Origin: Marinicella sp.
GTDB lineage: Bacteria > Pseudomonadota > Gammaproteobacteria > Xanthomonadales > Marinicellaceae
DNA length: 64,000 nucleotides
NCBI GenBank assembly: GCA_965230295.1
Contig: OZ246001.1
Coordinates: 3,584,001 to 3,648,000 of the forward strand
Reading direction: 5' to 3'
Shown: positions 1 to 64,000 of the stretch, in pieces
Layout of the letters: each line of letters begins with the position of its first letter
Numbering within the stretch: position 1 is the first letter of the stretch
Program-made: the position numbers and the translations under genes
The notes under the pieces: model-generated
The model's database searches: none
Told to the model about the DNA's origin: nothing
What the model saw: only the letters and a program-made list of their open reading frames with translations

Positions 1-426
1 ATACACTTAAAAGCCATCTGTTTCCAATACATCGATTTGTTGCATGGCTTGCTTATGGCCGACTCAAAGGAGGCCAAGGTCGGTCGCCTATTCAAAACCC
101 TGTATCAAGTGGCCGGCAAACATTTCAAACACAAAGCACCAGAACTATGGTGTGACAATCAAGTTCTCGGCGGTTTGTATTCGACCGCCTGCTACATCAC
201 CGATTCCTGGCCCGGGCTCTTATTCCTGGCTGGTAAGTACCCCGAAAACACCCGACAGGCTTTGATCAGTAATGCCGAATTGGGCGGAGATAATGTCCAC
301 CGTGGCGCTGTTTTGGCCACGATCTTGTCGTTGATCAATGGGCAACGCCTCGATGACTGGTATGACCAACTCAAACTCAAGGGCGAAATTAATCACTGTT
401 TGAAGCAACTGGGAGTGCTGCAGTGA
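1..426 (+). CDS. ADP-ribosylglycohydrolase family protein (5' partial)
   Basis: Frame is open from base 1 to TGA 426; C-terminal NAELGGDNVHRGAVL matches the GGD(N/T) motif of ADP-ribosylglycohydrolases. Confidence 0.7.
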   Translation: MHLKAICFQYIDLLHGLLMADSKEAKVGRLFKTLYQVAGKHFKHKAPELWCDNQVLGGLYSTACYITDSWPGLLFLAGKYPENTRQALISNAELGGDNVHRGAVLATILSLINGQRLDDWYDQLKLKGEINHCLKQLGVLQ

Positions 427-1505
427 TCAAAAAGTTTTTTAAATGGTTTTCACTGTTTTTATTGATCCTTTCAGTGGGTGGCTTGGTGAGTGGATGTTGG
501 CGCTCAGCTAAATACCCCATTGTCAATAGACAGGCAGCACATCATGGTGAAGATGAATTCATCAGCCTGGCTCAACCGGCTGCAACACCTTTCCTTAATT
601 ACCTGCGGATGAGGCTCAAAGAAGGCATGATTGGTTCGGCTACAGACGCAGAAATTGCCAGTGTCCAAATGCCAGTTGACCTTGATTCAATCTACGCAAC
701 AGAATCACAACCAAAAATTACCTGGATAGGGCATGCCACTGCCCTGGTTCAGTATCAAGGTTTTAGTTTCTTAACAGACCCTCATTTGAGCGACCAAGCC
801 TCGCCATTACCGGCATTGGGTGCTGGTCCAAAGCGTGTGGTGCCACCCGCCTTGCGTGTTGATCAATTACCCAAGATTGATTTCGTGGTCATCTCTCACA
901 ACCACTATGACCATTTAGATGATTTCACCGTGAAAGCAATTGGAAATCAAACCCACTGGTATGTGCCATTGGGACTGAAAGCCTGGATGCTGAAAAGAAA
1001 TATTGACGAGGACAATGTGACTGAACTGGATTGGTGGGAAACTGACCAATTCAATGATCAGGTGAGTGTGATTGCCACACCATCGCAACATTGGTCAAAG
1101 CGCACACCATTTGATACCAATAAAACTTTGTGGGCCAGTTGGCACATCGACATCAACGGGTTTAAAACATGGTTTGCAGGAGACACGGGATACCACCAAA
1201 ATCGTTTTAAAAAAATAGGCAATCAATTGGGTCCGTATGACTTGGCTCTGATTCCAATCGGTGCTTATGGGCCGAGGTATTTTATGTTGCCACAGCATGT
1301 GGATCCTGAGCAAGCAGTACAAACCCACATAGATGTTAAGTCTGAATACTCCATCGGCATCCATTGGGGAACTTTTGAGCTCACCCATGAATCGTTTTTA
1401 GAACCACAGCAATTGTTGATTAAAGAGATGCAGAAGAGATCATTGTCCCATCCATTTATAACCTTGAAAATTGGCGAAACGCAAAGGCTTCAAATATTGA
1501 ATTGA
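423..1505 (+). CDS. MBL-fold metallo-hydrolase, NAPE-PLD/RomA-like
   Basis: TWIGHAT, LTDP, SHNHYDHLD, QHWS, FAGDTGY, LIPIGAY, IHWGTF motifs; N-terminal hydrophobic/lipoprotein-like leader; GTG start overlaps upstream stop. Confidence 0.88.
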   Translation: MIKKFFKWFSLFLLILSVGGLVSGCWRSAKYPIVNRQAAHHGEDEFISLAQPAATPFLNYLRMRLKEGMIGSATDAEIASVQMPVDLDSIYATESQPKITWIGHATALVQYQGFSFLTDPHLSDQASPLPALGAGPKRVVPPALRVDQLPKIDFVVISHNHYDHLDDFTVKAIGNQTHWYVPLGLKAWMLKRNIDEDNVTELDWWETDQFNDQVSVIATPSQHWSKRTPFDTNKTLWASWHIDINGFKTWFAGDTGYHQNRFKKIGNQLGPYDLALIPIGAYGPRYFMLPQHVDPEQAVQTHIDVKSEYSIGIHWGTFELTHESFLEPQQLLIKEMQKRSLSHPFITLKIGETQRLQILN

Positions 1506-1523
1506 TGATGTGGGTGGATTGAC

Positions 1524-1796
1524 TCAGCCTCCCCTGAGTTTTTTGTCGTAAGTTTTGTTGGACTTACTCAGGTCTTCGTCAGTGGGTAAAGGTTGGCCTG
1601 TATAAGCATGAAGGAAGGCTTCGCACAGTAATTCACTGTTGGTGGCATGTTTGAGGTTTGAAACTTGTCTTCTGGTGCGTTCATCGGTCAAGATTTTTAA
1701 AACATCAAATGGTATGGATACTGTGATTTTCTTAATTTTTTCACTCTTTTTTCCATGTTTCACATAAGGGTTGATGTATTTGCCATTCCAAGCCAT
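1524..1796 (-). CDS. metJ: Methionine repressor MetJ
   Basis: [13 protein letters not shown]...KKITVSIP...[37 protein letters not shown] closely follows the MetJ sequence. Confidence 0.96.
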
Positions 1797-1798
1797 AT

Positions 1799-1814
1799 AA
1801 ACGTCTAGATAGAT
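1799..1814. promoter_or_regulatory. Met box (one strong, one weak) directly upstream of the metJ start
   Basis: AAACGTCT 1799-1806 is 7/8 to AGACGTCT; the adjacent 8-mer AGATAGAT is 4/8. Confidence 0.5.
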
Positions 1815-1854
1815 AAAGCATTTATTTTAGCATGAAAGCCCTTGAAATCAATGG

Positions 1855-2163
1855 TCACTTCTTTTGATAGGACAAGAAAAACCCTTCTAAATCACCATTT
1901 TCTGTATACACATTGATTGCAATCAATTCATAGCCATAGACCGCAAATTCTTGATGAATTTTAGTCATTTTTTTGGCCGCCAGATTTTTTCTGGTCAACT
2001 TGTTGATGTCCATAAAAACGGTCACTGCAGACAATGATTTTTCAGCAGCTTCTTGGGCGTCAGTTTTGGCAGAAACGGGATTCATCACTATCAAGAGCAT
2101 AAGAAAAATAAGAACTTTGGACCCAATCATAAAGTCTCCTGGTTTAATTTTGAATACAGCCAT
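1855..2163 (-). CDS. Small exported hypothetical protein
   Basis: Hydrophobic signal-like stretch KVLIFLMLLIVMNPVSA; true start probably the internal Met (MIGSK). Confidence 0.6.
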   Translation of the reverse strand: MAVFKIKPGDFMIGSKVLIFLMLLIVMNPVSAKTDAQEAAEKSLSAVTVFMDINKLTRKNLAAKKMTKIHQEFAVYGYELIAINVYTENGDLEGFFLSYQKK

Positions 2164-2220
2164 TGTATTTACTTCATGGGGTTGAATACAATAGTGCGGT
2201 TTAATTAATCTGGATATAGA

Positions 2221-3225
2221 ATGAGTACGGTATTAACAGGAATTACCACCACTGGCACACCCCATTTAGGCAACTATGTTGGTGCCATCAAGCCAGCCAT
2301 CAAGAGAAGTCGGGATGAAGCCATGAAAAGTTATTTTTTTCTGGCAGATCACCACGCCATGATCAAATGCTGGGAACCAGAACGGATTGCTCAATCTACC
2401 AAGGAGATTGCTGCCACTTGGTTGGCTTTGGGACTGGACACAGATAAAACATTTTTTTACCGTCAATCTGATATTCCAGAGATACCCGAACTGACCTGGC
2501 TGTTGACATGTATGACTGCCAAAGGTCTGATGAACCGTTCACATGCATACAAGGCACAAGTTGCGGAAAACACAGAGAAAGGGGAGGACGATCCTGACAA
2601 GGGCATTACTATGGGGCTGTTCAGTTATCCAGTGTTGATGTCTGCTGACATTTTGATGTTCAACGCCACAGAAGTACCTGTGGGTAAAGACCAAACCCAA
2701 CACTTGGAAATGGCCAGGGACATTGGGGCCAGGTTCAATCACCATTTTGGTGATCATTTTGTCATGCCAAAAACGGTGGTGGATGACAACGTGGCCGTGT
2801 TGCCCGGCTTGGATGGTCGTAAGATGAGTAAATCGTACAACAACACCATTCCTTTGTGGTTGCCTGAGAAGAAACTGAGAAAGCACATCATGAAAATCAA
2901 AACCAACTCATTAGAGCCAGGTGAACCCAAAGATCCCAATGATTCATTTGTGTTTGACATCTACAAGGCCTTCGCAAATGAACAGCAGCTTAACGAAATG
3001 AAACAAGAATTTGAGAACGGCATCGCATGGGGCGCAGCCAAGCAGGTGCTTTTTGAGATGATCAACACAGAATTACAAGATGCTCGAGAAAAATACAATG
3101 AGCTGATGAACAACCCAGATATAATAGAAAGTGAATTACAAAAAGGAGCGGTCAAAGCCCGAGCCTATGCCACACCATTTTTGGCAAAACTAAAGGAGGC
3201 AGTGGGCATCAGACCGATCAAGTAA
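2221..3225 (+). CDS. trpS: Tryptophanyl-tRNA synthetase
   Basis: [14 protein letters not shown] (HIGH-like), [22 protein letters not shown]. Confidence 0.96.
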
Positions 3226-3246
3226 ACTCAACAACGTGTGAGGTGA

Positions 3247-4227
3247 ATGATGGTTGATTTTAAATTTGGGCAGGTGATGTCCACCTTGTGGAAAACCAAG
3301 GAGTTTGTTTTGTTTCGGTTCTTGATATATATGGGAATTACCCTGGCTTATATCATTGGTACCGGAACCGGTGGTGGCATAGGTTATCTCATTGGCAGTG
3401 TCGGTGATGGTAAAGAAGGTGGCTTGTTCTATGGCATGGTAGGTGGATTTACTCTGGTCAGTGGCGTGCTATATTACGTCAGGGAGTATTTACTTTATCT
3501 GGTGAAAGCAGGGCACATCGCGGTGATCGTAAAACACCTGGATGGTGAGCCGATGCCAGAAGGGAAAGGCCAGGTCAAATATGCCCAGGAAGTGGTTAAA
3601 GAGCGCTTCAAGGAATCATCGGTGCTGTTTGGGGTTGATCAATTGATCAAAGGTGTACTGAAAACTTTCAACCGCATATTTTCCGGTGTGATGTCATTCA
3701 TTCCAGTATTACCACAAGGTATCGTGAACTTTGTCAATGCCGTGATTAATATGTCGTTGACATATGTTGATGAAGTCATATTGGCCTATTACATCAGAAA
3801 CAATTCAGAAAACCCGTGGGAAGATTCACGAAAAGCACTGGTGTTGTACGCGCAGAACTACAAAACGTTTTTGAAAAATGCATTGTTTTTGACCATCATC
3901 ACATGGGTGTTGTCCTTATTGGTGCTGATTATGGTGTTCGCACCGCTGGCCGGTCTTTTGGGGTTGATCGGTTATGATGGCAATGTGTGGGTGTTGGTAC
4001 TGGCTATCGTGACAGCGTGGGGTATCAAAGCAGCACTGATAGATCCGATTGCCATGACTGCTTTGATGCAGGTGTTTTTTAAAGTGACTGAAGGCCAGGA
4101 ACCCAATCCGGAATGGGAGGCCAAATTGGAACGTGGATCGAAAAAGTTCGTTGCGTTAAAAGACAAAGCTTTGGGATGGGCCAAGTCCAAGATGGGTGGC
4201 AATAAGTCACCTCAAATCGATCAATAA
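3247..4227 (+). CDS. Hypothetical integral membrane protein
   Basis: 326-aa ORF with several hydrophobic helices; SD GAGGTG upstream; no recognised family. Confidence 0.7.
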   Translation: MMVDFKFGQVMSTLWKTKEFVLFRFLIYMGITLAYIIGTGTGGGIGYLIGSVGDGKEGGLFYGMVGGFTLVSGVLYYVREYLLYLVKAGHIAVIVKHLDGEPMPEGKGQVKYAQEVVKERFKESSVLFGVDQLIKGVLKTFNRIFSGVMSFIPVLPQGIVNFVNAVINMSLTYVDEVILAYYIRNNSENPWEDSRKALVLYAQNYKTFLKNALFLTIITWVLSLLVLIMVFAPLAGLLGLIGYDGNVWVLVLAIVTAWGIKAALIDPIAMTALMQVFFKVTEGQEPNPEWEAKLERGSKKFVALKDKALGWAKSKMGGNKSPQIDQ

Positions 4228-4235
4228 TAATTGGA

Positions 4236-4263
4236 ACCGCGCTTGCAAAAACACAAGCGCGGT
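4236..4263. other. Perfect 10-bp inverted repeat (intergenic hairpin)
   Basis: ACCGCGCTTG-caaaaaca-CAAGCGCGGT. Confidence 0.5.
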
Positions 4264-4272
4264 ATAGATATT

Positions 4273-4581
4273 TTGCAAGCATTTACCCTGAAAATCATAC
4301 AAGTGATAGACCAAATACCACATGGCAAGGTGGCAACATATGGTCAAGTGGCAGCCATGGCGGGGAACCACCGTGCAGCCAGACAAGTTTCCAGGGTCTT
4401 ACACACATGTAGCAGCAAATATCAATTACCCTGGCATCGTGTCATTGGTGCTGCAGGTAAAATTTCCATCCCCAAAGATCACCCGGGATATTTCAGACAA
4501 AAGAAAAAACTCGAATCAGAAGGCATAGAATTTGGTCTGGGTGATACAATAGACCTCTCTCAATTTCAATGGCAAGGCTAA
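4273..4581 (+). CDS. Alkyltransferase-like protein (ATL/YbaZ, MGMT family)
   Basis: IPHGKVATYGQVA, ARQV and PWHRV (Trp replaces the catalytic Cys, as in ATL). Start moved to TTG 4273 because 4236-4263 is a perfect 10-bp hairpin; ORF-track start is 4231. Confidence 0.85.
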   Translation: MQAFTLKIIQVIDQIPHGKVATYGQVAAMAGNHRAARQVSRVLHTCSSKYQLPWHRVIGAAGKISIPKDHPGYFRQKKKLESEGIEFGLGDTIDLSQFQWQG

Positions 4582-4600
4582 GCCGTCACAATAAATCTCA

Positions 4601-5905
4601 ATGATCAAAACGTCTGAATTCATCAAACGTCGCAAACAACTCATGAAAATAGCCGGTCAAAACTCGATTACATTGTTGAGTAGTCGACCAGAACTCATTC
4701 GCAACGGTGATGTATACCATGGTTATCGACAGGACAGTGATTTTTATTATTTATCTGGATTCAATGAACCGGACGCTGTTTTGGTGTTGCTGCCCAGTCG
4801 AAAAGGCATGGAACAAATTTTATTCTGTCGGGAAGCAGATCCCCAAAAAATTAAATGGGATGGACCCATGACAGGAACTCAAGGAGCCGTGGATGATTAT
4901 GGCTTTGATGCAGCTTATGACATCAAAGAAATAGATCGTCGCATGCCTGCATTGATTGAAGGTTGTGAAAAAGTTTGTTTTAAAATCGGTGAGAACAATG
5001 AATTTGATCAAAAATTAACCCATTGGGTTAAATCGATTGAAACACGAAAAGGGCAAAAATCAAAAGCACCTGAAGAGTTCATGTCGATCAGCCATGTGAT
5101 ACATGACATGCGATTATATAAGAGTCATGCTGAAATCAGGTGTATGAAAAAATCAGCAGAAATTGCTGCTGCAGCCCATGTTCGAATGATGCAAGCCTGC
5201 CAACCTGGAAAATATGAGTACGACTTACAAGCAGAATACGCACACCACTTAATTCAGAATCAATCTCACAGCAGCTATCCACCCATCATTGGTGCTGGCG
5301 AGAATGGCAACATTTTGCATTACATAAAAAATGATCAGCTACTGAATGATGGTGAATTGGTGTTGATCGATGCGGGTGCAGAATATGATTTTTATGCGTC
5401 AGACATCAGCCGGACTTTTCCAGTAAACGGGCGTTTTTCTGCTAGGCAGAAGGATCTTTACGAAGTGGTTCTGCAAGCCCAAACAGAAGCCATAGGTGCG
5501 GTGAAAGTAGGGCAACACTGGAATGATTTTCATGATGTGGCTGTTAAGATCATCAGCCAGGGTTTGTTGGACCTTAAAATCATTAAAGGCACTTTGGATG
5601 AAGTGTTGGAAGAAAAAATCTATTCTAATTATTACATGCATATGACCGGTCATTGGCTAGGCTTGGATGTGCATGATTGCGGTGATTATCGAGTGGACGA
5701 TTTATGGGTTGAGTTGGAAGAAAACATGGTTTTGACCATCGAACCAGGACTCTACATCAGTGAACATTCAAATGCACCTAAAAAGTGGCGTGGTATAGGC
5801 ATTCGGATTGAAGACGACATTCAAGTCACCAAAAAAGGGCCGGTGGTGTTGAGTAAAAACGCACCCAAAGGCATCAAAGAAATTGAACAACTGATGAGAG
5901 GATAA
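4601..5905 (+). CDS. pepP: Xaa-Pro aminopeptidase P
   Basis: YRQDSDFYYLSG, LHY, LIDAGAE, ASDISRTFP, GHWLGLDVHD, TIEPGLY, GIRIEDD. Confidence 0.93.
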   Translation: MIKTSEFIKRRKQLMKIAGQNSITLLSSRPELIRNGDVYHGYRQDSDFYYLSGFNEPDAVLVLLPSRKGMEQILFCREADPQKIKWDGPMTGTQGAVDDYGFDAAYDIKEIDRRMPALIEGCEKVCFKIGENNEFDQKLTHWVKSIETRKGQKSKAPEEFMSISHVIHDMRLYKSHAEIRCMKKSAEIAAAAHVRMMQACQPGKYEYDLQAEYAHHLIQNQSHSSYPPIIGAGENGNILHYIKNDQLLNDGELVLIDAGAEYDFYASDISRTFPVNGRFSARQKDLYEVVLQAQTEAIGAVKVGQHWNDFHDVAVKIISQGLLDLKIIKGTLDEVLEEKIYSNYYMHMTGHWLGLDVHDCGDYRVDDLWVELEENMVLTIEPGLYISEHSNAPKKWRGIGIRIEDDIQVTKKGPVVLSKNAPKGIKEIEQLMRG

Positions 5906-5906
5906 T

Positions 5907-7163
5907 ATGAAATATACTGTTGTTTTTTTACTGTTAATAACAACTTTGGCAGAAGCCAAAAACATTCACTGCGGGAACTTATTCGACGCTGTATCTGGGC
6001 ATATGCTTAAGAATCAAGTGGTTTCCATGGAAGGCAATCGCTTTGTTGCCGTAGAGGCTTTTGACAATCAATCGATTGACATCGACTACAGCAACCAATA
6101 TTGCTTGCCCGGCTTGATGGATATGCACACGCATTTGACTTTTGAGCACAGTGCCACACGATACATTGAGAAATACCAACTGAATGAAGCTGATGTGACT
6201 CTGAACGCTGTTGTGTTTGCCCAACGAACATTGGATGCAGGCTTTACCACCGTCAGAGATGTGGGCGATGCATTCAATGTGTCTGTGGCTTTAAAAAAAG
6301 CCATCGCTCAAGGCAAAGTTCCTGGCCCAAGAATTTTTACGGCAGCCAAATCTCTGGCCACAACTGGCGGTCATGCTGATCCCAGCAATGGTTATCGTGA
6401 TGGCTTGTTTCCACATACCACACCAGATCATGGTGTAGTCAATGGTGCTGCAGATGCCATGCGAGCGGTGAGACAACGTTATCAAGATGGTGCAGATTTA
6501 ATCAAAATCACTGCCACTGGCGGTGTGTTGAGCCAAGCTTCCAGCGGTGACAATGCCCAGTTCAATGATGAAGAATTGACTGCATTGGTTGCAACGGCTC
6601 AAGATTATGGTTTTAAAGTGGCTGCTCATGCGCATGGTAAAGCAGGTATGAAAAGGGCGATTGAGGCCGGTGTGGCAAGTATTGAACATGGCACTTATCT
6701 TGATGATGAAATCATTGAATTAATGAAAAAACATGGCACATTTTTAGTCCCCACTTTAATTGCTGGAGATTGGGTGACTGAAAAGTCAAAAATTGATGGT
6801 TTTTTCCCAGATGTGATAGCAAAAAAAGCGGCAACCATTGGCCCAGTCATTGCTGGCTCTTATAACCGTGCTTTGAAAGCTGGGGTGAAGATAGCATTAG
6901 GAACTGACAGCGGTGTTTCAGAACACGGCAGAAATGGTGAAGAGTTTGCACTGATGGTGAAACATGGAATGACGCCAGCTCAAGCATTGCAAGCAGGGAC
7001 CATCCATGCGGCTGAACTATTGGGACAATCATCACAGTTGGGACAGGTGAAACCAGGTTATTATGCTGATATGGTGGTGGTTGATATTAACCCATTGGAG
7101 GACATCAACATCATGACTGCAGTGAAAGTGGTCATCAAAGATGGTAGGATTGTTAAGCACTGA
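5907..7163 (+). CDS. Secreted amidohydrolase (Xaa-Pro dipeptidase-like)
   Basis: Signal peptide; PGLMDMHTH, GFTTVRD, GGHAD, IKITATGGV, AAHAHG, SIEHG, GTDSG. Confidence 0.88.
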   Translation: MKYTVVFLLLITTLAEAKNIHCGNLFDAVSGHMLKNQVVSMEGNRFVAVEAFDNQSIDIDYSNQYCLPGLMDMHTHLTFEHSATRYIEKYQLNEADVTLNAVVFAQRTLDAGFTTVRDVGDAFNVSVALKKAIAQGKVPGPRIFTAAKSLATTGGHADPSNGYRDGLFPHTTPDHGVVNGAADAMRAVRQRYQDGADLIKITATGGVLSQASSGDNAQFNDEELTALVATAQDYGFKVAAHAHGKAGMKRAIEAGVASIEHGTYLDDEIIELMKKHGTFLVPTLIAGDWVTEKSKIDGFFPDVIAKKAATIGPVIAGSYNRALKAGVKIALGTDSGVSEHGRNGEEFALMVKHGMTPAQALQAGTIHAAELLGQSSQLGQVKPGYYADMVVVDINPLEDINIMTAVKVVIKDGRIVKH

Positions 7164-7204
7164 TTATTCACCCACAATCATTTGACCGATAAAAAGAGAC
7201 AGTC

Positions 7205-8533
7205 ATGAATATAAAAAACATCATTTTCATCATCACTGCATTGATCTGGCTGCCTGTACAAGCTTGTCAAACACCAGCGAGATCTGCCATCATTGGTAAA
7301 AAATACCCCGATGTGGATTTCGCTAAAATGATGCATCAGGCTCACAACCAACCCTACAAAGGCTATGAATTTAAAAGCAACCAACCTTGCACAGGTGGTA
7401 TGGCTGATATATTTTCATGTAACAATATCGATTTAAAGGGGCATCTGGATTTGGCGACTTTAGGTGGTGGCCAAGGTTCTGATTCATGGGGTTGGAAACA
7501 TGAACCCAGTAATCGATACTTTGCATTGGTGGGTAGGTCAACAGGAACCTCATTTGTCGAAATTACCGATCCTGGTAATCCGGTCTTTTTAGGTATTTTG
7601 CCCAGTGAGTTCGAAAGCAGTACTTGGAGAGACATCAAAACTTATCAAGATCATGCCTTCATTGTGGCTGATAACATTGGTGACCACGGTATGCAGGTTT
7701 TTGATCTGACTAAATTGTTAACTGTTTCCAATAAACCTGCCACTTTTACTGCAGACCATGTCTATCGAGGTGGTTCATTCCAGGAGGCCCATAACATCAT
7801 CATCAACCCCGAAAGTGGTTATGCTTATTTGGTTGGTGGCAACACTTGTAGTGGAGGTTTGCACATGGTCAACATCAGTTCACCGTTGTCACCTTCTTAT
7901 GCGGGTTGTTTTGCTAATGACGGATACACCCACGATGCCCAGTGCTTAAACTATGATGGTCCTGATCCTGACTACCAAGGCAGAGAGCTGTGTTTTGCCA
8001 GTAATGAAGATACGGTGACAGTGATTGACGTGACCGTAAAGAACAACCCCACTCAAATTGCCCGAACAGGATATACTGGCAGTCAGTACACTCATCAGGG
8101 CTGGTTAAGCAAAGACCAACGATTCTTTTTGATCGACGATGAACTGGATGAACAGTTTAATGGCGTGAACACCCGAACCATGGTCATGGACTATAAAGAC
8201 ATCGACCAACCCGTGTATAAAGGGTACCATGAGTCTGATGGCTCATCTATAGATCACAACCAATACATCATTGAAGACCACACATATCAAGCCAACTATT
8301 CAAGGGGGTTGCGGATTCTGGAACTGGGAAATTTGAAGCAACCGGAAATGAAAGAAGTGGCCTATTTTGATACCTATCCTGAAGGCGACGGAACCGGCTT
8401 TCCAGGTGCATGGAATGTCTATCCGTTCTTTGATAATGGCATAGTGATCGTTTCTGACATCAACAGAGGGGTGTTTATCCTTGAGCCTAATTTACCAGAA
8501 GTTGATTTGATTTATTACGATGGAGTAGATTAA
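7205..8533 (+). CDS. Choice-of-anchor B family secreted protein (LVIVD-like repeats)
   Basis: Signal peptide; SDSWGW, STWRDIKTY, HGMQVFDL, AHNI, YTHDAQC, YTHQGW, DDELDE, GAWNVYPFF; C-terminal DLIYYDGVD. Confidence 0.82.
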   Translation: MNIKNIIFIITALIWLPVQACQTPARSAIIGKKYPDVDFAKMMHQAHNQPYKGYEFKSNQPCTGGMADIFSCNNIDLKGHLDLATLGGGQGSDSWGWKHEPSNRYFALVGRSTGTSFVEITDPGNPVFLGILPSEFESSTWRDIKTYQDHAFIVADNIGDHGMQVFDLTKLLTVSNKPATFTADHVYRGGSFQEAHNIIINPESGYAYLVGGNTCSGGLHMVNISSPLSPSYAGCFANDGYTHDAQCLNYDGPDPDYQGRELCFASNEDTVTVIDVTVKNNPTQIARTGYTGSQYTHQGWLSKDQRFFLIDDELDEQFNGVNTRTMVMDYKDIDQPVYKGYHESDGSSIDHNQYIIEDHTYQANYSRGLRILELGNLKQPEMKEVAYFDTYPEGDGTGFPGAWNVYPFFDNGIVIVSDINRGVFILEPNLPEVDLIYYDGVD

Positions 8534-8559
8534 AAGTTTTTTGAAATCAGAACCAGTCC

Positions 8560-10005
8560 CTAAGTTCCACAAAACGTTTGGTAGTTTAAATCACCATCTG
8601 CCGCAGCATCCTGATATCTATGCGTGCTGTCCAGTACCTCATAAGGAGATCTCAAGACAGTCATAAAATCGTTCACAGCGTCTGGAGTTAAACGGCTTTC
8701 AGTTTCCGACAACACACGTTCAACATGGTGGTTGCGTGGTATCACTACAGGATTATTATTTCGCATTAAATCGAATGCTTCTTGATCAGTGATGGCATGA
8801 TCATTCAAATGTTTAGACCATTGTTCCATCCATGACTGATGGGGCACCAAATTTGATTTGGTTTTTTGAATAGACCTGAATTCAGTAAGTTCATAGAATG
8901 TTTGGGTGTAATCCAATTGATGTTTTTGCATCAAGTCCAACAAGGCCTTTATCAATGACTCTGGTGGTGTTAGATCTGGACGGATGCCAATCTTAGCTGC
9001 CATCATGCGATTAAATGCAGCCATGTATTGATCGCCAAACCCCTCTAACAAGGGCATGACTTTATTGACCGCCAGTTTTTCATCTGCGTCAATTAGCGGT
9101 AACAAACATTCGGCAAATCTCGCCAGGTTCCACTGTGTGATCCATGGCTGGTTACCAAAAGCATAACGACCCTGGTGATCTATTGAGCTGTATACTGTGT
9201 GTGTATCATAAATACCGAGCATGGCACAAGGACCGTAATCTATGGTTTCTCCAGACAGCAGGCTGTTGTCGGTATTCATGACGCCATGTATAAACCCAAC
9301 ACGCATCCACTCAACCACTAAATTAATTTGTTTTTCAATGACATTCGCCAGTAAATTGAAGTATTTTGTCTCATCATCTATATCGGTGGCAGGGAAATGT
9401 CTTTCTATGGCAAAATCTGCCAAACGTTTGACCTCTGTAGGCATGTTCCGGGCTGCGAAATGTTCAAAAGTACCAATGCGTAAGTGCGACTGAGCAACAC
9501 GAGTCACCACAGCGCCAGTGGTTTGGGTTTGTCGAGCCAGAGGTTCGCCTGTAGTCACCACTGCCAGGGTTCGGGTGGTTGGAACCTGTAGGGCAAACAT
9601 CGCTTCAGACATGATGTATTCTCTGACGGCTGGTTGGATGCCACATTTTCCATCGCCATTTCTGGAGAAGGGTGTTCTGCCAGAACCCTTGAGATGTAAT
9701 TCCTTAACCTGACCACTCCTGTCGATGAGTTCTCCCAACAAATGAGCCCTGCCGTCTCCTAACTGAGGATTGAATTGCCCGAATTGATGGCCAGAATAGG
9801 CCATTGCAACAGGGAGTGAACCATGAATGATTTGTTGGCCGGAAAAATAGTTGGCTTTGTGGTTTTCACCGACATCAATTCCAAGGTCATTGGCCAGTGA
9901 GTTGTTCCACAATAAAATTTGTGCATTGGGTACTTTCTCAGGTACAGCCGGTTGACTGAATTGTTTCCCCAGGTCGGCATACTGATGTGTGAGGCTAAAA
10001 GTCAT
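8560..10005 (-). CDS. selO: Protein adenylyltransferase SelO/YdiU
   Basis: YSGHQFG..LGDGRA, LKGSGRTPFSR.GDG, REY, GFIHGVMNTDN, TIDYGPC, C-terminal TFCGT. Confidence 0.93.
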   Translation of the reverse strand: MTFSLTHQYADLGKQFSQPAVPEKVPNAQILLWNNSLANDLGIDVGENHKANYFSGQQIIHGSLPVAMAYSGHQFGQFNPQLGDGRAHLLGELIDRSGQVKELHLKGSGRTPFSRNGDGKCGIQPAVREYIMSEAMFALQVPTTRTLAVVTTGEPLARQTQTTGAVVTRVAQSHLRIGTFEHFAARNMPTEVKRLADFAIERHFPATDIDDETKYFNLLANVIEKQINLVVEWMRVGFIHGVMNTDNSLLSGETIDYGPCAMLGIYDTHTVYSSIDHQGRYAFGNQPWITQWNLARFAECLLPLIDADEKLAVNKVMPLLEGFGDQYMAAFNRMMAAKIGIRPDLTPPESLIKALLDLMQKHQLDYTQTFYELTEFRSIQKTKSNLVPHQSWMEQWSKHLNDHAITDQEAFDLMRNNNPVVIPRNHHVERVLSETESRLTPDAVNDFMTVLRSPYEVLDSTHRYQDAAADGDLNYQTFCGT

Positions 10006-10012
10006 GGATGGT

Positions 10013-13000
10013 TCAGGGTTTTTCTTTGATCAGTTTTTGATACATCGATGGTACCACCAATAACGACAAAGCGGTAGATACCAGTAAACCGGAAATGATA
10101 GACCAAGCCAAAGGCGGCCACAAAGTTGATTTGGTCATGACTAAAGGTAACAGTCCTGCGATTGTGGTTAAGGTGGTCAGGATGATCGGCCTGGTTCTGC
10201 GGGCAACAGCTTGCTCTATGGCTTTTTTCATTGGCATTCCTGCATCTTGATTTTTCTTAATTAGATCAAGCAGTACGATGGCATTGTTAACGACAATTCC
10301 CACCAGTGCAAGTACACCTAATGTGGCAGTGAACCCAAATGGTGTGCTGGTCAACAATAAGCCAAATGGTACACCGGCGAAAGCCAATGGTACAGTCACC
10401 AAAATGATCAGTAATTTTTTGAATGAGTTGAATTCTATCAGTAAAAACACCAACAACATGATGATGCCAATGGGCAGTGCCTTTCCTAATGACTGGTTGG
10501 CTTTGCCAGACTCTTGAATGGAGCCCGCAACATAGTAACGAACCCCGCGTGGAAATTCGACTTCTTCAAGCTTGGGTAAAAATTCATTCAGAACATCGTC
10601 ATAAGTATAGCCATCGACTGTTTCAGAAAAAACCGATGCGGTTCGCTGTAAATTGATGTGATTGATAGATGCAGGCAACCATTCAACACTTTTCTCAGTC
10701 AGTGCATTCAGTGACAATTGATATTCTCCATTGTGAATCGAAATGTCATCTAAATCCTGGATATTAAAATTCACATGCTCAGGTGACTGCATAACGATGT
10801 TGATGGGATCTTCATTACCACGGTATTGGCCAATTATCTGTCCTGAGGTTCGTAATGCCAGTCCACTGGCCAGTTCATCTCTGGTTACATCATTTCGGTT
10901 AAGTAGGGCATCTTTGGGAGACAATGTCAGTTTTGCCATGCCTAATCCAATGGTGTTGCGCAGAGTCCTGGTGCCAGGAGATTCGCCGAGTAAATCCTGA
11001 ATTTTTCTCACCGATTCTGTGAGTTCTTGTCGATCCTCGGCGATTACCCGGATCTCAATGGGTGCATCCGCCGGAGGTCCTTGTCCCAACCTTCTGGCCA
11101 CAATTTCAGCTTGCGGGTATTCGGGGGTCACTTCTGTAGTGATCCAATCAATGATTTCATTGCTGTATGCCACATCATCAAGAATACCAATGATTCTTGC
11201 AATGTGAGGAGCTCTGGGCTTCTCCACCAAATTGTAATAAAACACAGGGCCGGAGTTACCTACAAAGGTGGCCGTTTTTTGTACATGTTCTCGATCAGAT
11301 AACTGTCTGGCGATGGTCTGGGTGATTTGGGTGTTTTGAATGATGTGTGAGTTTTCCGGGAATTTGATATCAACTATCAATTGATTGCGATCTGTGTCAG
11401 GAAAGAACTCTTTTTGCACGTGGCTGAACATAAAGGCTGAAATCAATAAAAAGCCTACGGCACCCAGAATGATGATGTTGGTTTTACTCACGGCAATTTG
11501 ACCCAACTTATGACCCAGTAGTTGTAATTTGGATTCTCTGTTTTCTGCATGTTGCTTCAAAAATATATGGCTGAAGGCTGGTGTCACCATGATGGCATAG
11601 ACATAACTGACAGATATGGAAAGGATGATCATGGTTGGAATGGCCCGGGTGAAATCGGCGGAATTCCCTTGAGACAGTAACATTGGCATGAAAGCAGCGA
11701 TGGTGGTACCCGTTGCTGAACCCAAAGACATCGCCAGATTTTTCACGGATGTAACTGATGCATCTGAACCTCGCATGCCTTCGTCGATGTGGTATTGAAT
11801 GTTTTCAACCATCACAATGGCGTTATCTACCAGCATACCCAAACCTATGACCATACCGGCAATGGCCATCTGGTGTAACACACCACCGCCCAAGTTGAAC
11901 AATGCCAACGATGAAAACGTCACCAGGGGAATAACAGTGGCCACCACCAATCCAGGTCGCAAACCTAGAAAGAAAGCCAGGATAATGGTCACCAGTAGCA
12001 TCCCGGTTAGTAATGAACCACCCAACTCTTGAATTCGATCCAGAACACGATCCGGTTGAAAGAAGACTTCTTCTATCGTCACTTCAGGATATAAACGCCT
12101 GATGTCATCCATGTAAGTACGCAATTCTTCACCAAAATCCACCACGTTTAATTGGTTGATTGGAACATACAAGGACAAGGCAATGGCCCGTTCTTGGTGG
12201 TGCCAAAATCCAGAGTTTGATACATTTTCTGCTTCAAGCCTGATGTCAGCGATTGCTGATAATGGCAGTTGTTCCCCATTGGTTAACTCAATGCTGGTGT
12301 TCTTGATTTCTTCGATCGATTTGAATTCAGTGTGGGCGTCAATATTGACTCGGTTATTTCCAACATGCAAGGCGTTGATTGGCTGTGCTTTGGTGCGTTC
12401 GTTGATTTGTCGGGCGATGGATTCATGGTTGATGATCGAACTGTTGTTGAATGATTCCTTCAAAGTGATGGTGATTTGTTCCTCCGGCATTCCATACAAG
12501 GAAACCTTCCCAATGCCAGGTAAATTGAACATGCGATTTTTAATAGATTTGGCCGCCTCTCGTAACTGCATGATGTCATTAATTCCAGACAAACTATAAA
12601 CTGCCACAGCCGTATCGAGTAATCGATCTTCTACTGAGGGTTCAAGTACACCGTCAGGAAACAGCACTTGTGCTTTGTCAACAGCTCTTCGGACACGATC
12701 CCAAACCAAATCAGTGTCGGTGATGTGATCCAACATTTTAACAATGACCTGGACAAATCCTGAACGAACGGTGGCCCTGATTTCATCTATTTCTTCTATT
12801 TGGGCCAGTTCTTCTTCGAGTGGTTTTAAGACCTGCTTTTCAATCTTTTTAACATCAGCTCCAGGATACTGAACCAAAACAAAACCCTGGCGGTAAGGAA
12901 AGAAGGGGTCTTCCTGGCGATTCATGCTGGTCCATGAAAACAAACCAAAAAGCGCGAGGAAAATAGAAGTGGTTAATATCAGTCTTTTTTGACCGACCAG

Positions 13001-13018
13001 GACCCTGACTACACTCAT
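10013..13018 (-). CDS. RND efflux permease (AcrB/AcrD/AcrF family)
   Basis: 1001 aa, two-repeat RND topology, GMLVDNAIVMVE, GIVVNNAI, RTRPIILTTLTT. Confidence 0.92.
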   Translation of the reverse strand: MSVVRVLVGQKRLILTTSIFLALFGLFSWTSMNRQEDPFFPYRQGFVLVQYPGADVKKIEKQVLKPLEEELAQIEEIDEIRATVRSGFVQVIVKMLDHITDTDLVWDRVRRAVDKAQVLFPDGVLEPSVEDRLLDTAVAVYSLSGINDIMQLREAAKSIKNRMFNLPGIGKVSLYGMPEEQITITLKESFNNSSIINHESIARQINERTKAQPINALHVGNNRVNIDAHTEFKSIEEIKNTSIELTNGEQLPLSAIADIRLEAENVSNSGFWHHQERAIALSLYVPINQLNVVDFGEELRTYMDDIRRLYPEVTIEEVFFQPDRVLDRIQELGGSLLTGMLLVTIILAFFLGLRPGLVVATVIPLVTFSSLALFNLGGGVLHQMAIAGMVIGLGMLVDNAIVMVENIQYHIDEGMRGSDASVTSVKNLAMSLGSATGTTIAAFMPMLLSQGNSADFTRAIPTMIILSISVSYVYAIMVTPAFSHIFLKQHAENRESKLQLLGHKLGQIAVSKTNIIILGAVGFLLISAFMFSHVQKEFFPDTDRNQLIVDIKFPENSHIIQNTQITQTIARQLSDREHVQKTATFVGNSGPVFYYNLVEKPRAPHIARIIGILDDVAYSNEIIDWITTEVTPEYPQAEIVARRLGQGPPADAPIEIRVIAEDRQELTESVRKIQDLLGESPGTRTLRNTIGLGMAKLTLSPKDALLNRNDVTRDELASGLALRTSGQIIGQYRGNEDPINIVMQSPEHVNFNIQDLDDISIHNGEYQLSLNALTEKSVEWLPASINHINLQRTASVFSETVDGYTYDDVLNEFLPKLEEVEFPRGVRYYVAGSIQESGKANQSLGKALPIGIIMLLVFLLIEFNSFKKLLIILVTVPLAFAGVPFGLLLTSTPFGFTATLGVLALVGIVVNNAIVLLDLIKKNQDAGMPMKKAIEQAVARRTRPIILTTLTTIAGLLPLVMTKSTLWPPLAWSIISGLLVSTALSLLVVPSMYQKLIKEKP

Positions 13019-14076
13019 GACCGGCTCAACATTTGTTTCGGAGATAAGTTAACCTGACCAGCCGTGATCACTTCAACTTCACCCTGTTGTGACATGCGCA
13101 CAATGACATCATTGTTTTCTATATCTATCAGCTCAATGGGTGCTTGAATGACCTGATTGTTCTCAATCAGAAAGACAAAAGGTTCATTGATGCCGTCGTC
13201 AATCACACTTTCTATGGGCAATCTAAAAAACTCACCAATACTTTCTTTGATCTGCACGGTTATCTTTTCGCCAGACTTGATGTCATACATGATGGGCACA
13301 TCAAGCATGACTTTGAACAATTGGGATTTTGGATTGGCCGATAGGCTGATTTCTTTGACTGTAGCATTGATGAATTGGTTGTTATATTTCACTGCCAAAG
13401 ACTGACCTTGTTCTATATTGCGGTGCAAAAAAGAGGGTAAGAATATGGGTGCTTCTAAAGAATTTACGCCGCCAACCACCAGCACAACTTCACCTGGACT
13501 GATGACTTCACCCGCTTCTTTGTATATTTCAGCGATGTTACCGGCAAACGGTGCCTTTAATATGGTTTCATCAAACAAAGACTGTGCTTGCTCAAGTTGT
13601 GCTTCAATACTTTTTTTGGTGGCTAATAAATTGTCCTGTTGATTGGTCAAACGGTCCAGCTCATTTTGACTGATGGCGTTGGTTTTTTTAAGATTTTCAA
13701 CCCTTTTTACTTCCGCTTCGTTTTGTTCCAGTGTGGCTTCAATGGCCTCAATTTGGCTTTGAAACTGTTGTATCTGAGGCTCTAGCGAAGGATTGCTTAC
13801 TTTGAATAATTCTTCACCAGCTTCCACACTGTCACCAATTTTAATGAATTGTTCTTCAATGATGCCGCTGACCTGAAAGGACATGTTGGCTTGATCTGTG
13901 GGGACTACAAATGCTGCCACTTGATGGGTTTTGAATTGTTCAGATGGGCTGAATTTTGATGAACTGTAACCAATATTCTCTATGGGCTTAGTGGATTCTT
14001 TTTCTGCTTCAGTTTGGCATCCTGTCAGGCAAATACAGGCCATCATCATGACCATCATTGTGGATTTGTTTTTCAT
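13015..14076 (-). CDS. RND periplasmic adaptor (MFP), lipoprotein
   Basis: LTGC lipobox, lipoyl half-motifs, coiled hairpin, LKAPFAG; ATGA overlaps with neighbours. Confidence 0.9.
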   Translation of the reverse strand: MKNKSTMMVMMMACICLTGCQTEAEKESTKPIENIGYSSSKFSPSEQFKTHQVAAFVVPTDQANMSFQVSGIIEEQFIKIGDSVEAGEELFKVSNPSLEPQIQQFQSQIEAIEATLEQNEAEVKRVENLKKTNAISQNELDRLTNQQDNLLATKKSIEAQLEQAQSLFDETILKAPFAGNIAEIYKEAGEVISPGEVVLVVGGVNSLEAPIFLPSFLHRNIEQGQSLAVKYNNQFINATVKEISLSANPKSQLFKVMLDVPIMYDIKSGEKITVQIKESIGEFFRLPIESVIDDGINEPFVFLIENNQVIQAPIELIDIENNDVIVRMSQQGEVEVITAGQVNLSPKQMLSRS

Positions 14077-14651
14077 GGTTTTATACCTTCAATGGTGTTT
14101 TCTATGAAGTCATTGATGAATGATTCTGGATTCTTGTATATGGATTCATCCCAATGTTTGTAATGACATTCAGCGATAAAGTATTGATTGATTACAGTGA
14201 TGAAGTTCATCACCAAGATGACCGGATTGAACCCCTTACGCATCAGTCCATTTTCTTGTGCTTGTTTAATCAATTCACTGCCTCTGGCAATCAACGGTTG
14301 GTCCATTTGTCCGCACTTTTCATCGTTTTCCAAGTGTGCATAAGCAAAAAACCGTGGGATCAATGGATTGTTCTTAACAAATTCGAAATAATAGAACATG
14401 GATTTTCTGATCAATTCAATGGGGTCTTTTTCTCTTTCAAATAAATTAATTTGGTTTTCAGCATATTTTTTGAAAAACTTTTCTTTCACGGTTTCCCACA
14501 ATTGCTCTTTGTTTTCGAAATGATGAAATATCAAACTTTTTGTTACCCCGGCTTGCTTCGCGATCATCGACAATGAAACATGTGCAAACCCATGGGTGGC
14601 AAATAATGCCAAAGCTTCGTTCAGTATATTTTCTTTTTTTGATGTATTCAT
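14073..14651 (-). CDS. TetR/AcrR family regulator (probably leaderless, start ATG 14651)
   Basis: ILNEALALFATHGF..IAKQAGVTKSLIFHHFENKEQL HTH; a consensus promoter lies inside the ORF-track extension to 14687. Confidence 0.9.
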   Translation of the reverse strand: MNTSKKENILNEALALFATHGFAHVSLSMIAKQAGVTKSLIFHHFENKEQLWETVKEKFFKKYAENQINLFEREKDPIELIRKSMFYYFEFVKNNPLIPRFFAYAHLENDEKCGQMDQPLIARGSELIKQAQENGLMRKGFNPVILVMNFITVINQYFIAECHYKHWDESIYKNPESFINDFIENTIEGIKP

Positions 14652-14658
14652 GGGCTCA

Positions 14659-14687
14659 ATTATATGATTGACTGACCGATCGGTCAA
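14659..14687 (-). promoter_or_regulatory. Sigma70 promoter with palindromic TetR-type operator
   Basis: Minus strand TTGACC-17 nt-TATAAT-7 nt-ATG; perfect palindrome TGACCGATCGGTCA 14673-14686 overlaps the -35 and spacer. Confidence 0.8.
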
Positions 14688-14818
14688 TAAAGGATTGTAA
14701 AAAACAAGTAATTACATTTGGCATATTCAATCAGAGGCCAAAATAAGGTAATTTGTAACACTTTTACCTATGAACCGTGAAGTCAGGGTGATCGAATTAA
14801 ACGACCGCTACATATATA

Positions 14819-17800
14819 TTGATGGTAAAATTTTTTGCTTTTACTCACAACCACTCACTTGGGAGACATGACATGCTAAAACCCTTTGTACGACGAAAAC
14901 ACATCAAGCTCTGCGTGTGTATTCTGATGTTGTTATCATTCGTTTCAATGGCCAACACAACCGATCAATCAGGGACAAAATTACTGCGATTTGCAGATAT
15001 TCATAAAAACAAAGTGACCTTTGTTTATGGCGGTGACATCTACACTGCAGACATACAGTCAGGCCAAGCAAAACGACTGACTTCACACAAAGGTTTTGAG
15101 ACATTTCCTAAGTTTTCTCGTGATGGCAATAAAATCGCTTTCACCGCTGAATACACGGGATCAAGACAGGTTTATGTGATGAATACCGACGGCAGTGGTT
15201 TAAAACAACTGACATGGTATAACGACGTGGGCCCCATGCCACCAAGAGGTGGTTTTGATTATCGCATCTTAGACTGGTCAGCTGACAGTCAAAATATATT
15301 GGTGCGTGCCAATCGATTGCCTTGGGGCATTCGTATGGGACAACCTTATTGGGTCCCAGTACAAGGTGGCATGGAACAACCATTGGCTGTTCCTGAAACC
15401 GGTGGTGGCATGTTGTCACCTGATGGTAAAAAATTCATATACACCCCGATAGACCGTGAATTCAGAACCTGGAAACGCTATCGTGGTGGCCGTGCTCAAG
15501 ACGTATGGGTTTATGACTTAGAAGCCAACAGCAGTGAGCAATTAACCACCCATGCGGCCACTGACCATCAACCGGTATGGGTTGGTGAGGACATCTATTT
15601 CATCAGTGACCGTGATTATCATTTGAATTTGTATCGATATGTGGCAGGTGGTGAACCTGTAAAGGTCACAGATCATCAACAGTATGATGCATTGTGGGCA
15701 TCGGCCGGCCCAGATGCCATAGTTTATGAAAATGGTGGAAATCTCTGGCGATATGACCCAGCAAGCCAGCAAACCGAACCATTGAATATCAAAATCACAG
15801 CCAATCAGGAACACCTGTTGGCGCAGCGGAAAAATGTCAAAGACAACATAGATTCGATGACCATATCCCCTGATGCCAAACGGGTGGTTATTGCAGCCAG
15901 AGGAGAGCTGTTCTCAGTACCTGCAAAGACTGGTGAAATCAAAAACATCAGCAATACCCCCAGTGCCAGAGAAATTGATGTGACGTGGTCACCTGATGGT
16001 AAGCAGGTTGCTTATTTAAGTGATGCTTCTGGTGAGTATGAACTGTATACCAAAAACATCAAAACCAACAAAGTGACACGCATAACCAGTGATGGCAATA
16101 CTTGGCGCTTCCCGCCGGTGTGGTCACCTGACAGCCAGAAAATTGCTTACGCCGATACCAACCAAACTTTATGGGTCGCTGATGTTGAGAAGAAGAAAAG
16201 CAAAAAAGTAGATCGTTCCAGCAGAAATTTCATTCAAGACTATAGTTGGTCACCTGACAGTCAATGGTTGGTTTACAGCAAAACTGAAAACAGTGGATTT
16301 GGCTCATTGTATGTCTACAATCTGGGTGGTGACAAAGTCAGTCGTTTAACCAGTGAGTCATTCAATGATTTCTCCCCAGTCTTTGACCCTAACGGCCGTT
16401 ACTTGTTTTTCTTGTCTAACCGAGACTACAACTTGTCTTTCAGCAGTTATGAGTTCAATTATTTATACCATCGGGCTACTCGTGTCTATGCAGCCACACT
16501 CAACGATGACGTGCCTGCACTGTATCCATTTCAAAATGATGGCATGAGTACGGCTTCTAAAAACAATAAAAAAGCGGACACCGATAAAAATGCTGACAAT
16601 GAAGAAATCACAACAGTAGACATTAAATTGGCTGGATTTGATGACAGGGTTCGGGCATTACCAGGCGGTGCCAGCAATTATAACAACCTACAGTCTAATG
16701 GAGATGCGGTCTTTGTGGTTGAAAATGGAACCAATGGAAACAGCATCAAAATCATCAGTTTAGAAGACAATGAACAACCCAAAGTGGTGATGGCAGGTGC
16801 AACCAATTACCTCTTGTCGGGAGACGGTAAAAGCATGTTGGTTCAAAAAGGTCAAAACCACCACATTGTCAAAGCGGCTGCCGATCAAAAAGCCAAAGAA
16901 AACCAACTGGATCTCAAACATTTAACTTTAAAAATTGACCCGAAAGTTGAATGGCAACAAATGTATACGGATGCCTGGAGGATCCTCAGGGATTGGTTCT
17001 ATGATCCAGGTATGCATGGCAATGACTGGCAAGCCATACATGATAAATACCAACCCATGGCAGCTGCCGCCACCCATCGCACCGATTTAGACTACGTTTT
17101 TGGCGAGATCGCCGGTGAAATGAATGCTGGACACATCTATGTCAATTCTGGTGATCAACCACAAGTGGAGCGCCAACAGAATGGTTTGCTTGGTGCTGAA
17201 TTCGAAAAACACAAAAGTGGTTATTTTAAAATCAGTAAAATCTTTGCCGGTGAGAACTGGACTCCCAACAGGCGTTCTCCATTGACTGAATCTGGGATAA
17301 AAGCTGCTGTGGGTGATTTTGTGTTGTCAATCAATGGTCACAGTACCAAAGACACTGCCAATATTTATCAATTGTTGGAGCACACCCTGGACCGCACTGT
17401 GAGTATCGAATTGAATGACCAGGCGAAAGAATCAGGATCTTGGACGGTCCATGTCAAACCCATTGGTTCAGAAAGCCAGTTGCGTTACTTTAATTGGGTT
17501 GAAGAACGCCGTGCGATGGTAGACAAGTTGTCAGGAGGGCGCATTGGTTACGTTCACTTACCCAATACAGCCATTGATGGCAATCGTGAGTTGTTCAAAC
17601 AAATGCTCCCACAAATAGGTAAAGATGCTTTGATCATTGACGATCGTTACAATGGGGGTGGTTTTATCCCTGATCGCATGATCGAACTGTTGTCGCGTAA
17701 AACCATCAACTACTGGAAGCGCAGAGGTCTGGATTTAGACAGCAACGCCACACCATTGATTGCTCATGATGGGCCTAAAGTGATGTTAACCAACGGCCAA

Positions 17801-18145
17801 TCCAGTTCAGGTGGTGATGCCTTACCTTATTATTTCCGCAAAGCAGGCTTGGGTAAAATCATTGGTACCCGCACGTGGGGTGGATTGATTGGGATCAGTG
17901 GAAATCCAGGGCTGGCAGACGGTGGATCGATTTTGGCTTCAACATTCAGATTTATGGATACAGAAGGCAATTGGGCGGTAGAAAATGAAGGGGTTTCGCC
18001 TGATATTGAAGTGATCGATCGACCAGAGTTGGTGGCAGCGGGTAAAGACCCGTCCATTGAACGGGCGGTTGAGGAATTACTGAAAGACTTGAAAGAAAAC
18101 CCCAGGAAAACGATCAAGTCGCCGCCAGCGCCCACTGAATTTTAA
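14819..18145 (+). CDS. Tricorn protease homologue (S41 peptidase; PD40 propellers, PDZ)
   Basis: WKRYRGG, WSPD repeats, GYVHLPNT, DDRYNGGG, SSSGGD catalytic region, GTRTWGG, ENEGVSPDI; true start probably later (14873 or 14927). Confidence 0.92.
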   Translation: MMVKFFAFTHNHSLGRHDMLKPFVRRKHIKLCVCILMLLSFVSMANTTDQSGTKLLRFADIHKNKVTFVYGGDIYTADIQSGQAKRLTSHKGFETFPKFSRDGNKIAFTAEYTGSRQVYVMNTDGSGLKQLTWYNDVGPMPPRGGFDYRILDWSADSQNILVRANRLPWGIRMGQPYWVPVQGGMEQPLAVPETGGGMLSPDGKKFIYTPIDREFRTWKRYRGGRAQDVWVYDLEANSSEQLTTHAATDHQPVWVGEDIYFISDRDYHLNLYRYVAGGEPVKVTDHQQYDALWASAGPDAIVYENGGNLWRYDPASQQTEPLNIKITANQEHLLAQRKNVKDNIDSMTISPDAKRVVIAARGELFSVPAKTGEIKNISNTPSAREIDVTWSPDGKQVAYLSDASGEYELYTKNIKTNKVTRITSDGNTWRFPPVWSPDSQKIAYADTNQTLWVADVEKKKSKKVDRSSRNFIQDYSWSPDSQWLVYSKTENSGFGSLYVYNLGGDKVSRLTSESFNDFSPVFDPNGRYLFFLSNRDYNLSFSSYEFNYLYHRATRVYAATLNDDVPALYPFQNDGMSTASKNNKKADTDKNADNEEITTVDIKLAGFDDRVRALPGGASNYNNLQSNGDAVFVVENGTNGNSIKIISLEDNEQPKVVMAGATNYLLSGDGKSMLVQKGQNHHIVKAAADQKAKENQLDLKHLTLKIDPKVEWQQMYTDAWRILRDWFYDPGMHGNDWQAIHDKYQPMAAAATHRTDLDYVFGEIAGEMNAGHIYVNSGDQPQVERQQNGLLGAEFEKHKSGYFKISKIFAGENWTPNRRSPLTESGIKAAVGDFVLSINGHSTKDTANIYQLLEHTLDRTVSIELNDQAKESGSWTVHVKPIGSESQLRYFNWVEERRAMVDKLSGGRIGYVHLPNTAIDGNRELFKQMLPQIGKDALIIDDRYNGGGFIPDRMIELLSRKTINYWKRRGLDLDSNATPLIAHDGPKVMLTNGQSSSGGDALPYYFRKAGLGKIIGTRTWGGLIGISGNPGLADGGSILASTFRFMDTEGNWAVENEGVSPDIEVIDRPELVAAGKDPSIERAVEELLKDLKENPRKTIKSPPAPTEF

Positions 18146-18169
18146 AACAAGGATTTCTTTGTAAATAGA

Positions 18170-18198
18170 TTGACTTTTACCAATCTATGTGAAAAATG
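18170..18198 (+). promoter_or_regulatory. Possible promoter of the rtcB leader
   Basis: TTGACT at 18170-18175; only a weak -10 (TGtgAAAAAT); followed by hairpin CACTTGTCCGA/TCGGGCAAGTG 18203-18229. Confidence 0.35.
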
Positions 18199-18285
18199 TA
18201 CGCACTTGTCCGATGGGTTCGGGCAAGTGTAACCATTAAAAACGTGCTATGTGGCACCGAATTAGCATCTAAAGGAGGCTTAAAC

Positions 18286-18318
18286 ATGCAAAACAAATAT
18301 ACGAGAAAAATGAGTTAA
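18286..18318 (+). CDS. Putative leader peptide MQNKYTRKMS
   Basis: Strong SD AAAGGAGG (18271-18278) 7 nt before ATG; TAA is followed directly by alternative hairpins and a terminator. Confidence 0.7.
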   Translation: MQNKYTRKMS

Positions 18319-18376
18319 GCGCCTACCAACATATTTTGTTTGGAAGGCCAAGATTAACAGTGCCTTTCAGACTTTC

Positions 18377-18413
18377 AAAAAGCCTGAAATGCATTGCATG
18401 TCGGGCTTTTTTT
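18377..18413 (+). terminator. Intrinsic terminator (attenuator) upstream of rtcB
   Basis: AAAAAGCCTGA-a-ATGC-att-GCAT-g-TCGGGCTTTTTTT. Confidence 0.8.
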
Positions 18414-18536
18414 ATGCCAGAAAAAAGGCAAGCCTGATTTTTATAAGGAAACAGGCAGCAAGTATTTGCTGCTCAATCAGAGGAGTCTTGTGAGGTCGGT
18501 TTTCATCCGAAGAGCTTGCCCTGATACAGATCGGGG

Positions 18537-19766
18537 ATGAAAGAAGGGAAACAAGACACAAAAACTATGCCAATATTAAAACAAATAAACAAGGGTAAAG
18601 TACCCATAAAAATATATACAGAGGACATTGCACCCCAAGCCATCAATCAACTGGTGAATATTGCCAATTTGCCCATTGTTCACCACCATGTGGCAGTCAT
18701 GCCGGATGTGCATGTTGGGATTGGAGCCACCGTAGGTTCGGTGATTCCCACACTCAATGCTGTTATTCCAGCAGCGGTTGGCGTTGACATCGGTTGTGGT
18801 ATGAATGCGGTGAGAACCAGCTTAACAGCCAATGACTTACCAGATCATTTATTTGGTGTCAGGCGTGAAATTGAACGACTTGTTCCTGTAGGTTTCAACA
18901 AACACAAGAAGTCGGTGGTCAACCGGTCCAGTATCAATGGATTAGACAAGCCATTGGATGAAATCTTACATAAACACCCAGGCATCATGAAAATGTTGAA
19001 AAACTTCAACCCGACCTGGCAAAACCAGTTGGGTACATTGGGAGGAGGTAACCACTTCATTGAATTGTGTCTGGATGAAAATGATGATGTGTGGATTATG
19101 CTTCACTCCGGTTCTCGTGGCATCGGCAATGTGATTGGTCGATACTTCATCAACCTGGCCAAGAAAGACATGCAAAGACACCAACATCATTTACCTGATG
19201 TTAACTTGTCTTACTTGTCGGAAGGCAGTGATCATTTCGATGATTATGTGATGGCTGTTAATTGGGCCCAGGAGTATGCCTGGATGAATCGCCAGGAGAT
19301 GATGAAATTGGTGGTGAAGGCATTGCAAAACAGTGCATTGCCAGCATTCACTTTAACCAAGAAAGCCATCAACTGCCACCATAACTACATATCTCACGAG
19401 ACCCATTATGGAGAGGCGGTTTATGTAACCCGTAAAGGTGCCATCAGAGCAGGTGAAGGTGAGCTTGGCATCATTCCAGGGTCAATGGGAGCTAAATCCT
19501 ATATTGTTGAAGGTAGGGGTTCAAAAACATCATTCTGTTCATGTGCACATGGAGCAGGGCGAACCATGAGCCGCACCGAAGCCAAACGAACTTTCAATAC
19601 CCAGGATTTGAAACATCAAACCATGGGTGTTGAATGTCGCAAAGACAAGAACATGCTGGATGAAATTCCGGGTGCCTATAAGGACATCGATCAAGTGATG
19701 GAGAATCAACATGATTTGGTGTCTGTGGTTCATACTTTGAAACAAGTGGTTTGTGTCAAAGGATGA
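18537..19766 (+). CDS. rtcB: RNA ligase RtcB (3'-phosphate/5'-OH)
   Basis: MPDVH, GVDIGCG, LGTLGGGNHFIE, LHSGSRG, HHNY, RKGA, PGSMG, HGAGR (catalytic His), DEIPGAYKDI, C-terminal VKG; start may be ATG 18567. Confidence 0.96.
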   Translation: MKEGKQDTKTMPILKQINKGKVPIKIYTEDIAPQAINQLVNIANLPIVHHHVAVMPDVHVGIGATVGSVIPTLNAVIPAAVGVDIGCGMNAVRTSLTANDLPDHLFGVRREIERLVPVGFNKHKKSVVNRSSINGLDKPLDEILHKHPGIMKMLKNFNPTWQNQLGTLGGGNHFIELCLDENDDVWIMLHSGSRGIGNVIGRYFINLAKKDMQRHQHHLPDVNLSYLSEGSDHFDDYVMAVNWAQEYAWMNRQEMMKLVVKALQNSALPAFTLTKKAINCHHNYISHETHYGEAVYVTRKGAIRAGEGELGIIPGSMGAKSYIVEGRGSKTSFCSCAHGAGRTMSRTEAKRTFNTQDLKHQTMGVECRKDKNMLDEIPGAYKDIDQVMENQHDLVSVVHTLKQVVCVKG

Positions 19767-19775
19767 AAAAGTAAC

Positions 19776-19803
19776 AACCGCTGTTGGACAGTCAGCAGCG
19801 GTT
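19776..19803 (+). other. Intercistronic stem-loop after rtcB
   Basis: AACCGCTGTTG-gacagt-CAGCAGCGGTT (one G-U), poor U-tract. Confidence 0.5.
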
Positions 19804-19886
19804 TAACTTAGGAAACGATATGCAAGATAACAACGACAGAAAAACTAAAAACTTTATGAATACGAAAACACATATGAGAGAACATC

Positions 19887-20849
19887 ATGAACAAACAACT
19901 GTTAGACGAGGTGTTGTATTGCTTATCTGATGATCGACACACATACCATTATTTCAAAGATAAATATTGTATGTTCCTGTTAGATCATTACATCAAGGAA
20001 GAAACACCCGTTAAAAATATTAAAAACAGCCACTTAGCCAGGTTTTGCCAAAAACCAGTGGTCAAAACATGGTTAGCCGGCATGGGTAAGAAAACCGTCA
20101 ATCCAGAAATGATAGCTGCCATGTGGCCAACTGATCTATATCACTTCACTGTGACATTAGGTCAGTGGGGTGGTGATGACCCCTATTGGCAACAAACGGC
20201 CAGACCCGGGTTTAACCTGGTGGTTCAATTGAACTTCAGTCGTACACACGATCGAATGTATCAGGCAGTGATTGAAAAAGATTCTACATATCAACCTTTT
20301 GTTTGTGAATCTCATCCAATCCATGGGCATCGAAACACCATTGCTTGGGCGCGTTTAGACATCAGTGAAGATTTTTCAGAGGTGCTGATTGAAGAAGTAC
20401 AAAATGATTGGCTCAGATATGCTTGGGGGCTTTATCAGTCCATTAAGAAAGATCCCAATGCAGAACGCCTGGCACGGCATGGCTTTCGAACCAATTGGGA
20501 TCGACTTCAAGCTTACTTTGAAGATGAGATCAAACCCATGATGCAGGTATGGGATGAAGCCATCTTGTGTGCCACATTGGAATATGTAGTCACTCAGATT
20601 GGCGCGGAAAAGATCTATATGTATGACCATTTGACCGGTGTAGAGATGAAATCGATGGGTCATTGGCATCCACCCAGATCTTTATACACCCAACTGCCTA
20701 AAAAGTTCGGTTTTGAAATCACGACGGAATCACCCCGATTTTACCAGGATGATTTTCGTCTTGAACGGCGAATGAAAAAGATTCGCCAAAGGATGACGCC
20801 TAAATGGCATTTTTTAAATTTAAACAAAGGAGGTATCTATGCCCAATAA
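19887..20849 (+). CDS. Uncharacterised protein, possible divergent GNAT-like fold
   Basis: 320-aa ORF; AWARLDI..VLIEEVQNDW..ILCATLEY..GAEKIYM..LYTQLPKKFGF pattern resembles GNAT strand/helix order. ORF is solid, fold call is speculative. Confidence 0.7.
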   Translation: MNKQLLDEVLYCLSDDRHTYHYFKDKYCMFLLDHYIKEETPVKNIKNSHLARFCQKPVVKTWLAGMGKKTVNPEMIAAMWPTDLYHFTVTLGQWGGDDPYWQQTARPGFNLVVQLNFSRTHDRMYQAVIEKDSTYQPFVCESHPIHGHRNTIAWARLDISEDFSEVLIEEVQNDWLRYAWGLYQSIKKDPNAERLARHGFRTNWDRLQAYFEDEIKPMMQVWDEAILCATLEYVVTQIGAEKIYMYDHLTGVEMKSMGHWHPPRSLYTQLPKKFGFEITTESPRFYQDDFRLERRMKKIRQRMTPKWHFLNLNKGGIYAQ

Positions 20850-21006
20850 CAACCGCAGAAACTGGGTTGCCAGAGCAGCCATTATGCGCAAAGGCGGGGT
20901 TCATGAAAAAACCCATAAGACCAAAAGAAAACAGGCCAAGCAGGCCTTAAAGAAAAAAATCAGAGCCGAGCACTTCGGCTCTTTTTTGTTGGGTATTCGC
21001 CAATAG
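20839..21006 (+). CDS. Unannotated 55-aa basic protein, candidate alternative ribosome-rescue factor
   Basis: SD AGGAGG 20828-20833, ATG 20839 overlapping the upstream stop; MPNNNRRNWVARAAIMRKGGVHEKTHKTKRKQAKQALKKKIRAEHFGSFLLGIRQ; contains an internal terminator. Confidence 0.72.
   Translation: MPNNNRRNWVARAAIMRKGGVHEKTHKTKRKQAKQALKKKIRAEHFGSFLLGIRQ
20962..20990 (+). terminator. Intrinsic terminator inside the 55-aa ORF, upstream of its stop codon
   Basis: AGAGCCGAG-cac-TTCGGCTCT-TTTTTGTT; stop TAG is at 21004-21006. Confidence 0.8.
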
Positions 21007-21032
21007 CCACCAGTCAACAGAGACTGGTGGCT
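21005..21032. other. Perfect 11-bp hairpin at the stop codon of the small ORF
   Basis: AGCCACCAGTC-aacaga-GACTGGTGGCT, no U-tract. Confidence 0.55.
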
Positions 21033-21286
21033 CAGGATCGATCACAATATTTATGCAGTAGGGCAAACTTCGAACTCGTTATTAGATGACATTGAGCATT
21101 TTAAACCCACCTAAAAAACTCAACAGTGCTGGACAAGCCAATAGAAACCTCGACTCAGGGAATATTCAGTGCCAAAACTTTGAACCTTTTCAAAAAAATC
21201 AAAGGGATTGAGTTGAATCAATGTTTTTATGGGTGGTTTCACCGAGACTTTTGGTATGATTCGGAGCTGAAGTTTGGGGTGAGTTA

Positions 21287-23065
21287 ATGAGTAAATCAAT
21301 TCAATTAATTACATGGTTTTTTATCATGCAGTTGAGTGTGTGTAACATAGCAATTGCTGAACAACCGTGTACAGAGGTCATCAAGAAAGGCGATTATCCT
21401 GCTGCTCTGAAAGTGTGTAGTGATGAATCACACAGGAAATCTAACCAAGATATTGAGGTCTTGCTCTCATTGGTGGAAATCAACCATGAACTGGGTGATG
21501 ATGAACAAGAAGCCTACTATTTAGCCAAAATCAAGACCCCCCCTACATTTCTTGAAAACATCGAATACCAATATCAATGGAATCGCAGGGTGGGGCAAAA
21601 ATACTACTTTTTAGGCGATTATCAACAGGCCAAGAAATATTTGCACAAAGGCCTAGACATTGCCACCACCGAGGCTCAGCAAAATTGGCAAAGCAAGAGT
21701 TACAACGATGTGGGTTTGGTTGCTTATAAATTAAAAGATCACACCAGTGCTTTGAGTTTCTTTAAACAAAGCCTCAACCTAAAAAGAACACATGGCAATG
21801 CCTACGAAGTGGGCAAAACACTCAACAACATCGCATTGGTGCACATGGAACTGGAAGAACATGAGCAAGCGGTTGATTTTTATGAGCAGGCACTGGATCA
21901 ATACCTCGCCTATGTCAAAGAAGATCAATTCGATGAACGGGTGTTTCAACAAATTGCCCATATCTATGAAGACCTGACCCAGGCATACACAGCTTCAAAG
22001 AATGTGGTCAGAGCCAAAGATTACGCGGCTAAAATGGTGGCCACATTTAAATTAAAAAACTCACCAAAAGCACAGGCCAGGGCATTGTTAAACTTAACCA
22101 GGCACCACTTGGGTTTACAGCAATACCCAACCGCCAAAGTGTTTTTAGAGGAAGCCAAGCGGTTAAAAGCAGACAATGATTTTGCATTCGAAACCAGTTA
22201 CTTCCTGGATGCCGCAACCATTGCATTCCATCACAGCAAACACTCTGAAGCCGTGCAGTTGGCAGAGCAGGGTTTGAACGCTGCCATAATCGAGAAGGAC
22301 CATCGATTGATCAGTCAGTTCTATGCCCGTTTAAGTGATTTCTCAAAGGCGGAAAACCCCTCATTGGCATTGCGTTACATGGAACAACAGCAACAAAGTC
22401 GTGAGGCATTTTTACAAGAAAAATATGACAAAGACCTCAGTACCATTAAACATGAAGTTGAAAAGCAACAAATCAAACATGACCTCATCAATGAACAATT
22501 ATTGAATGCACAAAAGTCTGCAGAATTGCAGCGACTGACCAATGGTGTGTTGCTGGTTTCAATGGTTTTGCTGTTGATCACGGGTGTATTTATCACCTAT
22601 GTGGTCAATAAAAAAAGAGAGCAAAAGGAATTGCTCAAATCGATCAAACACCACAAACAGCAATTATTCATGATGCAAAATCAACACATGGTTTTGAATG
22701 AGCCTGATCAACTGAATCAAAATCAAGGGGTGAAGCAGTCACTGAAAGTCAATTTGGTCAGTACCATGATAGATGCATTATCGATTTGGGAAAAAACCAC
22801 CGGCAAAGACCGCATTGAATTGGCTGAATCCAGTAAGGTATGGACCATTTCAATTGATAATGGCACCCTGAGAACACGGTCATTAGACAAGTATTTGGAT
22901 GTTGAAAAGATACCAAAGAATCCCAGATGGCGGAATGTGGTTAAAACTTGTCACTTCATTCTGTCCAGAGAGGAATTGTCAGCAGAGGACCGTTCCCACA
23001 TGGAACAAAAGTTGGCCGAGTTACTCGATCAAGTCAAGCAGTTGTCATTAGGCAAGGTAGCCTGA
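21287..23065 (+). CDS. Membrane-anchored regulator: signal peptide, periplasmic TPRs, one TM helix, coiled coil, ChiS-family-like DNA-binding domain
   Basis: TPR motifs (SYNDVGLVAY..A..F..SL, TLNNIALVH..A..YEQAL); TM GVLLVSMVLLLITGVFITYVV; C-terminal W...TGK....LA..S..W....D.G..RT.SLDKYL....P..PRW..V..T..F.L recalled as ChiS-type. Confidence 0.72.
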   Translation: MSKSIQLITWFFIMQLSVCNIAIAEQPCTEVIKKGDYPAALKVCSDESHRKSNQDIEVLLSLVEINHELGDDEQEAYYLAKIKTPPTFLENIEYQYQWNRRVGQKYYFLGDYQQAKKYLHKGLDIATTEAQQNWQSKSYNDVGLVAYKLKDHTSALSFFKQSLNLKRTHGNAYEVGKTLNNIALVHMELEEHEQAVDFYEQALDQYLAYVKEDQFDERVFQQIAHIYEDLTQAYTASKNVVRAKDYAAKMVATFKLKNSPKAQARALLNLTRHHLGLQQYPTAKVFLEEAKRLKADNDFAFETSYFLDAATIAFHHSKHSEAVQLAEQGLNAAIIEKDHRLISQFYARLSDFSKAENPSLALRYMEQQQQSREAFLQEKYDKDLSTIKHEVEKQQIKHDLINEQLLNAQKSAELQRLTNGVLLVSMVLLLITGVFITYVVNKKREQKELLKSIKHHKQQLFMMQNQHMVLNEPDQLNQNQGVKQSLKVNLVSTMIDALSIWEKTTGKDRIELAESSKVWTISIDNGTLRTRSLDKYLDVEKIPKNPRWRNVVKTCHFILSREELSAEDRSHMEQKLAELLDQVKQLSLGKVA

Positions 23066-23068
23066 TAT

Positions 23069-23587
23069 CTACTCTGTTTCAAGGTTAGAAATGACTTCGA
23101 CACAGTTGAATGACAGGCCTTGGCTGAAGTCATACAACACATGATGGTCTGCTGCTGCACTGCTGCCATCAATGAAAGTAGATGGTCCGATGAATTGCGG
23201 TATCAAGCCATCAGGAAATAAACCGGAGTAACTGACGGAAACGCCTGCACAAGTGTCGATGGCAATCGATCTGGCCTCATTGAAATGATCGAATACACCA
23301 CAGGTTTTAAACACGCCATCCCAGTCATCACAAACCACACTTTCTGGGCTGATATCTTTGCTCTTTTGGGCCACTATTCTTTTGATTTCCTGTTTGACCA
23401 GGTCTTTCTTGAAGCTTTTTTTGAGATCGCGTTCGGACAGATGAAAGGTATCAATGATGTTGTAGGTTGAATGTGGAGAAATTTTAATGGTGTCCTCTGG
23501 ATACACCAGAATTTCTGTGAGGAATTCATGTGAGTTAACAGGATGAAAACACATAAACATACCAACGAATAATACCTTCTTCAACAT
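23069..23587 (-). CDS. Small secreted Cys-containing hypothetical protein
   Basis: Signal-like N-terminus, four Cys in the mature part; SD-like GAGGTG upstream. Confidence 0.65.
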   Translation of the reverse strand: MLKKVLFVGMFMCFHPVNSHEFLTEILVYPEDTIKISPHSTYNIIDTFHLSERDLKKSFKKDLVKQEIKRIVAQKSKDISPESVVCDDWDGVFKTCGVFDHFNEARSIAIDTCAGVSVSYSGLFPDGLIPQFIGPSTFIDGSSAAADHHVLYDFSQGLSFNCVEVISNLETE

Positions 23588-23656
23588 TGCCCAACACCTC
23601 TCTGATTAATAGCAACAAGATAATACCTTGTTTTTGCCCGTGTTTAAGAAATGATT

Positions 23657-23700
23657 CTGGTAAAAACTGGTAAAAATCCAATTTTGTGATGTACATCAGT
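23657..23700. promoter_or_regulatory. Tandem 10-bp direct repeat plus CRP/FNR-like site in divergent intergenic region
   Basis: CTGGTAAAAA x2 (23657-23676); TGTGA-tgtaca-TCAGT (23685-23700). Confidence 0.45.
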
Positions 23701-23863
23701 ATTTTACAATTCATGCCAACAACTGATCAAAGTCGAGAATTCGTTGTTTGTGGTTAATTTTACCAATGTTTCCTGTGGTATCGGTGGCAATCACTCAAAG
23801 CTTAAATACCATGTCATTGGTTCATTATTTGAACGTCATTATTAACTAAAGAGGTAAAACACC

Positions 23864-24331
23864 ATGAATATAGAAACAAAAAGCAAATCAAAACTGATGA
23901 TCATCTGCTGTCTGATTGGCCTGTCATTACAGTTACAAGCCGCAGGAACCATCAGCGGTCCTGGTTGGTATTATCCAGCTTATCCGATTGGATCAACCCC
24001 CACATACACAACCATCTTCCTGAAAGGTGCCTTTGCAGATGAGGTGTCGTGCGAACAAGCCAAATTTTTAGATTATGACCCAAGTGATGGTATCAAGCCA
24101 TGGGATGGTGGTGCAGGGTGTCACTATATATATGAGAACGACATTGACGCCATCAATGAAATTTACAGTTTGGCATTCAATCCTGGAACAGATCCAATCA
24201 TTGGATTGGATGCTGAGATGCAACATGAATTCATTCAACAAATGGAACAAATCAATGAAGCCCATGACATCAAACAGTACAAAGCAAAAATCAACCGGTT
24301 GATTGATTCATTCAGTAAGCCAAGAAAGTAA
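23864..24331 (+). CDS. Small secreted hypothetical protein
   Basis: SD GAGGT; signal peptide ending LQLQA; two Cys in the mature region; followed by a terminator. Confidence 0.72.
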   Translation: MNIETKSKSKLMIICCLIGLSLQLQAAGTISGPGWYYPAYPIGSTPTYTTIFLKGAFADEVSCEQAKFLDYDPSDGIKPWDGGAGCHYIYENDIDAINEIYSLAFNPGTDPIIGLDAEMQHEFIQQMEQINEAHDIKQYKAKINRLIDSFSKPRK

Positions 24332-24347
24332 CAAGAAGTCAGGATAC

Positions 24348-24380
24348 AAAAAAAGCCGCAATCATCTGCGGCTTTTTTTT
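24348..24380. terminator. Bidirectional intrinsic terminator
   Basis: AAAAAAAGCCGCA-atcatc-TGCGGCTTTTTTTT between convergent genes. Confidence 0.88.
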
Positions 24381-24396
24381 GCATACATAAGTGTTT

Positions 24397-25185
24397 TTAC
24401 TGACCCACTTCAGTCATGGCCATGATGTTGTAACCTGCATCGACATAGGTGATTTCACCAGTGACACCAGATGCCCAGTCAGAACATAAGAATGCAGCCA
24501 CTTTGGCAACTTCTTCTTGACTGATGTTGCGCTTTAAGGGGGCGGCTTTGGCGACGTGATCCAACATGGATTTGAAATTGCCTATACCAGAGGCGGCCAG
24601 GGTTTTGATGGGGCCTGCTGATATGCCATTGACTCGAATGCCATCAACGCCCAAAGCATGTGCCATATAACGTATATTGGCTTCTAAAGCGGCTTTGGCC
24701 ACACCCATGACGTTGTAATTTGTCATGGCTCTCACAGCGCCCAGATATGATAAGGTCAATAACGACGCATCCCTTCCTGCCATCATTTCACGAGCTGCTT
24801 TGCCGAGTGCAGCAAAACTGTACGAACTGATGTCCATTGCAGTTTGGTACCCATCTCGGGTCAGGTTGTCCAGATATGAGCCTTGTAACAATTCACGTGG
24901 CGCAAAACCGACCGAATGAACGATGATGTCTAAGCCATCCCACTCATTTTTGAGTTCGGTGAACACATCATTGATTTGTTGGTCAGAAGACACGTTAAGC
25001 GGTAAAACGATGTCTGAATTGGTTTGTTCAGCAATTTTATCAACACGTTTTTTCAGCTTGTCATCCAGGTAGGTGAATGCCAATTCGGCGCCTTGTTGAT
25101 GCATGAACTCAGCCGTACTCCATGCAATTGATCGGTTGCTGGCAACGCCAACAATAAGTGCTTTTTTACCTGTAAGAATACCCAT
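24397..25185 (-). CDS. fabI: Enoyl-ACP reductase FabI
   Basis: GVASNRSIAW, HSVGFAP, YNVMGVAKAALE, RVNGISAGPIKTLAASG, VDAGY. Confidence 0.96.
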   Translation of the reverse strand: MGILTGKKALIVGVASNRSIAWSTAEFMHQQGAELAFTYLDDKLKKRVDKIAEQTNSDIVLPLNVSSDQQINDVFTELKNEWDGLDIIVHSVGFAPRELLQGSYLDNLTRDGYQTAMDISSYSFAALGKAAREMMAGRDASLLTLSYLGAVRAMTNYNVMGVAKAALEANIRYMAHALGVDGIRVNGISAGPIKTLAASGIGNFKSMLDHVAKAAPLKRNISQEEVAKVAAFLCSDWASGVTGEITYVDAGYNIMAMTEVGQ

Positions 25186-25250
25186 GGTTTTTCCAATAAA
25201 AAGTGTTTCTTATCTTACTTTTTTTGCTGTGGATTTGCCACAGCTGTGCT

Positions 25251-25844
25251 CTAAATGCTTGATTTTTCAAACGTTAGTTTGAAATCAACCAACACTTCAT
25301 AGTTGATGCTTTGTAAGCCAGCAATCTTGGTCAACTGGTTGATGGCATCATCCATATTAAAATCTTTGGCATTGATCATGATCGGCTCAAAGTTAACGAC
25401 CACCATTTGTCCTTTGACTTCTTGTATGATGACTTGTGTGTTGAAAGTCTTCTGGTGACCATGCAGATCCAATTGAAAGGACACTGTGTAGGGTTGATCC
25501 ATCAACCATTGGTTGGGTAATTGTTGGCTGATGCTGGCTGTTGGGTATGTTTCAGTTTCAAACAAGATGCTTCTGAGGCGCTCATCCCTGATAGGGATCA
25601 GTGTGTCAACAGAATTCAAATCAAGTAGCAGGTCTAATTTTTGCTTGCTGATTTGTCCTGATTTGAATTGAATACTGTGTTCTTCAACAGCGACTTTGTT
25701 TTTAGTCGACAGAAAACTCAATGTGCTTTGCTCGGTTATTAACTGCCAATCGGTGTTTTCAATGGTTTTCGAACCTGGTTTTTGCTGTTGTTGACAGGCA
25801 ACCAAACAAAAAATCAACAACGACAGTTTGATTGATTTAAACAT
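25251..25844 (-). CDS. YceI family lipoprotein
   Basis: LVAC lipobox; SVDTLIPIRDERLR, FETETYPTA, LDLHG. Confidence 0.85.
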   Translation of the reverse strand: MFKSIKLSLLIFCLVACQQQQKPGSKTIENTDWQLITEQSTLSFLSTKNKVAVEEHSIQFKSGQISKQKLDLLLDLNSVDTLIPIRDERLRSILFETETYPTASISQQLPNQWLMDQPYTVSFQLDLHGHQKTFNTQVIIQEVKGQMVVVNFEPIMINAKDFNMDDAINQLTKIAGLQSINYEVLVDFKLTFEKSSI

Positions 25845-25847
25845 GCA

Positions 25848-26621
25848 TCACTCTCCTTGCTCATCTGCAGGAATCAATGGAACCTCTGTGACTTTGGCAA
25901 GTACACCAAACTGTTGGTGGTCAAAGTATTGCCATTCGCCCAACTCAACCCGTTTTTGTTGCGCAATTTTATGAATGATTTGTTCGCCTTCTGCATTGAT
26001 GCGAAATAAATTCATTTTGACATGAAGGTGGGTGAATCGTTGCTTAGAAAAGGCCACTTGGCCATCGATACTGTAATCAGGGTGAATTTGTTTGGTTGGA
26101 AACAGGGTGGGTATCATTGGTTCATCTGCTACAGGCTGTTCAATGGAGTCAATGAGGCTCAGTTTTACATATTCAGGCTGTAAAAAATCAGTGGCCGGTT
26201 GGCGCCATTTTTGGTGCAACAAAGGTTTTAAATTAGGGTTCACTGCAAGCCGGTCAATGACAGGGTGTTCCATCGTGTTGGTTAACATCACCCAGCTCAA
26301 TACATCAACTCGCTGAGGTTGTTCATCAATGGGAACTTGCCATTCTTCAGCCGCTTCCTCTGGAACTTCTTCTGGCTCCTGATAAATAAATAATGGCATT
26401 TCTTGATCCCAAAACTCCAATATTCTGCTGTTTTCAGAATCCACCAATGGGGCATTGTTGAATGTTTCAGTGCTCGGTTGAGCCAGGCGCCTGGCAAATA
26501 CCACCACATCCACATCATACACCACTTCATCCTGATTAAACTGAAGGTACTCTTGTGCCAGTGTGTTCTGACTGACGACCAGCATCATCAGTGCTGCTCT
26601 TATGGACATAGGTATTTTCAT
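25848..26621 (-). CDS. CsiV-like periplasmic peptidoglycan-binding protein
   Basis: Signal peptide; DVDVVVF, LLHQKWRQP, YFDHQQFGVL; lies directly downstream of mfd as CsiV usually does. Confidence 0.72.
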   Translation of the reverse strand: MKIPMSIRAALMMLVVSQNTLAQEYLQFNQDEVVYDVDVVVFARRLAQPSTETFNNAPLVDSENSRILEFWDQEMPLFIYQEPEEVPEEAAEEWQVPIDEQPQRVDVLSWVMLTNTMEHPVIDRLAVNPNLKPLLHQKWRQPATDFLQPEYVKLSLIDSIEQPVADEPMIPTLFPTKQIHPDYSIDGQVAFSKQRFTHLHVKMNLFRINAEGEQIIHKIAQQKRVELGEWQYFDHQQFGVLAKVTEVPLIPADEQGE

Positions 26622-29600
26622 GTGTGCAGTATATCAAATAAGTAATGAATTGCATCAATGCGTTCAGCTGCATTCAGAAATTCACCGGAATAACGCAATC
26701 CATCGTTAGGCAAAGGTTTAAAAGTATCTGGCTTCTTTTGTATGAGCTGAATCAATTTGGCATAGAAAGTAGGGGATTGTTCATTGAACTTCAAATCGGC
26801 AAAATCTTCGTTCATCACAATTGATTTGATGTTCAAAGATTTGGCTTTGTGTTTGATTTTTAACACATGAAATAAGTTTTGTGCTTGTTCGGGTAAAGGT
26901 CCAAAGCGGTCAATCAACTCCACCTTGATGTCATCCAGGTCCGCAGGTTGTTTGAAATTATTCATGCGCTTATAAAAAGTAAGGCGGGTGTAAACATCAA
27001 ACATGTAATCCTCTGGAATCAATGCCGGGATATTAAGCTCAACATCTATGTGATCATAAGGGTCTTCCAAAATGTCGATTTCTTCACCATTTTTCAAGGC
27101 TTGAACAGCACGCTCTAACATGTCGCAATACAAGGAGAAACCAATGCTTTGAATCTGACCACTTTGTTCTTCGCCCAGCAGTTCTCCACTGCCTCTGATT
27201 TCCATGTCATGGGTTGCCAGGGTAAATCCAGCGCCTAAATCCTCCAATGATTCAATGGCTTCCAGACGTTTTTTTGCGTCTTTACTGATGCCTTTCCAAC
27301 TGGGAATGATCATGTAAGCGAATGCTTTGTGGTGTGAGCGACCAACCCGGCCCCTTAATTGATGCAGTTGGGCCAATCCCAATTTGTCAGCACGATTAAT
27401 GATGATGGTGTTGGCACTGGGCACGTCAATGCCGGACTCAATGATGGTGGTACAAACCAAGATGTTGAATCGTTGTTTGTAAAAATCCACCATGACAGCT
27501 TGCAATTCTTTTTCATGCATTTGTCCATGAGCCACACGCACTCGGGCGCTGGGATTGATTTTCTGGATGGATTCAGCCATTTGCTCAATCGTTTGAACTT
27601 CATTGTGTAAAAAGTAGACCTGACCACCCCGTTGAATTTCTCGGGTACAGGCTTCATTGATGATGCTGTTTTGCCATTCCATCACTTGGGTCTTGACTGA
27701 CAGCCGGGCTTTGGGTGGTGTGGCAATGATAGACAAATCCCGCAATCCAGACAAAGCACTGTTCAGAGTCCTTGGAATGGGTGTTGCTGTGAGTGTTAAA
27801 AAGTCCACATCGGCTTTCAGTTGCTTCAAGCGGTCTTTCTGCTTGACCCCGAACCGATGCTCTTCATCGATGATGACCAGGCCAAGGTTCTTGAACTTAA
27901 TCCCTTTTTGGATCAATTTGTGGGTGCCAATCACAATATCGGCTTGACCTGATTCACAGGCGGCTAAAATTTCTTTGGTGTCGGTGTTGTTAACAAATCT
28001 CGACAACAGTGAAACTTTGATCGGAAAGTCAGCAAAGCGATCAGCAAAGTTATCGTAGTGTTGTTGAGCCAGCAAGGTGGTGGGGACCAAAAGCACCACT
28101 TGCTTGCCTTCATTGGCAGCAACGAAAGCCGCTCTGAGGGCTATTTCTGTTTTACCAAAGCCCACATCGCCACAGATCACTCGATCCATATGAGTCTTGG
28201 CCTGCATGTCCCTGATGACTGCTTGGATGGCATTTTGTTGATCTTCAGTCTCATCGAAAGGAAAGCCGTCGCAAAACTGGGCAAACTCTTCCGCATCTAC
28301 TGTCATCGCCTGGCCACCTGCAGCCTCTCTTTGGGCATACAGTGAAAGCAACTCCGCTGCCACATCTTTGACTTTTTTGGCCGCTTTTTGTTTGGCTTTT
28401 TCCCATACATCTGAACCCAGTTTATGCCAAGGCGCATTTTCTTCACTGGCACCGGAATACCTGGAAACCAAGTGCAAAGAAGAAACCGGTACAAATAACT
28501 TATCTCCACCGAAGTATTCAACTTCAAGGTATTCGGCTTCTCCATCATAGTCCATCATTTTTAGGCCACGATATCGCCCAACCCCATGGTCTATATGAAC
28601 GATCGGTGAGTCCAGGTGTAAATCGGTGAGGTTACTGATGATGTCTTCAGGATTGGCTTTGTACTTTTTGACTTTCTGGTTGCGGGTGACCCGTTGTCCA
28701 AACAAACAGCCCTCATCTAAGATGGCTACTTGCAGTGATTTCAACCACACACCCTGTTCAATGGGGGCAATACAGATACCCCTTGGGTCATTGCTTTGTA
28801 AAAATGACTGAATGTCCGGAAATGTTTTGAACCGTTTATGGCAAGATTTCAGTTTGCCGATGATCAAATCTTGTCTACCAGGCGAGTCAGCTGTAACCAA
28901 CATTCTGTGAGGTACTTGATCGCAAAACGCCACCATGTTTTCATGCACATCTGCATTGAAGCGTGGCGGTAACTGGCTTGATAGGTCTATGCAGTCTGCT
29001 GTATTCTCAGAGTCCTGGTTGACCCATATGTTTTGAAAGGCGGTGATGTCTTTAAAAGCAGTTACTGCATCGAGGTACAGTTCTTCAGGTGCCAGAATGG
29101 GGCGTTGTAAATCATGTCTGCGCTCTTCATACCGTGCTTTGATTTGTTTTTGCCAAGTTTGCAATACAGGCAAGGTCTTTTGGCAATGTATGAACACGGC
29201 ATCTTCTGGTATATAATCAAAGATGTCAGCCACTTCCCGATGAAACATCGGCAGATACTGTTCGATCCCTGAAAACTTAATGGACTTCCTGACATCCTGA
29301 TACAGGGTGTTCTTTCTGGTGTCAACATCAAACCATTCTCTGAAGCGGCTGAGGAACAATTCTCTGGCAGGGTCATCGAAGGGAAATTCATTGGCAGGCA
29401 TCACCTGAATTTTATTGGTTTCCCTGATGGTCAATTGAGTTTCGGTATCAAAAATACGAATGCTGTCGATTTCATCATCGAACAACTCAATACGATACGC
29501 GTTGTGGCCACCCATCGGGTACAGGTCCAGAACACCGCCACGAACCACAAATTCACCTGCTTCACGGACTTCATTGACATGGATGTAGCCATTTCTTTCG

Positions 29601-30034
29601 AACAGTTCACGCCATCGGTGCAAGTCAAATTGGTCACCGACTTTTACATTCAGACTGCGACCTAAGATAAAATCTTTATTGGGCAGTTTCTGCATCAGGT
29701 TTTGCGCTGGCATCACCACCACGGCGTTTTGTTTAACACGGCTGATATCAGCCAAAAACTTCATCCGCTCCGAGATGATTTCCGGGTTGGGTGAAAAGAC
29801 ATCATAGGGCAGGGTATCCCAAACCGGAAAGTGCAGCACTTTGATGTCATCATGATCCGCACACAGTTTGATTTCTCGTTCCAGTACCCGTGAGTGGTGA
29901 ACTGAATCAGTTAATACCACCAACAAGCCAGGATGTCGTTGGTGAAATTCATGAATGGCCAATGGCAGGGCCAAACCTTTTAAGTTAAACCAATTATGAT
30001 TGTTGTTGTGGTTAATGGATGGGGGAAAAATCAC
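26618..30034 (-). CDS. mfd: Transcription-repair coupling factor Mfd
   Basis: PYDVFSP, VHIDHGVGRY, CGDVGFGKTE, DEEHRFG, TATPIPRTL, QLRGRVGRS, DMEIRGSGELLG, TRCF domain. Confidence 0.97.
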   Translation of the reverse strand: MIFPPSINHNNNHNWFNLKGLALPLAIHEFHQRHPGLLVVLTDSVHHSRVLEREIKLCADHDDIKVLHFPVWDTLPYDVFSPNPEIISERMKFLADISRVKQNAVVVMPAQNLMQKLPNKDFILGRSLNVKVGDQFDLHRWRELFERNGYIHVNEVREAGEFVVRGGVLDLYPMGGHNAYRIELFDDEIDSIRIFDTETQLTIRETNKIQVMPANEFPFDDPARELFLSRFREWFDVDTRKNTLYQDVRKSIKFSGIEQYLPMFHREVADIFDYIPEDAVFIHCQKTLPVLQTWQKQIKARYEERRHDLQRPILAPEELYLDAVTAFKDITAFQNIWVNQDSENTADCIDLSSQLPPRFNADVHENMVAFCDQVPHRMLVTADSPGRQDLIIGKLKSCHKRFKTFPDIQSFLQSNDPRGICIAPIEQGVWLKSLQVAILDEGCLFGQRVTRNQKVKKYKANPEDIISNLTDLHLDSPIVHIDHGVGRYRGLKMMDYDGEAEYLEVEYFGGDKLFVPVSSLHLVSRYSGASEENAPWHKLGSDVWEKAKQKAAKKVKDVAAELLSLYAQREAAGGQAMTVDAEEFAQFCDGFPFDETEDQQNAIQAVIRDMQAKTHMDRVICGDVGFGKTEIALRAAFVAANEGKQVVLLVPTTLLAQQHYDNFADRFADFPIKVSLLSRFVNNTDTKEILAACESGQADIVIGTHKLIQKGIKFKNLGLVIIDEEHRFGVKQKDRLKQLKADVDFLTLTATPIPRTLNSALSGLRDLSIIATPPKARLSVKTQVMEWQNSIINEACTREIQRGGQVYFLHNEVQTIEQMAESIQKINPSARVRVAHGQMHEKELQAVMVDFYKQRFNILVCTTIIESGIDVPSANTIIINRADKLGLAQLHQLRGRVGRSHHKAFAYMIIPSWKGISKDAKKRLEAIESLEDLGAGFTLATHDMEIRGSGELLGEEQSGQIQSIGFSLYCDMLERAVQALKNGEEIDILEDPYDHIDVELNIPALIPEDYMFDVYTRLTFYKRMNNFKQPADLDDIKVELIDRFGPLPEQAQNLFHVLKIKHKAKSLNIKSIVMNEDFADLKFNEQSPTFYAKLIQLIQKKPDTFKPLPNDGLRYSGEFLNAAERIDAIHYLFDILHT

Positions 30035-30176
30035 AGAGACAGCGGCTGATCAAAGGCATGCATTGTAACAGTTTATAGCTGTCAGTCACAGTTGGAAACG
30101 TTGGTAAATCTCTTGAATTTTTGTGTTGTTTACTTATCTATTTTTATCAGCAGACAATCAAAAAAGAAAGCAATGA

Positions 30177-30207
30177 TCATTGCGAGGGAGGAACGACCGC
30201 GGCAATC
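30177..30207. repeat. Left half of a TCATTGCGAG...GGCAATC palindromic (REP/RPE-like) element
   Basis: TCATTGCGAGG..GGCAATC is complementary to GATTGCC..CCTCGCAATGA at 30837-30891. Confidence 0.6.
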
Positions 30208-30214
30208 CACAAAT

Positions 30215-30363
30215 AAGGAATGTTCTTGGGGCTCCATTCACTTTTGTTTCAGACAAAAGTGAAAACGACCGCGGCGAACATGACATGCTACCTCACGCAC
30301 TTCGCCTCTGATTCGCAAAGCTCACCAACCGGCTCGGCGGGTCAAGCTGCTCAGCAGCTTTCC
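30215..30363 (+). repeat. Modular non-coding repeat, copy A (short)
   Basis: AAGGAATGTTCTTGGGGCT..., GGCGAACATGACATGCTACCTC, CTTCGCCTCTGATT, AACCGGCTCGGCGGGTCAAGCTGCT.AGCAGCTTTCC, shared in the same order with 47693-48325. Confidence 0.8.
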
Positions 30364-30431
30364 AGTTATGGAATCTCCTTTGTGATAATAGTCTATATAG
30401 ATAACAAACCATTGGAGCAAGAAAATAAATT

Positions 30432-30760
30432 GGAGAACTGGTCATCAGTTCGACCGGCGCACTCGGTTAGGCAGGCTATGAAGTAATTGCGGTTTTGCAG
30501 AGCAAAGAAGTAATTACGTAATGGCCGATCAGCCGTGAAGTGAAACTGGTCGCTTCCGCATCCTGCTAGCGCGACAGACCTACATCCATATAGGCCAGTC
30601 AGAGGGGGCAAGAGCAGGCAATGAAAGTATGGCGGTTTGGCGTTAAGCCAAGAAGCCTTACTTGAATACCGTAGCTCGTCCGAAGTAGAGAGATATGCTC
30701 GCCGAGGTCGCTTTCATTTTTATCGGTAACAAAAATGAATGAAGACCCAAGGGCATCCCT
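30432..30760 (-). repeat. Modular non-coding repeat, copy B (diverged, inverted)
   Basis: Reverse complement is colinear with copy C, including ACTTTCATTGCCTG, ATGGATGTAGGTCTG, CTTCTTTGC..TGCAAAA and both end motifs. Confidence 0.72.
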
Positions 30761-30836
30761 ATTAAAGTAATTATGGTGGTGTTAAAAAGAAATATTTAAC
30801 CACAGTCATCTAATCAACATCACAACTGAGTAATGA

Positions 30837-30892
30837 GATTGCCACAGCCTACACTCAACTCGATTGGGTGTCGCTTTGCTCCTCGCAATGAC
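30837..30892. repeat. Right half of the TCATTGCGAG palindromic element
   Basis: GATTGCCAC...CCTCGCAATGAC. Confidence 0.6.
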
Positions 30893-30915
30893 AGTGTGTT
30901 TTTTGCATCAATTAT

Positions 30916-30944
30916 TTGCATTGGGCTCCATAAACCAGTAAAAT
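30916..30944 (+). promoter_or_regulatory. Sigma70 promoter of the rpsF operon
   Basis: TTGCAT-17 nt-TAAAAT. Confidence 0.7.
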
Positions 30945-30954
30945 TCGCGAACTT

Positions 30955-31013
30955 TTCCTTGCTGCACTGGTGATTTTGTCCACCGGGTGGCATATTTTTA
31001 AACCGAAAGGAGT
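30955..31013 (+). ncRNA. S6:S18 ribosomal protein leader (autoregulatory cis element)
   Basis: TTCCTTGC anti-SD arm, central hairpin and CCG immediately before the AAAGGAG SD of rpsF, the known S6:S18-binding layout. Confidence 0.6.
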
Positions 31014-31018
31014 TACAA

Positions 31019-31489
31019 ATGAGACATTACGAAATTGTCATGTTGGTTCATCCGGACCAATCTGAGCAGTTACCTGCGATGATCGAAAGATACAGCGGCA
31101 TGGTAACCAATGGCGGTGGTACCGTTCACCGTTCAGAAGACTGGGGTCGTCGCCAGTTGGCTTATTCTATTGAACGTTTACACAAAGCTCATTATTACTT
31201 GTTGAACATCGAATGTGGTCAAGAAGTGATTGATGAGATTGTTGATGCATTCCGTTTTAATGATGCCATCTTAAGACACATGGTTTTGGGTCGCAAAGAA
31301 GCCGATACAGCTGATTCACCTTTGAAGAAAGTAGAAGATGAAAAAGCCAAGAAAGTGACTGAAGAAGAAGTCAAGGCCGTTGAAGCCAAAGAAGCTGAAG
31401 CCAAAGAAGAAGCGGCTAAAGAAGCCGCTGCTAAAGAAGCTGAAGCTGCCAAAGAAAAAGAAACTGCAGAAGCAGCTGAACAGGAGTAA
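31019..31489 (+). CDS. rpsF: 30S ribosomal protein S6 with long E/A/K-rich tail
   Basis: [39 protein letters not shown]. Confidence 0.97.
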
Positions 31490-31494
31490 TTACC

Positions 31495-31749
31495 ATGGCT
31501 AAACCACAAAGAAGAAGACGCCCAGCACAACGCATCATCAGTCGCAACTGTAAGTTCACTGCTGCCGGCATCAAAGAAGTCGATTACAAAGACTTGGACA
31601 TGTTAAAACAGTTCATCACTGAAACTGGCAAAATCATCCCTAGTCGCATCACTGGTACCAAAGCCAAATACCAAAGACAATTGTCAACGGCTGTTAAACG
31701 TGCCCGTTACCTGGCTTTAGTGCCTTACTGTGACCAACACGGCAAATAA
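31495..31749 (+). CDS. rpsR: 30S ribosomal protein S18
   Basis: [43 protein letters not shown]. Confidence 0.97.
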
Positions 31750-31760
31750 AGGAGTCAATC

Positions 31761-32219
31761 ATGCAAGTTATTTTATTGAACAGAGTACAAAACCTGGGTG
31801 ATTTGGGTGAAATCGTTAAAGTAAAAAACGGTTACGCCAGAAATTACTTGATTCCACAAAAACTGGCTTCACGTGCCACTGAAGAAAACATCAAAGCGTT
31901 TGAAGCACAAAAAGCTGAGTTGGTTGCCAAAGCCAAAGAGTCTATGGCTGCTGCACAAGCGCGTGCTGAGTCAATCAACGGCTTGAGCTTAACTGTCACT
32001 GCCAATGCCAGCCCTGAAGGTCATTTGTATGGTTCTGTTGGACCACGCGAAATTTCAGACAAGCTGACAGAAAGCGGTTACCCAGTTGATCCAAGTGAAG
32101 TGATTCAATCAGAAGGTGCTTTCAAAGATGTGGGTGAGTATCAAGTTAAATTGATCTTACACGCAGATGTTGAAGCTGAATTCACTTTGACTGTTGATGC
32201 GGAAACTGAGGAAGCCTAA
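31761..32219 (+). CDS. rplI: 50S ribosomal protein L9
   Basis: MQVILL..V.NLG..G..VKVKNGYARNYLIP, LYGSV. Confidence 0.97.
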   Translation: MQVILLNRVQNLGDLGEIVKVKNGYARNYLIPQKLASRATEENIKAFEAQKAELVAKAKESMAAAQARAESINGLSLTVTANASPEGHLYGSVGPREISDKLTESGYPVDPSEVIQSEGAFKDVGEYQVKLILHADVEAEFTLTVDAETEEA

Positions 32220-32252
32220 GCCTTAAGTTTCACAGCAACATAAAAAAGATTT

Positions 32253-32289
32253 AAGCCGATTATGATTTTACTTGTAATCGGCTTTTTTT
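32253..32289 (+). terminator. Intrinsic terminator after rplI
   Basis: AAGCCGATTA...TAATCGGCTTTTTTT. Confidence 0.82.
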
Positions 32290-32302
32290 ATGTTCAAAAT
32301 GA

Positions 32303-33739
32303 ATGTCCCAAAATGATCCTGAAAAAGCAGAAATAAAGATGAATGACATGCGCCCGGTCAGAGCACATAACGACAGCATAGAAAACCTAAAAATACCTCC
32401 TCATGCAGTGGAAGCTGAAAAAGCGGTGTTGGGAGGTTTGTTGTTGGTGGCCAGTGCCTGGGACAAAATTGCCAGTAAGTTAGCAGCTGAAGATTTTTAT
32501 CAAAAAAACCACCAACATATCTTCAAAGCCATCGCATTCATCAATGAAAATCAACAAGCCTGTGATGTGGTTACTGTCAGTGACTGGTTAGAAGCCCACA
32601 GCTTGACTGAAAAATCAGGTGGTTTGGATTATTTGGCTGAGTTGGCGGCCAACACACCTGGTGCGTCGAATGTAGAAGCTTATGCCAAAATCGTTCGGGA
32701 AAAATCTGTGCTGAGGCAGCTGATTCAAATCGGAAACGAATTGGCAGAAAAAGCCTTCAATCCGGAAGCACAAACCGCTGATGAGTTGATTGAAGAGGCG
32801 GAAAAACTGGTTTTTCAAATACGTGAACAAACCCTCAAATCACAATCTGGTTTCCATGACATCAAGGAAGTTTTGAAAGAAACCATAGAGAATCTGGAAG
32901 TGTTGGCGGAAAGTGATGGAGACATCACTGGTCTGCCATATGGCTGGGTTGATCTGGACAAAAAAACGGCAGGTTTGCAGCGATCAGACCTGATTATTGT
33001 GGCGGGTAGGCCGGCCATGGGTAAAACTTCATTTGCAATGAACATCGCCGAACGTGCAGCCATAACTGGCTCATCTGTTGCGATATTCAGTATGGAGATG
33101 GCCGCCCATCAGTTGGTGATGCGCATGTTCTCATCACTGTCACAAATCAACCAGGCTGACTTGAAACGCGGTAAACTCAAAGACAATGATTGGCCAAAAC
33201 TGGGACAAAGCAGTGCCTTGTTGAGCCAATCAAAATTGTTTATAGATGATCAGCCGGCATTAAGCCCCAATGAAATCATGTCACGTTGTCGTCGCTTGAA
33301 GAATCGCCATGGGTTGGATTTGATTGTGATCGATTACCTGCAGTTGATGCAGGTCAAAGGCAAAGTCGAAAACCGTGCCAATGAAATTTCAGAAATATCT
33401 AGAAACCTCAAAGCCATGGCCAAAGAGTTGGATGTGCCTGTGATTGCCTTGTCTCAATTGAATCGTTCATTGGAGCAGCGACCCAACAAACGTCCTGTGA
33501 TGTCCGATTTGCGTGAATCAGGAGCCATTGAACAAGATGCCGATTTGATCATCTTTATCTATCGTGATGAAGTTTATAACCCCGATTCTCAAGATAAAGG
33601 CAAAGCTGAAATCATCCTTGGTAAACACCGAAACGGTTCGATTGGTAAAATCGATTTAACCTTCAGGGGGCAGTTCACTCGATTTGACAATTATGAAAAT
33701 GACATCATGCTAGAAGACCCGGGTGCTGACTTTCACTAG
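32303..33739 (+). CDS. dnaB: Replicative DNA helicase DnaB
   Basis: PPHAVEAE, AGRPAMGKT, FSMEM, IDYLQLM, LSQLNR, SDLRESGAIEQDAD, KHRNG; no intein. Confidence 0.97.
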   Translation: MSQNDPEKAEIKMNDMRPVRAHNDSIENLKIPPHAVEAEKAVLGGLLLVASAWDKIASKLAAEDFYQKNHQHIFKAIAFINENQQACDVVTVSDWLEAHSLTEKSGGLDYLAELAANTPGASNVEAYAKIVREKSVLRQLIQIGNELAEKAFNPEAQTADELIEEAEKLVFQIREQTLKSQSGFHDIKEVLKETIENLEVLAESDGDITGLPYGWVDLDKKTAGLQRSDLIIVAGRPAMGKTSFAMNIAERAAITGSSVAIFSMEMAAHQLVMRMFSSLSQINQADLKRGKLKDNDWPKLGQSSALLSQSKLFIDDQPALSPNEIMSRCRRLKNRHGLDLIVIDYLQLMQVKGKVENRANEISEISRNLKAMAKELDVPVIALSQLNRSLEQRPNKRPVMSDLRESGAIEQDADLIIFIYRDEVYNPDSQDKGKAEIILGKHRNGSIGKIDLTFRGQFTRFDNYENDIMLEDPGADFH

Positions 33740-33742
33740 ATT

Positions 33743-34819
33743 ATGCACAGAGAACGAGGCACCAAGGCCAGCATCAACACCCAACACGTTAAGGATAACC
33801 TCGACGTCTTCAAACAACTCCACCCTGGAAAAATAATAGCCGTGGTCAAAGCAGATGCTTATGGACATGGCTTAGAACGTGTGGTTCCCGCACTACAAGC
33901 CTGTGATGCTTTTGCGGTGGCCACCATTGATGAAGCCTTGGAATTGCGTTATCTTGATGCCAGTAAGAGGATCATCCTACTGGAAGGTGTATTCAATGAG
34001 TTTGAAATGCAAGCAGCCGTTAACCACAGTTTTGATGTGGTTTTACATCAGGACTATCAGCTCGATCTGTTAGCTGGCATGGATGAACCAAAGACGGTTG
34101 ATGTGTGGTTGAAGATAGATTCGGGCATGAACCGTTTGGGGTTTAAACCGGATGAAGCAGAAGGAAAGATCACTCAAATGATTTCCATGACTGCGGTCAA
34201 TGAAATCAGGTTGATGTCTCATTTTGCCTCTTCTGATGATGTGGGTTGTCAACAGACAATAAACCAGCAGGGCATCAATGAATGGCTCATAGACAAAGGT
34301 TATGAATATTCATTGAGTAACACCGGTGCGGTACTCAACCACTTGTCTGACATCCATGAATGGGCCAGGGTTGGTATAGGCTTGTATGGTATTTCACCGC
34401 TGAACGACACCAAATGGGCATCAGACTTTGGTTTGAAACCGGCGATGCGACTCACCGCTAAAATCATAGCCAGTAAACACATCTCAGCAGGCAGCTTGGT
34501 TGGGTATGGTGGACAGTTCAAAGCTGATACTGACATGCGTATCGGGATAGTCGGCATTGGCTATGCCGATGGCTATCCTTGGTCAGAACACAGCAGCAGG
34601 GTGGTCGTTGATGGTCAAACCGTCAATGTATTGGGCCGGGTTTCCATGGACATGATTGCCATAGATCTGACCGGGTTTGAGCAGGAAATGACCGGTTCAG
34701 AGGTCGTCATTTGGGGTGATGAATTGCCCATTGAACGGGTGGCCAGCGATCTTAAAATGATTCCTTACGCACTTACTTGTGGTATTACCAAACGTGTAAA
34801 ATTTTATGATATTCAGTAA
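33743..34819 (+). CDS. alr: Alanine racemase
   Basis: AVVKADAYGHG (PLP Lys), KIDSGMNRLG, MSHF, GYADG, GRVSMDM. Confidence 0.95.
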   Translation: MHRERGTKASINTQHVKDNLDVFKQLHPGKIIAVVKADAYGHGLERVVPALQACDAFAVATIDEALELRYLDASKRIILLEGVFNEFEMQAAVNHSFDVVLHQDYQLDLLAGMDEPKTVDVWLKIDSGMNRLGFKPDEAEGKITQMISMTAVNEIRLMSHFASSDDVGCQQTINQQGINEWLIDKGYEYSLSNTGAVLNHLSDIHEWARVGIGLYGISPLNDTKWASDFGLKPAMRLTAKIIASKHISAGSLVGYGGQFKADTDMRIGIVGIGYADGYPWSEHSSRVVVDGQTVNVLGRVSMDMIAIDLTGFEQEMTGSEVVIWGDELPIERVASDLKMIPYALTCGITKRVKFYDIQ

Positions 34820-36083
34820 CATAGTCAACTATTTTAAGAAACAAGTTGAGCCTAAAGAGTGGCCAGTATTGATCTGGTCCTTCTTGTATTTTGTTTTTCT
34901 GTTAGCTGGTTATTTTATTCTAAGGCCCATTCGTGAAGAAATGGGGGTCACGGCCGGCCCTGAAAATTATGGTTGGTTGTTTCTTTCAACTTTCATAACC
35001 ATGCTGCTGTTGCAACCTTTTTATGGCAAGGTGGTTTCAACTTATTCAAGAAAGCAATTCATCCCGATCATTTATGGTTTTTTCGGCTTGATGATTCTGA
35101 TTATCTGGTCTTTGTTTCACCTGATAGGGACAGAAAGTGTTTACTTGGCAAGGTTCTTTTTTGTATTTGTCAGTGTCTATAATTTATTTGTCGTTTCTAT
35201 TTTTTGGAGCTTCATGGCAGATGTCTACACCAAGGCACAGGGTAAACGACTGTTTGGTGTGATAGCTGCTGGAGGAAGTACAGGTGGCATTTTAGGCAGT
35301 GAATTAACCAGTTATCTGGTCTATCAGGTGGGTACCATTAATTTGTTATTGGTGTCATTAATATTTTTGATGGTTTGTATATTCATTGTATTCAAAGTCA
35401 GAAAATTTGCCACAGATTCATCCATTAACACAGGGGCACCTTTGGGTGGCAGTCCAATTGAAGGCATGAAGTTATTATTGGATTCAAAGTTTCTTCGTCA
35501 AATTGCATTGATGGTGGTAATTTCAGTCATTATTGGATCTATTTTTTACTATTTACAAGGTGAGTATGTAAGGCAATTTTTTCCAGAAAGAGATCAAAGG
35601 ACTGATATTTTTGCAACAATTAACAAATACACCAATTACCTCACATTGTTGTTTCAATTGGTACTAACTCCTTGGTTGTTGCAGAAGTTCAAAATTCACA
35701 ACATCCTGGGGATTTATCCAACCATGATGATTTTGGCCTTGTTAATGTTTGGCTTAATGCCCGTTTTGTATGTGGTTTTGGGTGCCATAATTTTCCAGCG
35801 CAGTGGCGCTTATGGCATCATGAAACCACCCACAGATTGGCTGTTCACCGGTTTACCGGACAACATGAAATATAAGTTTAAGAATTTTCTCGATACGGTG
35901 GTATATCGCGGAGGTGATGTTTTCGCCCAATTGTTTTTCGTCAAAACGGTGGTAACCTTCTCAAAAGACCTGAGGGTTCTGGCTTTATTGGGCGCTCTAC
36001 TATGCTTGGTTTGGTTATGGAATGCCGTCAGTGTAGGCCGTTTAGCCATGTCAACATTTGAAAAATACAAGCATGATTCCTAA
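34806..36083 (+). CDS. MFS transporter, NTP/NDP exchange (AAA/TLC) family-like
   Basis: YFILRPIRE, NLFVVSIFWSFMAD, KRLFG.IAAGGS.G, KYKFKNFLDTVVYRGGD. Confidence 0.8.
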   Translation: MIFSNIVNYFKKQVEPKEWPVLIWSFLYFVFLLAGYFILRPIREEMGVTAGPENYGWLFLSTFITMLLLQPFYGKVVSTYSRKQFIPIIYGFFGLMILIIWSLFHLIGTESVYLARFFFVFVSVYNLFVVSIFWSFMADVYTKAQGKRLFGVIAAGGSTGGILGSELTSYLVYQVGTINLLLVSLIFLMVCIFIVFKVRKFATDSSINTGAPLGGSPIEGMKLLLDSKFLRQIALMVVISVIIGSIFYYLQGEYVRQFFPERDQRTDIFATINKYTNYLTLLFQLVLTPWLLQKFKIHNILGIYPTMMILALLMFGLMPVLYVVLGAIIFQRSGAYGIMKPPTDWLFTGLPDNMKYKFKNFLDTVVYRGGDVFAQLFFVKTVVTFSKDLRVLALLGALLCLVWLWNAVSVGRLAMSTFEKYKHDS

Positions 36084-36275
36084 CCAGCCACAGCACTAAA
36101 AACACAACAAAAAACTGTTAATTTTCATTGATTTATAGTATAAAAATTAAGGGTGTGTTTGGGCCTATCTCATCAACTCTGTTGTACATATATGTCAATT
36201 CACCTAACAATATAATTCCTTTACTCAAATCAATCATTTTCCTGCGGGGACATGTTAAATACACGGAGATGATGT

Positions 36276-39137
36276 ATGAAAATTAAATCGCTCAAGGGGA
36301 TGGCCTCTTGTTTATTGATGGCTGTGTCAGTTCAGTCTTTTGCTGATGAAACCATCATGACCAACAATCGACTCAGTGCACCAGCCAAAGTTTATTACAA
36401 CGATTCACAAATACCCAGTGTCACAGCTGCAACCGAAGAAGATGCTGCTTTTGTTATGGGGTATTTGCATGCCAAAGACCGATTGTTTCAAATGGATTAC
36501 ACCAGAAAAATTGCCCAAGGCAAGTTGGCAGAATTGGTTGGTGTGGCAGCACTTTCTAATGACATTCAATTCAGAACCATTGGTTTTGAGCGGGCGGCAA
36601 GGCGATCACTGCCTGTGATGTCGGCCAAAACCCAAGGCATGTTAAAGGCTTATGCTGATGGTGTGAATGCATGGTTAGATAACAATGATTTACCGATTGA
36701 GTATGCAGGTTTGGAAGTCACCAGTATTGACCGTTGGTTACCGATCCATTCTGTAGCCATTGCCAAGTTGATTGCCTTTGACTTATCCAATGATTTACAG
36801 GAGATTGATAACACCATCACCATTGGAACATTTCAACAGGTAGGAGCTGCAGCAGGATTTGACGGTACGGCGTTGTTCTTTGAAGACCTCTACCGGGCTG
36901 CACCGCCTGATGATCGAGTCAGTGTTCCAGGATTTTTAGGCTCCATTGGCGGATTGGGAAAATCACAAAGTGATTTACCAAAGTCTGTGGGTGATTTCAC
37001 CATGGATTTGTCTGATGTTGAAATGAATTTATTGCATGAGATCAAAGCCAATTGGGAAAGTTCGCCAGTGATTAAATCACTGAAGAATGATGGTAATTTT
37101 GATAAAGGCTCCAATGTATGGGTCATTGCAGGTGACAAATCAGACAGCGGTTCTCCCTTGATAGCCAACGACCCACACTTAAGCTTGGGTTACCCGTCTA
37201 CGTTTTACCCCATGCACATGGCCGCTGACACTGGATTGAATATTGCAGGTGTGGGTTTTCCGGGTGCACCTGTGACAGCACAAGGCTGCAATGAAAACCT
37301 CTGCTGGGGCAGTACTGTTCATCCGGTGGATGAAACAGACTTCTTTTTCGAGTCGCTGAAAACCAACTCTTTTGGTATTCCAACCCACACAGTTTATCAA
37401 GGGCAGGATGAGCCCATTGTCTGGGTCTTTCAAACTTACAATGCCAATGTCATTGGTGATGGTGTGATGAACAACACCGAAAGACAAGAAGTGGGGTATA
37501 CACAAGGTGGCCTGACTTATTTGGTACCTCGCCGAAACTTTGGCCCGATTTTGAGTGTAGATACGGCCAATGCCCAAGCCGTTACCATGCAATATACTGG
37601 ATTTGGCCCAACCAAAGAAATTGAAGCGTTCTTTGAAATGGCCAGAGCTGCCAATATCGATGAATTCAAAACAGCTTTAACCAAGTTTGATGTGGGTTCT
37701 CAAAACTTTGGTGTGGTTGATCGGGATGGTAACATTGGTTATTTCACCGGTGCAGAAGTGCCGATTCGTGAAGACTTACAACTGATGATGCAACCTGATG
37801 GTTCGCCACCCATGTTCATTCGTGATGGAACGGGCACACAAATGAATGAGTGGATGACCCTCACCAATCCTGATTTGAACCAAGCAACACCCTACGAAGT
37901 CATACCATTTGATGAAATGCCGTTCAGTGTCAATCCAGACAGTGGTTATGTGGCCAATGCCAACAACGACCCCATCGGCGTATCTATTGACAACAATGTG
38001 CTGAATCAAGTCAGGCCTGGAGGTGGTTTGTATTACATTTCTCAAGGCGGGTATTCAGCTTACCGCCAAGGGCGTTTGGATCGCTTGATACAAGATGACT
38101 TGGCCAATGGCGTTCGCTTGAACAGCCAACGCATGAAAGAGTACCAGGCCAACAATCAATTGTTAGATGCTGAGCTGATCATGCCCCACATCCTGAATGC
38201 AGTCAGCCGGGCCTCAGACATTGGAGCTTGGCCAGGTATTGCCCAATTCTTGGGAGATCCACGCGTTGTGGAGGCAACCGGTTATTTCGGAACCTGGGAT
38301 TTCAGTACCCCAACAGGATTAACAGAGGGTTATGATCCGTTTGAAAATCCATTCTTCCTGTCACCGCCCACTGATACAGAAATTCGCCATTCTGTGGCAG
38401 CCAGTATCTATTCTGTGTGGCGTGCCAGGGTGATCAACAATACCATAGACCTTACATTAGCTGGGATCGATGATGCCATTGGCCAAAATGTCATGAGTGC
38501 CAATCGCCCAGGTAGCCGTTTTGCCATCAATGCGTTTCAGAACTTCCTGGATACTTTTGCAACCAATCAAGGTTATGGGGTATCAGGCATCAATTTCTTT
38601 ACCAATCCAGACGCCCCAACTCGTGAAGATGCCAGAGATTTTGTTTTATTGGCATCATTAAAAGAAGCACTTGATATGATGGCTGGAGATGGTTTCCAAG
38701 CGGCGTTCAACAACTCAAGTGATTTGGATGATTACCGCTGGGGTAAATTGCATCGCATCACTTTCTCTCACCCTTTGGGTGATTCCTTGTCAGTCCCCAA
38801 TGGCATGTTCGGTCTTTCTACAGTGGATGGCCTGGATGGTGTGGCGCGTTCGGGTGGTTACCAAGTTCTTGATGCATCTTCTCACAGCACGCGAGCCGAC
38901 AGCAGTGATGAATTCATGTTTGGCTCAGGTCCAGCCAGAAGATTCGTTGCCGAAGTGACTTCTCTGGGAATCATTGCTGAACAAATCATTCCAGGTGGTC
39001 AAAGTGGAGTGATCACTTCTGGCCCTAATTATGTGAATCAATTGGTGCTGTGGCTGGTCAATGGTTATTTACCATTGATTACTGACTTGGATACCATCAT
39101 TGCATTGGCCAATGAGGAATATGACTTTTTACCCTAA
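36276..39137 (+). CDS. Penicillin acylase family (S45) Ntn-hydrolase, secreted
   Basis: Signal peptide; GYLHAKDRLFQMD, G|SNVWVI (N-terminal nucleophile), ANDPHL, NANND, WGKLH, PGGQSG. Confidence 0.92.
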   Translation: MKIKSLKGMASCLLMAVSVQSFADETIMTNNRLSAPAKVYYNDSQIPSVTAATEEDAAFVMGYLHAKDRLFQMDYTRKIAQGKLAELVGVAALSNDIQFRTIGFERAARRSLPVMSAKTQGMLKAYADGVNAWLDNNDLPIEYAGLEVTSIDRWLPIHSVAIAKLIAFDLSNDLQEIDNTITIGTFQQVGAAAGFDGTALFFEDLYRAAPPDDRVSVPGFLGSIGGLGKSQSDLPKSVGDFTMDLSDVEMNLLHEIKANWESSPVIKSLKNDGNFDKGSNVWVIAGDKSDSGSPLIANDPHLSLGYPSTFYPMHMAADTGLNIAGVGFPGAPVTAQGCNENLCWGSTVHPVDETDFFFESLKTNSFGIPTHTVYQGQDEPIVWVFQTYNANVIGDGVMNNTERQEVGYTQGGLTYLVPRRNFGPILSVDTANAQAVTMQYTGFGPTKEIEAFFEMARAANIDEFKTALTKFDVGSQNFGVVDRDGNIGYFTGAEVPIREDLQLMMQPDGSPPMFIRDGTGTQMNEWMTLTNPDLNQATPYEVIPFDEMPFSVNPDSGYVANANNDPIGVSIDNNVLNQVRPGGGLYYISQGGYSAYRQGRLDRLIQDDLANGVRLNSQRMKEYQANNQLLDAELIMPHILNAVSRASDIGAWPGIAQFLGDPRVVEATGYFGTWDFSTPTGLTEGYDPFENPFFLSPPTDTEIRHSVAASIYSVWRARVINNTIDLTLAGIDDAIGQNVMSANRPGSRFAINAFQNFLDTFATNQGYGVSGINFFTNPDAPTREDARDFVLLASLKEALDMMAGDGFQAAFNNSSDLDDYRWGKLHRITFSHPLGDSLSVPNGMFGLSTVDGLDGVARSGGYQVLDASSHSTRADSSDEFMFGSGPARRFVAEVTSLGIIAEQIIPGGQSGVITSGPNYVNQLVLWLVNGYLPLITDLDTIIALANEEYDFLP

Positions 39138-39158
39138 AGTCAGTCAATAACTGAAACT

Positions 39159-39188
39159 AAGCCCTGTTCATTTCAGGGCTTTTTTTTG
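39159..39188 (+). terminator. Intrinsic terminator after the acylase, overlapping the 3' end of the convergent gene
   Basis: AAGCCCTG-ttcattt-CAGGGCTTTTTTTT. Confidence 0.75.
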
Positions 39189-39931
39189 CGCCCCAAAACT
39201 TTTTTTATCTTGATGATTGAAGCACGCAAAGGCGTTCTGGGAATCTTCGGCGAATGATTGATCAATGAGTTGAATGTGGCTGGCTCAACATGAAGTTGAC
39301 CACCATGAGCCAACAACACCTGGTCAGGCTTGAGGTCTCGTATCTTTTGCAAAGAACGTTTGTATTTGTTGGGATGAAAAACCGGGAATGGGTGAATAAA
39401 CCTTTGACGTAATTTAATAAATAAATCAGCCACATAGATCATGTTCTTTTGGGGGTGCCAAATACTCAAGTCTCGGTCGGTATGTCCTGGCGTTTCTAAG
39501 ATTTGCCAGTCCTCAAAACCAGGTACCAAATCGCCTTCATTAAGCTTTAGGTTCGGTTTTAATTTTCTGGAAAAAGCGACATACTTATAGGGTTTGTTCA
39601 TTCTTCGACCCACATACAACGTTAACACCACATCAATCCAATGCATCAGCACCCCATTGACACCACGATACCAATGGTTGTCTTTATTGGCTGATGCTAT
39701 CTGGCAGCCAGTAATTTTTCTGAGTTTATGAGCGGCACCGGCATGATCCGGGTGCATGTGCGTCACCAGAATCAGTTTTAAATCTGACTTGTTGCGCTTC
39801 AGGTCTTGTTCAATGAAGTCAATGATTTGCCAAACATCAGCACGACAACAACCATCTAACAGCAACAAGCCATGTGTGTATTCGATCAAATAGATGGATT
39901 GGATGTAACCCGGTAGCTGATGCACTTTCAT
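39173..39931 (-). CDS. MBL-fold metallo-hydrolase
   Basis: THMHPDHAG, TPGHT, VADL, AHG; start set at MKVHQ (ATGA overlap with upstream stop) rather than 40033. Confidence 0.88.
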   Translation of the reverse strand: MKVHQLPGYIQSIYLIEYTHGLLLLDGCCRADVWQIIDFIEQDLKRNKSDLKLILVTHMHPDHAGAAHKLRKITGCQIASANKDNHWYRGVNGVLMHWIDVVLTLYVGRRMNKPYKYVAFSRKLKPNLKLNEGDLVPGFEDWQILETPGHTDRDLSIWHPQKNMIYVADLFIKLRQRFIHPFPVFHPNKYKRSLQKIRDLKPDQVLLAHGGQLHVEPATFNSLINHSPKIPRTPLRASIIKIKKVLGRKKKP

Positions 39932-40848
39932 GAGTCTGATACTTTCAACTGTTTGCGGATGTAGTGGCCAGCTTGTTGTAAGGCTTGTCTGGCTTGCTTG
40001 AATAAACTGGGTGAAAAATGAAACACATGCCACAGTTCAGGATAGGTCATCAACTTCACATGCACGCCTACCTGAATCGCTCGTTGTTTCAGTAGCAAAC
40101 TGTCATCTAACAGCACCTCATCAGTACCGACATGAATCAGCATCGGTGCAATGCCCTTATAATTTCGATCTGCTAAACAAGCTTGTTGCTTAGCTATTGG
40201 GTCTCGTAAGTAATTATCAGCCATTTGCATGCTCCAACCCTCATTGATAACAGGGTCTGATTTTAACTGGGTTCTGTGGCTGGCTGTATCGCGAGTCATA
40301 TTGACCAATGGAGAGATTAAAAACAAACAGCCAGGCTGCAGGGATGGTTGGTCTATAGACTTCAATGCCAGTGACAGGGCCAACCCACCACCCGCTGAAT
40401 CACCAGCCAGGGTGATATTGTGTGCAGGTATACCTTTAGCAACCAAAGCCATAAAGGCTGCTTCGGCATCTTCCAGTGCGGCAGGGAAAGGATGTTCTGG
40501 TGCCAAACGGTAATCAAGTGATAACACCGGCACACCCGAATATTTGGCCAGGTAGGCACACAAATCTCGGTGTGAACGAGGGGAGCCAATGCCATAGCCA
40601 CCACCGTGAAAATACAAAATCACATGATTGGTCGGATTGACACCCAAAGGATAAAACCACCAGGCTTTTCGATTGGCCAATTGACTTTTAACCACAGTGA
40701 TTGATTTGGGCAGAGGGGCATAGCCACCAACCAAGTTCAACCCCTTGCGCTGCAACCACAAGGGACATTTTTTGTTCATAAACAGGCCTGAGGTGAGTTT
40801 CACCAGCTTGCGCATGGTTTCTTTTGATAAATTGAACATCGGTAACAA
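39928..40848 (-). CDS. Alpha/beta hydrolase (HSL-family esterase/lipase)
   Basis: HGGGY, DYRLAPEHPFPAA, GDSAGG, WHVF. Confidence 0.9.
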   Translation of the reverse strand: MLPMFNLSKETMRKLVKLTSGLFMNKKCPLWLQRKGLNLVGGYAPLPKSITVVKSQLANRKAWWFYPLGVNPTNHVILYFHGGGYGIGSPRSHRDLCAYLAKYSGVPVLSLDYRLAPEHPFPAALEDAEAAFMALVAKGIPAHNITLAGDSAGGGLALSLALKSIDQPSLQPGCLFLISPLVNMTRDTASHRTQLKSDPVINEGWSMQMADNYLRDPIAKQQACLADRNYKGIAPMLIHVGTDEVLLDDSLLLKQRAIQVGVHVKLMTYPELWHVFHFSPSLFKQARQALQQAGHYIRKQLKVSDS

Positions 40849-41021
40849 TCGTGGGTTTCGACTGAATATTTTAGCTCAGCCAGATAAAGAAAATCAGTTT
40901 TCCATTCCAATAAACTTAAAATTCAGGCTTTTAATGGATGATATTTTGAAACTTATGTAAGTTATTCATGTCAATGGAGTTTTGTTGCTTTGTCATGCAC
41001 TTTGAGATAACATTCACAACC

Positions 41022-41375
41022 ATGAAGTATTCACTCATACAAAAATTGATGCTTATATTTTGTTTGGTCTTGCAAGGCTCTGTTGTCCAAGCCGATATTT
41101 GCAACATGCCTATGGATTCTTCTGTGTCTGAAGTGCGTGCATCTATGACTGATCACGGCAATCATGATATGACCATGAAAACTGATCAAACAGAACAGCA
41201 AAATTGTTGTTCTGAAAAATGTGAATGTGTGATGTTCTCATGCCAAATTGCATATTCTGTGAACCAAGGCTCTATCGTATATTTAATAGCCAAAACCCAA
41301 CTTTCAGATTTTTCTCATTCGTCCATTTTGATGGGCATCCACACATCAATATACCGCCCTCCCATTTTTACTTAA
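41022..41375 (+). CDS. Small exported Cys/His/Met-rich metal-binding protein (CopL/CutF-like) upstream of the efflux operon
   Basis: Signal peptide ..VVQA; MTDHGNHDM; CCSEKCEC..SC; C-terminal IYRPPIF; start at MKYSL (ORF-track start 40968). Confidence 0.65.
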   Translation: MKYSLIQKLMLIFCLVLQGSVVQADICNMPMDSSVSEVRASMTDHGNHDMTMKTDQTEQQNCCSEKCECVMFSCQIAYSVNQGSIVYLIAKTQLSDFSHSSILMGIHTSIYRPPIFT

Positions 41376-41456
41376 GACAGGATAGTTGCGCCTGAATTTT
41401 ATGGCTTCTGGCCTTGTCAGGCTGCATTTTGTTGACAATAAAAATGAGATTTAATC

Positions 41457-42764
41457 ATGAGGCAAACATTTTTCGCCATTGTATATTTGGCATTTTATTC
41501 CCTGTCATTGGCATCTGAATCTGCAGAGCAAATGACAGTTAACCTCAAGTTTGAGGAAGCAATCAATACAGCGATCAGTAATGATCCTTGGCTTTTAGGT
41601 AGCATACATCAACAAAAGTCTTTGGATGCACTCAGCGTGTCTGCAGGACAACTGCCTGACCCCAAAGTGTCTGTCGGGCTGGTTAATTTGGCCACTGACA
41701 CATTTGATTTTAGCCAAGAAAGGATGACCCACCTCAAATTGGGTATCACCCAACAGTTTCCAAGAGGCGAAACCAGAAAACTCAGACAGGATCAACTGAA
41801 ACTGCACAGCAGTCAATTTCCTTTTCTGAGGGCGGATCGGATGGGGCAGATCACCATGCTGGTTGGCAATATTTGGTTGGATTTATACGAAACTCAAGAG
41901 AGCATACGCATCATCAAGGGCAGCCGACAGTTATTTGAAAACTTGGTAGAAATTGCCGAAAGCAGTTACAGCGCTGCCATTGCAAAGACCAATCAATTGG
42001 ACATCGTCCAAGCAGAACTGGAGTTGTCATTGCTAGATGACAGACTCGTTGTTTTGGAACAAAACCAACAAATGCATGTGGCTCAATTGTCTCGGTGGTT
42101 GGGACTAAATTTGGTTAAGAACAGCGCTGTTGATAGGCAGCTCCCTGACCTTAACCAGACTAACAACGAAGCCGTCGATTCAGGCCAATTCATGTATCAT
42201 CCAGCAGTCTTATCAGTTGATAAAAAAATTGAATCAGGTGTTGTCGACATTGAATTGGCTGAGCAACAATATAAACCTGCTTGGTCATGGAACATAGGCT
42301 ATGGATACCGAGACAGTGATCCTACTGGGTTTGACCGGTCTGATTTGCTTTCTGTGAATGTGAATTTTGACTTACCTCTGTTCACCAGTCATCGACAGGA
42401 TAAAGGGTTGGAGGCGGCTGTAGAGTCACACAATGCCTTATTGACAGAGAAAGAGGACATCCTCCGAAAGTTGATGGCTATTGACGAGGAAAATTCACAG
42501 GCACTTTGGGGATTGTCCAAAAGAGCCAAACTGTACCTCGAAGATCTGTTACCTCAGATCAATGATAGTGTAGAAATTGCACTGCGGGCTTACTCCAGTG
42601 ATGAAGGCACTTTCGATGATGTGATCAGGGCCCAAATTTCAAAATTAGATGCTTCTTTGCAATTGTTAAAAATCCAGGTTGAGACTCAAAAGCGGGCCTT
42701 GTCCATCAACTACGCTCGCATGAGTGAGGCAAACCATATGTTCTCAAGAGGAGGTGGCTCATGA
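41457..42764 (+). CDS. TolC/CusC-like outer membrane efflux protein
   Basis: Signal peptide; AGQLPDP, QERMT, QQFPRG, DLPLF; first gene of a CBA cluster. Confidence 0.85.
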   Translation: MRQTFFAIVYLAFYSLSLASESAEQMTVNLKFEEAINTAISNDPWLLGSIHQQKSLDALSVSAGQLPDPKVSVGLVNLATDTFDFSQERMTHLKLGITQQFPRGETRKLRQDQLKLHSSQFPFLRADRMGQITMLVGNIWLDLYETQESIRIIKGSRQLFENLVEIAESSYSAAIAKTNQLDIVQAELELSLLDDRLVVLEQNQQMHVAQLSRWLGLNLVKNSAVDRQLPDLNQTNNEAVDSGQFMYHPAVLSVDKKIESGVVDIELAEQQYKPAWSWNIGYGYRDSDPTGFDRSDLLSVNVNFDLPLFTSHRQDKGLEAAVESHNALLTEKEDILRKLMAIDEENSQALWGLSKRAKLYLEDLLPQINDSVEIALRAYSSDEGTFDDVIRAQISKLDASLQLLKIQVETQKRALSINYARMSEANHMFSRGGGS

Positions 42765-44212
42765 AAAACATCATTAAATTCATGCTACCAGGTGTCCTAT
42801 TGGGTGTTTTGATCACCATGTCGATTTCAAAACTAACCAACCAATCTGAAGAAACATCAACAGAAGCGAAGCCACTTTATTGGGTCGCTCCGATGGATCC
42901 AGATTTTCGGCAAGACCAACCAGGCTTATCGCCCATGGGTATGGAATTGGTGCCAGTGTATGCCTCGGACTCGAGTGCAAAAGACAGTTCAGCGGGTGAA
43001 GTGTCCATCTCTTCAGTGGTTGCCAACAATTTGGGACTCAAGACTGCCATGGCCCGGGTAGGGCACCTCAAAGGTAAGATCAACACGGTAGGTATCATCC
43101 AATACGATGAAAACAAACTCCTGCATATTCATCCACGAGTCGAAGGCTGGATTGAGAAGCTTCATGTGAAATCAATGGGTGACCAAGTGGCCAAAGGGCA
43201 ATTATTGTATGAGATTTATTCGCCTGAATTGGTCAATGCACAAGAAGAATTTATATTGGCTTTAAAACGCAACAACACCGCATTGATCAAAGCATCTGAA
43301 GCACGTCTGAAATCCCTGCAAATTCCAATGGATGTGATTAATTTGATCAGAAAGCAAAGGGCGTCTGAGCAGACCATTCCATATTACTCACCACAGAAAG
43401 GAGTGATTGAACACATAGAAATCAGAGAGGGGTTCTTTGTTAAGCCCGGCACCACATTGATGTCAATTGCTGACTTAAGCAGCGTATGGGTAGAAGCCCA
43501 AGTTCTTAACTTCAATAAGCCAGATTTAATCACGGGCGCCATTGCGACCATGCGCCAGAAGGCATTTCCGAATCAAATTTGGCAAGGTGTGGTTGAGTAC
43601 ATCTATCCGTCATTGGATAGACAAACGCAAACGCTCAGGGCCCGTCTGACATTCCAAAATGATTCTGGCTTACTTAGACCCAACATGTTCGTAGATGTGG
43701 CTATTGATCAGCCTCAACTTGAAGCCTTGATCATCCCCAAAAATGCCCTGATTAGACTGGAGAACAGCCAGCGTGTGGTGATAAAAACAGACAATAATAG
43801 GTATAAATCGGTCAATGTATCCACAGGTGGTTATGATTCTGAGTTTATACAGATTACATCCGGCCTGTTACCGGGTGATGTTGTGGTGACTTCGGCCCAA
43901 TTTTTACTGGATTCAGAATCCAGCAAATCATCAGACTTTGATCGCATGAATCTGGGTGATATGGAAAATGTGGCTTTGACTTTTGGCACCATCAATGAAT
44001 TGGATGAACAAAACAGAACTTTGAACATCAGCCGGGATGGCATTGAAAAATGGAATCGACCACCTGCTACGTTGGATTTTTTTGTACCTGAACAAATTGA
44101 ATTTAACAAATTCCTGAAAGGGCAAAAACTGCAATTTTATTTTGAAATAAAAGATGGCGTTTTCTCTATCCTTCATGCTGATTTGGTGACAACAAGGAGT
44201 ATAGATTCATGA
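42761..44212 (+). CDS. CusB-like MFP with heavy-metal-binding N-terminus and CusF-like C-terminal domain
   Basis: YWVAPMDP..DQPGLSPMGMELVP, GWIEKL, YSPEL..AQEE, SAQFLLDSES. Confidence 0.88.
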   Translation: MKNIIKFMLPGVLLGVLITMSISKLTNQSEETSTEAKPLYWVAPMDPDFRQDQPGLSPMGMELVPVYASDSSAKDSSAGEVSISSVVANNLGLKTAMARVGHLKGKINTVGIIQYDENKLLHIHPRVEGWIEKLHVKSMGDQVAKGQLLYEIYSPELVNAQEEFILALKRNNTALIKASEARLKSLQIPMDVINLIRKQRASEQTIPYYSPQKGVIEHIEIREGFFVKPGTTLMSIADLSSVWVEAQVLNFNKPDLITGAIATMRQKAFPNQIWQGVVEYIYPSLDRQTQTLRARLTFQNDSGLLRPNMFVDVAIDQPQLEALIIPKNALIRLENSQRVVIKTDNNRYKSVNVSTGGYDSEFIQITSGLLPGDVVVTSAQFLLDSESSKSSDFDRMNLGDMENVALTFGTINELDEQNRTLNISRDGIEKWNRPPATLDFFVPEQIEFNKFLKGQKLQFYFEIKDGVFSILHADLVTTRSIDS

Positions 44213-47200
44213 TTGAAGCCGTGATCAAGTGGTCCATCAAACATCGTTTTCTGGTGTTGCTGGCCACTTTATTCATCATTGTTGGTGGGTTGTTTTCAGT
44301 CAAGCAAACACCCGTAGATGCAATCCCTGACTTGTCTGATGTTCAAGTGATTGTCAAAACCAGTTTTCCTGGCCAGTCACCTCAAGTGGTGGAAGATCAG
44401 GTCACATACCCATTAACCACGGCCATGCTAGCGGTACCTGGAGCGAAAACTGTCAGGGGCTTTTCATTTTTTGGTGACTCTTACGTCTACATCATTTTTG
44501 ATGAAGACACCGATTTATATTGGGCCAGATCCAGGGTTTTGGAGTATTTGAACCAGGCGGCATCACAGTTACCTCCGGAGGTTAAGCCACAACTGGGACC
44601 CGATGCCACCGGCGTGGGATGGGTCTATATTTATGCTTTGTCTGACCCAACCAACCAGTTAGACATCAGTGAACTCAGAAGTGCTCAGGATTGGTTTTTA
44701 AAATACGAATTACAAACCGTTGAAGGGGTCTCTGAAGTGGCGTCACTGGGCGGTATGGTCAAGCAGTACCAGATAGAGGTCAACCCCAATGCCCTCAGGG
44801 CTTTAAACATACCTTTGAACCATGTGGTTCAAGCCATCAAACAAGGCAGTCAAGAGGTGGGCGCTTCGGTGGTTGAAATGGCAGAGGCCGAATACATGAT
44901 CAATGCCACCGGGTACATCCAAAGTGTTGATGACCTGGAACATGTCCCCATTGGATTGAATCAAAATGGCGCGCCTTTGCTTTTACAAGACATCGCAGAC
45001 ATCAACATTGGACCTCAGATGAGAAGGGGTCTAGCTGATTTGAATGGGGACGGTGAAGTGGTTGGTGGCATTGTGGTCATGCGTTATGGAGAAAATGCCC
45101 AAGAAGTCATTGAGCGGGTAAAAACAAAACTGCAAGTTCTTGAAAAAAGCCTGCCAGAAGGTGTAACTGTTACCACAGTATATGACCGCAGTGATCTCAT
45201 CGTACGTGCTGTGAATAACCTGTGGGAGAAGCTCATTGAAGAGTTTCTGGTGGTCATTGGTGTTTGTCTGGTCTTTTTGTTTCATGTTCGTTCATCACTG
45301 GTTGCCATCATCAGTTTACCAGTGGGTATCCTTGCTGCCTTTATTGTCATGAACTTACAAGGACTCAATGCCAACATCATGTCTTTGGGTGGTATTGCCA
45401 TCGCCATCGGTGCCATGATTGACGGGGCCATTGTGATGATCGAAAACATGCACAAGCACATGGAAAAAACTGAACTCACTGATAAGAACCGGTGGCAAGT
45501 GGTGGCCAAATCTGCAGCTGAAGTCGGGCCTGCCTTATTTTTCAGCTTATTGATCATTACCGTCAGTTTCTTTCCAGTCTTTTCGCTGGAAGCTCAAGAA
45601 GGCCGCATGTTTTCACCGTTGGCATTCACCAAGACTTATGCCATGGCCGCTGCCGCCGCATTGGCCATTACATTGGTTCCGGTATTGATGGGGTATTTTG
45701 TGAGGGGGGAAGTAAGGGCTGAGCATAAGAACCCCATTAATCGTTTCCTGCTCAATTTGTATTTACCCGCATTGAAGGCTGCACTGCGCTTTCCCAAATC
45801 TACTTTGGTGCTTGCAGTTCTGATTCTTTTGATCAGTGCATGGCCAGTCCAAAAAATTGGCACCGAGTTCATGCCTCAATTGGATGAGGGCGATTTGATG
45901 TACATGCCTACCACTTATCCAGGCATTTCCATCGGAGAGGCTCGTGAGGTGTTGCAACAAACAGATAAATTGATTGCTACGGTTCCAGAAGTTAACACTG
46001 TTTTTGGCAAAATTGGCCGAGCTGAAACAGCCACTGATCCAGCACCGTTAACCATGATTGAAACCTTCATACAACTCAAGCCAAAGTCAGAGTGGCGTGA
46101 TGGCATGACAACCGATGTTCTTATCCAAGAATTGGACTCTCTGGTCAACATACCGGGTTTAACCAATGCCTGGGTCATGCCAATTAAGACCAGGATTGAT
46201 ATGTTGGCCACTGGCATCAAAACCCCGGTTGGCATCAAGGTAGCTGGACCCGATCTGGACACCATTCAAGCGATTGGGCAAGACATTGAATCAATCCTTA
46301 CTCAGGTTGAAGGAACTGCATCTGTGTATGCAGAAAGGGTCTCAGGAGGACGCTACCTGAAAATCGATATTGATCGATTGGCAGCAGCCAAATACGGATT
46401 GAATATCCAGGATGCTCAACAGTACATCAGCCTCGCTGTGGGTGGAAAAAACATTGCACAAAGTGTAGAAAAATTAGAAAGGTATCCAATCAACTTGCGA
46501 TTCCCGCAACACCTCAGGAATTCACCTGAGTCCATCTTAAGTTTGCCATTGATCACACCCACTGGGCAACACATTGCGCTGGGAGAAGTGGCTGATGTTT
46601 ATCTTGAAGACGGGCCACCTGGTATCAAAAGTGAAAATGCACGCATCAATGGTTGGGTTTATGTTGATATAGAAGACATCGATGTGGGCAGGTATGTTGA
46701 ACTGGCCAAAGCTTCGTTAGAAGACCATTTAACACTGCCGCCAGGTTATTCAATCACATGGTCTGGTCAATATGAATACATGTTGAGGGCAAAAGAAAAA
46801 TTGAGTTACTTGATTCCAATCACTTTAATGATCATTACCTTTTTGCTGTTCTTAAGCTTCAGAAGTTTTTTAGAAGTGGCCATTATTTTGGGCACCTTGC
46901 CTTTTGCTTTGGTGGGGAGCATTTGGTTGATGTATGGATTAGGTTTCAACTTTTCAGTGTCTGTGGGGGTTGGATTCATTGCATTGTCAGGCGTGGCAGT
47001 GGAAATAGGCGTCATTATGCTTAATTTTCTCAATAAAGGCTTTGATACACTTGAAGAGGCGCTAAATAAATCCAATAAGCGATTGACCAACGCGCATTTA
47101 AAGCAAGCTGTGATAGCAGGTTCCGGGATGCGGGTCAGGCCGGTGATGATGACTTCATTGTCAATCATTGTTGGACTTTTACCGATTCTATTCAGCGATG

Positions 47201-47328
47201 GTACCGGGTCTGAAGTGATGAGTCGAATCGCAGCACCCATGGTAGGCGGTATGATCAGTGCTTTGATTTTGACATTGATCGTTCTTCCAGTCATTTATTA
47301 CCTGACAAAAAGAATATGGATTAAATAA
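44209..47328 (+). CDS. cusA: CusA/SilA Cu(I)/Ag(I) RND efflux permease
   Basis: DAIPDLSDVQVI, GPDATGVGWV, IMSLGGIAIAIGAMIDG, DEGDLMYMPTT, TDPAPLTM.ET, RIDML (Met triad). Confidence 0.9.
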   Translation: MIEAVIKWSIKHRFLVLLATLFIIVGGLFSVKQTPVDAIPDLSDVQVIVKTSFPGQSPQVVEDQVTYPLTTAMLAVPGAKTVRGFSFFGDSYVYIIFDEDTDLYWARSRVLEYLNQAASQLPPEVKPQLGPDATGVGWVYIYALSDPTNQLDISELRSAQDWFLKYELQTVEGVSEVASLGGMVKQYQIEVNPNALRALNIPLNHVVQAIKQGSQEVGASVVEMAEAEYMINATGYIQSVDDLEHVPIGLNQNGAPLLLQDIADINIGPQMRRGLADLNGDGEVVGGIVVMRYGENAQEVIERVKTKLQVLEKSLPEGVTVTTVYDRSDLIVRAVNNLWEKLIEEFLVVIGVCLVFLFHVRSSLVAIISLPVGILAAFIVMNLQGLNANIMSLGGIAIAIGAMIDGAIVMIENMHKHMEKTELTDKNRWQVVAKSAAEVGPALFFSLLIITVSFFPVFSLEAQEGRMFSPLAFTKTYAMAAAAALAITLVPVLMGYFVRGEVRAEHKNPINRFLLNLYLPALKAALRFPKSTLVLAVLILLISAWPVQKIGTEFMPQLDEGDLMYMPTTYPGISIGEAREVLQQTDKLIATVPEVNTVFGKIGRAETATDPAPLTMIETFIQLKPKSEWRDGMTTDVLIQELDSLVNIPGLTNAWVMPIKTRIDMLATGIKTPVGIKVAGPDLDTIQAIGQDIESILTQVEGTASVYAERVSGGRYLKIDIDRLAAAKYGLNIQDAQQYISLAVGGKNIAQSVEKLERYPINLRFPQHLRNSPESILSLPLITPTGQHIALGEVADVYLEDGPPGIKSENARINGWVYVDIEDIDVGRYVELAKASLEDHLTLPPGYSITWSGQYEYMLRAKEKLSYLIPITLMIITFLLFLSFRSFLEVAIILGTLPFALVGSIWLMYGLGFNFSVSVGVGFIALSGVAVEIGVIMLNFLNKGFDTLEEALNKSNKRLTNAHLKQAVIAGSGMRVRPVMMTSLSIIVGLLPILFSDGTGSEVMSRIAAPMVGGMISALILTLIVLPVIYYLTKRIWIK

Positions 47329-47392
47329 ATTAATTGGCACAACTGATTTTCACGCGGATCATACAATTGGTAGGTTTAAATTAAGTGCATGA

Positions 47393-47668
47393 ATGATTTG
47401 GTTTGACCGGAGTATAGGTATGATTAAAGCAGAAACTCAAAATGACATGAACGAAAAAACAGGAATTAATCTCCAAAAAGCCCTGAAATCTACCATATTG
47501 ATTGTATTTCTTACGGTTGTTTTCGGGGCTTTAAGTTATGGTTTCATCCTGTTAAATGCTTCTGTACTGCAACTGTCTTTACCTGGGAGCTTGTGGTGCG
47601 GTCTGGCCATGGCGTTGGCAGTTGGTTATTATTTGCTACAAAGAAAACCTAAAGACCCCGCAGAATAA
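47393..47668 (+). CDS. Small two-TM membrane protein
   Basis: Two hydrophobic helices and a basic C-terminus; start uncertain. Confidence 0.5.
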   Translation: MIWFDRSIGMIKAETQNDMNEKTGINLQKALKSTILIVFLTVVFGALSYGFILLNASVLQLSLPGSLWCGLAMALAVGYYLLQRKPKDPAE

Positions 47669-47692
47669 TTTGGTGTTTATTTGGGTTTCAGA

Positions 47693-48325
47693 AAGGAATG
47701 TTCTTGGGGCTTCATTCTGGTTCATGGTCTGACAGGTCTTCATATTTGCTGCGCAAATAAACCGACCTTTACAGACTATTGTCTGAGCAGTTGCTTCGCA
47801 CTGCATGTCTGTTCCTAACAAAAGTGAATGCGACTGCTTACATGGATGTAAGTATGCAGCGATAGCAGGCAGGAATTGTTCCCAACAATTCTCTGCATTC
47901 ACCCCGTCCTGGGGATCGATGCGGTAGCTGCCAAGGCGAACATGACATGCTACCTCGCACGCACTGCGGCATTCAAATCGGGCTTCTTTATCTTCGATAA
48001 AACCGCCCAACTTTCATTGCCTGTGCTATAACGCCATTCACATAAGGCTTCTTGACTTCGTCAAATCGCCACATGTTCATTGGCTATTCTCTTCGCCTCT
48101 GATTGGCTTACATGGAAGTAAGTCCTCTGAGGAGGCAGGATGCCGGTATCAGAGGTGACTACATGGATGTAGGTCTGCCGCGATAGCTAGGAGTGATAGC
48201 GGCCGCTATAACAAAAGCTCACGGCTAATCAATCATTACATCAAGGCTTCTTTGCTTTGCAAAATCGCCATGATTGCATGATTTGCCTAACCGGCTCGGC
48301 GGGTCAAGCTGCTTAGCAGCTTTCC
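47693..48325 (+). repeat. Modular non-coding repeat, copy C (long, internally duplicated)
   Basis: Same end motifs as copy A; three TACATGGAwGTA hairpins (47837, 48107, 48159); three GGCTTCTT..AAWCGCC-type modules. Confidence 0.8.
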
Positions 48326-50370
48326 TTGGTCGATTGCATATTGTCAATGAATGATACCAGTTCGTCTTTAGGGAGGGGTTTTGCGATAAAAAATCCTTGC
48401 ACAAAGTGAACACCTAACTCCATGGCTTCATCAAATTGTGCTTTGGTTTCTATGCCTTCAAGAACTGTGGTGTGATTCAGGTTGTTGCTGAGATCTATGC
48501 AAGATTTCAGTAGTTTTGAACCTTCTTTAATTTGTAATTGATTGCTGAAGTCAATGTCGTATTTAACGCCGTTGATGTTGAGTTTTGCCAACATTGACAA
48601 TGCTGAAAAGCCTGAGCCAAAATCATCCAGAAAAACTTTAAGTCCACAGTCATTCAAGATTTTCAAATGCTGATTGATGGTTTGTTCTTCAAAGACCGCT
48701 TGATTTTCCAGTATTTCAATACAGAATGTGTGCTTGGCTTTGTCATGCATGTCCACTAAAAAATCAACGAAATCTCGTTCCAACAAGGACCTGGGGGAGA
48801 TGTTGATTGAAATTTCTAGCGCTGAAAACCTATTTGGCCAGTCATGTGATTGCTTAACAGCCCGTTTAACCACCCAACGATCAATGTCAGTGGACAGACC
48901 AACTTCAGATAACATATTGATGAATGTTGGTAATTGGATGTTGCCGTGCTTATCCTCCAGTCGCAGTAAGGCTTCCACTTTGGCTACCTGATTGGTTTTT
49001 AAGTCAATGATGGGCTGATAATAAAGCATCAATTTACCGTGTGATAAAGCCAACAAAAATGAATTGATTTCGTTTTCAAATTCTAAGTTTTTCATCAAAG
49101 AGCGCTGGTTGCGGTATTGCAGTGCTTGGATTTTCCTGGATTCTAAATTAAATTTATGAACAAAATCCTTAACCAGGCCTTCATCCAGATGTGAGGCTTC
49201 CAACATCTTCAAGAACTTAAGGTAAATCAAGACACCCAGCACCAAGTTTAATAATTGTAAAATGACAGCAAACCAATCTCCGCCAGTGGCCAAAAAGACA
49301 TTAATAAAAGGTGGTGTCGTCCAAGGCACAGCCACCACCACTGGAGAAACCAGACCCATGCTCATGAATAAATAGGTGTTCAAATACAGAAGGATAGGAA
49401 CAAATACAAACGGTACAAATAAAAATGGATTGAAGACTATCGGCAGGCCATAGTGAATGATTTCTGAGATGTTGAAAGTACATGGCAGCACCGATAATTT
49501 GGCAACCCGTTGATTCCTGCTTGATTTTGAAAATAACAGGATGGCTATCAACAAACACATGGCTGAACCAGCGCCACCAATGTCTGTGAAGTAATAATTG
49601 CCTGGTACATTGATGTGAGGAATGCTGTTACCTGCCACATGGGCTGCTTGATTGGCAGCAAAAGCATGAAAATACGGATCCTGCATGAAAGCAAAAACGT
49701 GTGACGGATTGACCCCAAAGAACCAAGTTAGTTTATAAATGAACTTGATGATAACTAAACCAATCAGGTTACCGGTGTCTTCAATTTCAAAATTAGCGAG
49801 GAAACCAGATTCAGACAATGTCCACCACATGGCCTCAAAAAACATCAACAGAAAAAAGACCAATACAAATGTAATCGCTGTAGGAATGATGTAGTTAAAT
49901 GTCTTGTTTAAATGAAGCGACATGAAATCTGCATTAAAAATATGCATGCTGTGTTTGGTCGTGAAATACCTGAGTGCAGTTGCCGTTAAATAACACAATG
50001 GAATGGGTATGACCTTAAAATAGGTTGATGATTTCAATTGTTGTAGAGTTTCTACTTCACCAACAACAGAAAGTGTTAACAAACTCACACAAATGATGAC
50101 CAAAGATGTCGGATCCACTTCTTTACTTTTGGCAAATGAAACTGAAAGACTGACAGTAAAAATCAGTGGGAAGAACAGATAAAAAAATTGGTAAATATTC
50201 AGAATGATATCAAGAGAAGGTGAATCTGTTATTAAAGACAAGCCTTCATAAAGCATCAGCAACAGTGTCACTGTAAGAATCATGGGGACCAAAGAAATTG
50301 AAGCATCCTGCAATGCAATGATGCTTCTGCTTTTATTTAAACGATTTAAAACAGAACTGAATTGTCCCAC
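48313..50370 (-). CDS. PTS EIIC-like (cellobiose/lactose family) membrane domain fused to an EAL phosphodiesterase domain
   Basis: WFFGVNPS, IGGAGS, FNISE.IHYGLPIVFNP, PWTTPP; YYQPI, VEALLRL, INISP, EILE, DDFGSGFS, EGIE, QGF. Confidence 0.88.
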   Translation of the reverse strand: MGQFSSVLNRLNKSRSIIALQDASISLVPMILTVTLLLMLYEGLSLITDSPSLDIILNIYQFFYLFFPLIFTVSLSVSFAKSKEVDPTSLVIICVSLLTLSVVGEVETLQQLKSSTYFKVIPIPLCYLTATALRYFTTKHSMHIFNADFMSLHLNKTFNYIIPTAITFVLVFFLLMFFEAMWWTLSESGFLANFEIEDTGNLIGLVIIKFIYKLTWFFGVNPSHVFAFMQDPYFHAFAANQAAHVAGNSIPHINVPGNYYFTDIGGAGSAMCLLIAILLFSKSSRNQRVAKLSVLPCTFNISEIIHYGLPIVFNPFLFVPFVFVPILLYLNTYLFMSMGLVSPVVVAVPWTTPPFINVFLATGGDWFAVILQLLNLVLGVLIYLKFLKMLEASHLDEGLVKDFVHKFNLESRKIQALQYRNQRSLMKNLEFENEINSFLLALSHGKLMLYYQPIIDLKTNQVAKVEALLRLEDKHGNIQLPTFINMLSEVGLSTDIDRWVVKRAVKQSHDWPNRFSALEISINISPRSLLERDFVDFLVDMHDKAKHTFCIEILENQAVFEEQTINQHLKILNDCGLKVFLDDFGSGFSALSMLAKLNINGVKYDIDFSNQLQIKEGSKLLKSCIDLSNNLNHTTVLEGIETKAQFDEAMELGVHFVQGFFIAKPLPKDELVSFIDNMQSTKESC

Positions 50371-50570
50371 AATTCTCTAATACCACACACTTTTTAACTC
50401 GGACGGATAGTCTAGCACAAATACAATAGGACAATATTGCACATATTGAACAAGTGTATCTTTTCCAAGATATACCATGATGTTGACACATCAACATGAC
50501 TTTGTGGCAATTGACAATGGGCTATTTTTCGATGTTAAATGTGATTACTTGAACTGATCTGTGAAATAAA

Positions 50571-53500
50571 ATGCCCAATAGATTTGCCAAAAAGTTTGCA
50601 AGAAGTACTGCACATGTAACCCAGTTTAATTCAGTTCTGTTACTTGTTATTGTCTTATTCATGTCATCATCCATGGCTGCAGACATTCCATATGTTAATT
50701 GGGAAAATCACCCGGTACATGCACTTGATATGTCACCCGACAAGACACGGTTGGCTGTAGCACATACAGCTGATAACCGAGTGCAGTTGTTTGATGTTTC
50801 TTTAGGGCACCCGGTAAGACTGGGGCATGTAAAGGTTGGCATTGATCCAGTTTCAGTGCGATTTAAAGACAACAACGAACTGTGGGTTGTCAATCACATT
50901 TCAGATTCTGTGTCAGTGGTTGATTTCAATCAACGAATTGTCACAGCTACTTTACAAACCGAAGATGAACCTTTTGATGTCGTGTTTGCCAACAACAAAG
51001 CCTTTGTGAGCTGTTCTCAAGTCAATAAAGTGATGGTGTTTAACAGCAACGACTTGTCCACCACACCTGATGTGATTGATTTGATGGCAGAAGATCCAAG
51101 AGCCATGACTGTTAATGCCGATGGTAGTCGAGTGTATGTGGCCAGTTTTGAGTCAGGTAACAAAACCACCATATTGTCTGGCGGCATCGATGATACTGAA
51201 GACACCTTGACGTTTCCATTCAACCCGGTGAATTCAGTGCTCACTCCTTACCAAGGTGAAAATCCACCCCCCAACGATGGCAGCAGCTTTTTCCCTGCCA
51301 TCAACCCAGAAAACCCGACAGCACCCAAAGTTTCATTGATTGTAAAACAACAGGACGATGGCCGCTGGTTGGATGACAACAATGGCGATTGGACCCAATT
51401 CATTTCTGGTTCTCAAGCCGCCGTATCTGGCCGCATCCCTGGTTGGGAATTACTGGATCATGACATTGCGGTGATTGACACCACCACCCATGATGTCAAC
51501 TATGTAACGGGGCTGATGAACTTAGGCATGGCCATTGGTTTTAATCAAGCCAACAACCAAGTGACTCTGGTGGGCACAGATGCCACCAATGAAATCAGAT
51601 TTGAACCAGTTTTGAAAGGGAAGTTCTTGAGGGTAAAAATGGGTGTGGTCAGTGAGAGTAATTTGTCAAGCCCAACAGTTCATGACCTGAACCCACATCT
51701 GGATTACATCAATTCAACTGAATCGCAAGCAACCCGTGATTTGTCTATTGGGGATCCCAGAGGTGTGGTGTGGAATCAATCTGGCTCTCTGGGCTATATC
51801 AGCGGTATGGGTTCTAACAATGTGATCGTCATCAATGCCAATGGTGATCGTGTCGGATTGATCGAAGTGGGCGAAGGTGCCACAGGATTGGCCATAGATG
51901 ATAACAATGAAAGACTTTATGTTTGGAATCATTTTGCTGCCAGTTTATCTGTTATAAACGTATCGAATAACACGGTGGTCAATACTGTCGACCTTTTCAA
52001 TCCATTACCCACCGCCATTAAGCAAGGCCGTCAGTTTTTATACAGCACGCATGAAACATCCGGTTTGGGACAACTTGCTTGTGCATCATGCCACGTGGAT
52101 GGCAGGATGGATAGATTGGCTTGGGATTTAGGTGATCCTGCAGGGGAAATGAAAATTTTTAACCAAAACTGTCAAACCACCTTAAGTCTGCTGGATTCTG
52201 CCGGCTGTTCTGATTTCCATCCTATGAAAGGCCCCATGATGACCCAAACATTCCAGGACATCATTGGCAATGAACCCTTTCATTGGCGGGGCGATCGTGA
52301 CGGTATAGAGGAATTCAATGGTGCGTTCATGGGGTTAAACGGAGATGATGTCATGCTTAATCCTACACAAATGCAACAGTTTAAAGACATGTTGTCCACC
52401 ATCACCTTTCCACCCAATCCATTTAGAAATTTAGACAACAGCCTGCCAACAAGTATTGATTTGAGTAACCATTACACTTCTGGTCGTTTTGCCCCTGCTG
52501 GCCAACCTCTGGGATCAGGCAACCCAATAAATGGTTTGGAATTGTTCAACGGAGGTTTGTTAGACAGCATTTTTCAGTGTGCCAGCTGTCACACAGTACC
52601 GACAGGAATGGCCGTCAATGGTCCACTAAAACCGGGACTGTTGAATCTTGATGTGGGTGGTGAAATCATGCCTCCCGGGCCGATGGGAGAAAATCATTTG
52701 GGAGTGGTCAGTGTTGATGGATCGACACAAAAATCAATCAAGACACCTCAATTGAGGAATTTATATGACAAAGTGGGGTTTGAAACTTCACGGCCTCAAT
52801 CCTTGGCGGGCTTTGGTTTTTTACACGATGGGGCCCTTGATTCTGTGGCACGTTTTTTAAGTGCGGGTGCCTTCAGTGTCGAATCGGATCAAGAAGTGGC
52901 AGATTTGGTGGCTTTGATGATGGCCTTTTCAGGCTCGGAATTAGAACGTGGATTGGTTCCTTTGGGTAACACAGCACCTGAGTCACAAGACACCCATGCA
53001 GGTGTTGGCAAACAATATACCATGACTCAAGCCAGCCAAATGGATGAAACACTGGATGAATTATTGGTGGTGGCTGACAGTGGCAAAGTGGATTTAATTG
53101 CCCAGCAAGGTCGTTCAAAAAGCTATATTTATGATTTGAGTAACCAGACATTCAATTCAGCAGAAAATGAAGCCATATCAACCTTGGGATTAATGTCCTT
53201 AGCTGCGGTAAATGATCCCATTACATTCAGTTTGGTGCCTGCGGGCTTAGGCAATCGGCTGGCCCACGACAGAGATGGGGACGGAATCAGTGATGACCAA
53301 GAAATTGCAAATGGTTCAGATCCTACTGATCAAATCTCGACCGGCATTAAACCTTTGGCTGGTTTATGGTACAACCCGGAAAGAAGTGGTCATGGTGTTG
53401 ATTTACAGCATGCGGGAGATAATTTATTCATTATCTGGTATACCTATAATGATGATGGGACACCAACATGGTATCTGGCTGCCGGTGAGTACAGTCCCAA

Positions 53501-54053
53501 TTGGCAAGCCCCCCTCAGTCGCTTTACTTGGGATGCATCGAGCAGAACCACCAATGGTGAAGAGGTGGGTACAGTAAATATGAATTTTTCCAATGCCACA
53601 CAAAGTACTTTTTCCTGGGACATCAATGGCCGAACAGGATCAGAATCTTTTCAATATTTTGCTTTCGCTGGTGAACCAACCATCCAACAACACACCAGTT
53701 CTTACTATGACCCCAACGACAGTGGCTGGGGAATCTCAGTTATCACTCAAGGCAACACATTGGTCAGCATCATTTTTTACTATGATGAAGCAGGTGAACC
53801 GATATGGGCACTTGGTACTGGACCAACAGACAACAGTGTAGACATGTATTCCTTTGTAGGCTTTTGTCCCGATTGTGACTTCAATGCAACAACTGCACAA
53901 TTGGTTGGCTCACAGCAATTGAATTTCATACCAGGGCGTTTGATTGATTTTGATGTCAGTTTACAAGCGCCCACATTGTCAATTAACTGGACCCTCAATG
54001 ACGTCGCTTTGAGTCCCTTGTCCAATGAGTTTTTTGACCCTGAATTACAATAA
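50571..54053 (+). CDS. Large secreted YVTN/YncE beta-propeller plus di-haem cytochrome c protein
   Basis: Signal peptide; VGIDPVSV-type propeller repeats; two CASCH motifs; PFHWRGDR, FLHDG; DRDGDGISD Ca-binding motif; two C-terminal (G)LWYNP/YYDP..SG.G domains. Confidence 0.8.
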   Translation: MPNRFAKKFARSTAHVTQFNSVLLLVIVLFMSSSMAADIPYVNWENHPVHALDMSPDKTRLAVAHTADNRVQLFDVSLGHPVRLGHVKVGIDPVSVRFKDNNELWVVNHISDSVSVVDFNQRIVTATLQTEDEPFDVVFANNKAFVSCSQVNKVMVFNSNDLSTTPDVIDLMAEDPRAMTVNADGSRVYVASFESGNKTTILSGGIDDTEDTLTFPFNPVNSVLTPYQGENPPPNDGSSFFPAINPENPTAPKVSLIVKQQDDGRWLDDNNGDWTQFISGSQAAVSGRIPGWELLDHDIAVIDTTTHDVNYVTGLMNLGMAIGFNQANNQVTLVGTDATNEIRFEPVLKGKFLRVKMGVVSESNLSSPTVHDLNPHLDYINSTESQATRDLSIGDPRGVVWNQSGSLGYISGMGSNNVIVINANGDRVGLIEVGEGATGLAIDDNNERLYVWNHFAASLSVINVSNNTVVNTVDLFNPLPTAIKQGRQFLYSTHETSGLGQLACASCHVDGRMDRLAWDLGDPAGEMKIFNQNCQTTLSLLDSAGCSDFHPMKGPMMTQTFQDIIGNEPFHWRGDRDGIEEFNGAFMGLNGDDVMLNPTQMQQFKDMLSTITFPPNPFRNLDNSLPTSIDLSNHYTSGRFAPAGQPLGSGNPINGLELFNGGLLDSIFQCASCHTVPTGMAVNGPLKPGLLNLDVGGEIMPPGPMGENHLGVVSVDGSTQKSIKTPQLRNLYDKVGFETSRPQSLAGFGFLHDGALDSVARFLSAGAFSVESDQEVADLVALMMAFSGSELERGLVPLGNTAPESQDTHAGVGKQYTMTQASQMDETLDELLVVADSGKVDLIAQQGRSKSYIYDLSNQTFNSAENEAISTLGLMSLAAVNDPITFSLVPAGLGNRLAHDRDGDGISDDQEIANGSDPTDQISTGIKPLAGLWYNPERSGHGVDLQHAGDNLFIIWYTYNDDGTPTWYLAAGEYSPNWQAPLSRFTWDASSRTTNGEEVGTVNMNFSNATQSTFSWDINGRTGSESFQYFAFAGEPTIQQHTSSYYDPNDSGWGISVITQGNTLVSIIFYYDEAGEPIWALGTGPTDNSVDMYSFVGFCPDCDFNATTAQLVGSQQLNFIPGRLIDFDVSLQAPTLSINWTLNDVALSPLSNEFFDPELQ

Positions 54054-54088
54054 TGATACCAGTCAAAATGTTCTGTTTTCGATAACCT

Positions 54089-56791
54089 CTATTCGAAATC
54101 ATCAGCGAAAATCAAGTCTGTGGTGGTTGAGATCATGATGGAAACCACTGCCGTGCTACAAGCATTGATTGGATTTTCATCATCACACGCTTCATAGCTG
54201 AACGAATCAGTTGTGTTTGCGCTCCCGTCGTGTGCGTAACTGAATGTACCATCGGCATTCAAGATCAGCATCCCATGCATAACATCAACGACCACTTGGG
54301 CAGTCAAGCTGTTGTCATCAGGATCACTGTCGTTGGCCAGAACTGAATCACTTCCAATGTCTAAAATACTGACAGTACCTCCATTCAATGTGGTGACTGC
54401 ATCATCATTGGCATTGGGGGGATCATTGACAGGGAAGACTGTAATGCTTGCTGTGGCAGTGTCGCACGCCATTTGATCATCACACAATTCATAAATGAAA
54501 CTGTCAGCTGTGGTTTCACTGCCATCATGGGTATAGCTGAAGGTGCCATTGGTGTTCAGGGTTAAATCACCATTGATCACATCGGTATCAAGAGAGACGA
54601 TTAGGTTGATGTCATTGGGGTCAGTGTCATTGAACAGCAATGAATTGGCACCTGCGGTGACTGTGGTGGTCGTTCCTCCTTCATCCACATCGATGCTGTC
54701 ATCGTTGGCTATCGGAGGGCTGTTGGTGATTTCAATGGTGATGTTCACAGTGCCATCGTCACATTTAACCGGGCTGCCATCGTCGCAAACCCGATAAACA
54801 AATTGATCGCTGGTTGCCAATGAATTGTTGTGCGAATAGCTGAAAGATCCATCGCTGTTTAAAGTCAGAGAACCATTTGTAGGACCTGAAACTGGTGTTG
54901 TGACCACAGTTAAAGTGTCATCAGGAAAATCAACATCGGTGTCGTTAGCAGTTAATAAGGAAGAACCACCATCCACTTCTGTGATGGTGTCTCCTTGCTC
55001 GCCTGACAGGGAATCATCCATTGCCACTGGGTTGTCATTACAAAAGTGTGCAAAAGCCGTTAGGTATTGGCCATCCTCACCACCGGTGGTGGTATTGCCT
55101 TGTTCTGTAGCATACTTGTTGTAAATCCAGAAGCATTCCTCATCAGGATCAACTGCAGTAGCAGAATAGTCTCCCCACCGATTGGTTCCTCCACCAAATG
55201 TACGAACATAGGATTCTTCTCCAGCTCGAATAAGTTGAGCCGGGCGCATGAAGTCTAAAGGGTCTGAAGGCGATCGATGTACAAAGTATGAACTGGGAAA
55301 AATGTTGTTGTTAGAAGCGGTGAAACCCACAGTTACACCTTCATCTTCATTGACCGCAATCGAGGCATATGAAGTGTAGGTGTTGTTGGCAATGTCTGTA
55401 TTGCCACCGATGGTATTGCCTTGCACAAAGGAGGGCGTACCATTGGTCTCAATTTGGCCCCAGAAGGCCGTGGCTTCACCTGCATCGGTTCCAGATCCGG
55501 GCAAGACTTCAGTGGTGAAGTAGATTGAGTCATTGCGCCAGACAGCATCCAGCACCCGACGATCACCTGAATCAATGTCTGTGCTGGTACCGGCTTGTGG
55601 GGCATCTGGAATGTCACCTCCCCCGGTGTTGTCAACATTACCAATGGACACCAACTGACGGGTGAAAGTGGGGTTAGCGCTCAGTGGGTTGTTGACTCGA
55701 ATTAGCTGGATGGACTCCTGGAATCCATTGGTGATGCCTGAATATCCAACCAGCCAGGTGCCCACACTGCCACCTGGGTTTCCGTAGACATGGGCTGGCA
55801 TTTGTGTCACTGCAAAACCACCAGAAATTGTGGTTTGATCAAATATACTGGCAGAGGCAGAACCACCGTTATAAAAACTTTTGTCAACAATAATCAAGCG
55901 ATTCCCGCCTGAGTTACCGGCAGTGGGGCTGCCATCCAAAAACCTGAACATATTGCCCGTGATGTATATGGCCTGATCGTCAACAGCCAATCCTGGATAA
56001 TCCAACCAATGGGGCAAACCACCAATGTTTATTTTGGTGTTGATCTCGGTCACAGTCCACGATCCATTGGGGTCGCTGTCATCAGAAACCGCCAACAACA
56101 CCAATGATGCGTCCGAAGCAGCACCGGTACCCGAATCAACACGTTCCAATGTAACCACCAACCAGCGATCTTCATACTGGTCGTAAATGACTTTCGGATC
56201 AAAGGTGAAGTTGGCAGGTGTCAAGGCGGAAAAGAAGGCTTGTAAGTCATCTGAAAAATCTTGAGTACCGTCTTTGTCATAAAATTCGATTGAAACATTG
56301 ATCACACTGACCACATGGTTGGGACCAGCAGCGCCATGTGCATCAGCCGGGATGAACAAGAAACCGCCAGTATTATTGATGTTGGTTTCTGTGCCGCCAG
56401 CTGTAATGGTGTTTTGAATGGCTCTGGTTGTGGATTCCTTTTTACTAAAATCCAGCTCATCAGTCTCCACATATTGATACTTTGGTTTATTTTTCTTGGG
56501 CGTGGGTGGTTCAGAAACCCAATATTCAGAAACATCATCAGTTTGAATCGTTCCAGATAAAGCCGTTTTCTCTATGATGGTCGTTTCAACCGCTGTGGTC
56601 GTTAACAAGGCTGCATCGTTGTTGTCATAGCTGTATTCTTCAACTTGACCAGAAACTGAATTGGTTGTTGGTTCATTGGCATAGGCAAAAACAGACTCAA
56701 CGTTCTCTGCTGATGTTAATGGCCAGGAACTCAGCAAATAGCCCATCACGAATAAAATTGTAGCGAGGGTCATCATCCAACGTAAATTCAT
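54089..56791 (-). CDS. Secreted protein with N-terminal propeller-like domain, three cadherin/Ig-like (tandem-95) repeats and a DLIFADDFE tail
   Basis: FDPKVIYD, DYPGL, RWGDYS; repeats N.PP.A.DD...ND.D.D...G.L.LN.DG.FSY.H....D.F.Y..CD. Confidence 0.8.
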   Translation of the reverse strand: MNLRWMMTLATILFVMGYLLSSWPLTSAENVESVFAYANEPTTNSVSGQVEEYSYDNNDAALLTTTAVETTIIEKTALSGTIQTDDVSEYWVSEPPTPKKNKPKYQYVETDELDFSKKESTTRAIQNTITAGGTETNINNTGGFLFIPADAHGAAGPNHVVSVINVSIEFYDKDGTQDFSDDLQAFFSALTPANFTFDPKVIYDQYEDRWLVVTLERVDSGTGAASDASLVLLAVSDDSDPNGSWTVTEINTKINIGGLPHWLDYPGLAVDDQAIYITGNMFRFLDGSPTAGNSGGNRLIIVDKSFYNGGSASASIFDQTTISGGFAVTQMPAHVYGNPGGSVGTWLVGYSGITNGFQESIQLIRVNNPLSANPTFTRQLVSIGNVDNTGGGDIPDAPQAGTSTDIDSGDRRVLDAVWRNDSIYFTTEVLPGSGTDAGEATAFWGQIETNGTPSFVQGNTIGGNTDIANNTYTSYASIAVNEDEGVTVGFTASNNNIFPSSYFVHRSPSDPLDFMRPAQLIRAGEESYVRTFGGGTNRWGDYSATAVDPDEECFWIYNKYATEQGNTTTGGEDGQYLTAFAHFCNDNPVAMDDSLSGEQGDTITEVDGGSSLLTANDTDVDFPDDTLTVVTTPVSGPTNGSLTLNSDGSFSYSHNNSLATSDQFVYRVCDDGSPVKCDDGTVNITIEITNSPPIANDDSIDVDEGGTTTTVTAGANSLLFNDTDPNDINLIVSLDTDVINGDLTLNTNGTFSYTHDGSETTADSFIYELCDDQMACDTATASITVFPVNDPPNANDDAVTTLNGGTVSILDIGSDSVLANDSDPDDNSLTAQVVVDVMHGMLILNADGTFSYAHDGSANTTDSFSYEACDDENPINACSTAVVSIMISTTTDLIFADDFE

Positions 56792-56916
56792 ATTTGTTTC
56801 CTCATTTAACTATGAACGTATGCAGAATTACTGATTCGTGTCATACATAAATCGTTTAAAATAATTGTGAATACCTTGTATAAGAAGGCATTAACACCTG
56901 GAATATTGCAGTTATT

Positions 56917-59649
56917 TTAGTTCATTCCAGGATTTTGAAAGGCGCCTTTGCTTTTTCTGATTTTAACCGCGACCACTTTGTATTCCGGGCACATGGCCTC
57001 ACTGTCATGTTCATCCGAAGTGAGGTTGTTGATCAACATGGCAGGGAAATGAAATGTGGTGCTCAAAACACCTGGTTTCACTTCATCGGTTATTTCAGCT
57101 TTGATGTCCACCTTACCCCGCGGAGAAGTGACACAAACCATGTCACCCTGGGTGATGCGGTTTTTATCGGCATCCTGCGGATTAATTAGCAAAAAGTCCT
57201 CATGTTGTAATGCCACATTACCTGTGCGTCGTGTCATGGTACCGCAGTTGTAATGTTCCAAGCTGCGATTGGTGGTCAGTATGTACGGGTAGTTTTCTCC
57301 ATGAGAGCGAATTTCATTACTTTCATTGAAATCATGAAACTCAAAAGTGCCGAGCCCTTTACTGAATTGATGCTCGTGAATCAAGGGGCTTTCTTGCCCG
57401 TATTTATCAACCGGCCATTGTTTCCCATCTTGACCAAGATCTGACCATCTAACGCCCGCGAAAAAGGGCACTATTTGAGCAACCTCATCCAGGACCCAGC
57501 TTGGATGATAATCTAGGTGTTGATAGCCCATTCGGTTCATGACATCAACAATAATTTGACCATCGGATCGACAGTTGGCAATGGGCTCAATGACTTCATT
57601 GACTCTTTGAATGCGTCTTTCACCGTTGGTAAATGTGCCGCTTTTTTCTAAGAATGAAGCACCTGGAAGAATCACATCTGCCATCTTGGCTGTTTCTGTC
57701 ATGAACAATTCTTGAACCACCAACAGTTCCAGGTTTTCTAAGGCTTTGATCACCTTTTGGGAATTGGGGTCGGTTTGAACCACGTCTTCGCCAATGATCC
57801 ACAATGCTTTTAATGCACCATCTATGGCTGCATTGAACATTTGTGGAATTTTAAAGCCAGGATCCAGCGGGGTGGGGCGGTCGTAAAAATCGCTGTAGAG
57901 TTGTTGGTTGTTTGGATCGTACATGGATAGGTATCCGGCACCTTGATGAGGTTGAGCACCCATGTCTGCAGCCCCTTGTACATTGTTTTGTCCTCTGAGT
58001 GGATTCACCCCCATACCGACTTGGCCTATGTTGCCAGTGAGCATGGCCAGTTCAGCAATTTGCATCACAGCATAGGTGCCTTGTGAATGTTCAGTCACGC
58101 CTAGACCATGAAAACTCATGGCCCTTTCAGCTTGTGCATATGTTTTGGCCGCCGCTTTGACTGCTGGTAAACTGACTCCAGTCAATTCACTCAGGTGATC
58201 CAGGTCCAGTTGCTCTAAATTGGCTTTGAATTCTGTAAAACCTTCTGTCCGGTTGTTGATGAATGAATCATCGGCCCAACCTTCTGAGACGATGAAATAC
58301 ATCATCATGTTCATCAAAGCCACATTGGTCCCAGGTCTTAAAGCCAAATGGTGGGTGGCATAACGGGCCAGTTCAGTTTTCCTTGGATCGATCACAATGC
58401 ATGGTTTTCCTTTCATTGCAAACTGTTTCAATTTAGCCCCGGTCACAGGATGACTTTCGGTTGGATTCGCTCCAATAACCAATATGCATTCCGTGTACTC
58501 AATATCAGCTATTGAATTGGTTGCTGCACCGGTACCAAAAGTCTTTTGCATACCCAGTGCAGTCGGTGAATGACAAACACGCGCACAACAGTCTATGTTA
58601 TTGGTCCCAATGACCGTTCTGATGAACTTTTGCATCAAGTAGTTTTCTTCATTGGTACAACGGGCAGATGATATGCCTGCGATACTGGTGGGTCCATGAC
58701 TATCTTTTAAACCATTCAATCGATCCACAATGAACTGATAAGCCTCATCCCAGCTGACCTCAACAAAACCTTCCTCTCGTTTGATCAAAGGGCTGCGCAG
58801 CCTATCTGGGTGGTTATAAAATTTAAAGGCATAGCGTCCTTTCAAACAGGTGTGGCCTTGGTTAACTGCTGCCTCTGATGCGGCCTGAATGCTGAGTATT
58901 TCATCACCACGTGTGGCCACTTCCAAATTACAGCCAACACCACAATAGGTGCAAATGGTTCGAGTCTTTTGGTGGCTTTGTACCGATTTGGATTGGAACA
59001 CATCAGAAATGGCTGAAGTAGGACAAGCTTGTGCACAAGCACCACAGCTGACACAGTCTGAATCAAAAAATGATTGGTCATCGCCTTTAATGATGTGGCT
59101 GTTGAAACCTCTGCCGGCCATACTGAGCACGAATTGGCCTTGCACTTCGTCACAGGCCCGCACACAACGGTAGCAGTTGATACATTTAGAAAAATCAGAA
59201 CGCATGTATGGGTGCGAATCGTCCTTGATTTGGTCCAGGTGGTTGGCGCCTTCAGGATACCTGACTTCAGACATGCCCAATTCAGCTGCAACAGTTTGCA
59301 GCTCACAGTTGTTATTGACCTCGCAGGTTAAGCAGTCTAAAGGGTGATCTGTGAGCACCAGCTCGACGATGTTTTTGCGCAATTTAATGATTGATGGACT
59401 GTCAGGAAAAATGTGCATTCCCTCGCTCACTGGTGTATGACAGGATGCGACCACACGACGATCACTGTGCTCATTGGCGGCCACTTCTACACTACACACA
59501 CGACAAGCACCAAAAGCTTCTAACTGTGGCAAGTCACACAGGGTGGGGATGGTTCTGTTGCTTAAGTGACGTTTAACAAAAGCCAATACTGTTTCGTCCG
59601 ATTTGTATTCAAGCGGCTTGCCATTGATGTATGCGATGGCTTGAGTCAT
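56917..59649 (-). CDS. fdhF: Formate dehydrogenase alpha subunit (Mo/W-bisPGD, Cys ligand) with N-terminal Fe-S domains
   Basis: IPTLC..GACRVC, HPLDCLTC, CINCYRCVRAC, CVSCGACAQAC, CTYCGVGC, CARVCH, PLRGQNNVQG, PEYK. Confidence 0.9.
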   Translation of the reverse strand: MTQAIAYINGKPLEYKSDETVLAFVKRHLSNRTIPTLCDLPQLEAFGACRVCSVEVAANEHSDRRVVASCHTPVSEGMHIFPDSPSIIKLRKNIVELVLTDHPLDCLTCEVNNNCELQTVAAELGMSEVRYPEGANHLDQIKDDSHPYMRSDFSKCINCYRCVRACDEVQGQFVLSMAGRGFNSHIIKGDDQSFFDSDCVSCGACAQACPTSAISDVFQSKSVQSHQKTRTICTYCGVGCNLEVATRGDEILSIQAASEAAVNQGHTCLKGRYAFKFYNHPDRLRSPLIKREEGFVEVSWDEAYQFIVDRLNGLKDSHGPTSIAGISSARCTNEENYLMQKFIRTVIGTNNIDCCARVCHSPTALGMQKTFGTGAATNSIADIEYTECILVIGANPTESHPVTGAKLKQFAMKGKPCIVIDPRKTELARYATHHLALRPGTNVALMNMMMYFIVSEGWADDSFINNRTEGFTEFKANLEQLDLDHLSELTGVSLPAVKAAAKTYAQAERAMSFHGLGVTEHSQGTYAVMQIAELAMLTGNIGQVGMGVNPLRGQNNVQGAADMGAQPHQGAGYLSMYDPNNQQLYSDFYDRPTPLDPGFKIPQMFNAAIDGALKALWIIGEDVVQTDPNSQKVIKALENLELLVVQELFMTETAKMADVILPGASFLEKSGTFTNGERRIQRVNEVIEPIANCRSDGQIIVDVMNRMGYQHLDYHPSWVLDEVAQIVPFFAGVRWSDLGQDGKQWPVDKYGQESPLIHEHQFSKGLGTFEFHDFNESNEIRSHGENYPYILTTNRSLEHYNCGTMTRRTGNVALQHEDFLLINPQDADKNRITQGDMVCVTSPRGKVDIKAEITDEVKPGVLSTTFHFPAMLINNLTSDEHDSEAMCPEYKVVAVKIRKSKGAFQNPGMN

Positions 59650-61295
59650 GACTCGCCTCCTGTGAAATGTGGCTTCAGCTCTGCCTTAAAATACTCAAGC
59701 GCATTGCGAACCGGTAGCGGTATACCACCACCGTGAGCGCACAATGAGGCATCGGTTAATGTGGTGAGTAAATCATCAAACAAACTAACATCTATCGGCA
59801 CGCCATCATTCATGGCCGCCGATAAAAGTTCTTCCGCCCGGCGTGTTCCTAAGCGACAAGGAAAACACTTGCCACAACTTTCATCAGCCGCAAACTTCAT
59901 CAAGTGATGTAAATAATCAATCATGGAAAAATCAGATGGAATACAAACCACAGAAGCATGACCCAACAAGAATCCATGTGCAGCAAAAGATTCAAAATCC
60001 ACCGTCAGTAGCTGACATTTGCTCATTGGTATTATGCCACCCAGCGGCCCTCCAATTTGTACCGCTTTGATGGACTGTTTGAACCCTTTTCCAAGATGCT
60101 CAAACACATCATTCAATGGGGTACCCATTGGCACTTCATAAATTCCTGGTCGGTTAAATGCTGAGTCCAAAGACAACAATTTGGTGCCACTGGAGTCAGC
60201 AGTGCCTATATGACTGTAGTATTCACCACCTTTGTTGATGATGACATAAAGACTGGCTAAGGTCTCCACATTGTTGACCACTGTGGGTTGGTTAAAGAGG
60301 CCTTGTTGGGTTGGGAAGGGGGGTCTAACCCTGACTTCAGGACGTTGTCCCTCTAGCGAATTAATCAAGGCGGTTTCTTCTCCACAAATGTATGCCCCTT
60401 GGGCACTGACCACTTTGAATTGAAAACCAGTGGACCGAACAAATGAATTGAACCAATCGGTTGCCGACCATTGGTCGATCACCTCTTGAATGATTTTTAT
60501 GGCTTTGGGGTACTCTCCCCGAATATACAAAATGCCCCATCGAGCACCCATCAAGTAAGCCGCAGCCGCCATACCAAACAAGACCATATGAGGTCGTTGT
60601 TCCAACAGAAAACGGTCTGAGTAGGCCCCTGGGTCACCTTCATCTGCGTTACAAATTAAATATTTTTCTGGTGCAGTCGTATCCCGGGCAGAACGCAATT
60701 TAAAGCCCATCGGAAAACCTGCACCACCGCGACCTCGAAGTCCTGATTGTTCAATATGTTTTAAGGAATCATTGGGTTCGGCAGACAGTAAACGGTTGAA
60801 GAGTAACTCCACCTCTCCGAGGCTCAGTTCACTGGCAGTTAAAACAGCAGGCCCAATGGCACTGACTGCGTAATCATCCTGATGCTCATGAGTTGCAGAT
60901 ATCTCAGCCGTTTGAGCAAACAAATCAGACAATTGCTCATCACCAAGGGCAGAGTATGTGTTGCCTTGATAATAAAATGAACTGTTCTCATGACAGTGTC
61001 CCAAACAAGTCATGTGACCAATGTCTTCAGGCGGAAAGTGTGTTTTTAATTGTTTGATTAAATTTGGTTGGGTACCTGCACAAAGACAAGCTGTACCGTT
61101 ACAAACATACACTTTTTTGCCTTGATTTTCAGGCTTTAAAAAATCATAAAAACTGGTGCTGCCCCTGACATTGGCTGACCCGATCAAAAACTCATTTGCG
61201 AGTTGATGACCCTTGACATCTGGTTCGCTCAAAGCTTCAAACAAATTTCGTTCCATGCCTTTGCGTCTTGAAAGTTCACTTAAATTTTTAGACAT
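59646..61295 (-). CDS. NuoF/FdsB-like flavoprotein subunit with fused NuoE-like 2Fe-2S N-terminus
   Basis: SFYDF..VCNGTAC, CLGHC; SGLRGRGGAGFP, CNADEGDPG, GAYICGEETAL, ESCGKCFPCR, SLCAHG. Confidence 0.88.
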   Translation of the reverse strand: MSKNLSELSRRKGMERNLFEALSEPDVKGHQLANEFLIGSANVRGSTSFYDFLKPENQGKKVYVCNGTACLCAGTQPNLIKQLKTHFPPEDIGHMTCLGHCHENSSFYYQGNTYSALGDEQLSDLFAQTAEISATHEHQDDYAVSAIGPAVLTASELSLGEVELLFNRLLSAEPNDSLKHIEQSGLRGRGGAGFPMGFKLRSARDTTAPEKYLICNADEGDPGAYSDRFLLEQRPHMVLFGMAAAAYLMGARWGILYIRGEYPKAIKIIQEVIDQWSATDWFNSFVRSTGFQFKVVSAQGAYICGEETALINSLEGQRPEVRVRPPFPTQQGLFNQPTVVNNVETLASLYVIINKGGEYYSHIGTADSSGTKLLSLDSAFNRPGIYEVPMGTPLNDVFEHLGKGFKQSIKAVQIGGPLGGIIPMSKCQLLTVDFESFAAHGFLLGHASVVCIPSDFSMIDYLHHLMKFAADESCGKCFPCRLGTRRAEELLSAAMNDGVPIDVSLFDDLLTTLTDASLCAHGGGIPLPVRNALEYFKAELKPHFTGGES

Positions 61296-61344
61296 GGTTA
61301 TGATATATTTGATATTTAATAAAAAAATTATATAGAAAATTCGG

Positions 61345-62148
61345 GTGGCTCACAACAAAACTCAACAGATTCAATGTCAGAAACAGGGGGGCAACCAGGT
61401 AGAAATGCACCCCGATTTTGTGGCGGTAGAATATCCCCTTGAAATCAGGGTAGGGCACTCGACAGATCAGTTTTTTACCTTATCAGTGACCTTGTGCACA
61501 CCAACAGATATTGATGCTTTTGTAACTGGCCACCTTTTTACGGAAGGCATCATTGAACAACACGACGCCATCCTCAGCATCGAAACATTTGATGATGAGT
61601 TTTGCTTGGTGGTTGAAGTGCTGTTGGCAGAATCAATTGACGTCAAACCACATTTGGCAACCAGGAAAAACATTTCACACCCCAGTTGTGGTGTTTGTGG
61701 CAGAACCGGATTTGATGACATGTTCAAATCTGCTTACCCAATCATACAAGCTCCACAGAAAGTGTTAACTGCTGAATTCATGATGAAGTTACCGCATGTG
61801 TTGAATGAACATCAAAAAGCTTTTAACAAAACTGGCGGCTTGCACGCCAGCGCCTTATTCAATGCTCAAGGTGAACTGCTGGCAGTATTTGAAGACGTGG
61901 GCCGTCACAATGCTCTGGATAAACTCATTGGGCATTCATTAGAAAAAGGATTGACTCCTCTTTCAGACCACATCATTTTACTCAGCGGGCGCATCAGCTT
62001 TGAACTGGTACACAAAGCACTGATGGCTGGTGTTTCAACATTGGCAGCTATTGGCGCGCCTTCCTCACTGAGCATAGAATTGGCCCAAGCCAATCGGTTG
62101 AATCTCATAGGTTTTGTCAGTGACAATGGCTACAATGTTTATCAGTAA
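61345..62148 (+). CDS. fdhD: Formate dehydrogenase sulfurtransferase FdhD
   Basis: VAVEYPLEI, SCGVCG, TGGLHAS, EDVGRHNALDKLIG, SGRISFELV, APSSL. Confidence 0.94.
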   Translation: MAHNKTQQIQCQKQGGNQVEMHPDFVAVEYPLEIRVGHSTDQFFTLSVTLCTPTDIDAFVTGHLFTEGIIEQHDAILSIETFDDEFCLVVEVLLAESIDVKPHLATRKNISHPSCGVCGRTGFDDMFKSAYPIIQAPQKVLTAEFMMKLPHVLNEHQKAFNKTGGLHASALFNAQGELLAVFEDVGRHNALDKLIGHSLEKGLTPLSDHIILLSGRISFELVHKALMAGVSTLAAIGAPSSLSIELAQANRLNLIGFVSDNGYNVYQ

Positions 62149-62251
62149 TCAACACGGTTCATCTCTCTAATCATTCGCCTCATCCCTTTATTCTTCAGTT
62201 GGAGCTTTCATATATGCTAGTATCATTTTAACTAACGGTGGATTAAAAATA

Positions 62252-63019
62252 ATGAAAATCAAACTCCTCATACTGTTGTTCAGTCTTCAAGTGAATGCAT
62301 CAAGTCAAACTGTAGCAACCAACACATCAGCTGGTTCAGAAGTCAAAACTGTCACTGCTGATGGAATTACTCTATTTGGACAAAAGTACTTTGGATCTCT
62401 CGATAATCAAGCGCCTTTGATATTGCTGTTTCACCAAGCAGGCTCTAATGGACGTGGTGAGTACAAAGCATTGATTCCATGGCTGAATAATTCTGGTTTC
62501 AGGACCATCGCATGGGATCTGAGATCTGGCAAGGCCCGATTTGATTTTGAAAACAGAACGGTCAATGCGTTCACAGAGGAAGTCAAATATTCATATTGTG
62601 AAGTGAGTCCAGACTTACAAGCTGCTCTTGATTATGTGTTGACAGAAAAGCTGGCTGATGAAGTGGTGGTGTGGGGCAGCTCATATTCAGCTGCTTTGGT
62701 ATTCAAACTGGCAGCTGACAACAAACAAACTGTTTCAGGTGTGGCGGCATTCTCTCCGGCCTCTGGTGGTCCTATGGAAGATTGTAGGGCAAGGATGTGG
62801 TTGGATGATGTCTCCCAACCAGTGGTTGTTTTTCGCCCCGAAAAGGAAATGGATTTAGATTCATCAAAAGAACAACGTGATATATTCATGGCTGCTGGCG
62901 CTTCTTTTCATGTTATTAAAAATGGTGTACATGGATCTTCCATGCTGGATGATTCACGCACTAAGAACAACATGAAAGAAACACGTATGATTGTTGAAAA
63001 GTGGATAAAAAGTCTCTGA
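62252..63019 (+). CDS. Secreted alpha/beta hydrolase (dienelactone hydrolase-like)
   Basis: Signal peptide; LLFHQAG, DLRSG, WGSSYSA nucleophile elbow, FSP, GVHGS. Confidence 0.82.
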   Translation: MKIKLLILLFSLQVNASSQTVATNTSAGSEVKTVTADGITLFGQKYFGSLDNQAPLILLFHQAGSNGRGEYKALIPWLNNSGFRTIAWDLRSGKARFDFENRTVNAFTEEVKYSYCEVSPDLQAALDYVLTEKLADEVVVWGSSYSAALVFKLAADNKQTVSGVAAFSPASGGPMEDCRARMWLDDVSQPVVVFRPEKEMDLDSSKEQRDIFMAAGASFHVIKNGVHGSSMLDDSRTKNNMKETRMIVEKWIKSL

Positions 63020-63024
63020 TTTAA

Positions 63025-63603
63025 TCACTTCAATGTTGCTAAAAGTAACCTTGCGGCTGATTTTGAATCAGATCTGATCTTGGTACCCTGTTTTAATGCA
63101 CTTAATGAATCCACATTGAAATAAAGTCCAGTGATACCAGTGGCCACCACCGATAAAGTGTTTTCATTGGTTTTGGGAAATTCTTGCTTCAATAAGTGTG
63201 TAATCAAACCAATGAACTCTGTTACCCACCGGTTCATGATCACAGCCAATTGGGGCCGATCAGTGGCAGCCAAGATCAAACCGCCAAAGACCAATATCAA
63301 TTGTTGGTCTGAATATCGAGAGTCAAATAACAGTTCAACCAAATGATTACCAATATCCTTTTGGGGCAGCATGTTGACCATTTCTTTTACCATCCAATCT
63401 GATTTAACGATCATCCTTTTTACCAATGCATCCAACAACAATTCTTTGTTGCCAATGTGATGCCTGATCAGTGGTCTGGCTAAACCTGCCGTTTCTGCAA
63501 TTTTTTCTAGCGTACTGCCCTCTACACCATACTTTGCAACACAACTTTCAAAAGCATCAAGGATTTGCTCTGTTCTTTGTTCTTTGTTTGACGGTCTGGC
63601 CAT
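63025..63603 (-). CDS. TetR/AcrR family regulator
   Basis: MARPS..EQRTEQILDAF..GSTLEKIAETAGLARPLIRHHIGNKE. Confidence 0.9.
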   Translation of the reverse strand: MARPSNKEQRTEQILDAFESCVAKYGVEGSTLEKIAETAGLARPLIRHHIGNKELLLDALVKRMIVKSDWMVKEMVNMLPQKDIGNHLVELLFDSRYSDQQLILVFGGLILAATDRPQLAVIMNRWVTEFIGLITHLLKQEFPKTNENTLSVVATGITGLYFNVDSLSALKQGTKIRSDSKSAARLLLATLK

Positions 63604-63618
63604 GGTATTTTATCAATC

Positions 63619-63647
63619 TTGACAAATAACAAAGTATACACTAAAAT
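63619..63647 (+). promoter_or_regulatory. Sigma70 promoter for the downstream operon, within an imperfect inverted repeat
   Basis: TTGACA-17 nt-TAAAAT; TGACAAATAA ... TTATTGTCA arms flank the -10. Confidence 0.65.
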
Positions 63648-63683
63648 TCATTTATTGTCATTTTTGATAATTAATAAATTAAG

Positions 63684-63952
63684 ATGAATATGAAATTAAA
63701 CAATCTAGCCCACAAACCATGGAAAAGTGTGACAGTTCTGGTGCTTATTTGGGTAACCATGTGGTATGAATGGTCGTGGATGTGGGCATGATCTTTATAC
63801 TCTGGTCAATAAGATCCATCAAAACAGGTGAAACATACTTGGTGGAAGACATCAGGGTGACAAAAAACCCCATCGTATTTTGGGCCATTATGTTGACCTG
63901 GTTATTGGTCAGTCTATATGTTATTTGGTACGACTTCAGTCATTTGCATTAG
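63684..63952 (+). pseudogene. Small Trp-rich membrane protein gene apparently split by a 1-nt frameshift
   Basis: ORF 63684-63791 (..WYEWSWMWA*) joins GMIFILWS.. in another frame if one G is added to GGG 63784-63786. Confidence 0.55.
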
Positions 63953-63961
63953 GAGTATATT

Positions 63962-64000
63962 ATGAAACAAAAGATGATTCATCATTTACCCGTGGACGCT
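63962..64000 (+). CDS. Start of a CDS (3' partial)
   Basis: SD AGGAG then ATG; MKQKMIHHLPVDA open to the window end. Confidence 0.5.
   Translation, partial: MKQKMIHHLPVDA

Follow-up and report, generated by a model that had tools for sequence, protein, structure and literature searches.

We show here that positions 18170-21006 of a 64,000-nucleotide stretch of a Marinicella sp. genome (hereafter the window) form a single co-oriented unit on the forward strand, comprising a promoter, a mini-ORF, a terminator, an rtcB gene, and the genes of a 320-amino-acid protein (P320) and a 55-codon basic peptide (P55). We consider it moderately probable that this predicted operon is an RNA-repair and ribosome-rescue module, which would be induced by stalling sensed in its leader and in which P55 would be produced from a non-stop mRNA. 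The preliminary description of this DNA had proposed a co-oriented unit with a leader ORF and a terminator at its entry and a terminator-holding ORF at its end, and all of these elements were found in place.

The rtcB gene (18537..19766, + strand) matches PF01139 over its full length (E 2e-130). Its product scores 436.3 bits over profile positions 1-426 at a cut-off of 27, which assigns it to the RtcB family, and aligns with solved RtcB chains of T. thermophilus and P. horikoshii; an alternative start at 18567 coincides with the point where homologues begin aligning. The product stays below the cut-offs of the NCBIfam models TIGR03073 (153.6 vs 271.8) and PRK09588 (181 vs 407), both of which are passed by the RtcB of a PrfH locus, L018 (436.6 and 497.4). 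Judged by profile scores, the RtcB encoded in the window is a subfamily apart from E. coli RtcB and the PrfH-coupled RtcB2. The host genome (4.0 Mb in one contig, 97.9% complete) contains no second RtcB. The absence of rtcA, rtcR, prfH, and Ro60 genes, previously reported for the window, extends to the whole genome, where no match to RtcA, RtcR, archease, Ro60/TROVE, or ArfA was detected. Only two genes with an RF-1 domain are present, those of RF1 and RF2, and therefore neither PrfH nor ArfB is encoded. tmRNA (tag ANDDNYALAA) and SmpB are both present.

The P55 ORF (20839..21006, + strand) overlaps the end of the P320 gene by 11 nt, has the Shine-Dalgarno (SD) sequence AAGGAGG, and encodes a basic peptide with a conserved core spanning residues 1 to ~48. 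This core carries the motif RN-x-[VH]-A-x2-P-x2-[RK]-K-G-G-x-H…R, with R7, K18, G19, G20, H22, and R30 being invariant. Homologs fall into 1229 representative protein clusters at E<=1e-3, and the P55 domain is N-terminal in every case, followed by tails of differing length. P55 has no match in Pfam, NCBIfam, or PDB, and its profile matches no solved rescue factor; the family is widespread yet undescribed. No sequence evidence places P55 in the ArfA family: neither P55 nor 21 + 33 homologs matched PF03889 at E<=10, hhalign of P55 with five ArfA sequences returned a probability of 0.2% and no detectable homology, and the KGKGSY of the ArfA alignment is absent. With only ~50 residues and no GGQ domain, P55 cannot on its own act as a release factor-type peptidyl-tRNA hydrolase.

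Linkage of rtcB with the 320- and 55-amino-acid proteins, for which a neighborhood survey had been suggested in the preliminary description, is supported as a conserved trait by comparison of loci. Among 80 P320 loci, 27 (plus two with rtcB fragments) contain type-A rtcB and P55, and 8 contain P55 only; P55 lies downstream of P320 in 37 of the 80. P320 occurs without P55 in 43 loci, 13 of which have PrfH, and RtcB2 (TIGR03073, 436 bits) accompanies PrfH (TIGR03072, 198 bits) in 12 (+1). P55 and PrfH never occur together (0/80; hypergeometric P 1.2e-4, ignoring kinship). Occurrence of P320 in either P55 or PrfH operons ties the module to ribosome rescue. We also sampled 400 gammaproteobacterial genomes evenly and inspected the 6-kb neighborhoods of 37 P55 genes. 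P55 was found in 38 of the 400 genomes, that is, in about a tenth. It lies beside rtcB in 15 of the 37 neighborhoods and lacks P320 in 28, and in 18 neither rtcB nor P320 lies within 6 kb, so that the link between P55 and RNA repair is not universal.

Most likely, P55 would release ribosomes that have stalled or been damaged by nucleases, enabling RtcB to reseal the RNA; we infer this activity because of the analogy with ArfA and BrfA and the replacement of PrfH by P55 in parallel operons. An unlikely alternative, although one deserving serious attention, is that P55, rather than being a rescue factor, assists RtcB or the ribosome as a small basic helper, its level still being set by the non-stop design described below; such a helper might direct the ligase to rRNA or tRNA that has been cleaved, hold broken RNA ends, or act like archease. 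This idea gains from the lack of a GGQ motif and of similarity to known rescue factors in P55, from the lack of an archease match in the host genome, and from loci in which P55 directly follows rtcB and P320 is absent (L092, L096, L098, L101, L109, L113, L119, and L121). It is at odds with the 18 sampled P55 genes that have no rtcB within 6 kb, and the mutual exclusion of P55 and PrfH points to a rescue slot rather than a ligase-cofactor slot. Moreover, in the literature consulted, no factors other than the rescue factors ArfA and BrfA are as yet known to have the non-stop design.

P55 as a phyletic replacement of ArfB was ruled out, given that ArfB is present in 18/38 P55-positive and 176/362 P55-negative genomes, a distribution without complementarity. 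At one of the 37 sampled loci, in genome G276, P55 directly follows arfB (C105:17652 is the last position of ArfB, 17881 the first of P55). ArfA was detected in 5 of the 400 sampled genomes, with no overlap with P55, and is too rare for a comparison.

The operon is preceded by a sigma-70-like promoter predicted by consensus scan (18170..18197, + strand; TTGACT, 16 nt, AAAAAT), and TTGAC(A/T)-17-(C/G)ATAAT boxes are seen by eye at the matching position in L002, L004, L006, L007, and L008 (alignment A4). This promoter would drive a leader of ~210 nt in which an SD sequence and a mini-ORF of 10 codons are combined with four segments that interlock. On the + strand, the leader contains a 5' stem-loop (18203..18229) that forms a 12-bp helix in the computed fold and is also found in L002 (alignment A4), followed by the SD sequence GGAGG (18274-18278) and the mini-ORF (MQNKYTRKMS, 10 codons; 18286-18318, including the stop). 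Segment B (GCGCCTACCAAC; 18319..18330, + strand) abuts the mini-ORF stop and is complementary to segment C; within the Marinicella clade, it also complements the SD sequence. Hairpin P2 (18334..18372, + strand) consists of segment C (…TTTGGAAGGCC; 18334-18349, + strand) as its 5' half paired with segment D (GTGCCTTTCAGAC; 18360-18372, + strand) as its 3' half. An intrinsic terminator, identified by folding and RNAalifold, follows at 18382..18413 (+ strand; stem 18382-18406, T-run 18407-18413), placing an SD-preceded short ORF ahead of a terminator ahead of the regulated gene, as in an attenuator.

Seven loci of the Marinicella clade share the SD sequence, an ORF of 10-11 codons, helix P2, and the terminator, while the peptide sequence is not conserved. 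In the RNAalifold consensus of these leaders, P2 comprises 11 pairs with one-sided and two-sided changes and helix P1 (SD:B) is present; in the terminator, 4 stem pairs are maintained despite changes on both sides and the T-run is invariant (7 sequences). The covariance model R1 scores 135.5 bits on the leader in the window and finds this one copy in the host genome. Outside the window it yielded 23 module-strand matches at E<=0.1, 21 of them followed within 250 nt by the first gene of the module, which is rtcB in 14 cases, P320 in 4, and P55 in 3. Matches of the leader in Rfam were sub-threshold and at chance level only (rli38, 27.8 bits vs 49; PhrS, 15.2 vs 37).

An SD sequence with an ATG-initiated ORF of 8-11 codons is present in 18 of 27 leaders, and the mini-ORF stop adjoins segment B in 26; in six leaders the mini-ORF has merely 2 codons. 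In 23 of the 27, the B:C duplex, which is mutually exclusive with C:D, is stronger than in 190 or more of 200 shuffled sequences; the C:D duplex of the leader in the window has -16.6 kcal/mol. The link to the terminator is weaker, the D:T1 antiterminator being significant by duplex energy in 7/27 leaders, and the SD:B helix likewise in 7/27. In transcripts computed to end before the 3' arm of the terminator, freeing B raises pairing of the 5' arm in 9 of the 27 leaders and lowers it in none. Conservation with covariation and alternative pairings support the view, already put forward for the entry of the operon, that the leader is a conserved element with the properties of a ribosome-dependent attenuator. 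As we infer the direction of the switch, a ribosome at the mini-ORF stop would mask B, the C:D hairpin and the terminator would form, and transcription would end. A loaded ribosome delayed earlier in the mini-ORF would instead permit B to pair with C, and D with its 3' extension would then pair with the 5' arm of the terminator and block it, allowing read-through into rtcB. With read-through resulting from a delayed ribosome, the leader would report slowed or damaged translation. The 2-codon ORFs of six leaders fit a sensor of ribosome presence or absence better than a stalling sensor.

It appears quite unlikely that the leader instead encodes an sRNA, or acts as a switch that binds a protein or a ligand, with a short ORF arisen by chance. 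Its own promoter and terminator would indeed yield a stable transcript of ~210 nt, and the unconserved peptide, the 2-codon ORFs, and the weakly supported D:T1 and SD:B pairings would be in keeping with such a role. Against this stand the recurrent SD-ORF arrangement, the position of its stop next to B, and the placement of nearly all matches (21/23) just upstream of the first module gene; furthermore, according to a review, the PA5471.1 leader of an RtcB-like operon acts through translation (PMC12057347). In addition to being an attenuator, the leader may have a second role as an sRNA.

A further intrinsic terminator is predicted within the P55 ORF (20962..20990, + strand), consisting of a 9-bp stem (20962-20982; hairpin dG -12.4 kcal/mol) and the subsequent TTTTTGTT. 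The stop codon TAG (21004..21006, + strand) is reached only 22 nt past the terminator stem. The terminator codes for …AEHFGSFL, and 20 close homologs are conserved through …AExFGSF, which is the terminator stem plus U-tract read in frame, and diverge beyond it in sequence and length (52-84 aa). Across the family, the conserved sequence ends right at the hairpin and the tails vary freely (46-165 aa), with stop codons 16 to >100 nt past the hairpin and at no fixed place. From L002 to L008, compensatory changes maintain the hairpin although the encoded residues differ (AEHFGSF vs GRADRPF). A scan for a hairpin of dG <= -10 plus a T-run, all before the stop codon, identified such a terminator in 33 of 72 unique P55 ORFs (46%), compared to 21/720 shuffles (2.9%), 4/80 P320 genes (5%), and 7/54 rtcB genes; about half of the P55 ORFs (39/72) have no clear one. 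In another count of 68 P55 ORFs, 22 were classified as 'none' and 8 as 'after the stop'.

The in-ORF terminator is thus more frequent than expected by chance, and the mRNA is predicted to be truncated within the ORF as in ArfA and BrfA, which supports the earlier assignment of this last ORF to the non-stop type and the notion that it is built like a non-stop-regulated factor. That the terminator merely reflects incidental gene packing, P55 being an ordinary small basic protein translated up to a normal stop from read-through or other transcripts and tmRNA playing no role, is improbable. Such packing could account for the homologs without a strong in-ORF hairpin and T-run, for L059 and L057, which end shortly behind the conserved core, and for the rtcB genes scoring in the same scan. 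It is difficult to reconcile with the excess over shuffles and P320 genes, with conservation that ends at the hairpin while tails vary, and with compensatory changes that preserve the hairpin as residues change; ArfA genes from the same survey look alike, four of five having an in-ORF hairpin by eye. In the proposed non-stop mechanism, translation of P55 would be coupled to that of the end of P320 and, as the P55 mRNA would end at the in-ORF terminator, ribosomes would arrive at its 3' end having met no stop codon. Under the presumed control by tmRNA, free tmRNA-SmpB would have P55 tagged and degraded, and upon saturation of trans-translation the basic peptide of ~50 residues would accumulate.

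It is tempting, if more tentative, to regard P55 as a new and widespread family of rescue peptides unrelated to ArfA, BrfA, and ArfT, which would be encoded on a self-truncating non-stop mRNA, often be wired to RtcB, and, together with an undescribed leader RNA that reads stalling, would constitute a PrfH-independent system that first frees ribosomes and then reseals RNA. Such a system would be expected to act against ribotoxins or translation inhibitors.

P320 (19887..20849, + strand) is conserved but belongs to no named family, with 90 homologs, related proteins in no fewer than 534 species genomes, and no match in Pfam, NCBIfam, PADLOC, or PDB sequences; its profile gave 0 matches to PDB sequences at E<=10. 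Its AF2 model (pLDDT 92) produced weak Foldseek matches (best E 0.07-0.1), and the rows inspected were acetyltransferase/GNAT-related enzymes, except for two flavin reductases. The designation 'GNAT-like' in the preliminary description may thus reflect at most a weak resemblance in fold and not membership of a GNAT sequence family, for which Pfam, NCBIfam, and PDB sequences provided no match. A hallmark of GNAT enzymes is the glycine-rich loop for the acetyl-CoA pyrophosphate between strand 4 and helix 3. We take the strand at residues 165-172 of P320 to be strand 4 and would presume the acetyl-CoA site at the turn after it; this turn reads …EEVQNDW…, with no conserved glycine listed (alignment A2), and would thus lack the glycine loop. 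P320 may be an enzyme-like accessory protein with a divergent GNAT-like fold, and as a component common to rtcB2-prfH operons it could provide a shared enzymatic step in both the PrfH and P55 versions of the module. It is hardly credible that P320 and P55 are a toxin-antitoxin-like pair, with a GNAT-type toxin that targets charged tRNA, a small neutralizer, and rtcB as a mere neighbor, since the fold matches, the 11-nt overlap, and the small partner downstream in 37/80 loci are outweighed by the frequent occurrence of either protein without the other (43/80 P320 loci, 13 with PrfH; 28/37 P55 loci), the missing PADLOC and Pfam acetyltransferase matches, and the absence of a conserved glycine at this turn.

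The closest precedent, as described in a review, is the P. aeruginosa operon of the PA5471.1 leader peptide, armZ (PA5471, RtcB-like), and PA5470 (prfH), which reacts to stalling of ribosomes and which ribosome-targeting antibiotics induce via leader-peptide attenuation (PMC12057347). This operon was missing from the characterized RtcB contexts enumerated in the preliminary description. It resembles the operon in the window in the order of short leader ORF, terminators, RtcB-family gene, and ribosome-rescue gene. It differs in its RtcB subfamily, the RtcB studied here being below the TIGR03073 and PRK09588 cut-offs, and in having PrfH in the rescue slot that P55 occupies here, with P320 in between; the R1 leader model found no match in 13 PrfH-type loci examined. 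The proposal of a different, doubly gated module is partly supported, and control of RtcB-type operons at their entry is, by the same account, not new in kind.

RtcB2-PrfH are reported to rescue and repair ribosomes damaged by colicin E3 (PMC9304027, PMC13166195). The rtcB2-prfH operons of E. coli ATCC 25922 and others likewise pair an RNA ligase, here a predicted 3'-phosphate/5'-OH RNA ligase, with a ribosome-freeing factor, the role proposed for P55, and in the 12 (+1) of 80 loci mentioned above P320 accompanies genuine RtcB2-PrfH operons; the host genome studied here differs in having no release factor homolog besides RF1 and RF2. ArfA and BrfA are described as release factor-dependent rescue peptides made from non-stop mRNA; factors of this class carry the tmRNA tag, build up upon failure of trans-translation, and bring RF2 to non-stop ribosomes. 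P55 shares with them its small size and basic character, conserved N-terminal ~45 residues, a hairpin before the stop, and a free tail, and by analogy would be expressed only when tmRNA is limiting. There is no sequence relationship (RN…P..RKGG.H in P55 vs KGKGSY in ArfA), and P55 is often operonic with rtcB. Similarly to the RtcR/sigma-54-controlled rtcBA of E. coli, the RtcB ligase in the window is predicted to be stress-induced, although its genome has no matches to RtcR, RtcA, or archease, and its control would be exerted by a cis leader and not by a CARF-domain activator. Attenuators sensing translation inhibitors, such as those of bmrCD and mef/mel, are described as having, in common with this leader, a short upstream ORF, alternative helices, and a terminator before the gene. 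They belong to other sequence families, the leader in the window being without an Rfam match, and they govern efflux or target protection, whereas the genes regulated here are those of RNA repair and rescue.

The window lies in a 4.0-Mb, single-contig genome (G000:C1:3584001-3648000); among organisms with a name, Marinicella has the proteins closest to those encoded here. On the plus strand, a sigma-70-like promoter (18170-18197) precedes a leader comprising a 5' stem-loop (18203-18229), a GGAGG Shine-Dalgarno sequence (SD; 18274-18278), a mini-ORF encoding MQNKYTRKMS (18286-18318), a hairpin formed by segments C and D (18334-18372), and an intrinsic terminator (18382-18413). Three genes follow on the same strand, namely rtcB (from 18537 or 18567 to 19766), a 320-codon ORF (P320; 19887-20849), and a 55-codon ORF (P55; 20839-21006), which has AAGGAGG upstream and overlaps P320 by 11 nt. 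Within P55, a terminator made of a 9-bp GC-rich stem (20962-20982) and then TTTTTGTT lies 22 nt ahead of the TAG stop codon. We consider this anatomy and its conservation solid. The layout proposed in the preliminary description, a co-oriented unit with a leader mini-ORF plus terminator and a last ORF holding its own terminator, was found as written, and only its endpoint at 21032 had to be given up. The hairpin at 21005-21032, a perfect 10-bp stem without a T-run that overlaps the P55 stop codon, is absent from the compared loci L002-L008 and was therefore left out of the module design; it could serve as a stabiliser, or be a repeat, peculiar to this strain. A second hairpin, GC-rich and likewise lacking a T-run, was read from the window sequence in the 120-nt rtcB-P320 spacer (19776-19803) and might be where the transcript is processed or the polymerase pauses. 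The flanking genes, encoding an 1108-aa S41 protease that is tricorn-like and contains PD40 repeats along with a PDZ domain (14819-18145, upstream) and a 592-aa TPR/membrane protein (21287-23065, downstream) with a possible membrane segment at residues 387-442 (two sub-threshold Pfam matches), were not kept beside the module in the other loci compared.

Sequence comparisons indicate that P55 represents a genuine and sizeable protein family whose gene design resembles that of ArfA, and they also support well the prediction that it is subject to non-stop control. Twenty close homologues align perfectly through …AExFGSF, which is the descending arm and U-tract of the terminator read in frame, and diverge completely beyond it, with lengths of 52-84 aa. 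The core of a 33-sequence alignment reads M-P…R-N-x-[VH]-A-x2-P-x2-[RK]-K-G-G-x-H…R, with R7, K18, G19, G20, H22, and R30 invariant. Searched with a P55 profile, 1.84 billion representatives yielded 1229 clusters at E<=1e-3, of which 438 reached E<=1e-10, and the domain is N-terminal in all of the best 150 clusters (46-165 aa). In an even sample of Gammaproteobacteria, P55 was found in 38/400 genomes and 32/321 genera, and ArfA (PF03889) in 5/400 genomes; a phylum-wide sample contained P55 in 5/301 genomes, one of them outside the class.

An RNAfold-based scan of 68 unique P55 ORFs placed a hairpin plus T-run before the stop codon in 38, only after it in 8, and nowhere in 22. Under a stricter definition, requiring a hairpin dG <= -10 and a site wholly within the ORF, 33/72 P55 ORFs scored, vs 21/720 shuffles, 4/80 P320 genes, and 7/54 rtcB genes. 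This count supports the gene design expected from the earlier proposal of a non-stop-regulated rescue-factor candidate; homology to ArfA was not found. As a positive control in the same data, ArfA genes from the gammaproteobacterial sample had an in-ORF hairpin in 4/5 cases, as judged by eye. ArfA terminators are reportedly the subject of work by Schaub et al. in 2012. In the Marinicella clade, the P55 stem is kept by compensatory substitutions while the encoded AEHFGSF changes to GRADRPF, which argues for selection on the RNA and not on the peptide.

P55 had no match in Pfam, NCBIfam, or PDB; against the PDB sequences, its profile gave a tachylectin repeat match that was spurious, weak ones to uL4 and SVBP, and nothing else. 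ESM Atlas returned "hypothetical protein" clusters only for both P320 and P55. DUF7230 (PF23876), an ESM Atlas lead at 0.85, was rejected, as it had no genome match at E<=1 and none in 33 + 8 P55 homologues. The reading of P55 as a diverged ArfA was rejected, given the absence of any profile signal (probability 0.2%).

Back-up ribosome rescue becomes essential once trans-translation fails and is an antibiotic target. Both tmRNA (tag ANDDNYALAA) and SmpB are present in this genome, and its only two RF-1-domain genes were identified as RF1 and RF2. No match to ArfA, ArfB, or PrfH turned up in the genome, but in P55 it has a peptide of ArfA/BrfA gene design. From this design, the alternation of P55 with PrfH described below, and the lack of matches to known back-ups in this genome, we infer that P55 may function in ribosome rescue. 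The proposal is weakened by the absent homology and by a neutral ArfB profile: ArfB occurs in 18/38 P55-positive vs 176/362 P55-negative genomes and is thus equally common with and without P55, for which reason the idea of P55 as an ArfB substitute was rejected. A predicted complex of the RF2 of this genome (alignment A8) with the P55 core (alignment A3) scored 0.05 (mark, 0.32) and is neutral either way. Two further observations concern individual genomes. Of two members of genus g113 (G111 and G291), one has ArfA without a P55 match and the other P55 without an ArfA match, an anecdotal complementarity. At G276:C105:17242-18015 (locus L088), arfB (192.7 bits) ends 229 nt ahead of P55, with a short rtcB fragment in between.

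The rtcB gene encodes a full-length RtcB (PF01139, E 2e-130), which aligns with solved RtcB chains, is the sole RtcB of the genome, and falls under the NCBIfam cut-offs for both the E. coli type and the PrfH-coupled type. In the window, rtcA, rtcR, prfH, and Ro60 had been reported as lacking, and across the whole genome RtcA, RtcR, archease, and Ro60 likewise found no match. PADLOC matched none of RtcB, P320, and P55. P320 also had no match in Pfam, NCBIfam, or PDB sequences, and a P320 profile gave 0 matches against PDB sequences. At least 534 species genomes encode a relative, and none of 90 homologues contains a Pfam domain. AlphaFold models of P320 are confident (pLDDT 92 and 89). Foldseek retrieved nothing below E 0.07, and nearly all matches examined were GNAT-type acetyltransferases or related enzymes. 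Since the Foldseek E value was never <0.07 and no family matched, the label "GNAT-like protein" carried over from the preliminary description holds as a weak, model-based lead at the level of the fold and not as family membership.

Linkage of P320 and P55 to rtcB, the neighbourhood check suggested at the outset, was recovered in a survey of the 80 best P320 loci. Window-type RtcB (>=55% identity) and P55 accompany P320 in 27 loci (plus 2 in which a contig end leaves just a fragment of rtcB), P55 only in 8, and window-type RtcB only in 6. In 12 loci (plus 1 with PrfH only), P320 instead accompanies a distant RtcB (25-34% identity) and a 231-aa PrfH, often with RlaP (PF10127) ahead; distant RtcB only was found in 4 loci, and none of RtcB, P55, and PrfH in 20. 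In locus L018, the distant RtcB matches TIGR03073 (436 bits) and the 231-aa PrfH matches TIGR03072 (198 vs 166.65). P55 and PrfH occur together in 0/80 loci (P = 1.2e-4 if loci were independent, but kin are not). Thus, P320 is an accessory common to two parallel operon types, with either P55 or a release-factor homologue in the place that follows the ligase, and would mark an activity that both types share. In the even sample, 15 of 37 P55 genes have rtcB next to them, fragmentary in two cases, and 9 have P320 as a neighbour; for 18, no rtcB or P320 lies within 6 kb, and at least 4 of these are on short contigs.

The leader was predicted to be a conserved attenuator, as had been suspected for the entry of the operon, and the comparative sequence evidence supports this well. 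The 390 nt ahead of rtcB form a much more stable fold than their shuffled versions do (z -5.3). Rfam searches of 17500-21600 at E<=10 gave only chance-level matches, with no family fitting the leader. The leader would be a new candidate RNA family for translation-stress sensing. Seven clade loci with different upstream genes all have the SD, a 10-11-codon ORF of unconserved peptide sequence, the hairpin, and the terminator. RNAalifold recovered three helices (SD paired with the segment after the mini-ORF stop, C:D, and the terminator), with five pairs kept through two-sided changes. R1, a covariance model of the leader, finds one copy in this genome, scores the untrained clade member L009 at 101 bits, and detects distant copies in L092, L096, L106, L066, and L020 at E<1e-3, others lying at E 0.007-0.06. 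Of its matches outside the window on the module strand, 21/23 are within 250 nt upstream of the first module gene (rtcB in 14, P320 in 4, and P55 in 3).

The recurring order is mini-ORF stop, segment B (CCTTCC-like), spacer, C (GGAAGG-like), loop, D (CCTTCC-like), and terminator. B begins 0-7 nt from the mini-ORF stop in 26/27 leaders, B:C complementarity exceeds that of at least 190/200 shuffles in 23/27, and in L003, L066, and L008 altered C and D are matched by an altered B. When transcripts ending before the terminator 3' arm were folded, B:C and a long helix between D and the terminator 5' arm (T1) formed in ~20/27 leaders, as judged by eye; masking of B left T1 freer in 9/27 and less free in none. 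Taken singly, the D:T1 and SD:B pairings are weaker (7/27 leaders each). The mini-ORF has an SD and ATG with 8-11 codons in 18 of the 27 leaders and only 2 codons in six. In the switch model that we infer, the position of the ribosome would set the availability of B. Once it stands on the mini-ORF stop or close by, the ribosome would mask B and allow the C:D plus terminator form, and a loaded but lagging ribosome would leave B exposed for the antiterminator to form. With no ribosome at all, pairing of the SD with B would tip the leader towards termination in at least the Marinicella clade.

The mini-ORF peptides, although unconserved, appear by eye to be rich in Asn, Gln, Lys, Arg, Tyr, His, and Asp codons, whose tRNAs are typical anticodon-nuclease targets; this bias may simply reflect an A-rich leader. 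Right after the T-run of the leader terminator, (A/G)TGCC(C) is conserved in most leaders (18414-18418 in the window), including the distant ones of L004, L020, L015, L031, L097, L110, L061, and L079.

Each principle of this operon has precedent in the RtcB2-PrfH, PA5471.1-armZ-prfH, and ArfA/BrfA systems. Colicin-E3-damaged ribosomes are rescued and repaired by RtcB2-PrfH, a pair of ligase and release-factor homologue (PMC9304027, PMC13166195, PMC11741408). The accessory genes of RFH-RtcB systems listed by Burroughs and Aravind encode a TPR protein, a Pol-beta NTase, a Zn-ribbon protein, and a charged-helix protein (PMC6514570); the supplementary list may already include P320. In Pseudomonas aeruginosa, the leader peptide PA5471.1 controls armZ, whose product is described as an RNA ligase resembling RtcB, together with the neighbouring prfH (PA5470), by a proposed transcription attenuation triggered by ribosome-targeting drugs and ribosome defects (PMC12057347). 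PA5471.1-armZ-prfH is the closest precedent for the window operon. The rescue routes named in the literature consulted are only ArfA, ArfB, BrfA, ArfT, PrfH, and RQC, with ArfA and BrfA as the non-stop-encoded rescue peptides. P55 resembles these two in gene design, and its operon position is that of PrfH elsewhere. We found no description of the P55 family, the P320 family, the leader RNA, or their combination with a non-PrfH RtcB in the literature searched, though they may have been published before.

We lean slightly towards a leader-gated operon coupling RtcB repair with ribosome rescue by P55 as the explanation of the whole. The twice-gated repair and rescue module envisaged at the start gains comparative support for gating at both entry and exit, and the rescue activity of P55 stays the conjectural part of it. 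Should P55 be a rescue factor, it would close a gap in many marine and sulfur-oxidising Gammaproteobacteria, represent a third independent invention of non-stop autoregulation, and mean that a second lineage of RtcB follows the "rescue then repair" logic known from RtcB2-PrfH.

Several loci show additional features around the module. An RbfA paralogue (PF02033, E 3e-11) is encoded directly upstream of rtcB in 10/80 P320 loci (e.g., L033:3279-3683). RbfA binds the 3' part of 16S rRNA, and the position of its paralogue thus hints at small-subunit RNA as the module substrate. Upstream of the first gene, ten RbfA-like-rtcB-P320-P55 loci (L033 [3100-3280], L039, L043, L045, L046, L049, L050, L054, L074, and L080) have a different leader, with a promoter, an SD, and a 16-codon uORF that ends in conserved residues (…SLVSFTFR, stop) and lies within a GC-rich structure. 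R1 gave no match at E<=1 in any of the ten, whose leader may represent a second type that serves the same module and depends on its peptide. Genes for an SPFH/Band-7 protein (PF01145; 8 loci, e.g., L017:2178-3461) and an HNH endonuclease (5 loci, e.g., L017:1012-1575) were also seen upstream of the module. In some Hyphomicrobiales (L023:2200-8119), P320 lies, without rtcB, between a gene for an RsmB/F-type 16S rRNA methyltransferase and guaA, after guaB, which is another link to rRNA.

Follow-up and report, generated by a model that had tools for sequence, protein, structure and literature searches.

A predicted leader-peptide transcription attenuator upstream of rtcB in Marinicella sp.

Introduction

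Leader-peptide attenuators are a known kind of regulator. In trpL, hisL, leuL and pheL of the enterobacteria, runs of regulatory codons lie inside segment 1 of the leader and one charged tRNA is sensed. The hflXr (Listeria), lmo0919 and vmlR leaders of Firmicutes are antibiotic-responsive attenuators of resistance factors, and toiL, of the E. coli toiL-topAI system, acts via Rho-dependent termination. For the RNA ligase RtcB, which seals broken tRNA and rRNA, the described control is by protein: in E. coli and Salmonella, RtcR and sigma-54 activate rtcBA when the translation apparatus is damaged. The timing of rtcB expression in bacteria without RtcR is undescribed.

The described system closest to the one reported here is the armZ (PA5471)-PA5470 operon of Pseudomonas aeruginosa, whose 13-residue leader is PA5471.1. 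Full translation of the leader peptide leads to a terminator, and armZ, encoding an RtcB-like protein, is expressed upon ribosome stalling, with an early amber codon in the leader or upon deletion of the leader (PMC13041342, PMC12057347). The stalling triggers named are antibiotics and mutations of suhB and cca (PMC13041342, PMC12057347, PMC3516279, PMC3884212), and PMC3516279 places ArmZ in the PRK09588 RtcB cluster, which is linked to a release-factor-like gene. A full-text literature search found leader-peptide control for P. aeruginosa armZ only and none for a canonical rtcB; in the literature searched, a leader of this kind before a canonical rtcB is thus undescribed.

The window analysed here is a stretch of 64,000 nt from Marinicella sp. 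(GCA_965230295.1 OZ246001.1:3584001-3648000), in which a canonical, orphan rtcB carries a cis RNA that would read out translation directly. The initial annotation of this DNA had placed a ribosome-dependent attenuator there and assigned it to rtcB, and this is supported by the linkage between leader and rtcB, by conserved uORF geometry and by covarying helices. We propose that the element is a leader-peptide transcription attenuator that makes rtcB depend on translation of a 10-codon uORF, a reading that we hold, from comparative sequence analysis, at a probability of roughly 70%.

Results

Anatomy of the leader

The leader as a whole is made up of a promoter-like site, a Shine-Dalgarno (SD) site, a uORF, a set of competing helices and a terminator (18377-18413), all of them 5' of rtcB (Table 1). 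Its upstream neighbour is a gene for a tricorn-type protease (14819-18145), and the spacer between tricorn and rtcB holds no ORF of at least 60 aa on either strand. A simple terminator scan omitted the 18377-18413 hairpin because its loop exceeds the 8 nt allowed there. The site at 18170-18197 is the sole + strand promoter-like site found by a promoter scan of 17500-20500; the scan overall returned no more sites than it did in shuffles, and a 9/12 match is weak. The site is conserved in congeneric intergenic regions, and near-consensus -35/-10 pairs are seen by eye at the same place in other subgroups. The hairpin at 18203-18229 would act as a 5' stabiliser of the leader transcript, and relatives retain it in position with, by eye, entirely different stem sequences.

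Table 1. Positions of the leader elements and neighbouring features in the window.
Feature	Position	Strand	Remarks
Promoter-like site	18170..18197	+	TTGACT, 16 nt spacer, AAAAAT; 25 nt past tricorn stop codon; 9/12 match
Hairpin at predicted 5' end of leader transcript	18203..18229	+	11 pairs, 5 nt loop
uORF Shine-Dalgarno site AAAGGAGG	18271-18278	+	7 nt before ATG; alternative partner 18315-18324
uORF MQNKYTRKMS	18286-18318	+	10 codons; TAA at 18316-18318
Segment 1	18321..18330	+	Partner is segment 2; in reach of a ribosome on the stop codon
Segment 2	18338..18348	+	Pairs with segment 1 or segment 3
Segment 3	18360..18375	+	With segment 2, anti-antiterminator; with segment 4, antiterminator
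Segment 4	18377..18394	+	Terminator 5' arm (18377-18389) and loop bases taken by the antiterminator
Segment 5	18399..18413	+	Terminator 3' arm (18399-18411) and U7 tract (18407-18413)
ATGCC	18414..18418	+	Abuts the U tract; conserved across families
Additional structured 5' UTR piece	18419..18566	+	Terminator-to-rtcB interval; common only to the window and L017
rtcB	18567..19766	+	399 aa, taking as start the ATG aligned with that of the relatives; PF01139, E 2e-130
320-aa gene	19887..20849	+	No family match; predicted GNAT-like fold; downstream of rtcB

The geometry of the uORF is kept throughout the 20 aligned leaders: in 20/20 the SD lies 4-8 nt before the ATG, the uORF is 9-11 codons long and its stop codon falls 0-4 nt before segment 1. 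The coordinates given in the initial annotation for the SD, the uORF, the segments and the terminator all hold the features described for them. Two objections raised with that annotation, that the uORF might not be conserved and that rtcB might have its own promoter further downstream, are countered by the 20/20 conservation of SD, ATG, length and stop position and by the finding of no second + strand site in the scanned 17500-20500 region.

Between the terminator and rtcB, the ATGCC motif abutting the U tract recurs in leaders of the Marinicella, Ketobacter-like and Acinetobacter groups as well as in the paralogous modules described below. It is followed by the additional piece (~115 nt, within 18419-18566), which forms two stems with compensatory changes and has a folding z of -2.56. 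In other close relatives, without this extra piece, rtcB starts only ~40-50 nt past the terminator. The SD-like AAGGAA that precedes rtcB in other relatives is separated from the rtcB start codon by the extra piece in the window.

Mutually exclusive helices

RNAfold of sub-windows gave -11.0 kcal/mol for 1:2, -14.4 kcal/mol for 2:3 and -17.7 kcal/mol for 4:5. The antiterminator 3:4 exists and excludes the terminator, as the initial annotation had it, but it had been drawn too short: it reaches -5.5 kcal/mol as first drawn and -12.4 kcal/mol with four extra pairs (18360-18363:18391-18394) that continue it into the terminator loop. Folded as a unit, 18271-18420 reaches -41.2 kcal/mol, compared with -29.2 +/- 3.5 kcal/mol for 200 dinucleotide shuffles (z -3.38; 0/200 as good), and the argument that the leader stands beyond chance rests mainly on its conservation.

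Conservation of pairing was followed on two alignments, A1, a MAFFT alignment fitted to no structure, and A3, in which 28 distinct sequences were aligned to a model that knew only 2:3 and 4:5. On A1 the paired fraction is 96.4% for 3:4, where 5/10 pairs have changed on both sides, 93.6% for 2:3 (3/11) and 92.3% for 4:5 (4/13), as against 27-68% for slid controls. On A3, the unfitted 3:4 is 90.5% paired with 6/10 pairs changed on both sides, with 94.8% (5/11) for 2:3 and 97.4% (5/11) for 4:5; the leader sequences are related, and the underlying cell counts exceed the number of independent events. In the register of the window, 1:2 is only 63.5% (A1) and 64.2% (A3) paired because subgroups use shifted registers. 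Folded singly, 1:2 forms in 20/20 leaders at -8.3 to -14.0 kcal/mol, and substitutions in segment 2 have counterparts in segment 1 (among them GC 13 / AT 4 and TA 10 / CG 4) in a table derived from the folds and hence fitted, such that the support for 1:2 is that of the per-sequence folds. Covariation among homologous rtcB leaders had been put forward at the outset as a check, and it yields compensatory changes in 2:3, 3:4 and 4:5; the exclusive set of 1:2, 2:3, 3:4 and 4:5 first drawn in the window is likewise kept in relatives.

Proposed mechanism and energetics of the switch

From the anatomy, conservation, covariation and energetics of the leader we infer translation of the uORF, the reach of the ribosome, the order of folding and the direction of regulation as follows. 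Transcription would begin at the promoter just past the tricorn gene and give an RNA in which the SD, numbered 0, and segments 1 to 5 make up six segments that pair only with their neighbours (0:1, 1:2, 2:3, 3:4 and 4:5). In the healthy state a ribosome at the TAA would cover segment 1. Ribosome footprint geometry is based on the toeprint at +15 to +17 from the P-site codon, and segment 1 probably lies within the footprint of a ribosome at the uORF stop. With segment 1 covered, 2:3 would form once segment 3 emerges, segment 4 would be left free, 4:5 would pair and RNA polymerase would stop at U7, keeping rtcB off. In the damaged state a ribosome stuck at the start or within the first ~seven codons would occupy the SD and leave segment 1 free. 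The 1:2 helix would then form, segment 3 would take the 3' half of the terminator 5' arm together with loop bases (3:4), the terminator could not nucleate in time and polymerase would enter rtcB, which would be on.

The uORF had been remarked on from the start as having no run of a single amino acid, and this is borne out among the 20 leaders, in which the peptide is non-conserved and no regulatory codon is repeated. Given a variable peptide and no codon run, the leader would respond to slow or failed translation of any kind, the very condition that an RNA ligase mending tRNA and rRNA should answer.

In nascent RNA that begins at the stop codon and stops short of segment 5, 1:2 and 3:4 form in 20/20 leaders, and at full length the minimum is 2:3 with 4:5 in 18/20, with the terminator formed in 20/20. 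The on-fold is thus a kinetic trap, and the barrier from the on-fold to the terminator fold is put by findpath at 9.1-18.3 kcal/mol (median 14.7), values that are upper bounds. Folding with segment 1 masked, a check suggested with the original proposal, gives a divided result: when 14 nt counted from the stop codon were masked and segment 5 was left off, only 12/20 leaders had 2:3 as their minimum, and the window under the same masking keeps 3:4 as its minimum, at -18.3 kcal/mol. Given that masked equilibrium folds favour 3:4 in the window, the off-decision must rest on the order of synthesis and would need 2:3 to have formed before segment 4 is made.

Pairing of the Shine-Dalgarno region with segment 1

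In 20/20 leaders the SD region can base-pair with the stop codon and the start of segment 1. These duplexes range from -9.1 to -14.4 kcal/mol, compared with shuffle means of -4.4 to -7.1 kcal/mol, and in 19/20 leaders no more than 7% of shuffles are as good; the duplex of the window has -9.9 kcal/mol, and 2.7% of its shuffles are as good. In naked leaders with SD and uORF included, 1:2 is kept in 15/20 and 3:4 in 16/20, and the window keeps both at -31.0 kcal/mol. Four naked leaders (L016, L018, L023 and L057) have neither 1:2 nor 3:4 and one (L019) is without 1:2, and the fold traces of all five show SD:1 and 2:3 instead.

This bears on what happens when no ribosome loads. The initial annotation had rtcB on both when a ribosome stalls early and when none arrives; the first of these is secure, but the second is insecure given the SD:segment 1 pairing in relatives. 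In the window the prediction that a never-loaded leader is on is an equilibrium one, and in some relatives it may be reversed. It is possible, if doubtful, that the leader works in the manner of trp-like superattenuation, such that an untranslated leader forms 0:1, frees segment 2 for 2:3 and terminates, and only a ribosome that loads and then stalls allows read-through; what is sensed would then be elongation stalling, not loss of initiation. Consistent with this, the complementarity is present in every leader and stronger than in shuffles, SD:1 with 2:3 beats the on-fold by 2.4 to 13.9 kcal/mol in the five naked relatives, and the SD is made before segment 2, hence 0:1 can form first. However, the window and 14 other naked leaders prefer 1:2 and 16/20 keep 3:4. 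Furthermore, the main 0:1 stem of the window uses 18315-18320 and is compatible with 1:2, and 0:1, a long-range helix around a loop of ~35 nt, is less stable than the local 1:2 hairpin.

Codon content of the uORF

A candidate explanation for the composition of the uORF, that it is rich in codons for tRNAs cut by anticodon nucleases (middle base A), was rejected: such codons are not enriched in frame (131/254, versus 114/226 and 110/226 in the other frames and a shuffled mean of 48.1%). Given that middle-A codons are no commoner in frame, the composition of the uORF mainly reflects A-rich, unstructured RNA, and the uORF would act as a translated spacer rather than as a gene for a peptide.

Gln is found within codons 2-5 in 24/28 distinct leaders, compared with 6.9 on average and at most 14 in 2000 composition-preserving shuffles, a test that overstates the case given that the sequences are related; the early Gln is a lead, not proof. 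It raises the alternative that the early Gln codon is the stall site and that the leader senses glutaminyl-tRNA, not translation in general. Gln also stands at codon 4 or 5 in the rtcB leaders of Janthinobacterium, Acinetobacter and a Moraxellaceae genome, and Gln3 and Phe4 of PA5471.1 matter for induction in a cca mutant of P. aeruginosa (PMC13041342). We nevertheless consider such a sensor unlikely: there is one codon and no run, 4/28 leaders lack it, in-frame middle-A codons are not enriched, and a CAA after the ATG may just reflect an A-rich, unstructured start.

Distribution of the leader and its linkage to rtcB

The leader accompanies rtcB. By nhmmer it is present in 18/18 assessable loci with an RtcB of 78% identity or more, a count that leaves out L030 from the 19 loci at that identity (only 60 nt upstream). 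Of 41 related genomes searched at the DNA level, 10 have the leader, this genome included, and synteny of leader and rtcB held in 8/8 loci checked out of those 10 genomes. A covariance model, R1, found the leader in 13/151 order-sampled genomes (this genome counted) and in 10/17 family-sampled genomes. R1 also matched directly upstream of distant rtcB genes (E <= 8e-5) in Ketobacter-like (L057, L049, L040) and Cellvibrionaceae (L045, L046, L053) loci. A crude signature, in which an ORF of 2-35 codons led by an SD precedes a hairpin and 5 or more T, occurs upstream of rtcB in 43/80 loci and in 12/1290 control tiles taken from those loci and consisting largely of coding sequence; the positives include 14 Janthinobacterium loci (a 15th, L063, is negative) and 2 Acinetobacter loci. 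Comparable rtcB leaders are thus seen in Marinicellaceae, Ketobacter-like, Cellvibrionaceae, Acinetobacter, Moraxellaceae and Janthinobacterium loci.

A tricorn gene lies upstream of the leader in only 5/27 leader loci and is absent from that place in 22/27, therefore the hairpin cannot be put down to the ending of tricorn transcripts alone, an objection that had been named from the beginning. The broader form of that objection is that the element is passive, with a hairpin that ends tricorn transcripts or insulates rtcB, other helices that are ordinary UTR and a fortuitous uORF. The terminator is indeed the first after tricorn in the window and in 5 relatives, and a 10-codon open frame is not rare by chance in A-rich sequence. 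This reading is very unlikely given that the leader accompanies rtcB in the 22 loci without tricorn, the geometry of the uORF is kept in every aligned leader, three competing helices carry compensatory changes and the crude signature is so unevenly divided between rtcB loci and the mostly coding control tiles. That the ~210 nt terminated leader or the decapeptide has an sRNA or micropeptide function of its own, besides or instead of cis control, is highly improbable, for although healthy cells would make mostly the short transcript and a sequence-related module stands before RNA genes elsewhere in the genome, the peptide is non-conserved, no Rfam family reaches threshold and the competing helices account for all conserved bases. 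An Rfam search of 17500-19500 (E <= 10) gave only sub-threshold chance matches, the best at 27.8 bits versus a threshold of 49 (E 0.33).

No match to RtcR, RtcA or Ro/TROVE was found in this genome, a single contig that is 98% complete, and it encodes only one RtcB. In the absence of an RtcR match, the usual protein activator of rtcB is not available in this genome, and the attenuator proposed here would be a control in cis.

Gene downstream of rtcB

The 320-aa gene follows rtcB in 10/27 leader loci at 32-70% identity. Its product has no Pfam or NCBIfam match and, in a Foldseek search against the PDB, nothing at E <= 0.001. The AlphaFold model has a pLDDT of 83 and a pTM of 0.86, and over residues ~84 to 316 nearly all of the top 50 VIA-align rows are GNAT acyltransferases, at middling Z (7.3-9.1); a GNAT-like fold is predicted from these alignments. 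By eye, an SD-led frame of ~29 codons (19820-19909, +) overlaps the start of this gene in another frame.

Related modules elsewhere

A paralogous module lies 3.4 Mb off in the same genome, on the minus strand at G000:C1:219588-219678 (L111 7589-7679), where R1 gives a partial match of 40.1 bits (E 4e-4). It has segments 1-5, the U tract and ATGCC, and stands behind a promoter-like site and a 32-codon uORF. Downstream of it lie two tRNA-like genes that match YrlA, a Y RNA-like family, below threshold (35.1 bits versus 69, E 8e-5). After the tRNA-like genes there is a region of ~0.9 kb without an ORF of at least 90 aa, which extends to an SPFH-domain gene and has stretches 70-93% identical in three congeneric genomes. 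GOLLD, ROOL and other large RNA families gave no match in that region even at E <= 5. Five further loci (L067, L070, L072, L105 and L107) have the same kind of module followed by tRNA genes, and in L067 (318-1501) the order is module, tRNA, a sub-threshold GOLLD-like stretch (40.7 bits versus 150, E 1e-7), tRNA and rtcB.

It is a speculative idea, and one we would not bet on, that a translation-damage module is used more than once, the rtcB leader being one of its copies, and that it defines an RNA-repair regulon without RtcR. If this were so, stalled ribosomes would switch on the ligase together with its RNA cofactors or substrates, and damage to tRNA-Gln would, through the early Gln codon, be a favoured trigger. 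The interest of the leader would rise if the module before the tRNA-like and Y RNA-like genes were to prove co-regulated.

A second RtcB paralogue of other Marinicella (L073-L083), absent from this genome, has a uORF of ~22 codons whose stop codon lies, by eye, inside a copy of the terminator 3' arm. This leader looks like a simpler, three-segment attenuator of possibly the same logic, and R1 matches at these loci are weak (E 0.018-1).

Discussion

With trpL, hisL, leuL and pheL the leader shares a leader peptide, neighbouring hairpins that are alternatives to one another, an intrinsic terminator and a decision that would be made by ribosome position. It differs from them in having no codon run, in a uORF that stops short of segment 1 and in an additional anti-antiterminator layer, 2:3. 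The leaders of hflXr, lmo0919 and vmlR have a small uORF and a cascade of terminator, antiterminator and anti-antiterminator that is opened by translation inhibition, as it would be here; in contrast to these, the leader in the window controls, on our reading, an RNA ligase in Gammaproteobacteria, and the two groups are of no common sequence family (no Rfam match). Like toiL-topAI, the window leader would have a uORF report translation inhibition to a downstream gene, but its terminator is a canonical hairpin with a U7 tract. The comparison with toiL made in the initial annotation is not the closest one available; the PA5471.1 leader of armZ is closer. RtcR and sigma-54 in turn resemble the proposed attenuator in the outcome, induction of rtcB upon damage to the translation apparatus, and differ in that a protein activator does there what a cis RNA would do in the window.

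The likeness to PA5471.1-armZ is a short leader ORF and a terminator before a gene of the RtcB family, with the same logic and no codon run. Nevertheless, there are several differences. The RtcB of the window scores 181.2 against a cut-off of 407 for PRK09588 and 153.9 against 271.8 for TIGR03073, and the gene after rtcB is predicted to encode a GNAT-like fold and no release factor. The literature model has four segments and the leader in the window has six. The comparison of leaders was made with PRK09588-type loci of marine Gammaproteobacteria, the best 80 of 304 relatives, among which P. aeruginosa armZ is not included. The window decapeptide falls outside the peptide pattern common to 78/80 of these loci, a pattern that stands in for the P. 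aeruginosa peptide, and R1 has no upstream match in 81 PRK09588-type loci (P. aeruginosa again not among them). The PRK09588/ArmZ-type loci themselves (L114-L193) have, in 78/80 cases, a conserved leader peptide of 13-16 residues with an F-A-G core, 114-286 nt upstream, and a hairpin with at least 5 T in only 3/80; judged by sequence, theirs is a distinct leader family with a conserved peptide.

In summary, the system in the window would work like PA5471.1-armZ but, judged by its RtcB subfamily and, against the PRK09588-type loci of marine Gammaproteobacteria, by its peptide and its RNA, it probably lies outside that family. Given that comparable leaders stand before rtcB in several groups, armZ may be one case of a widespread link between ribosome stalling and RNA ligases, and such a link is then possibly not peculiar to an efflux regulator.
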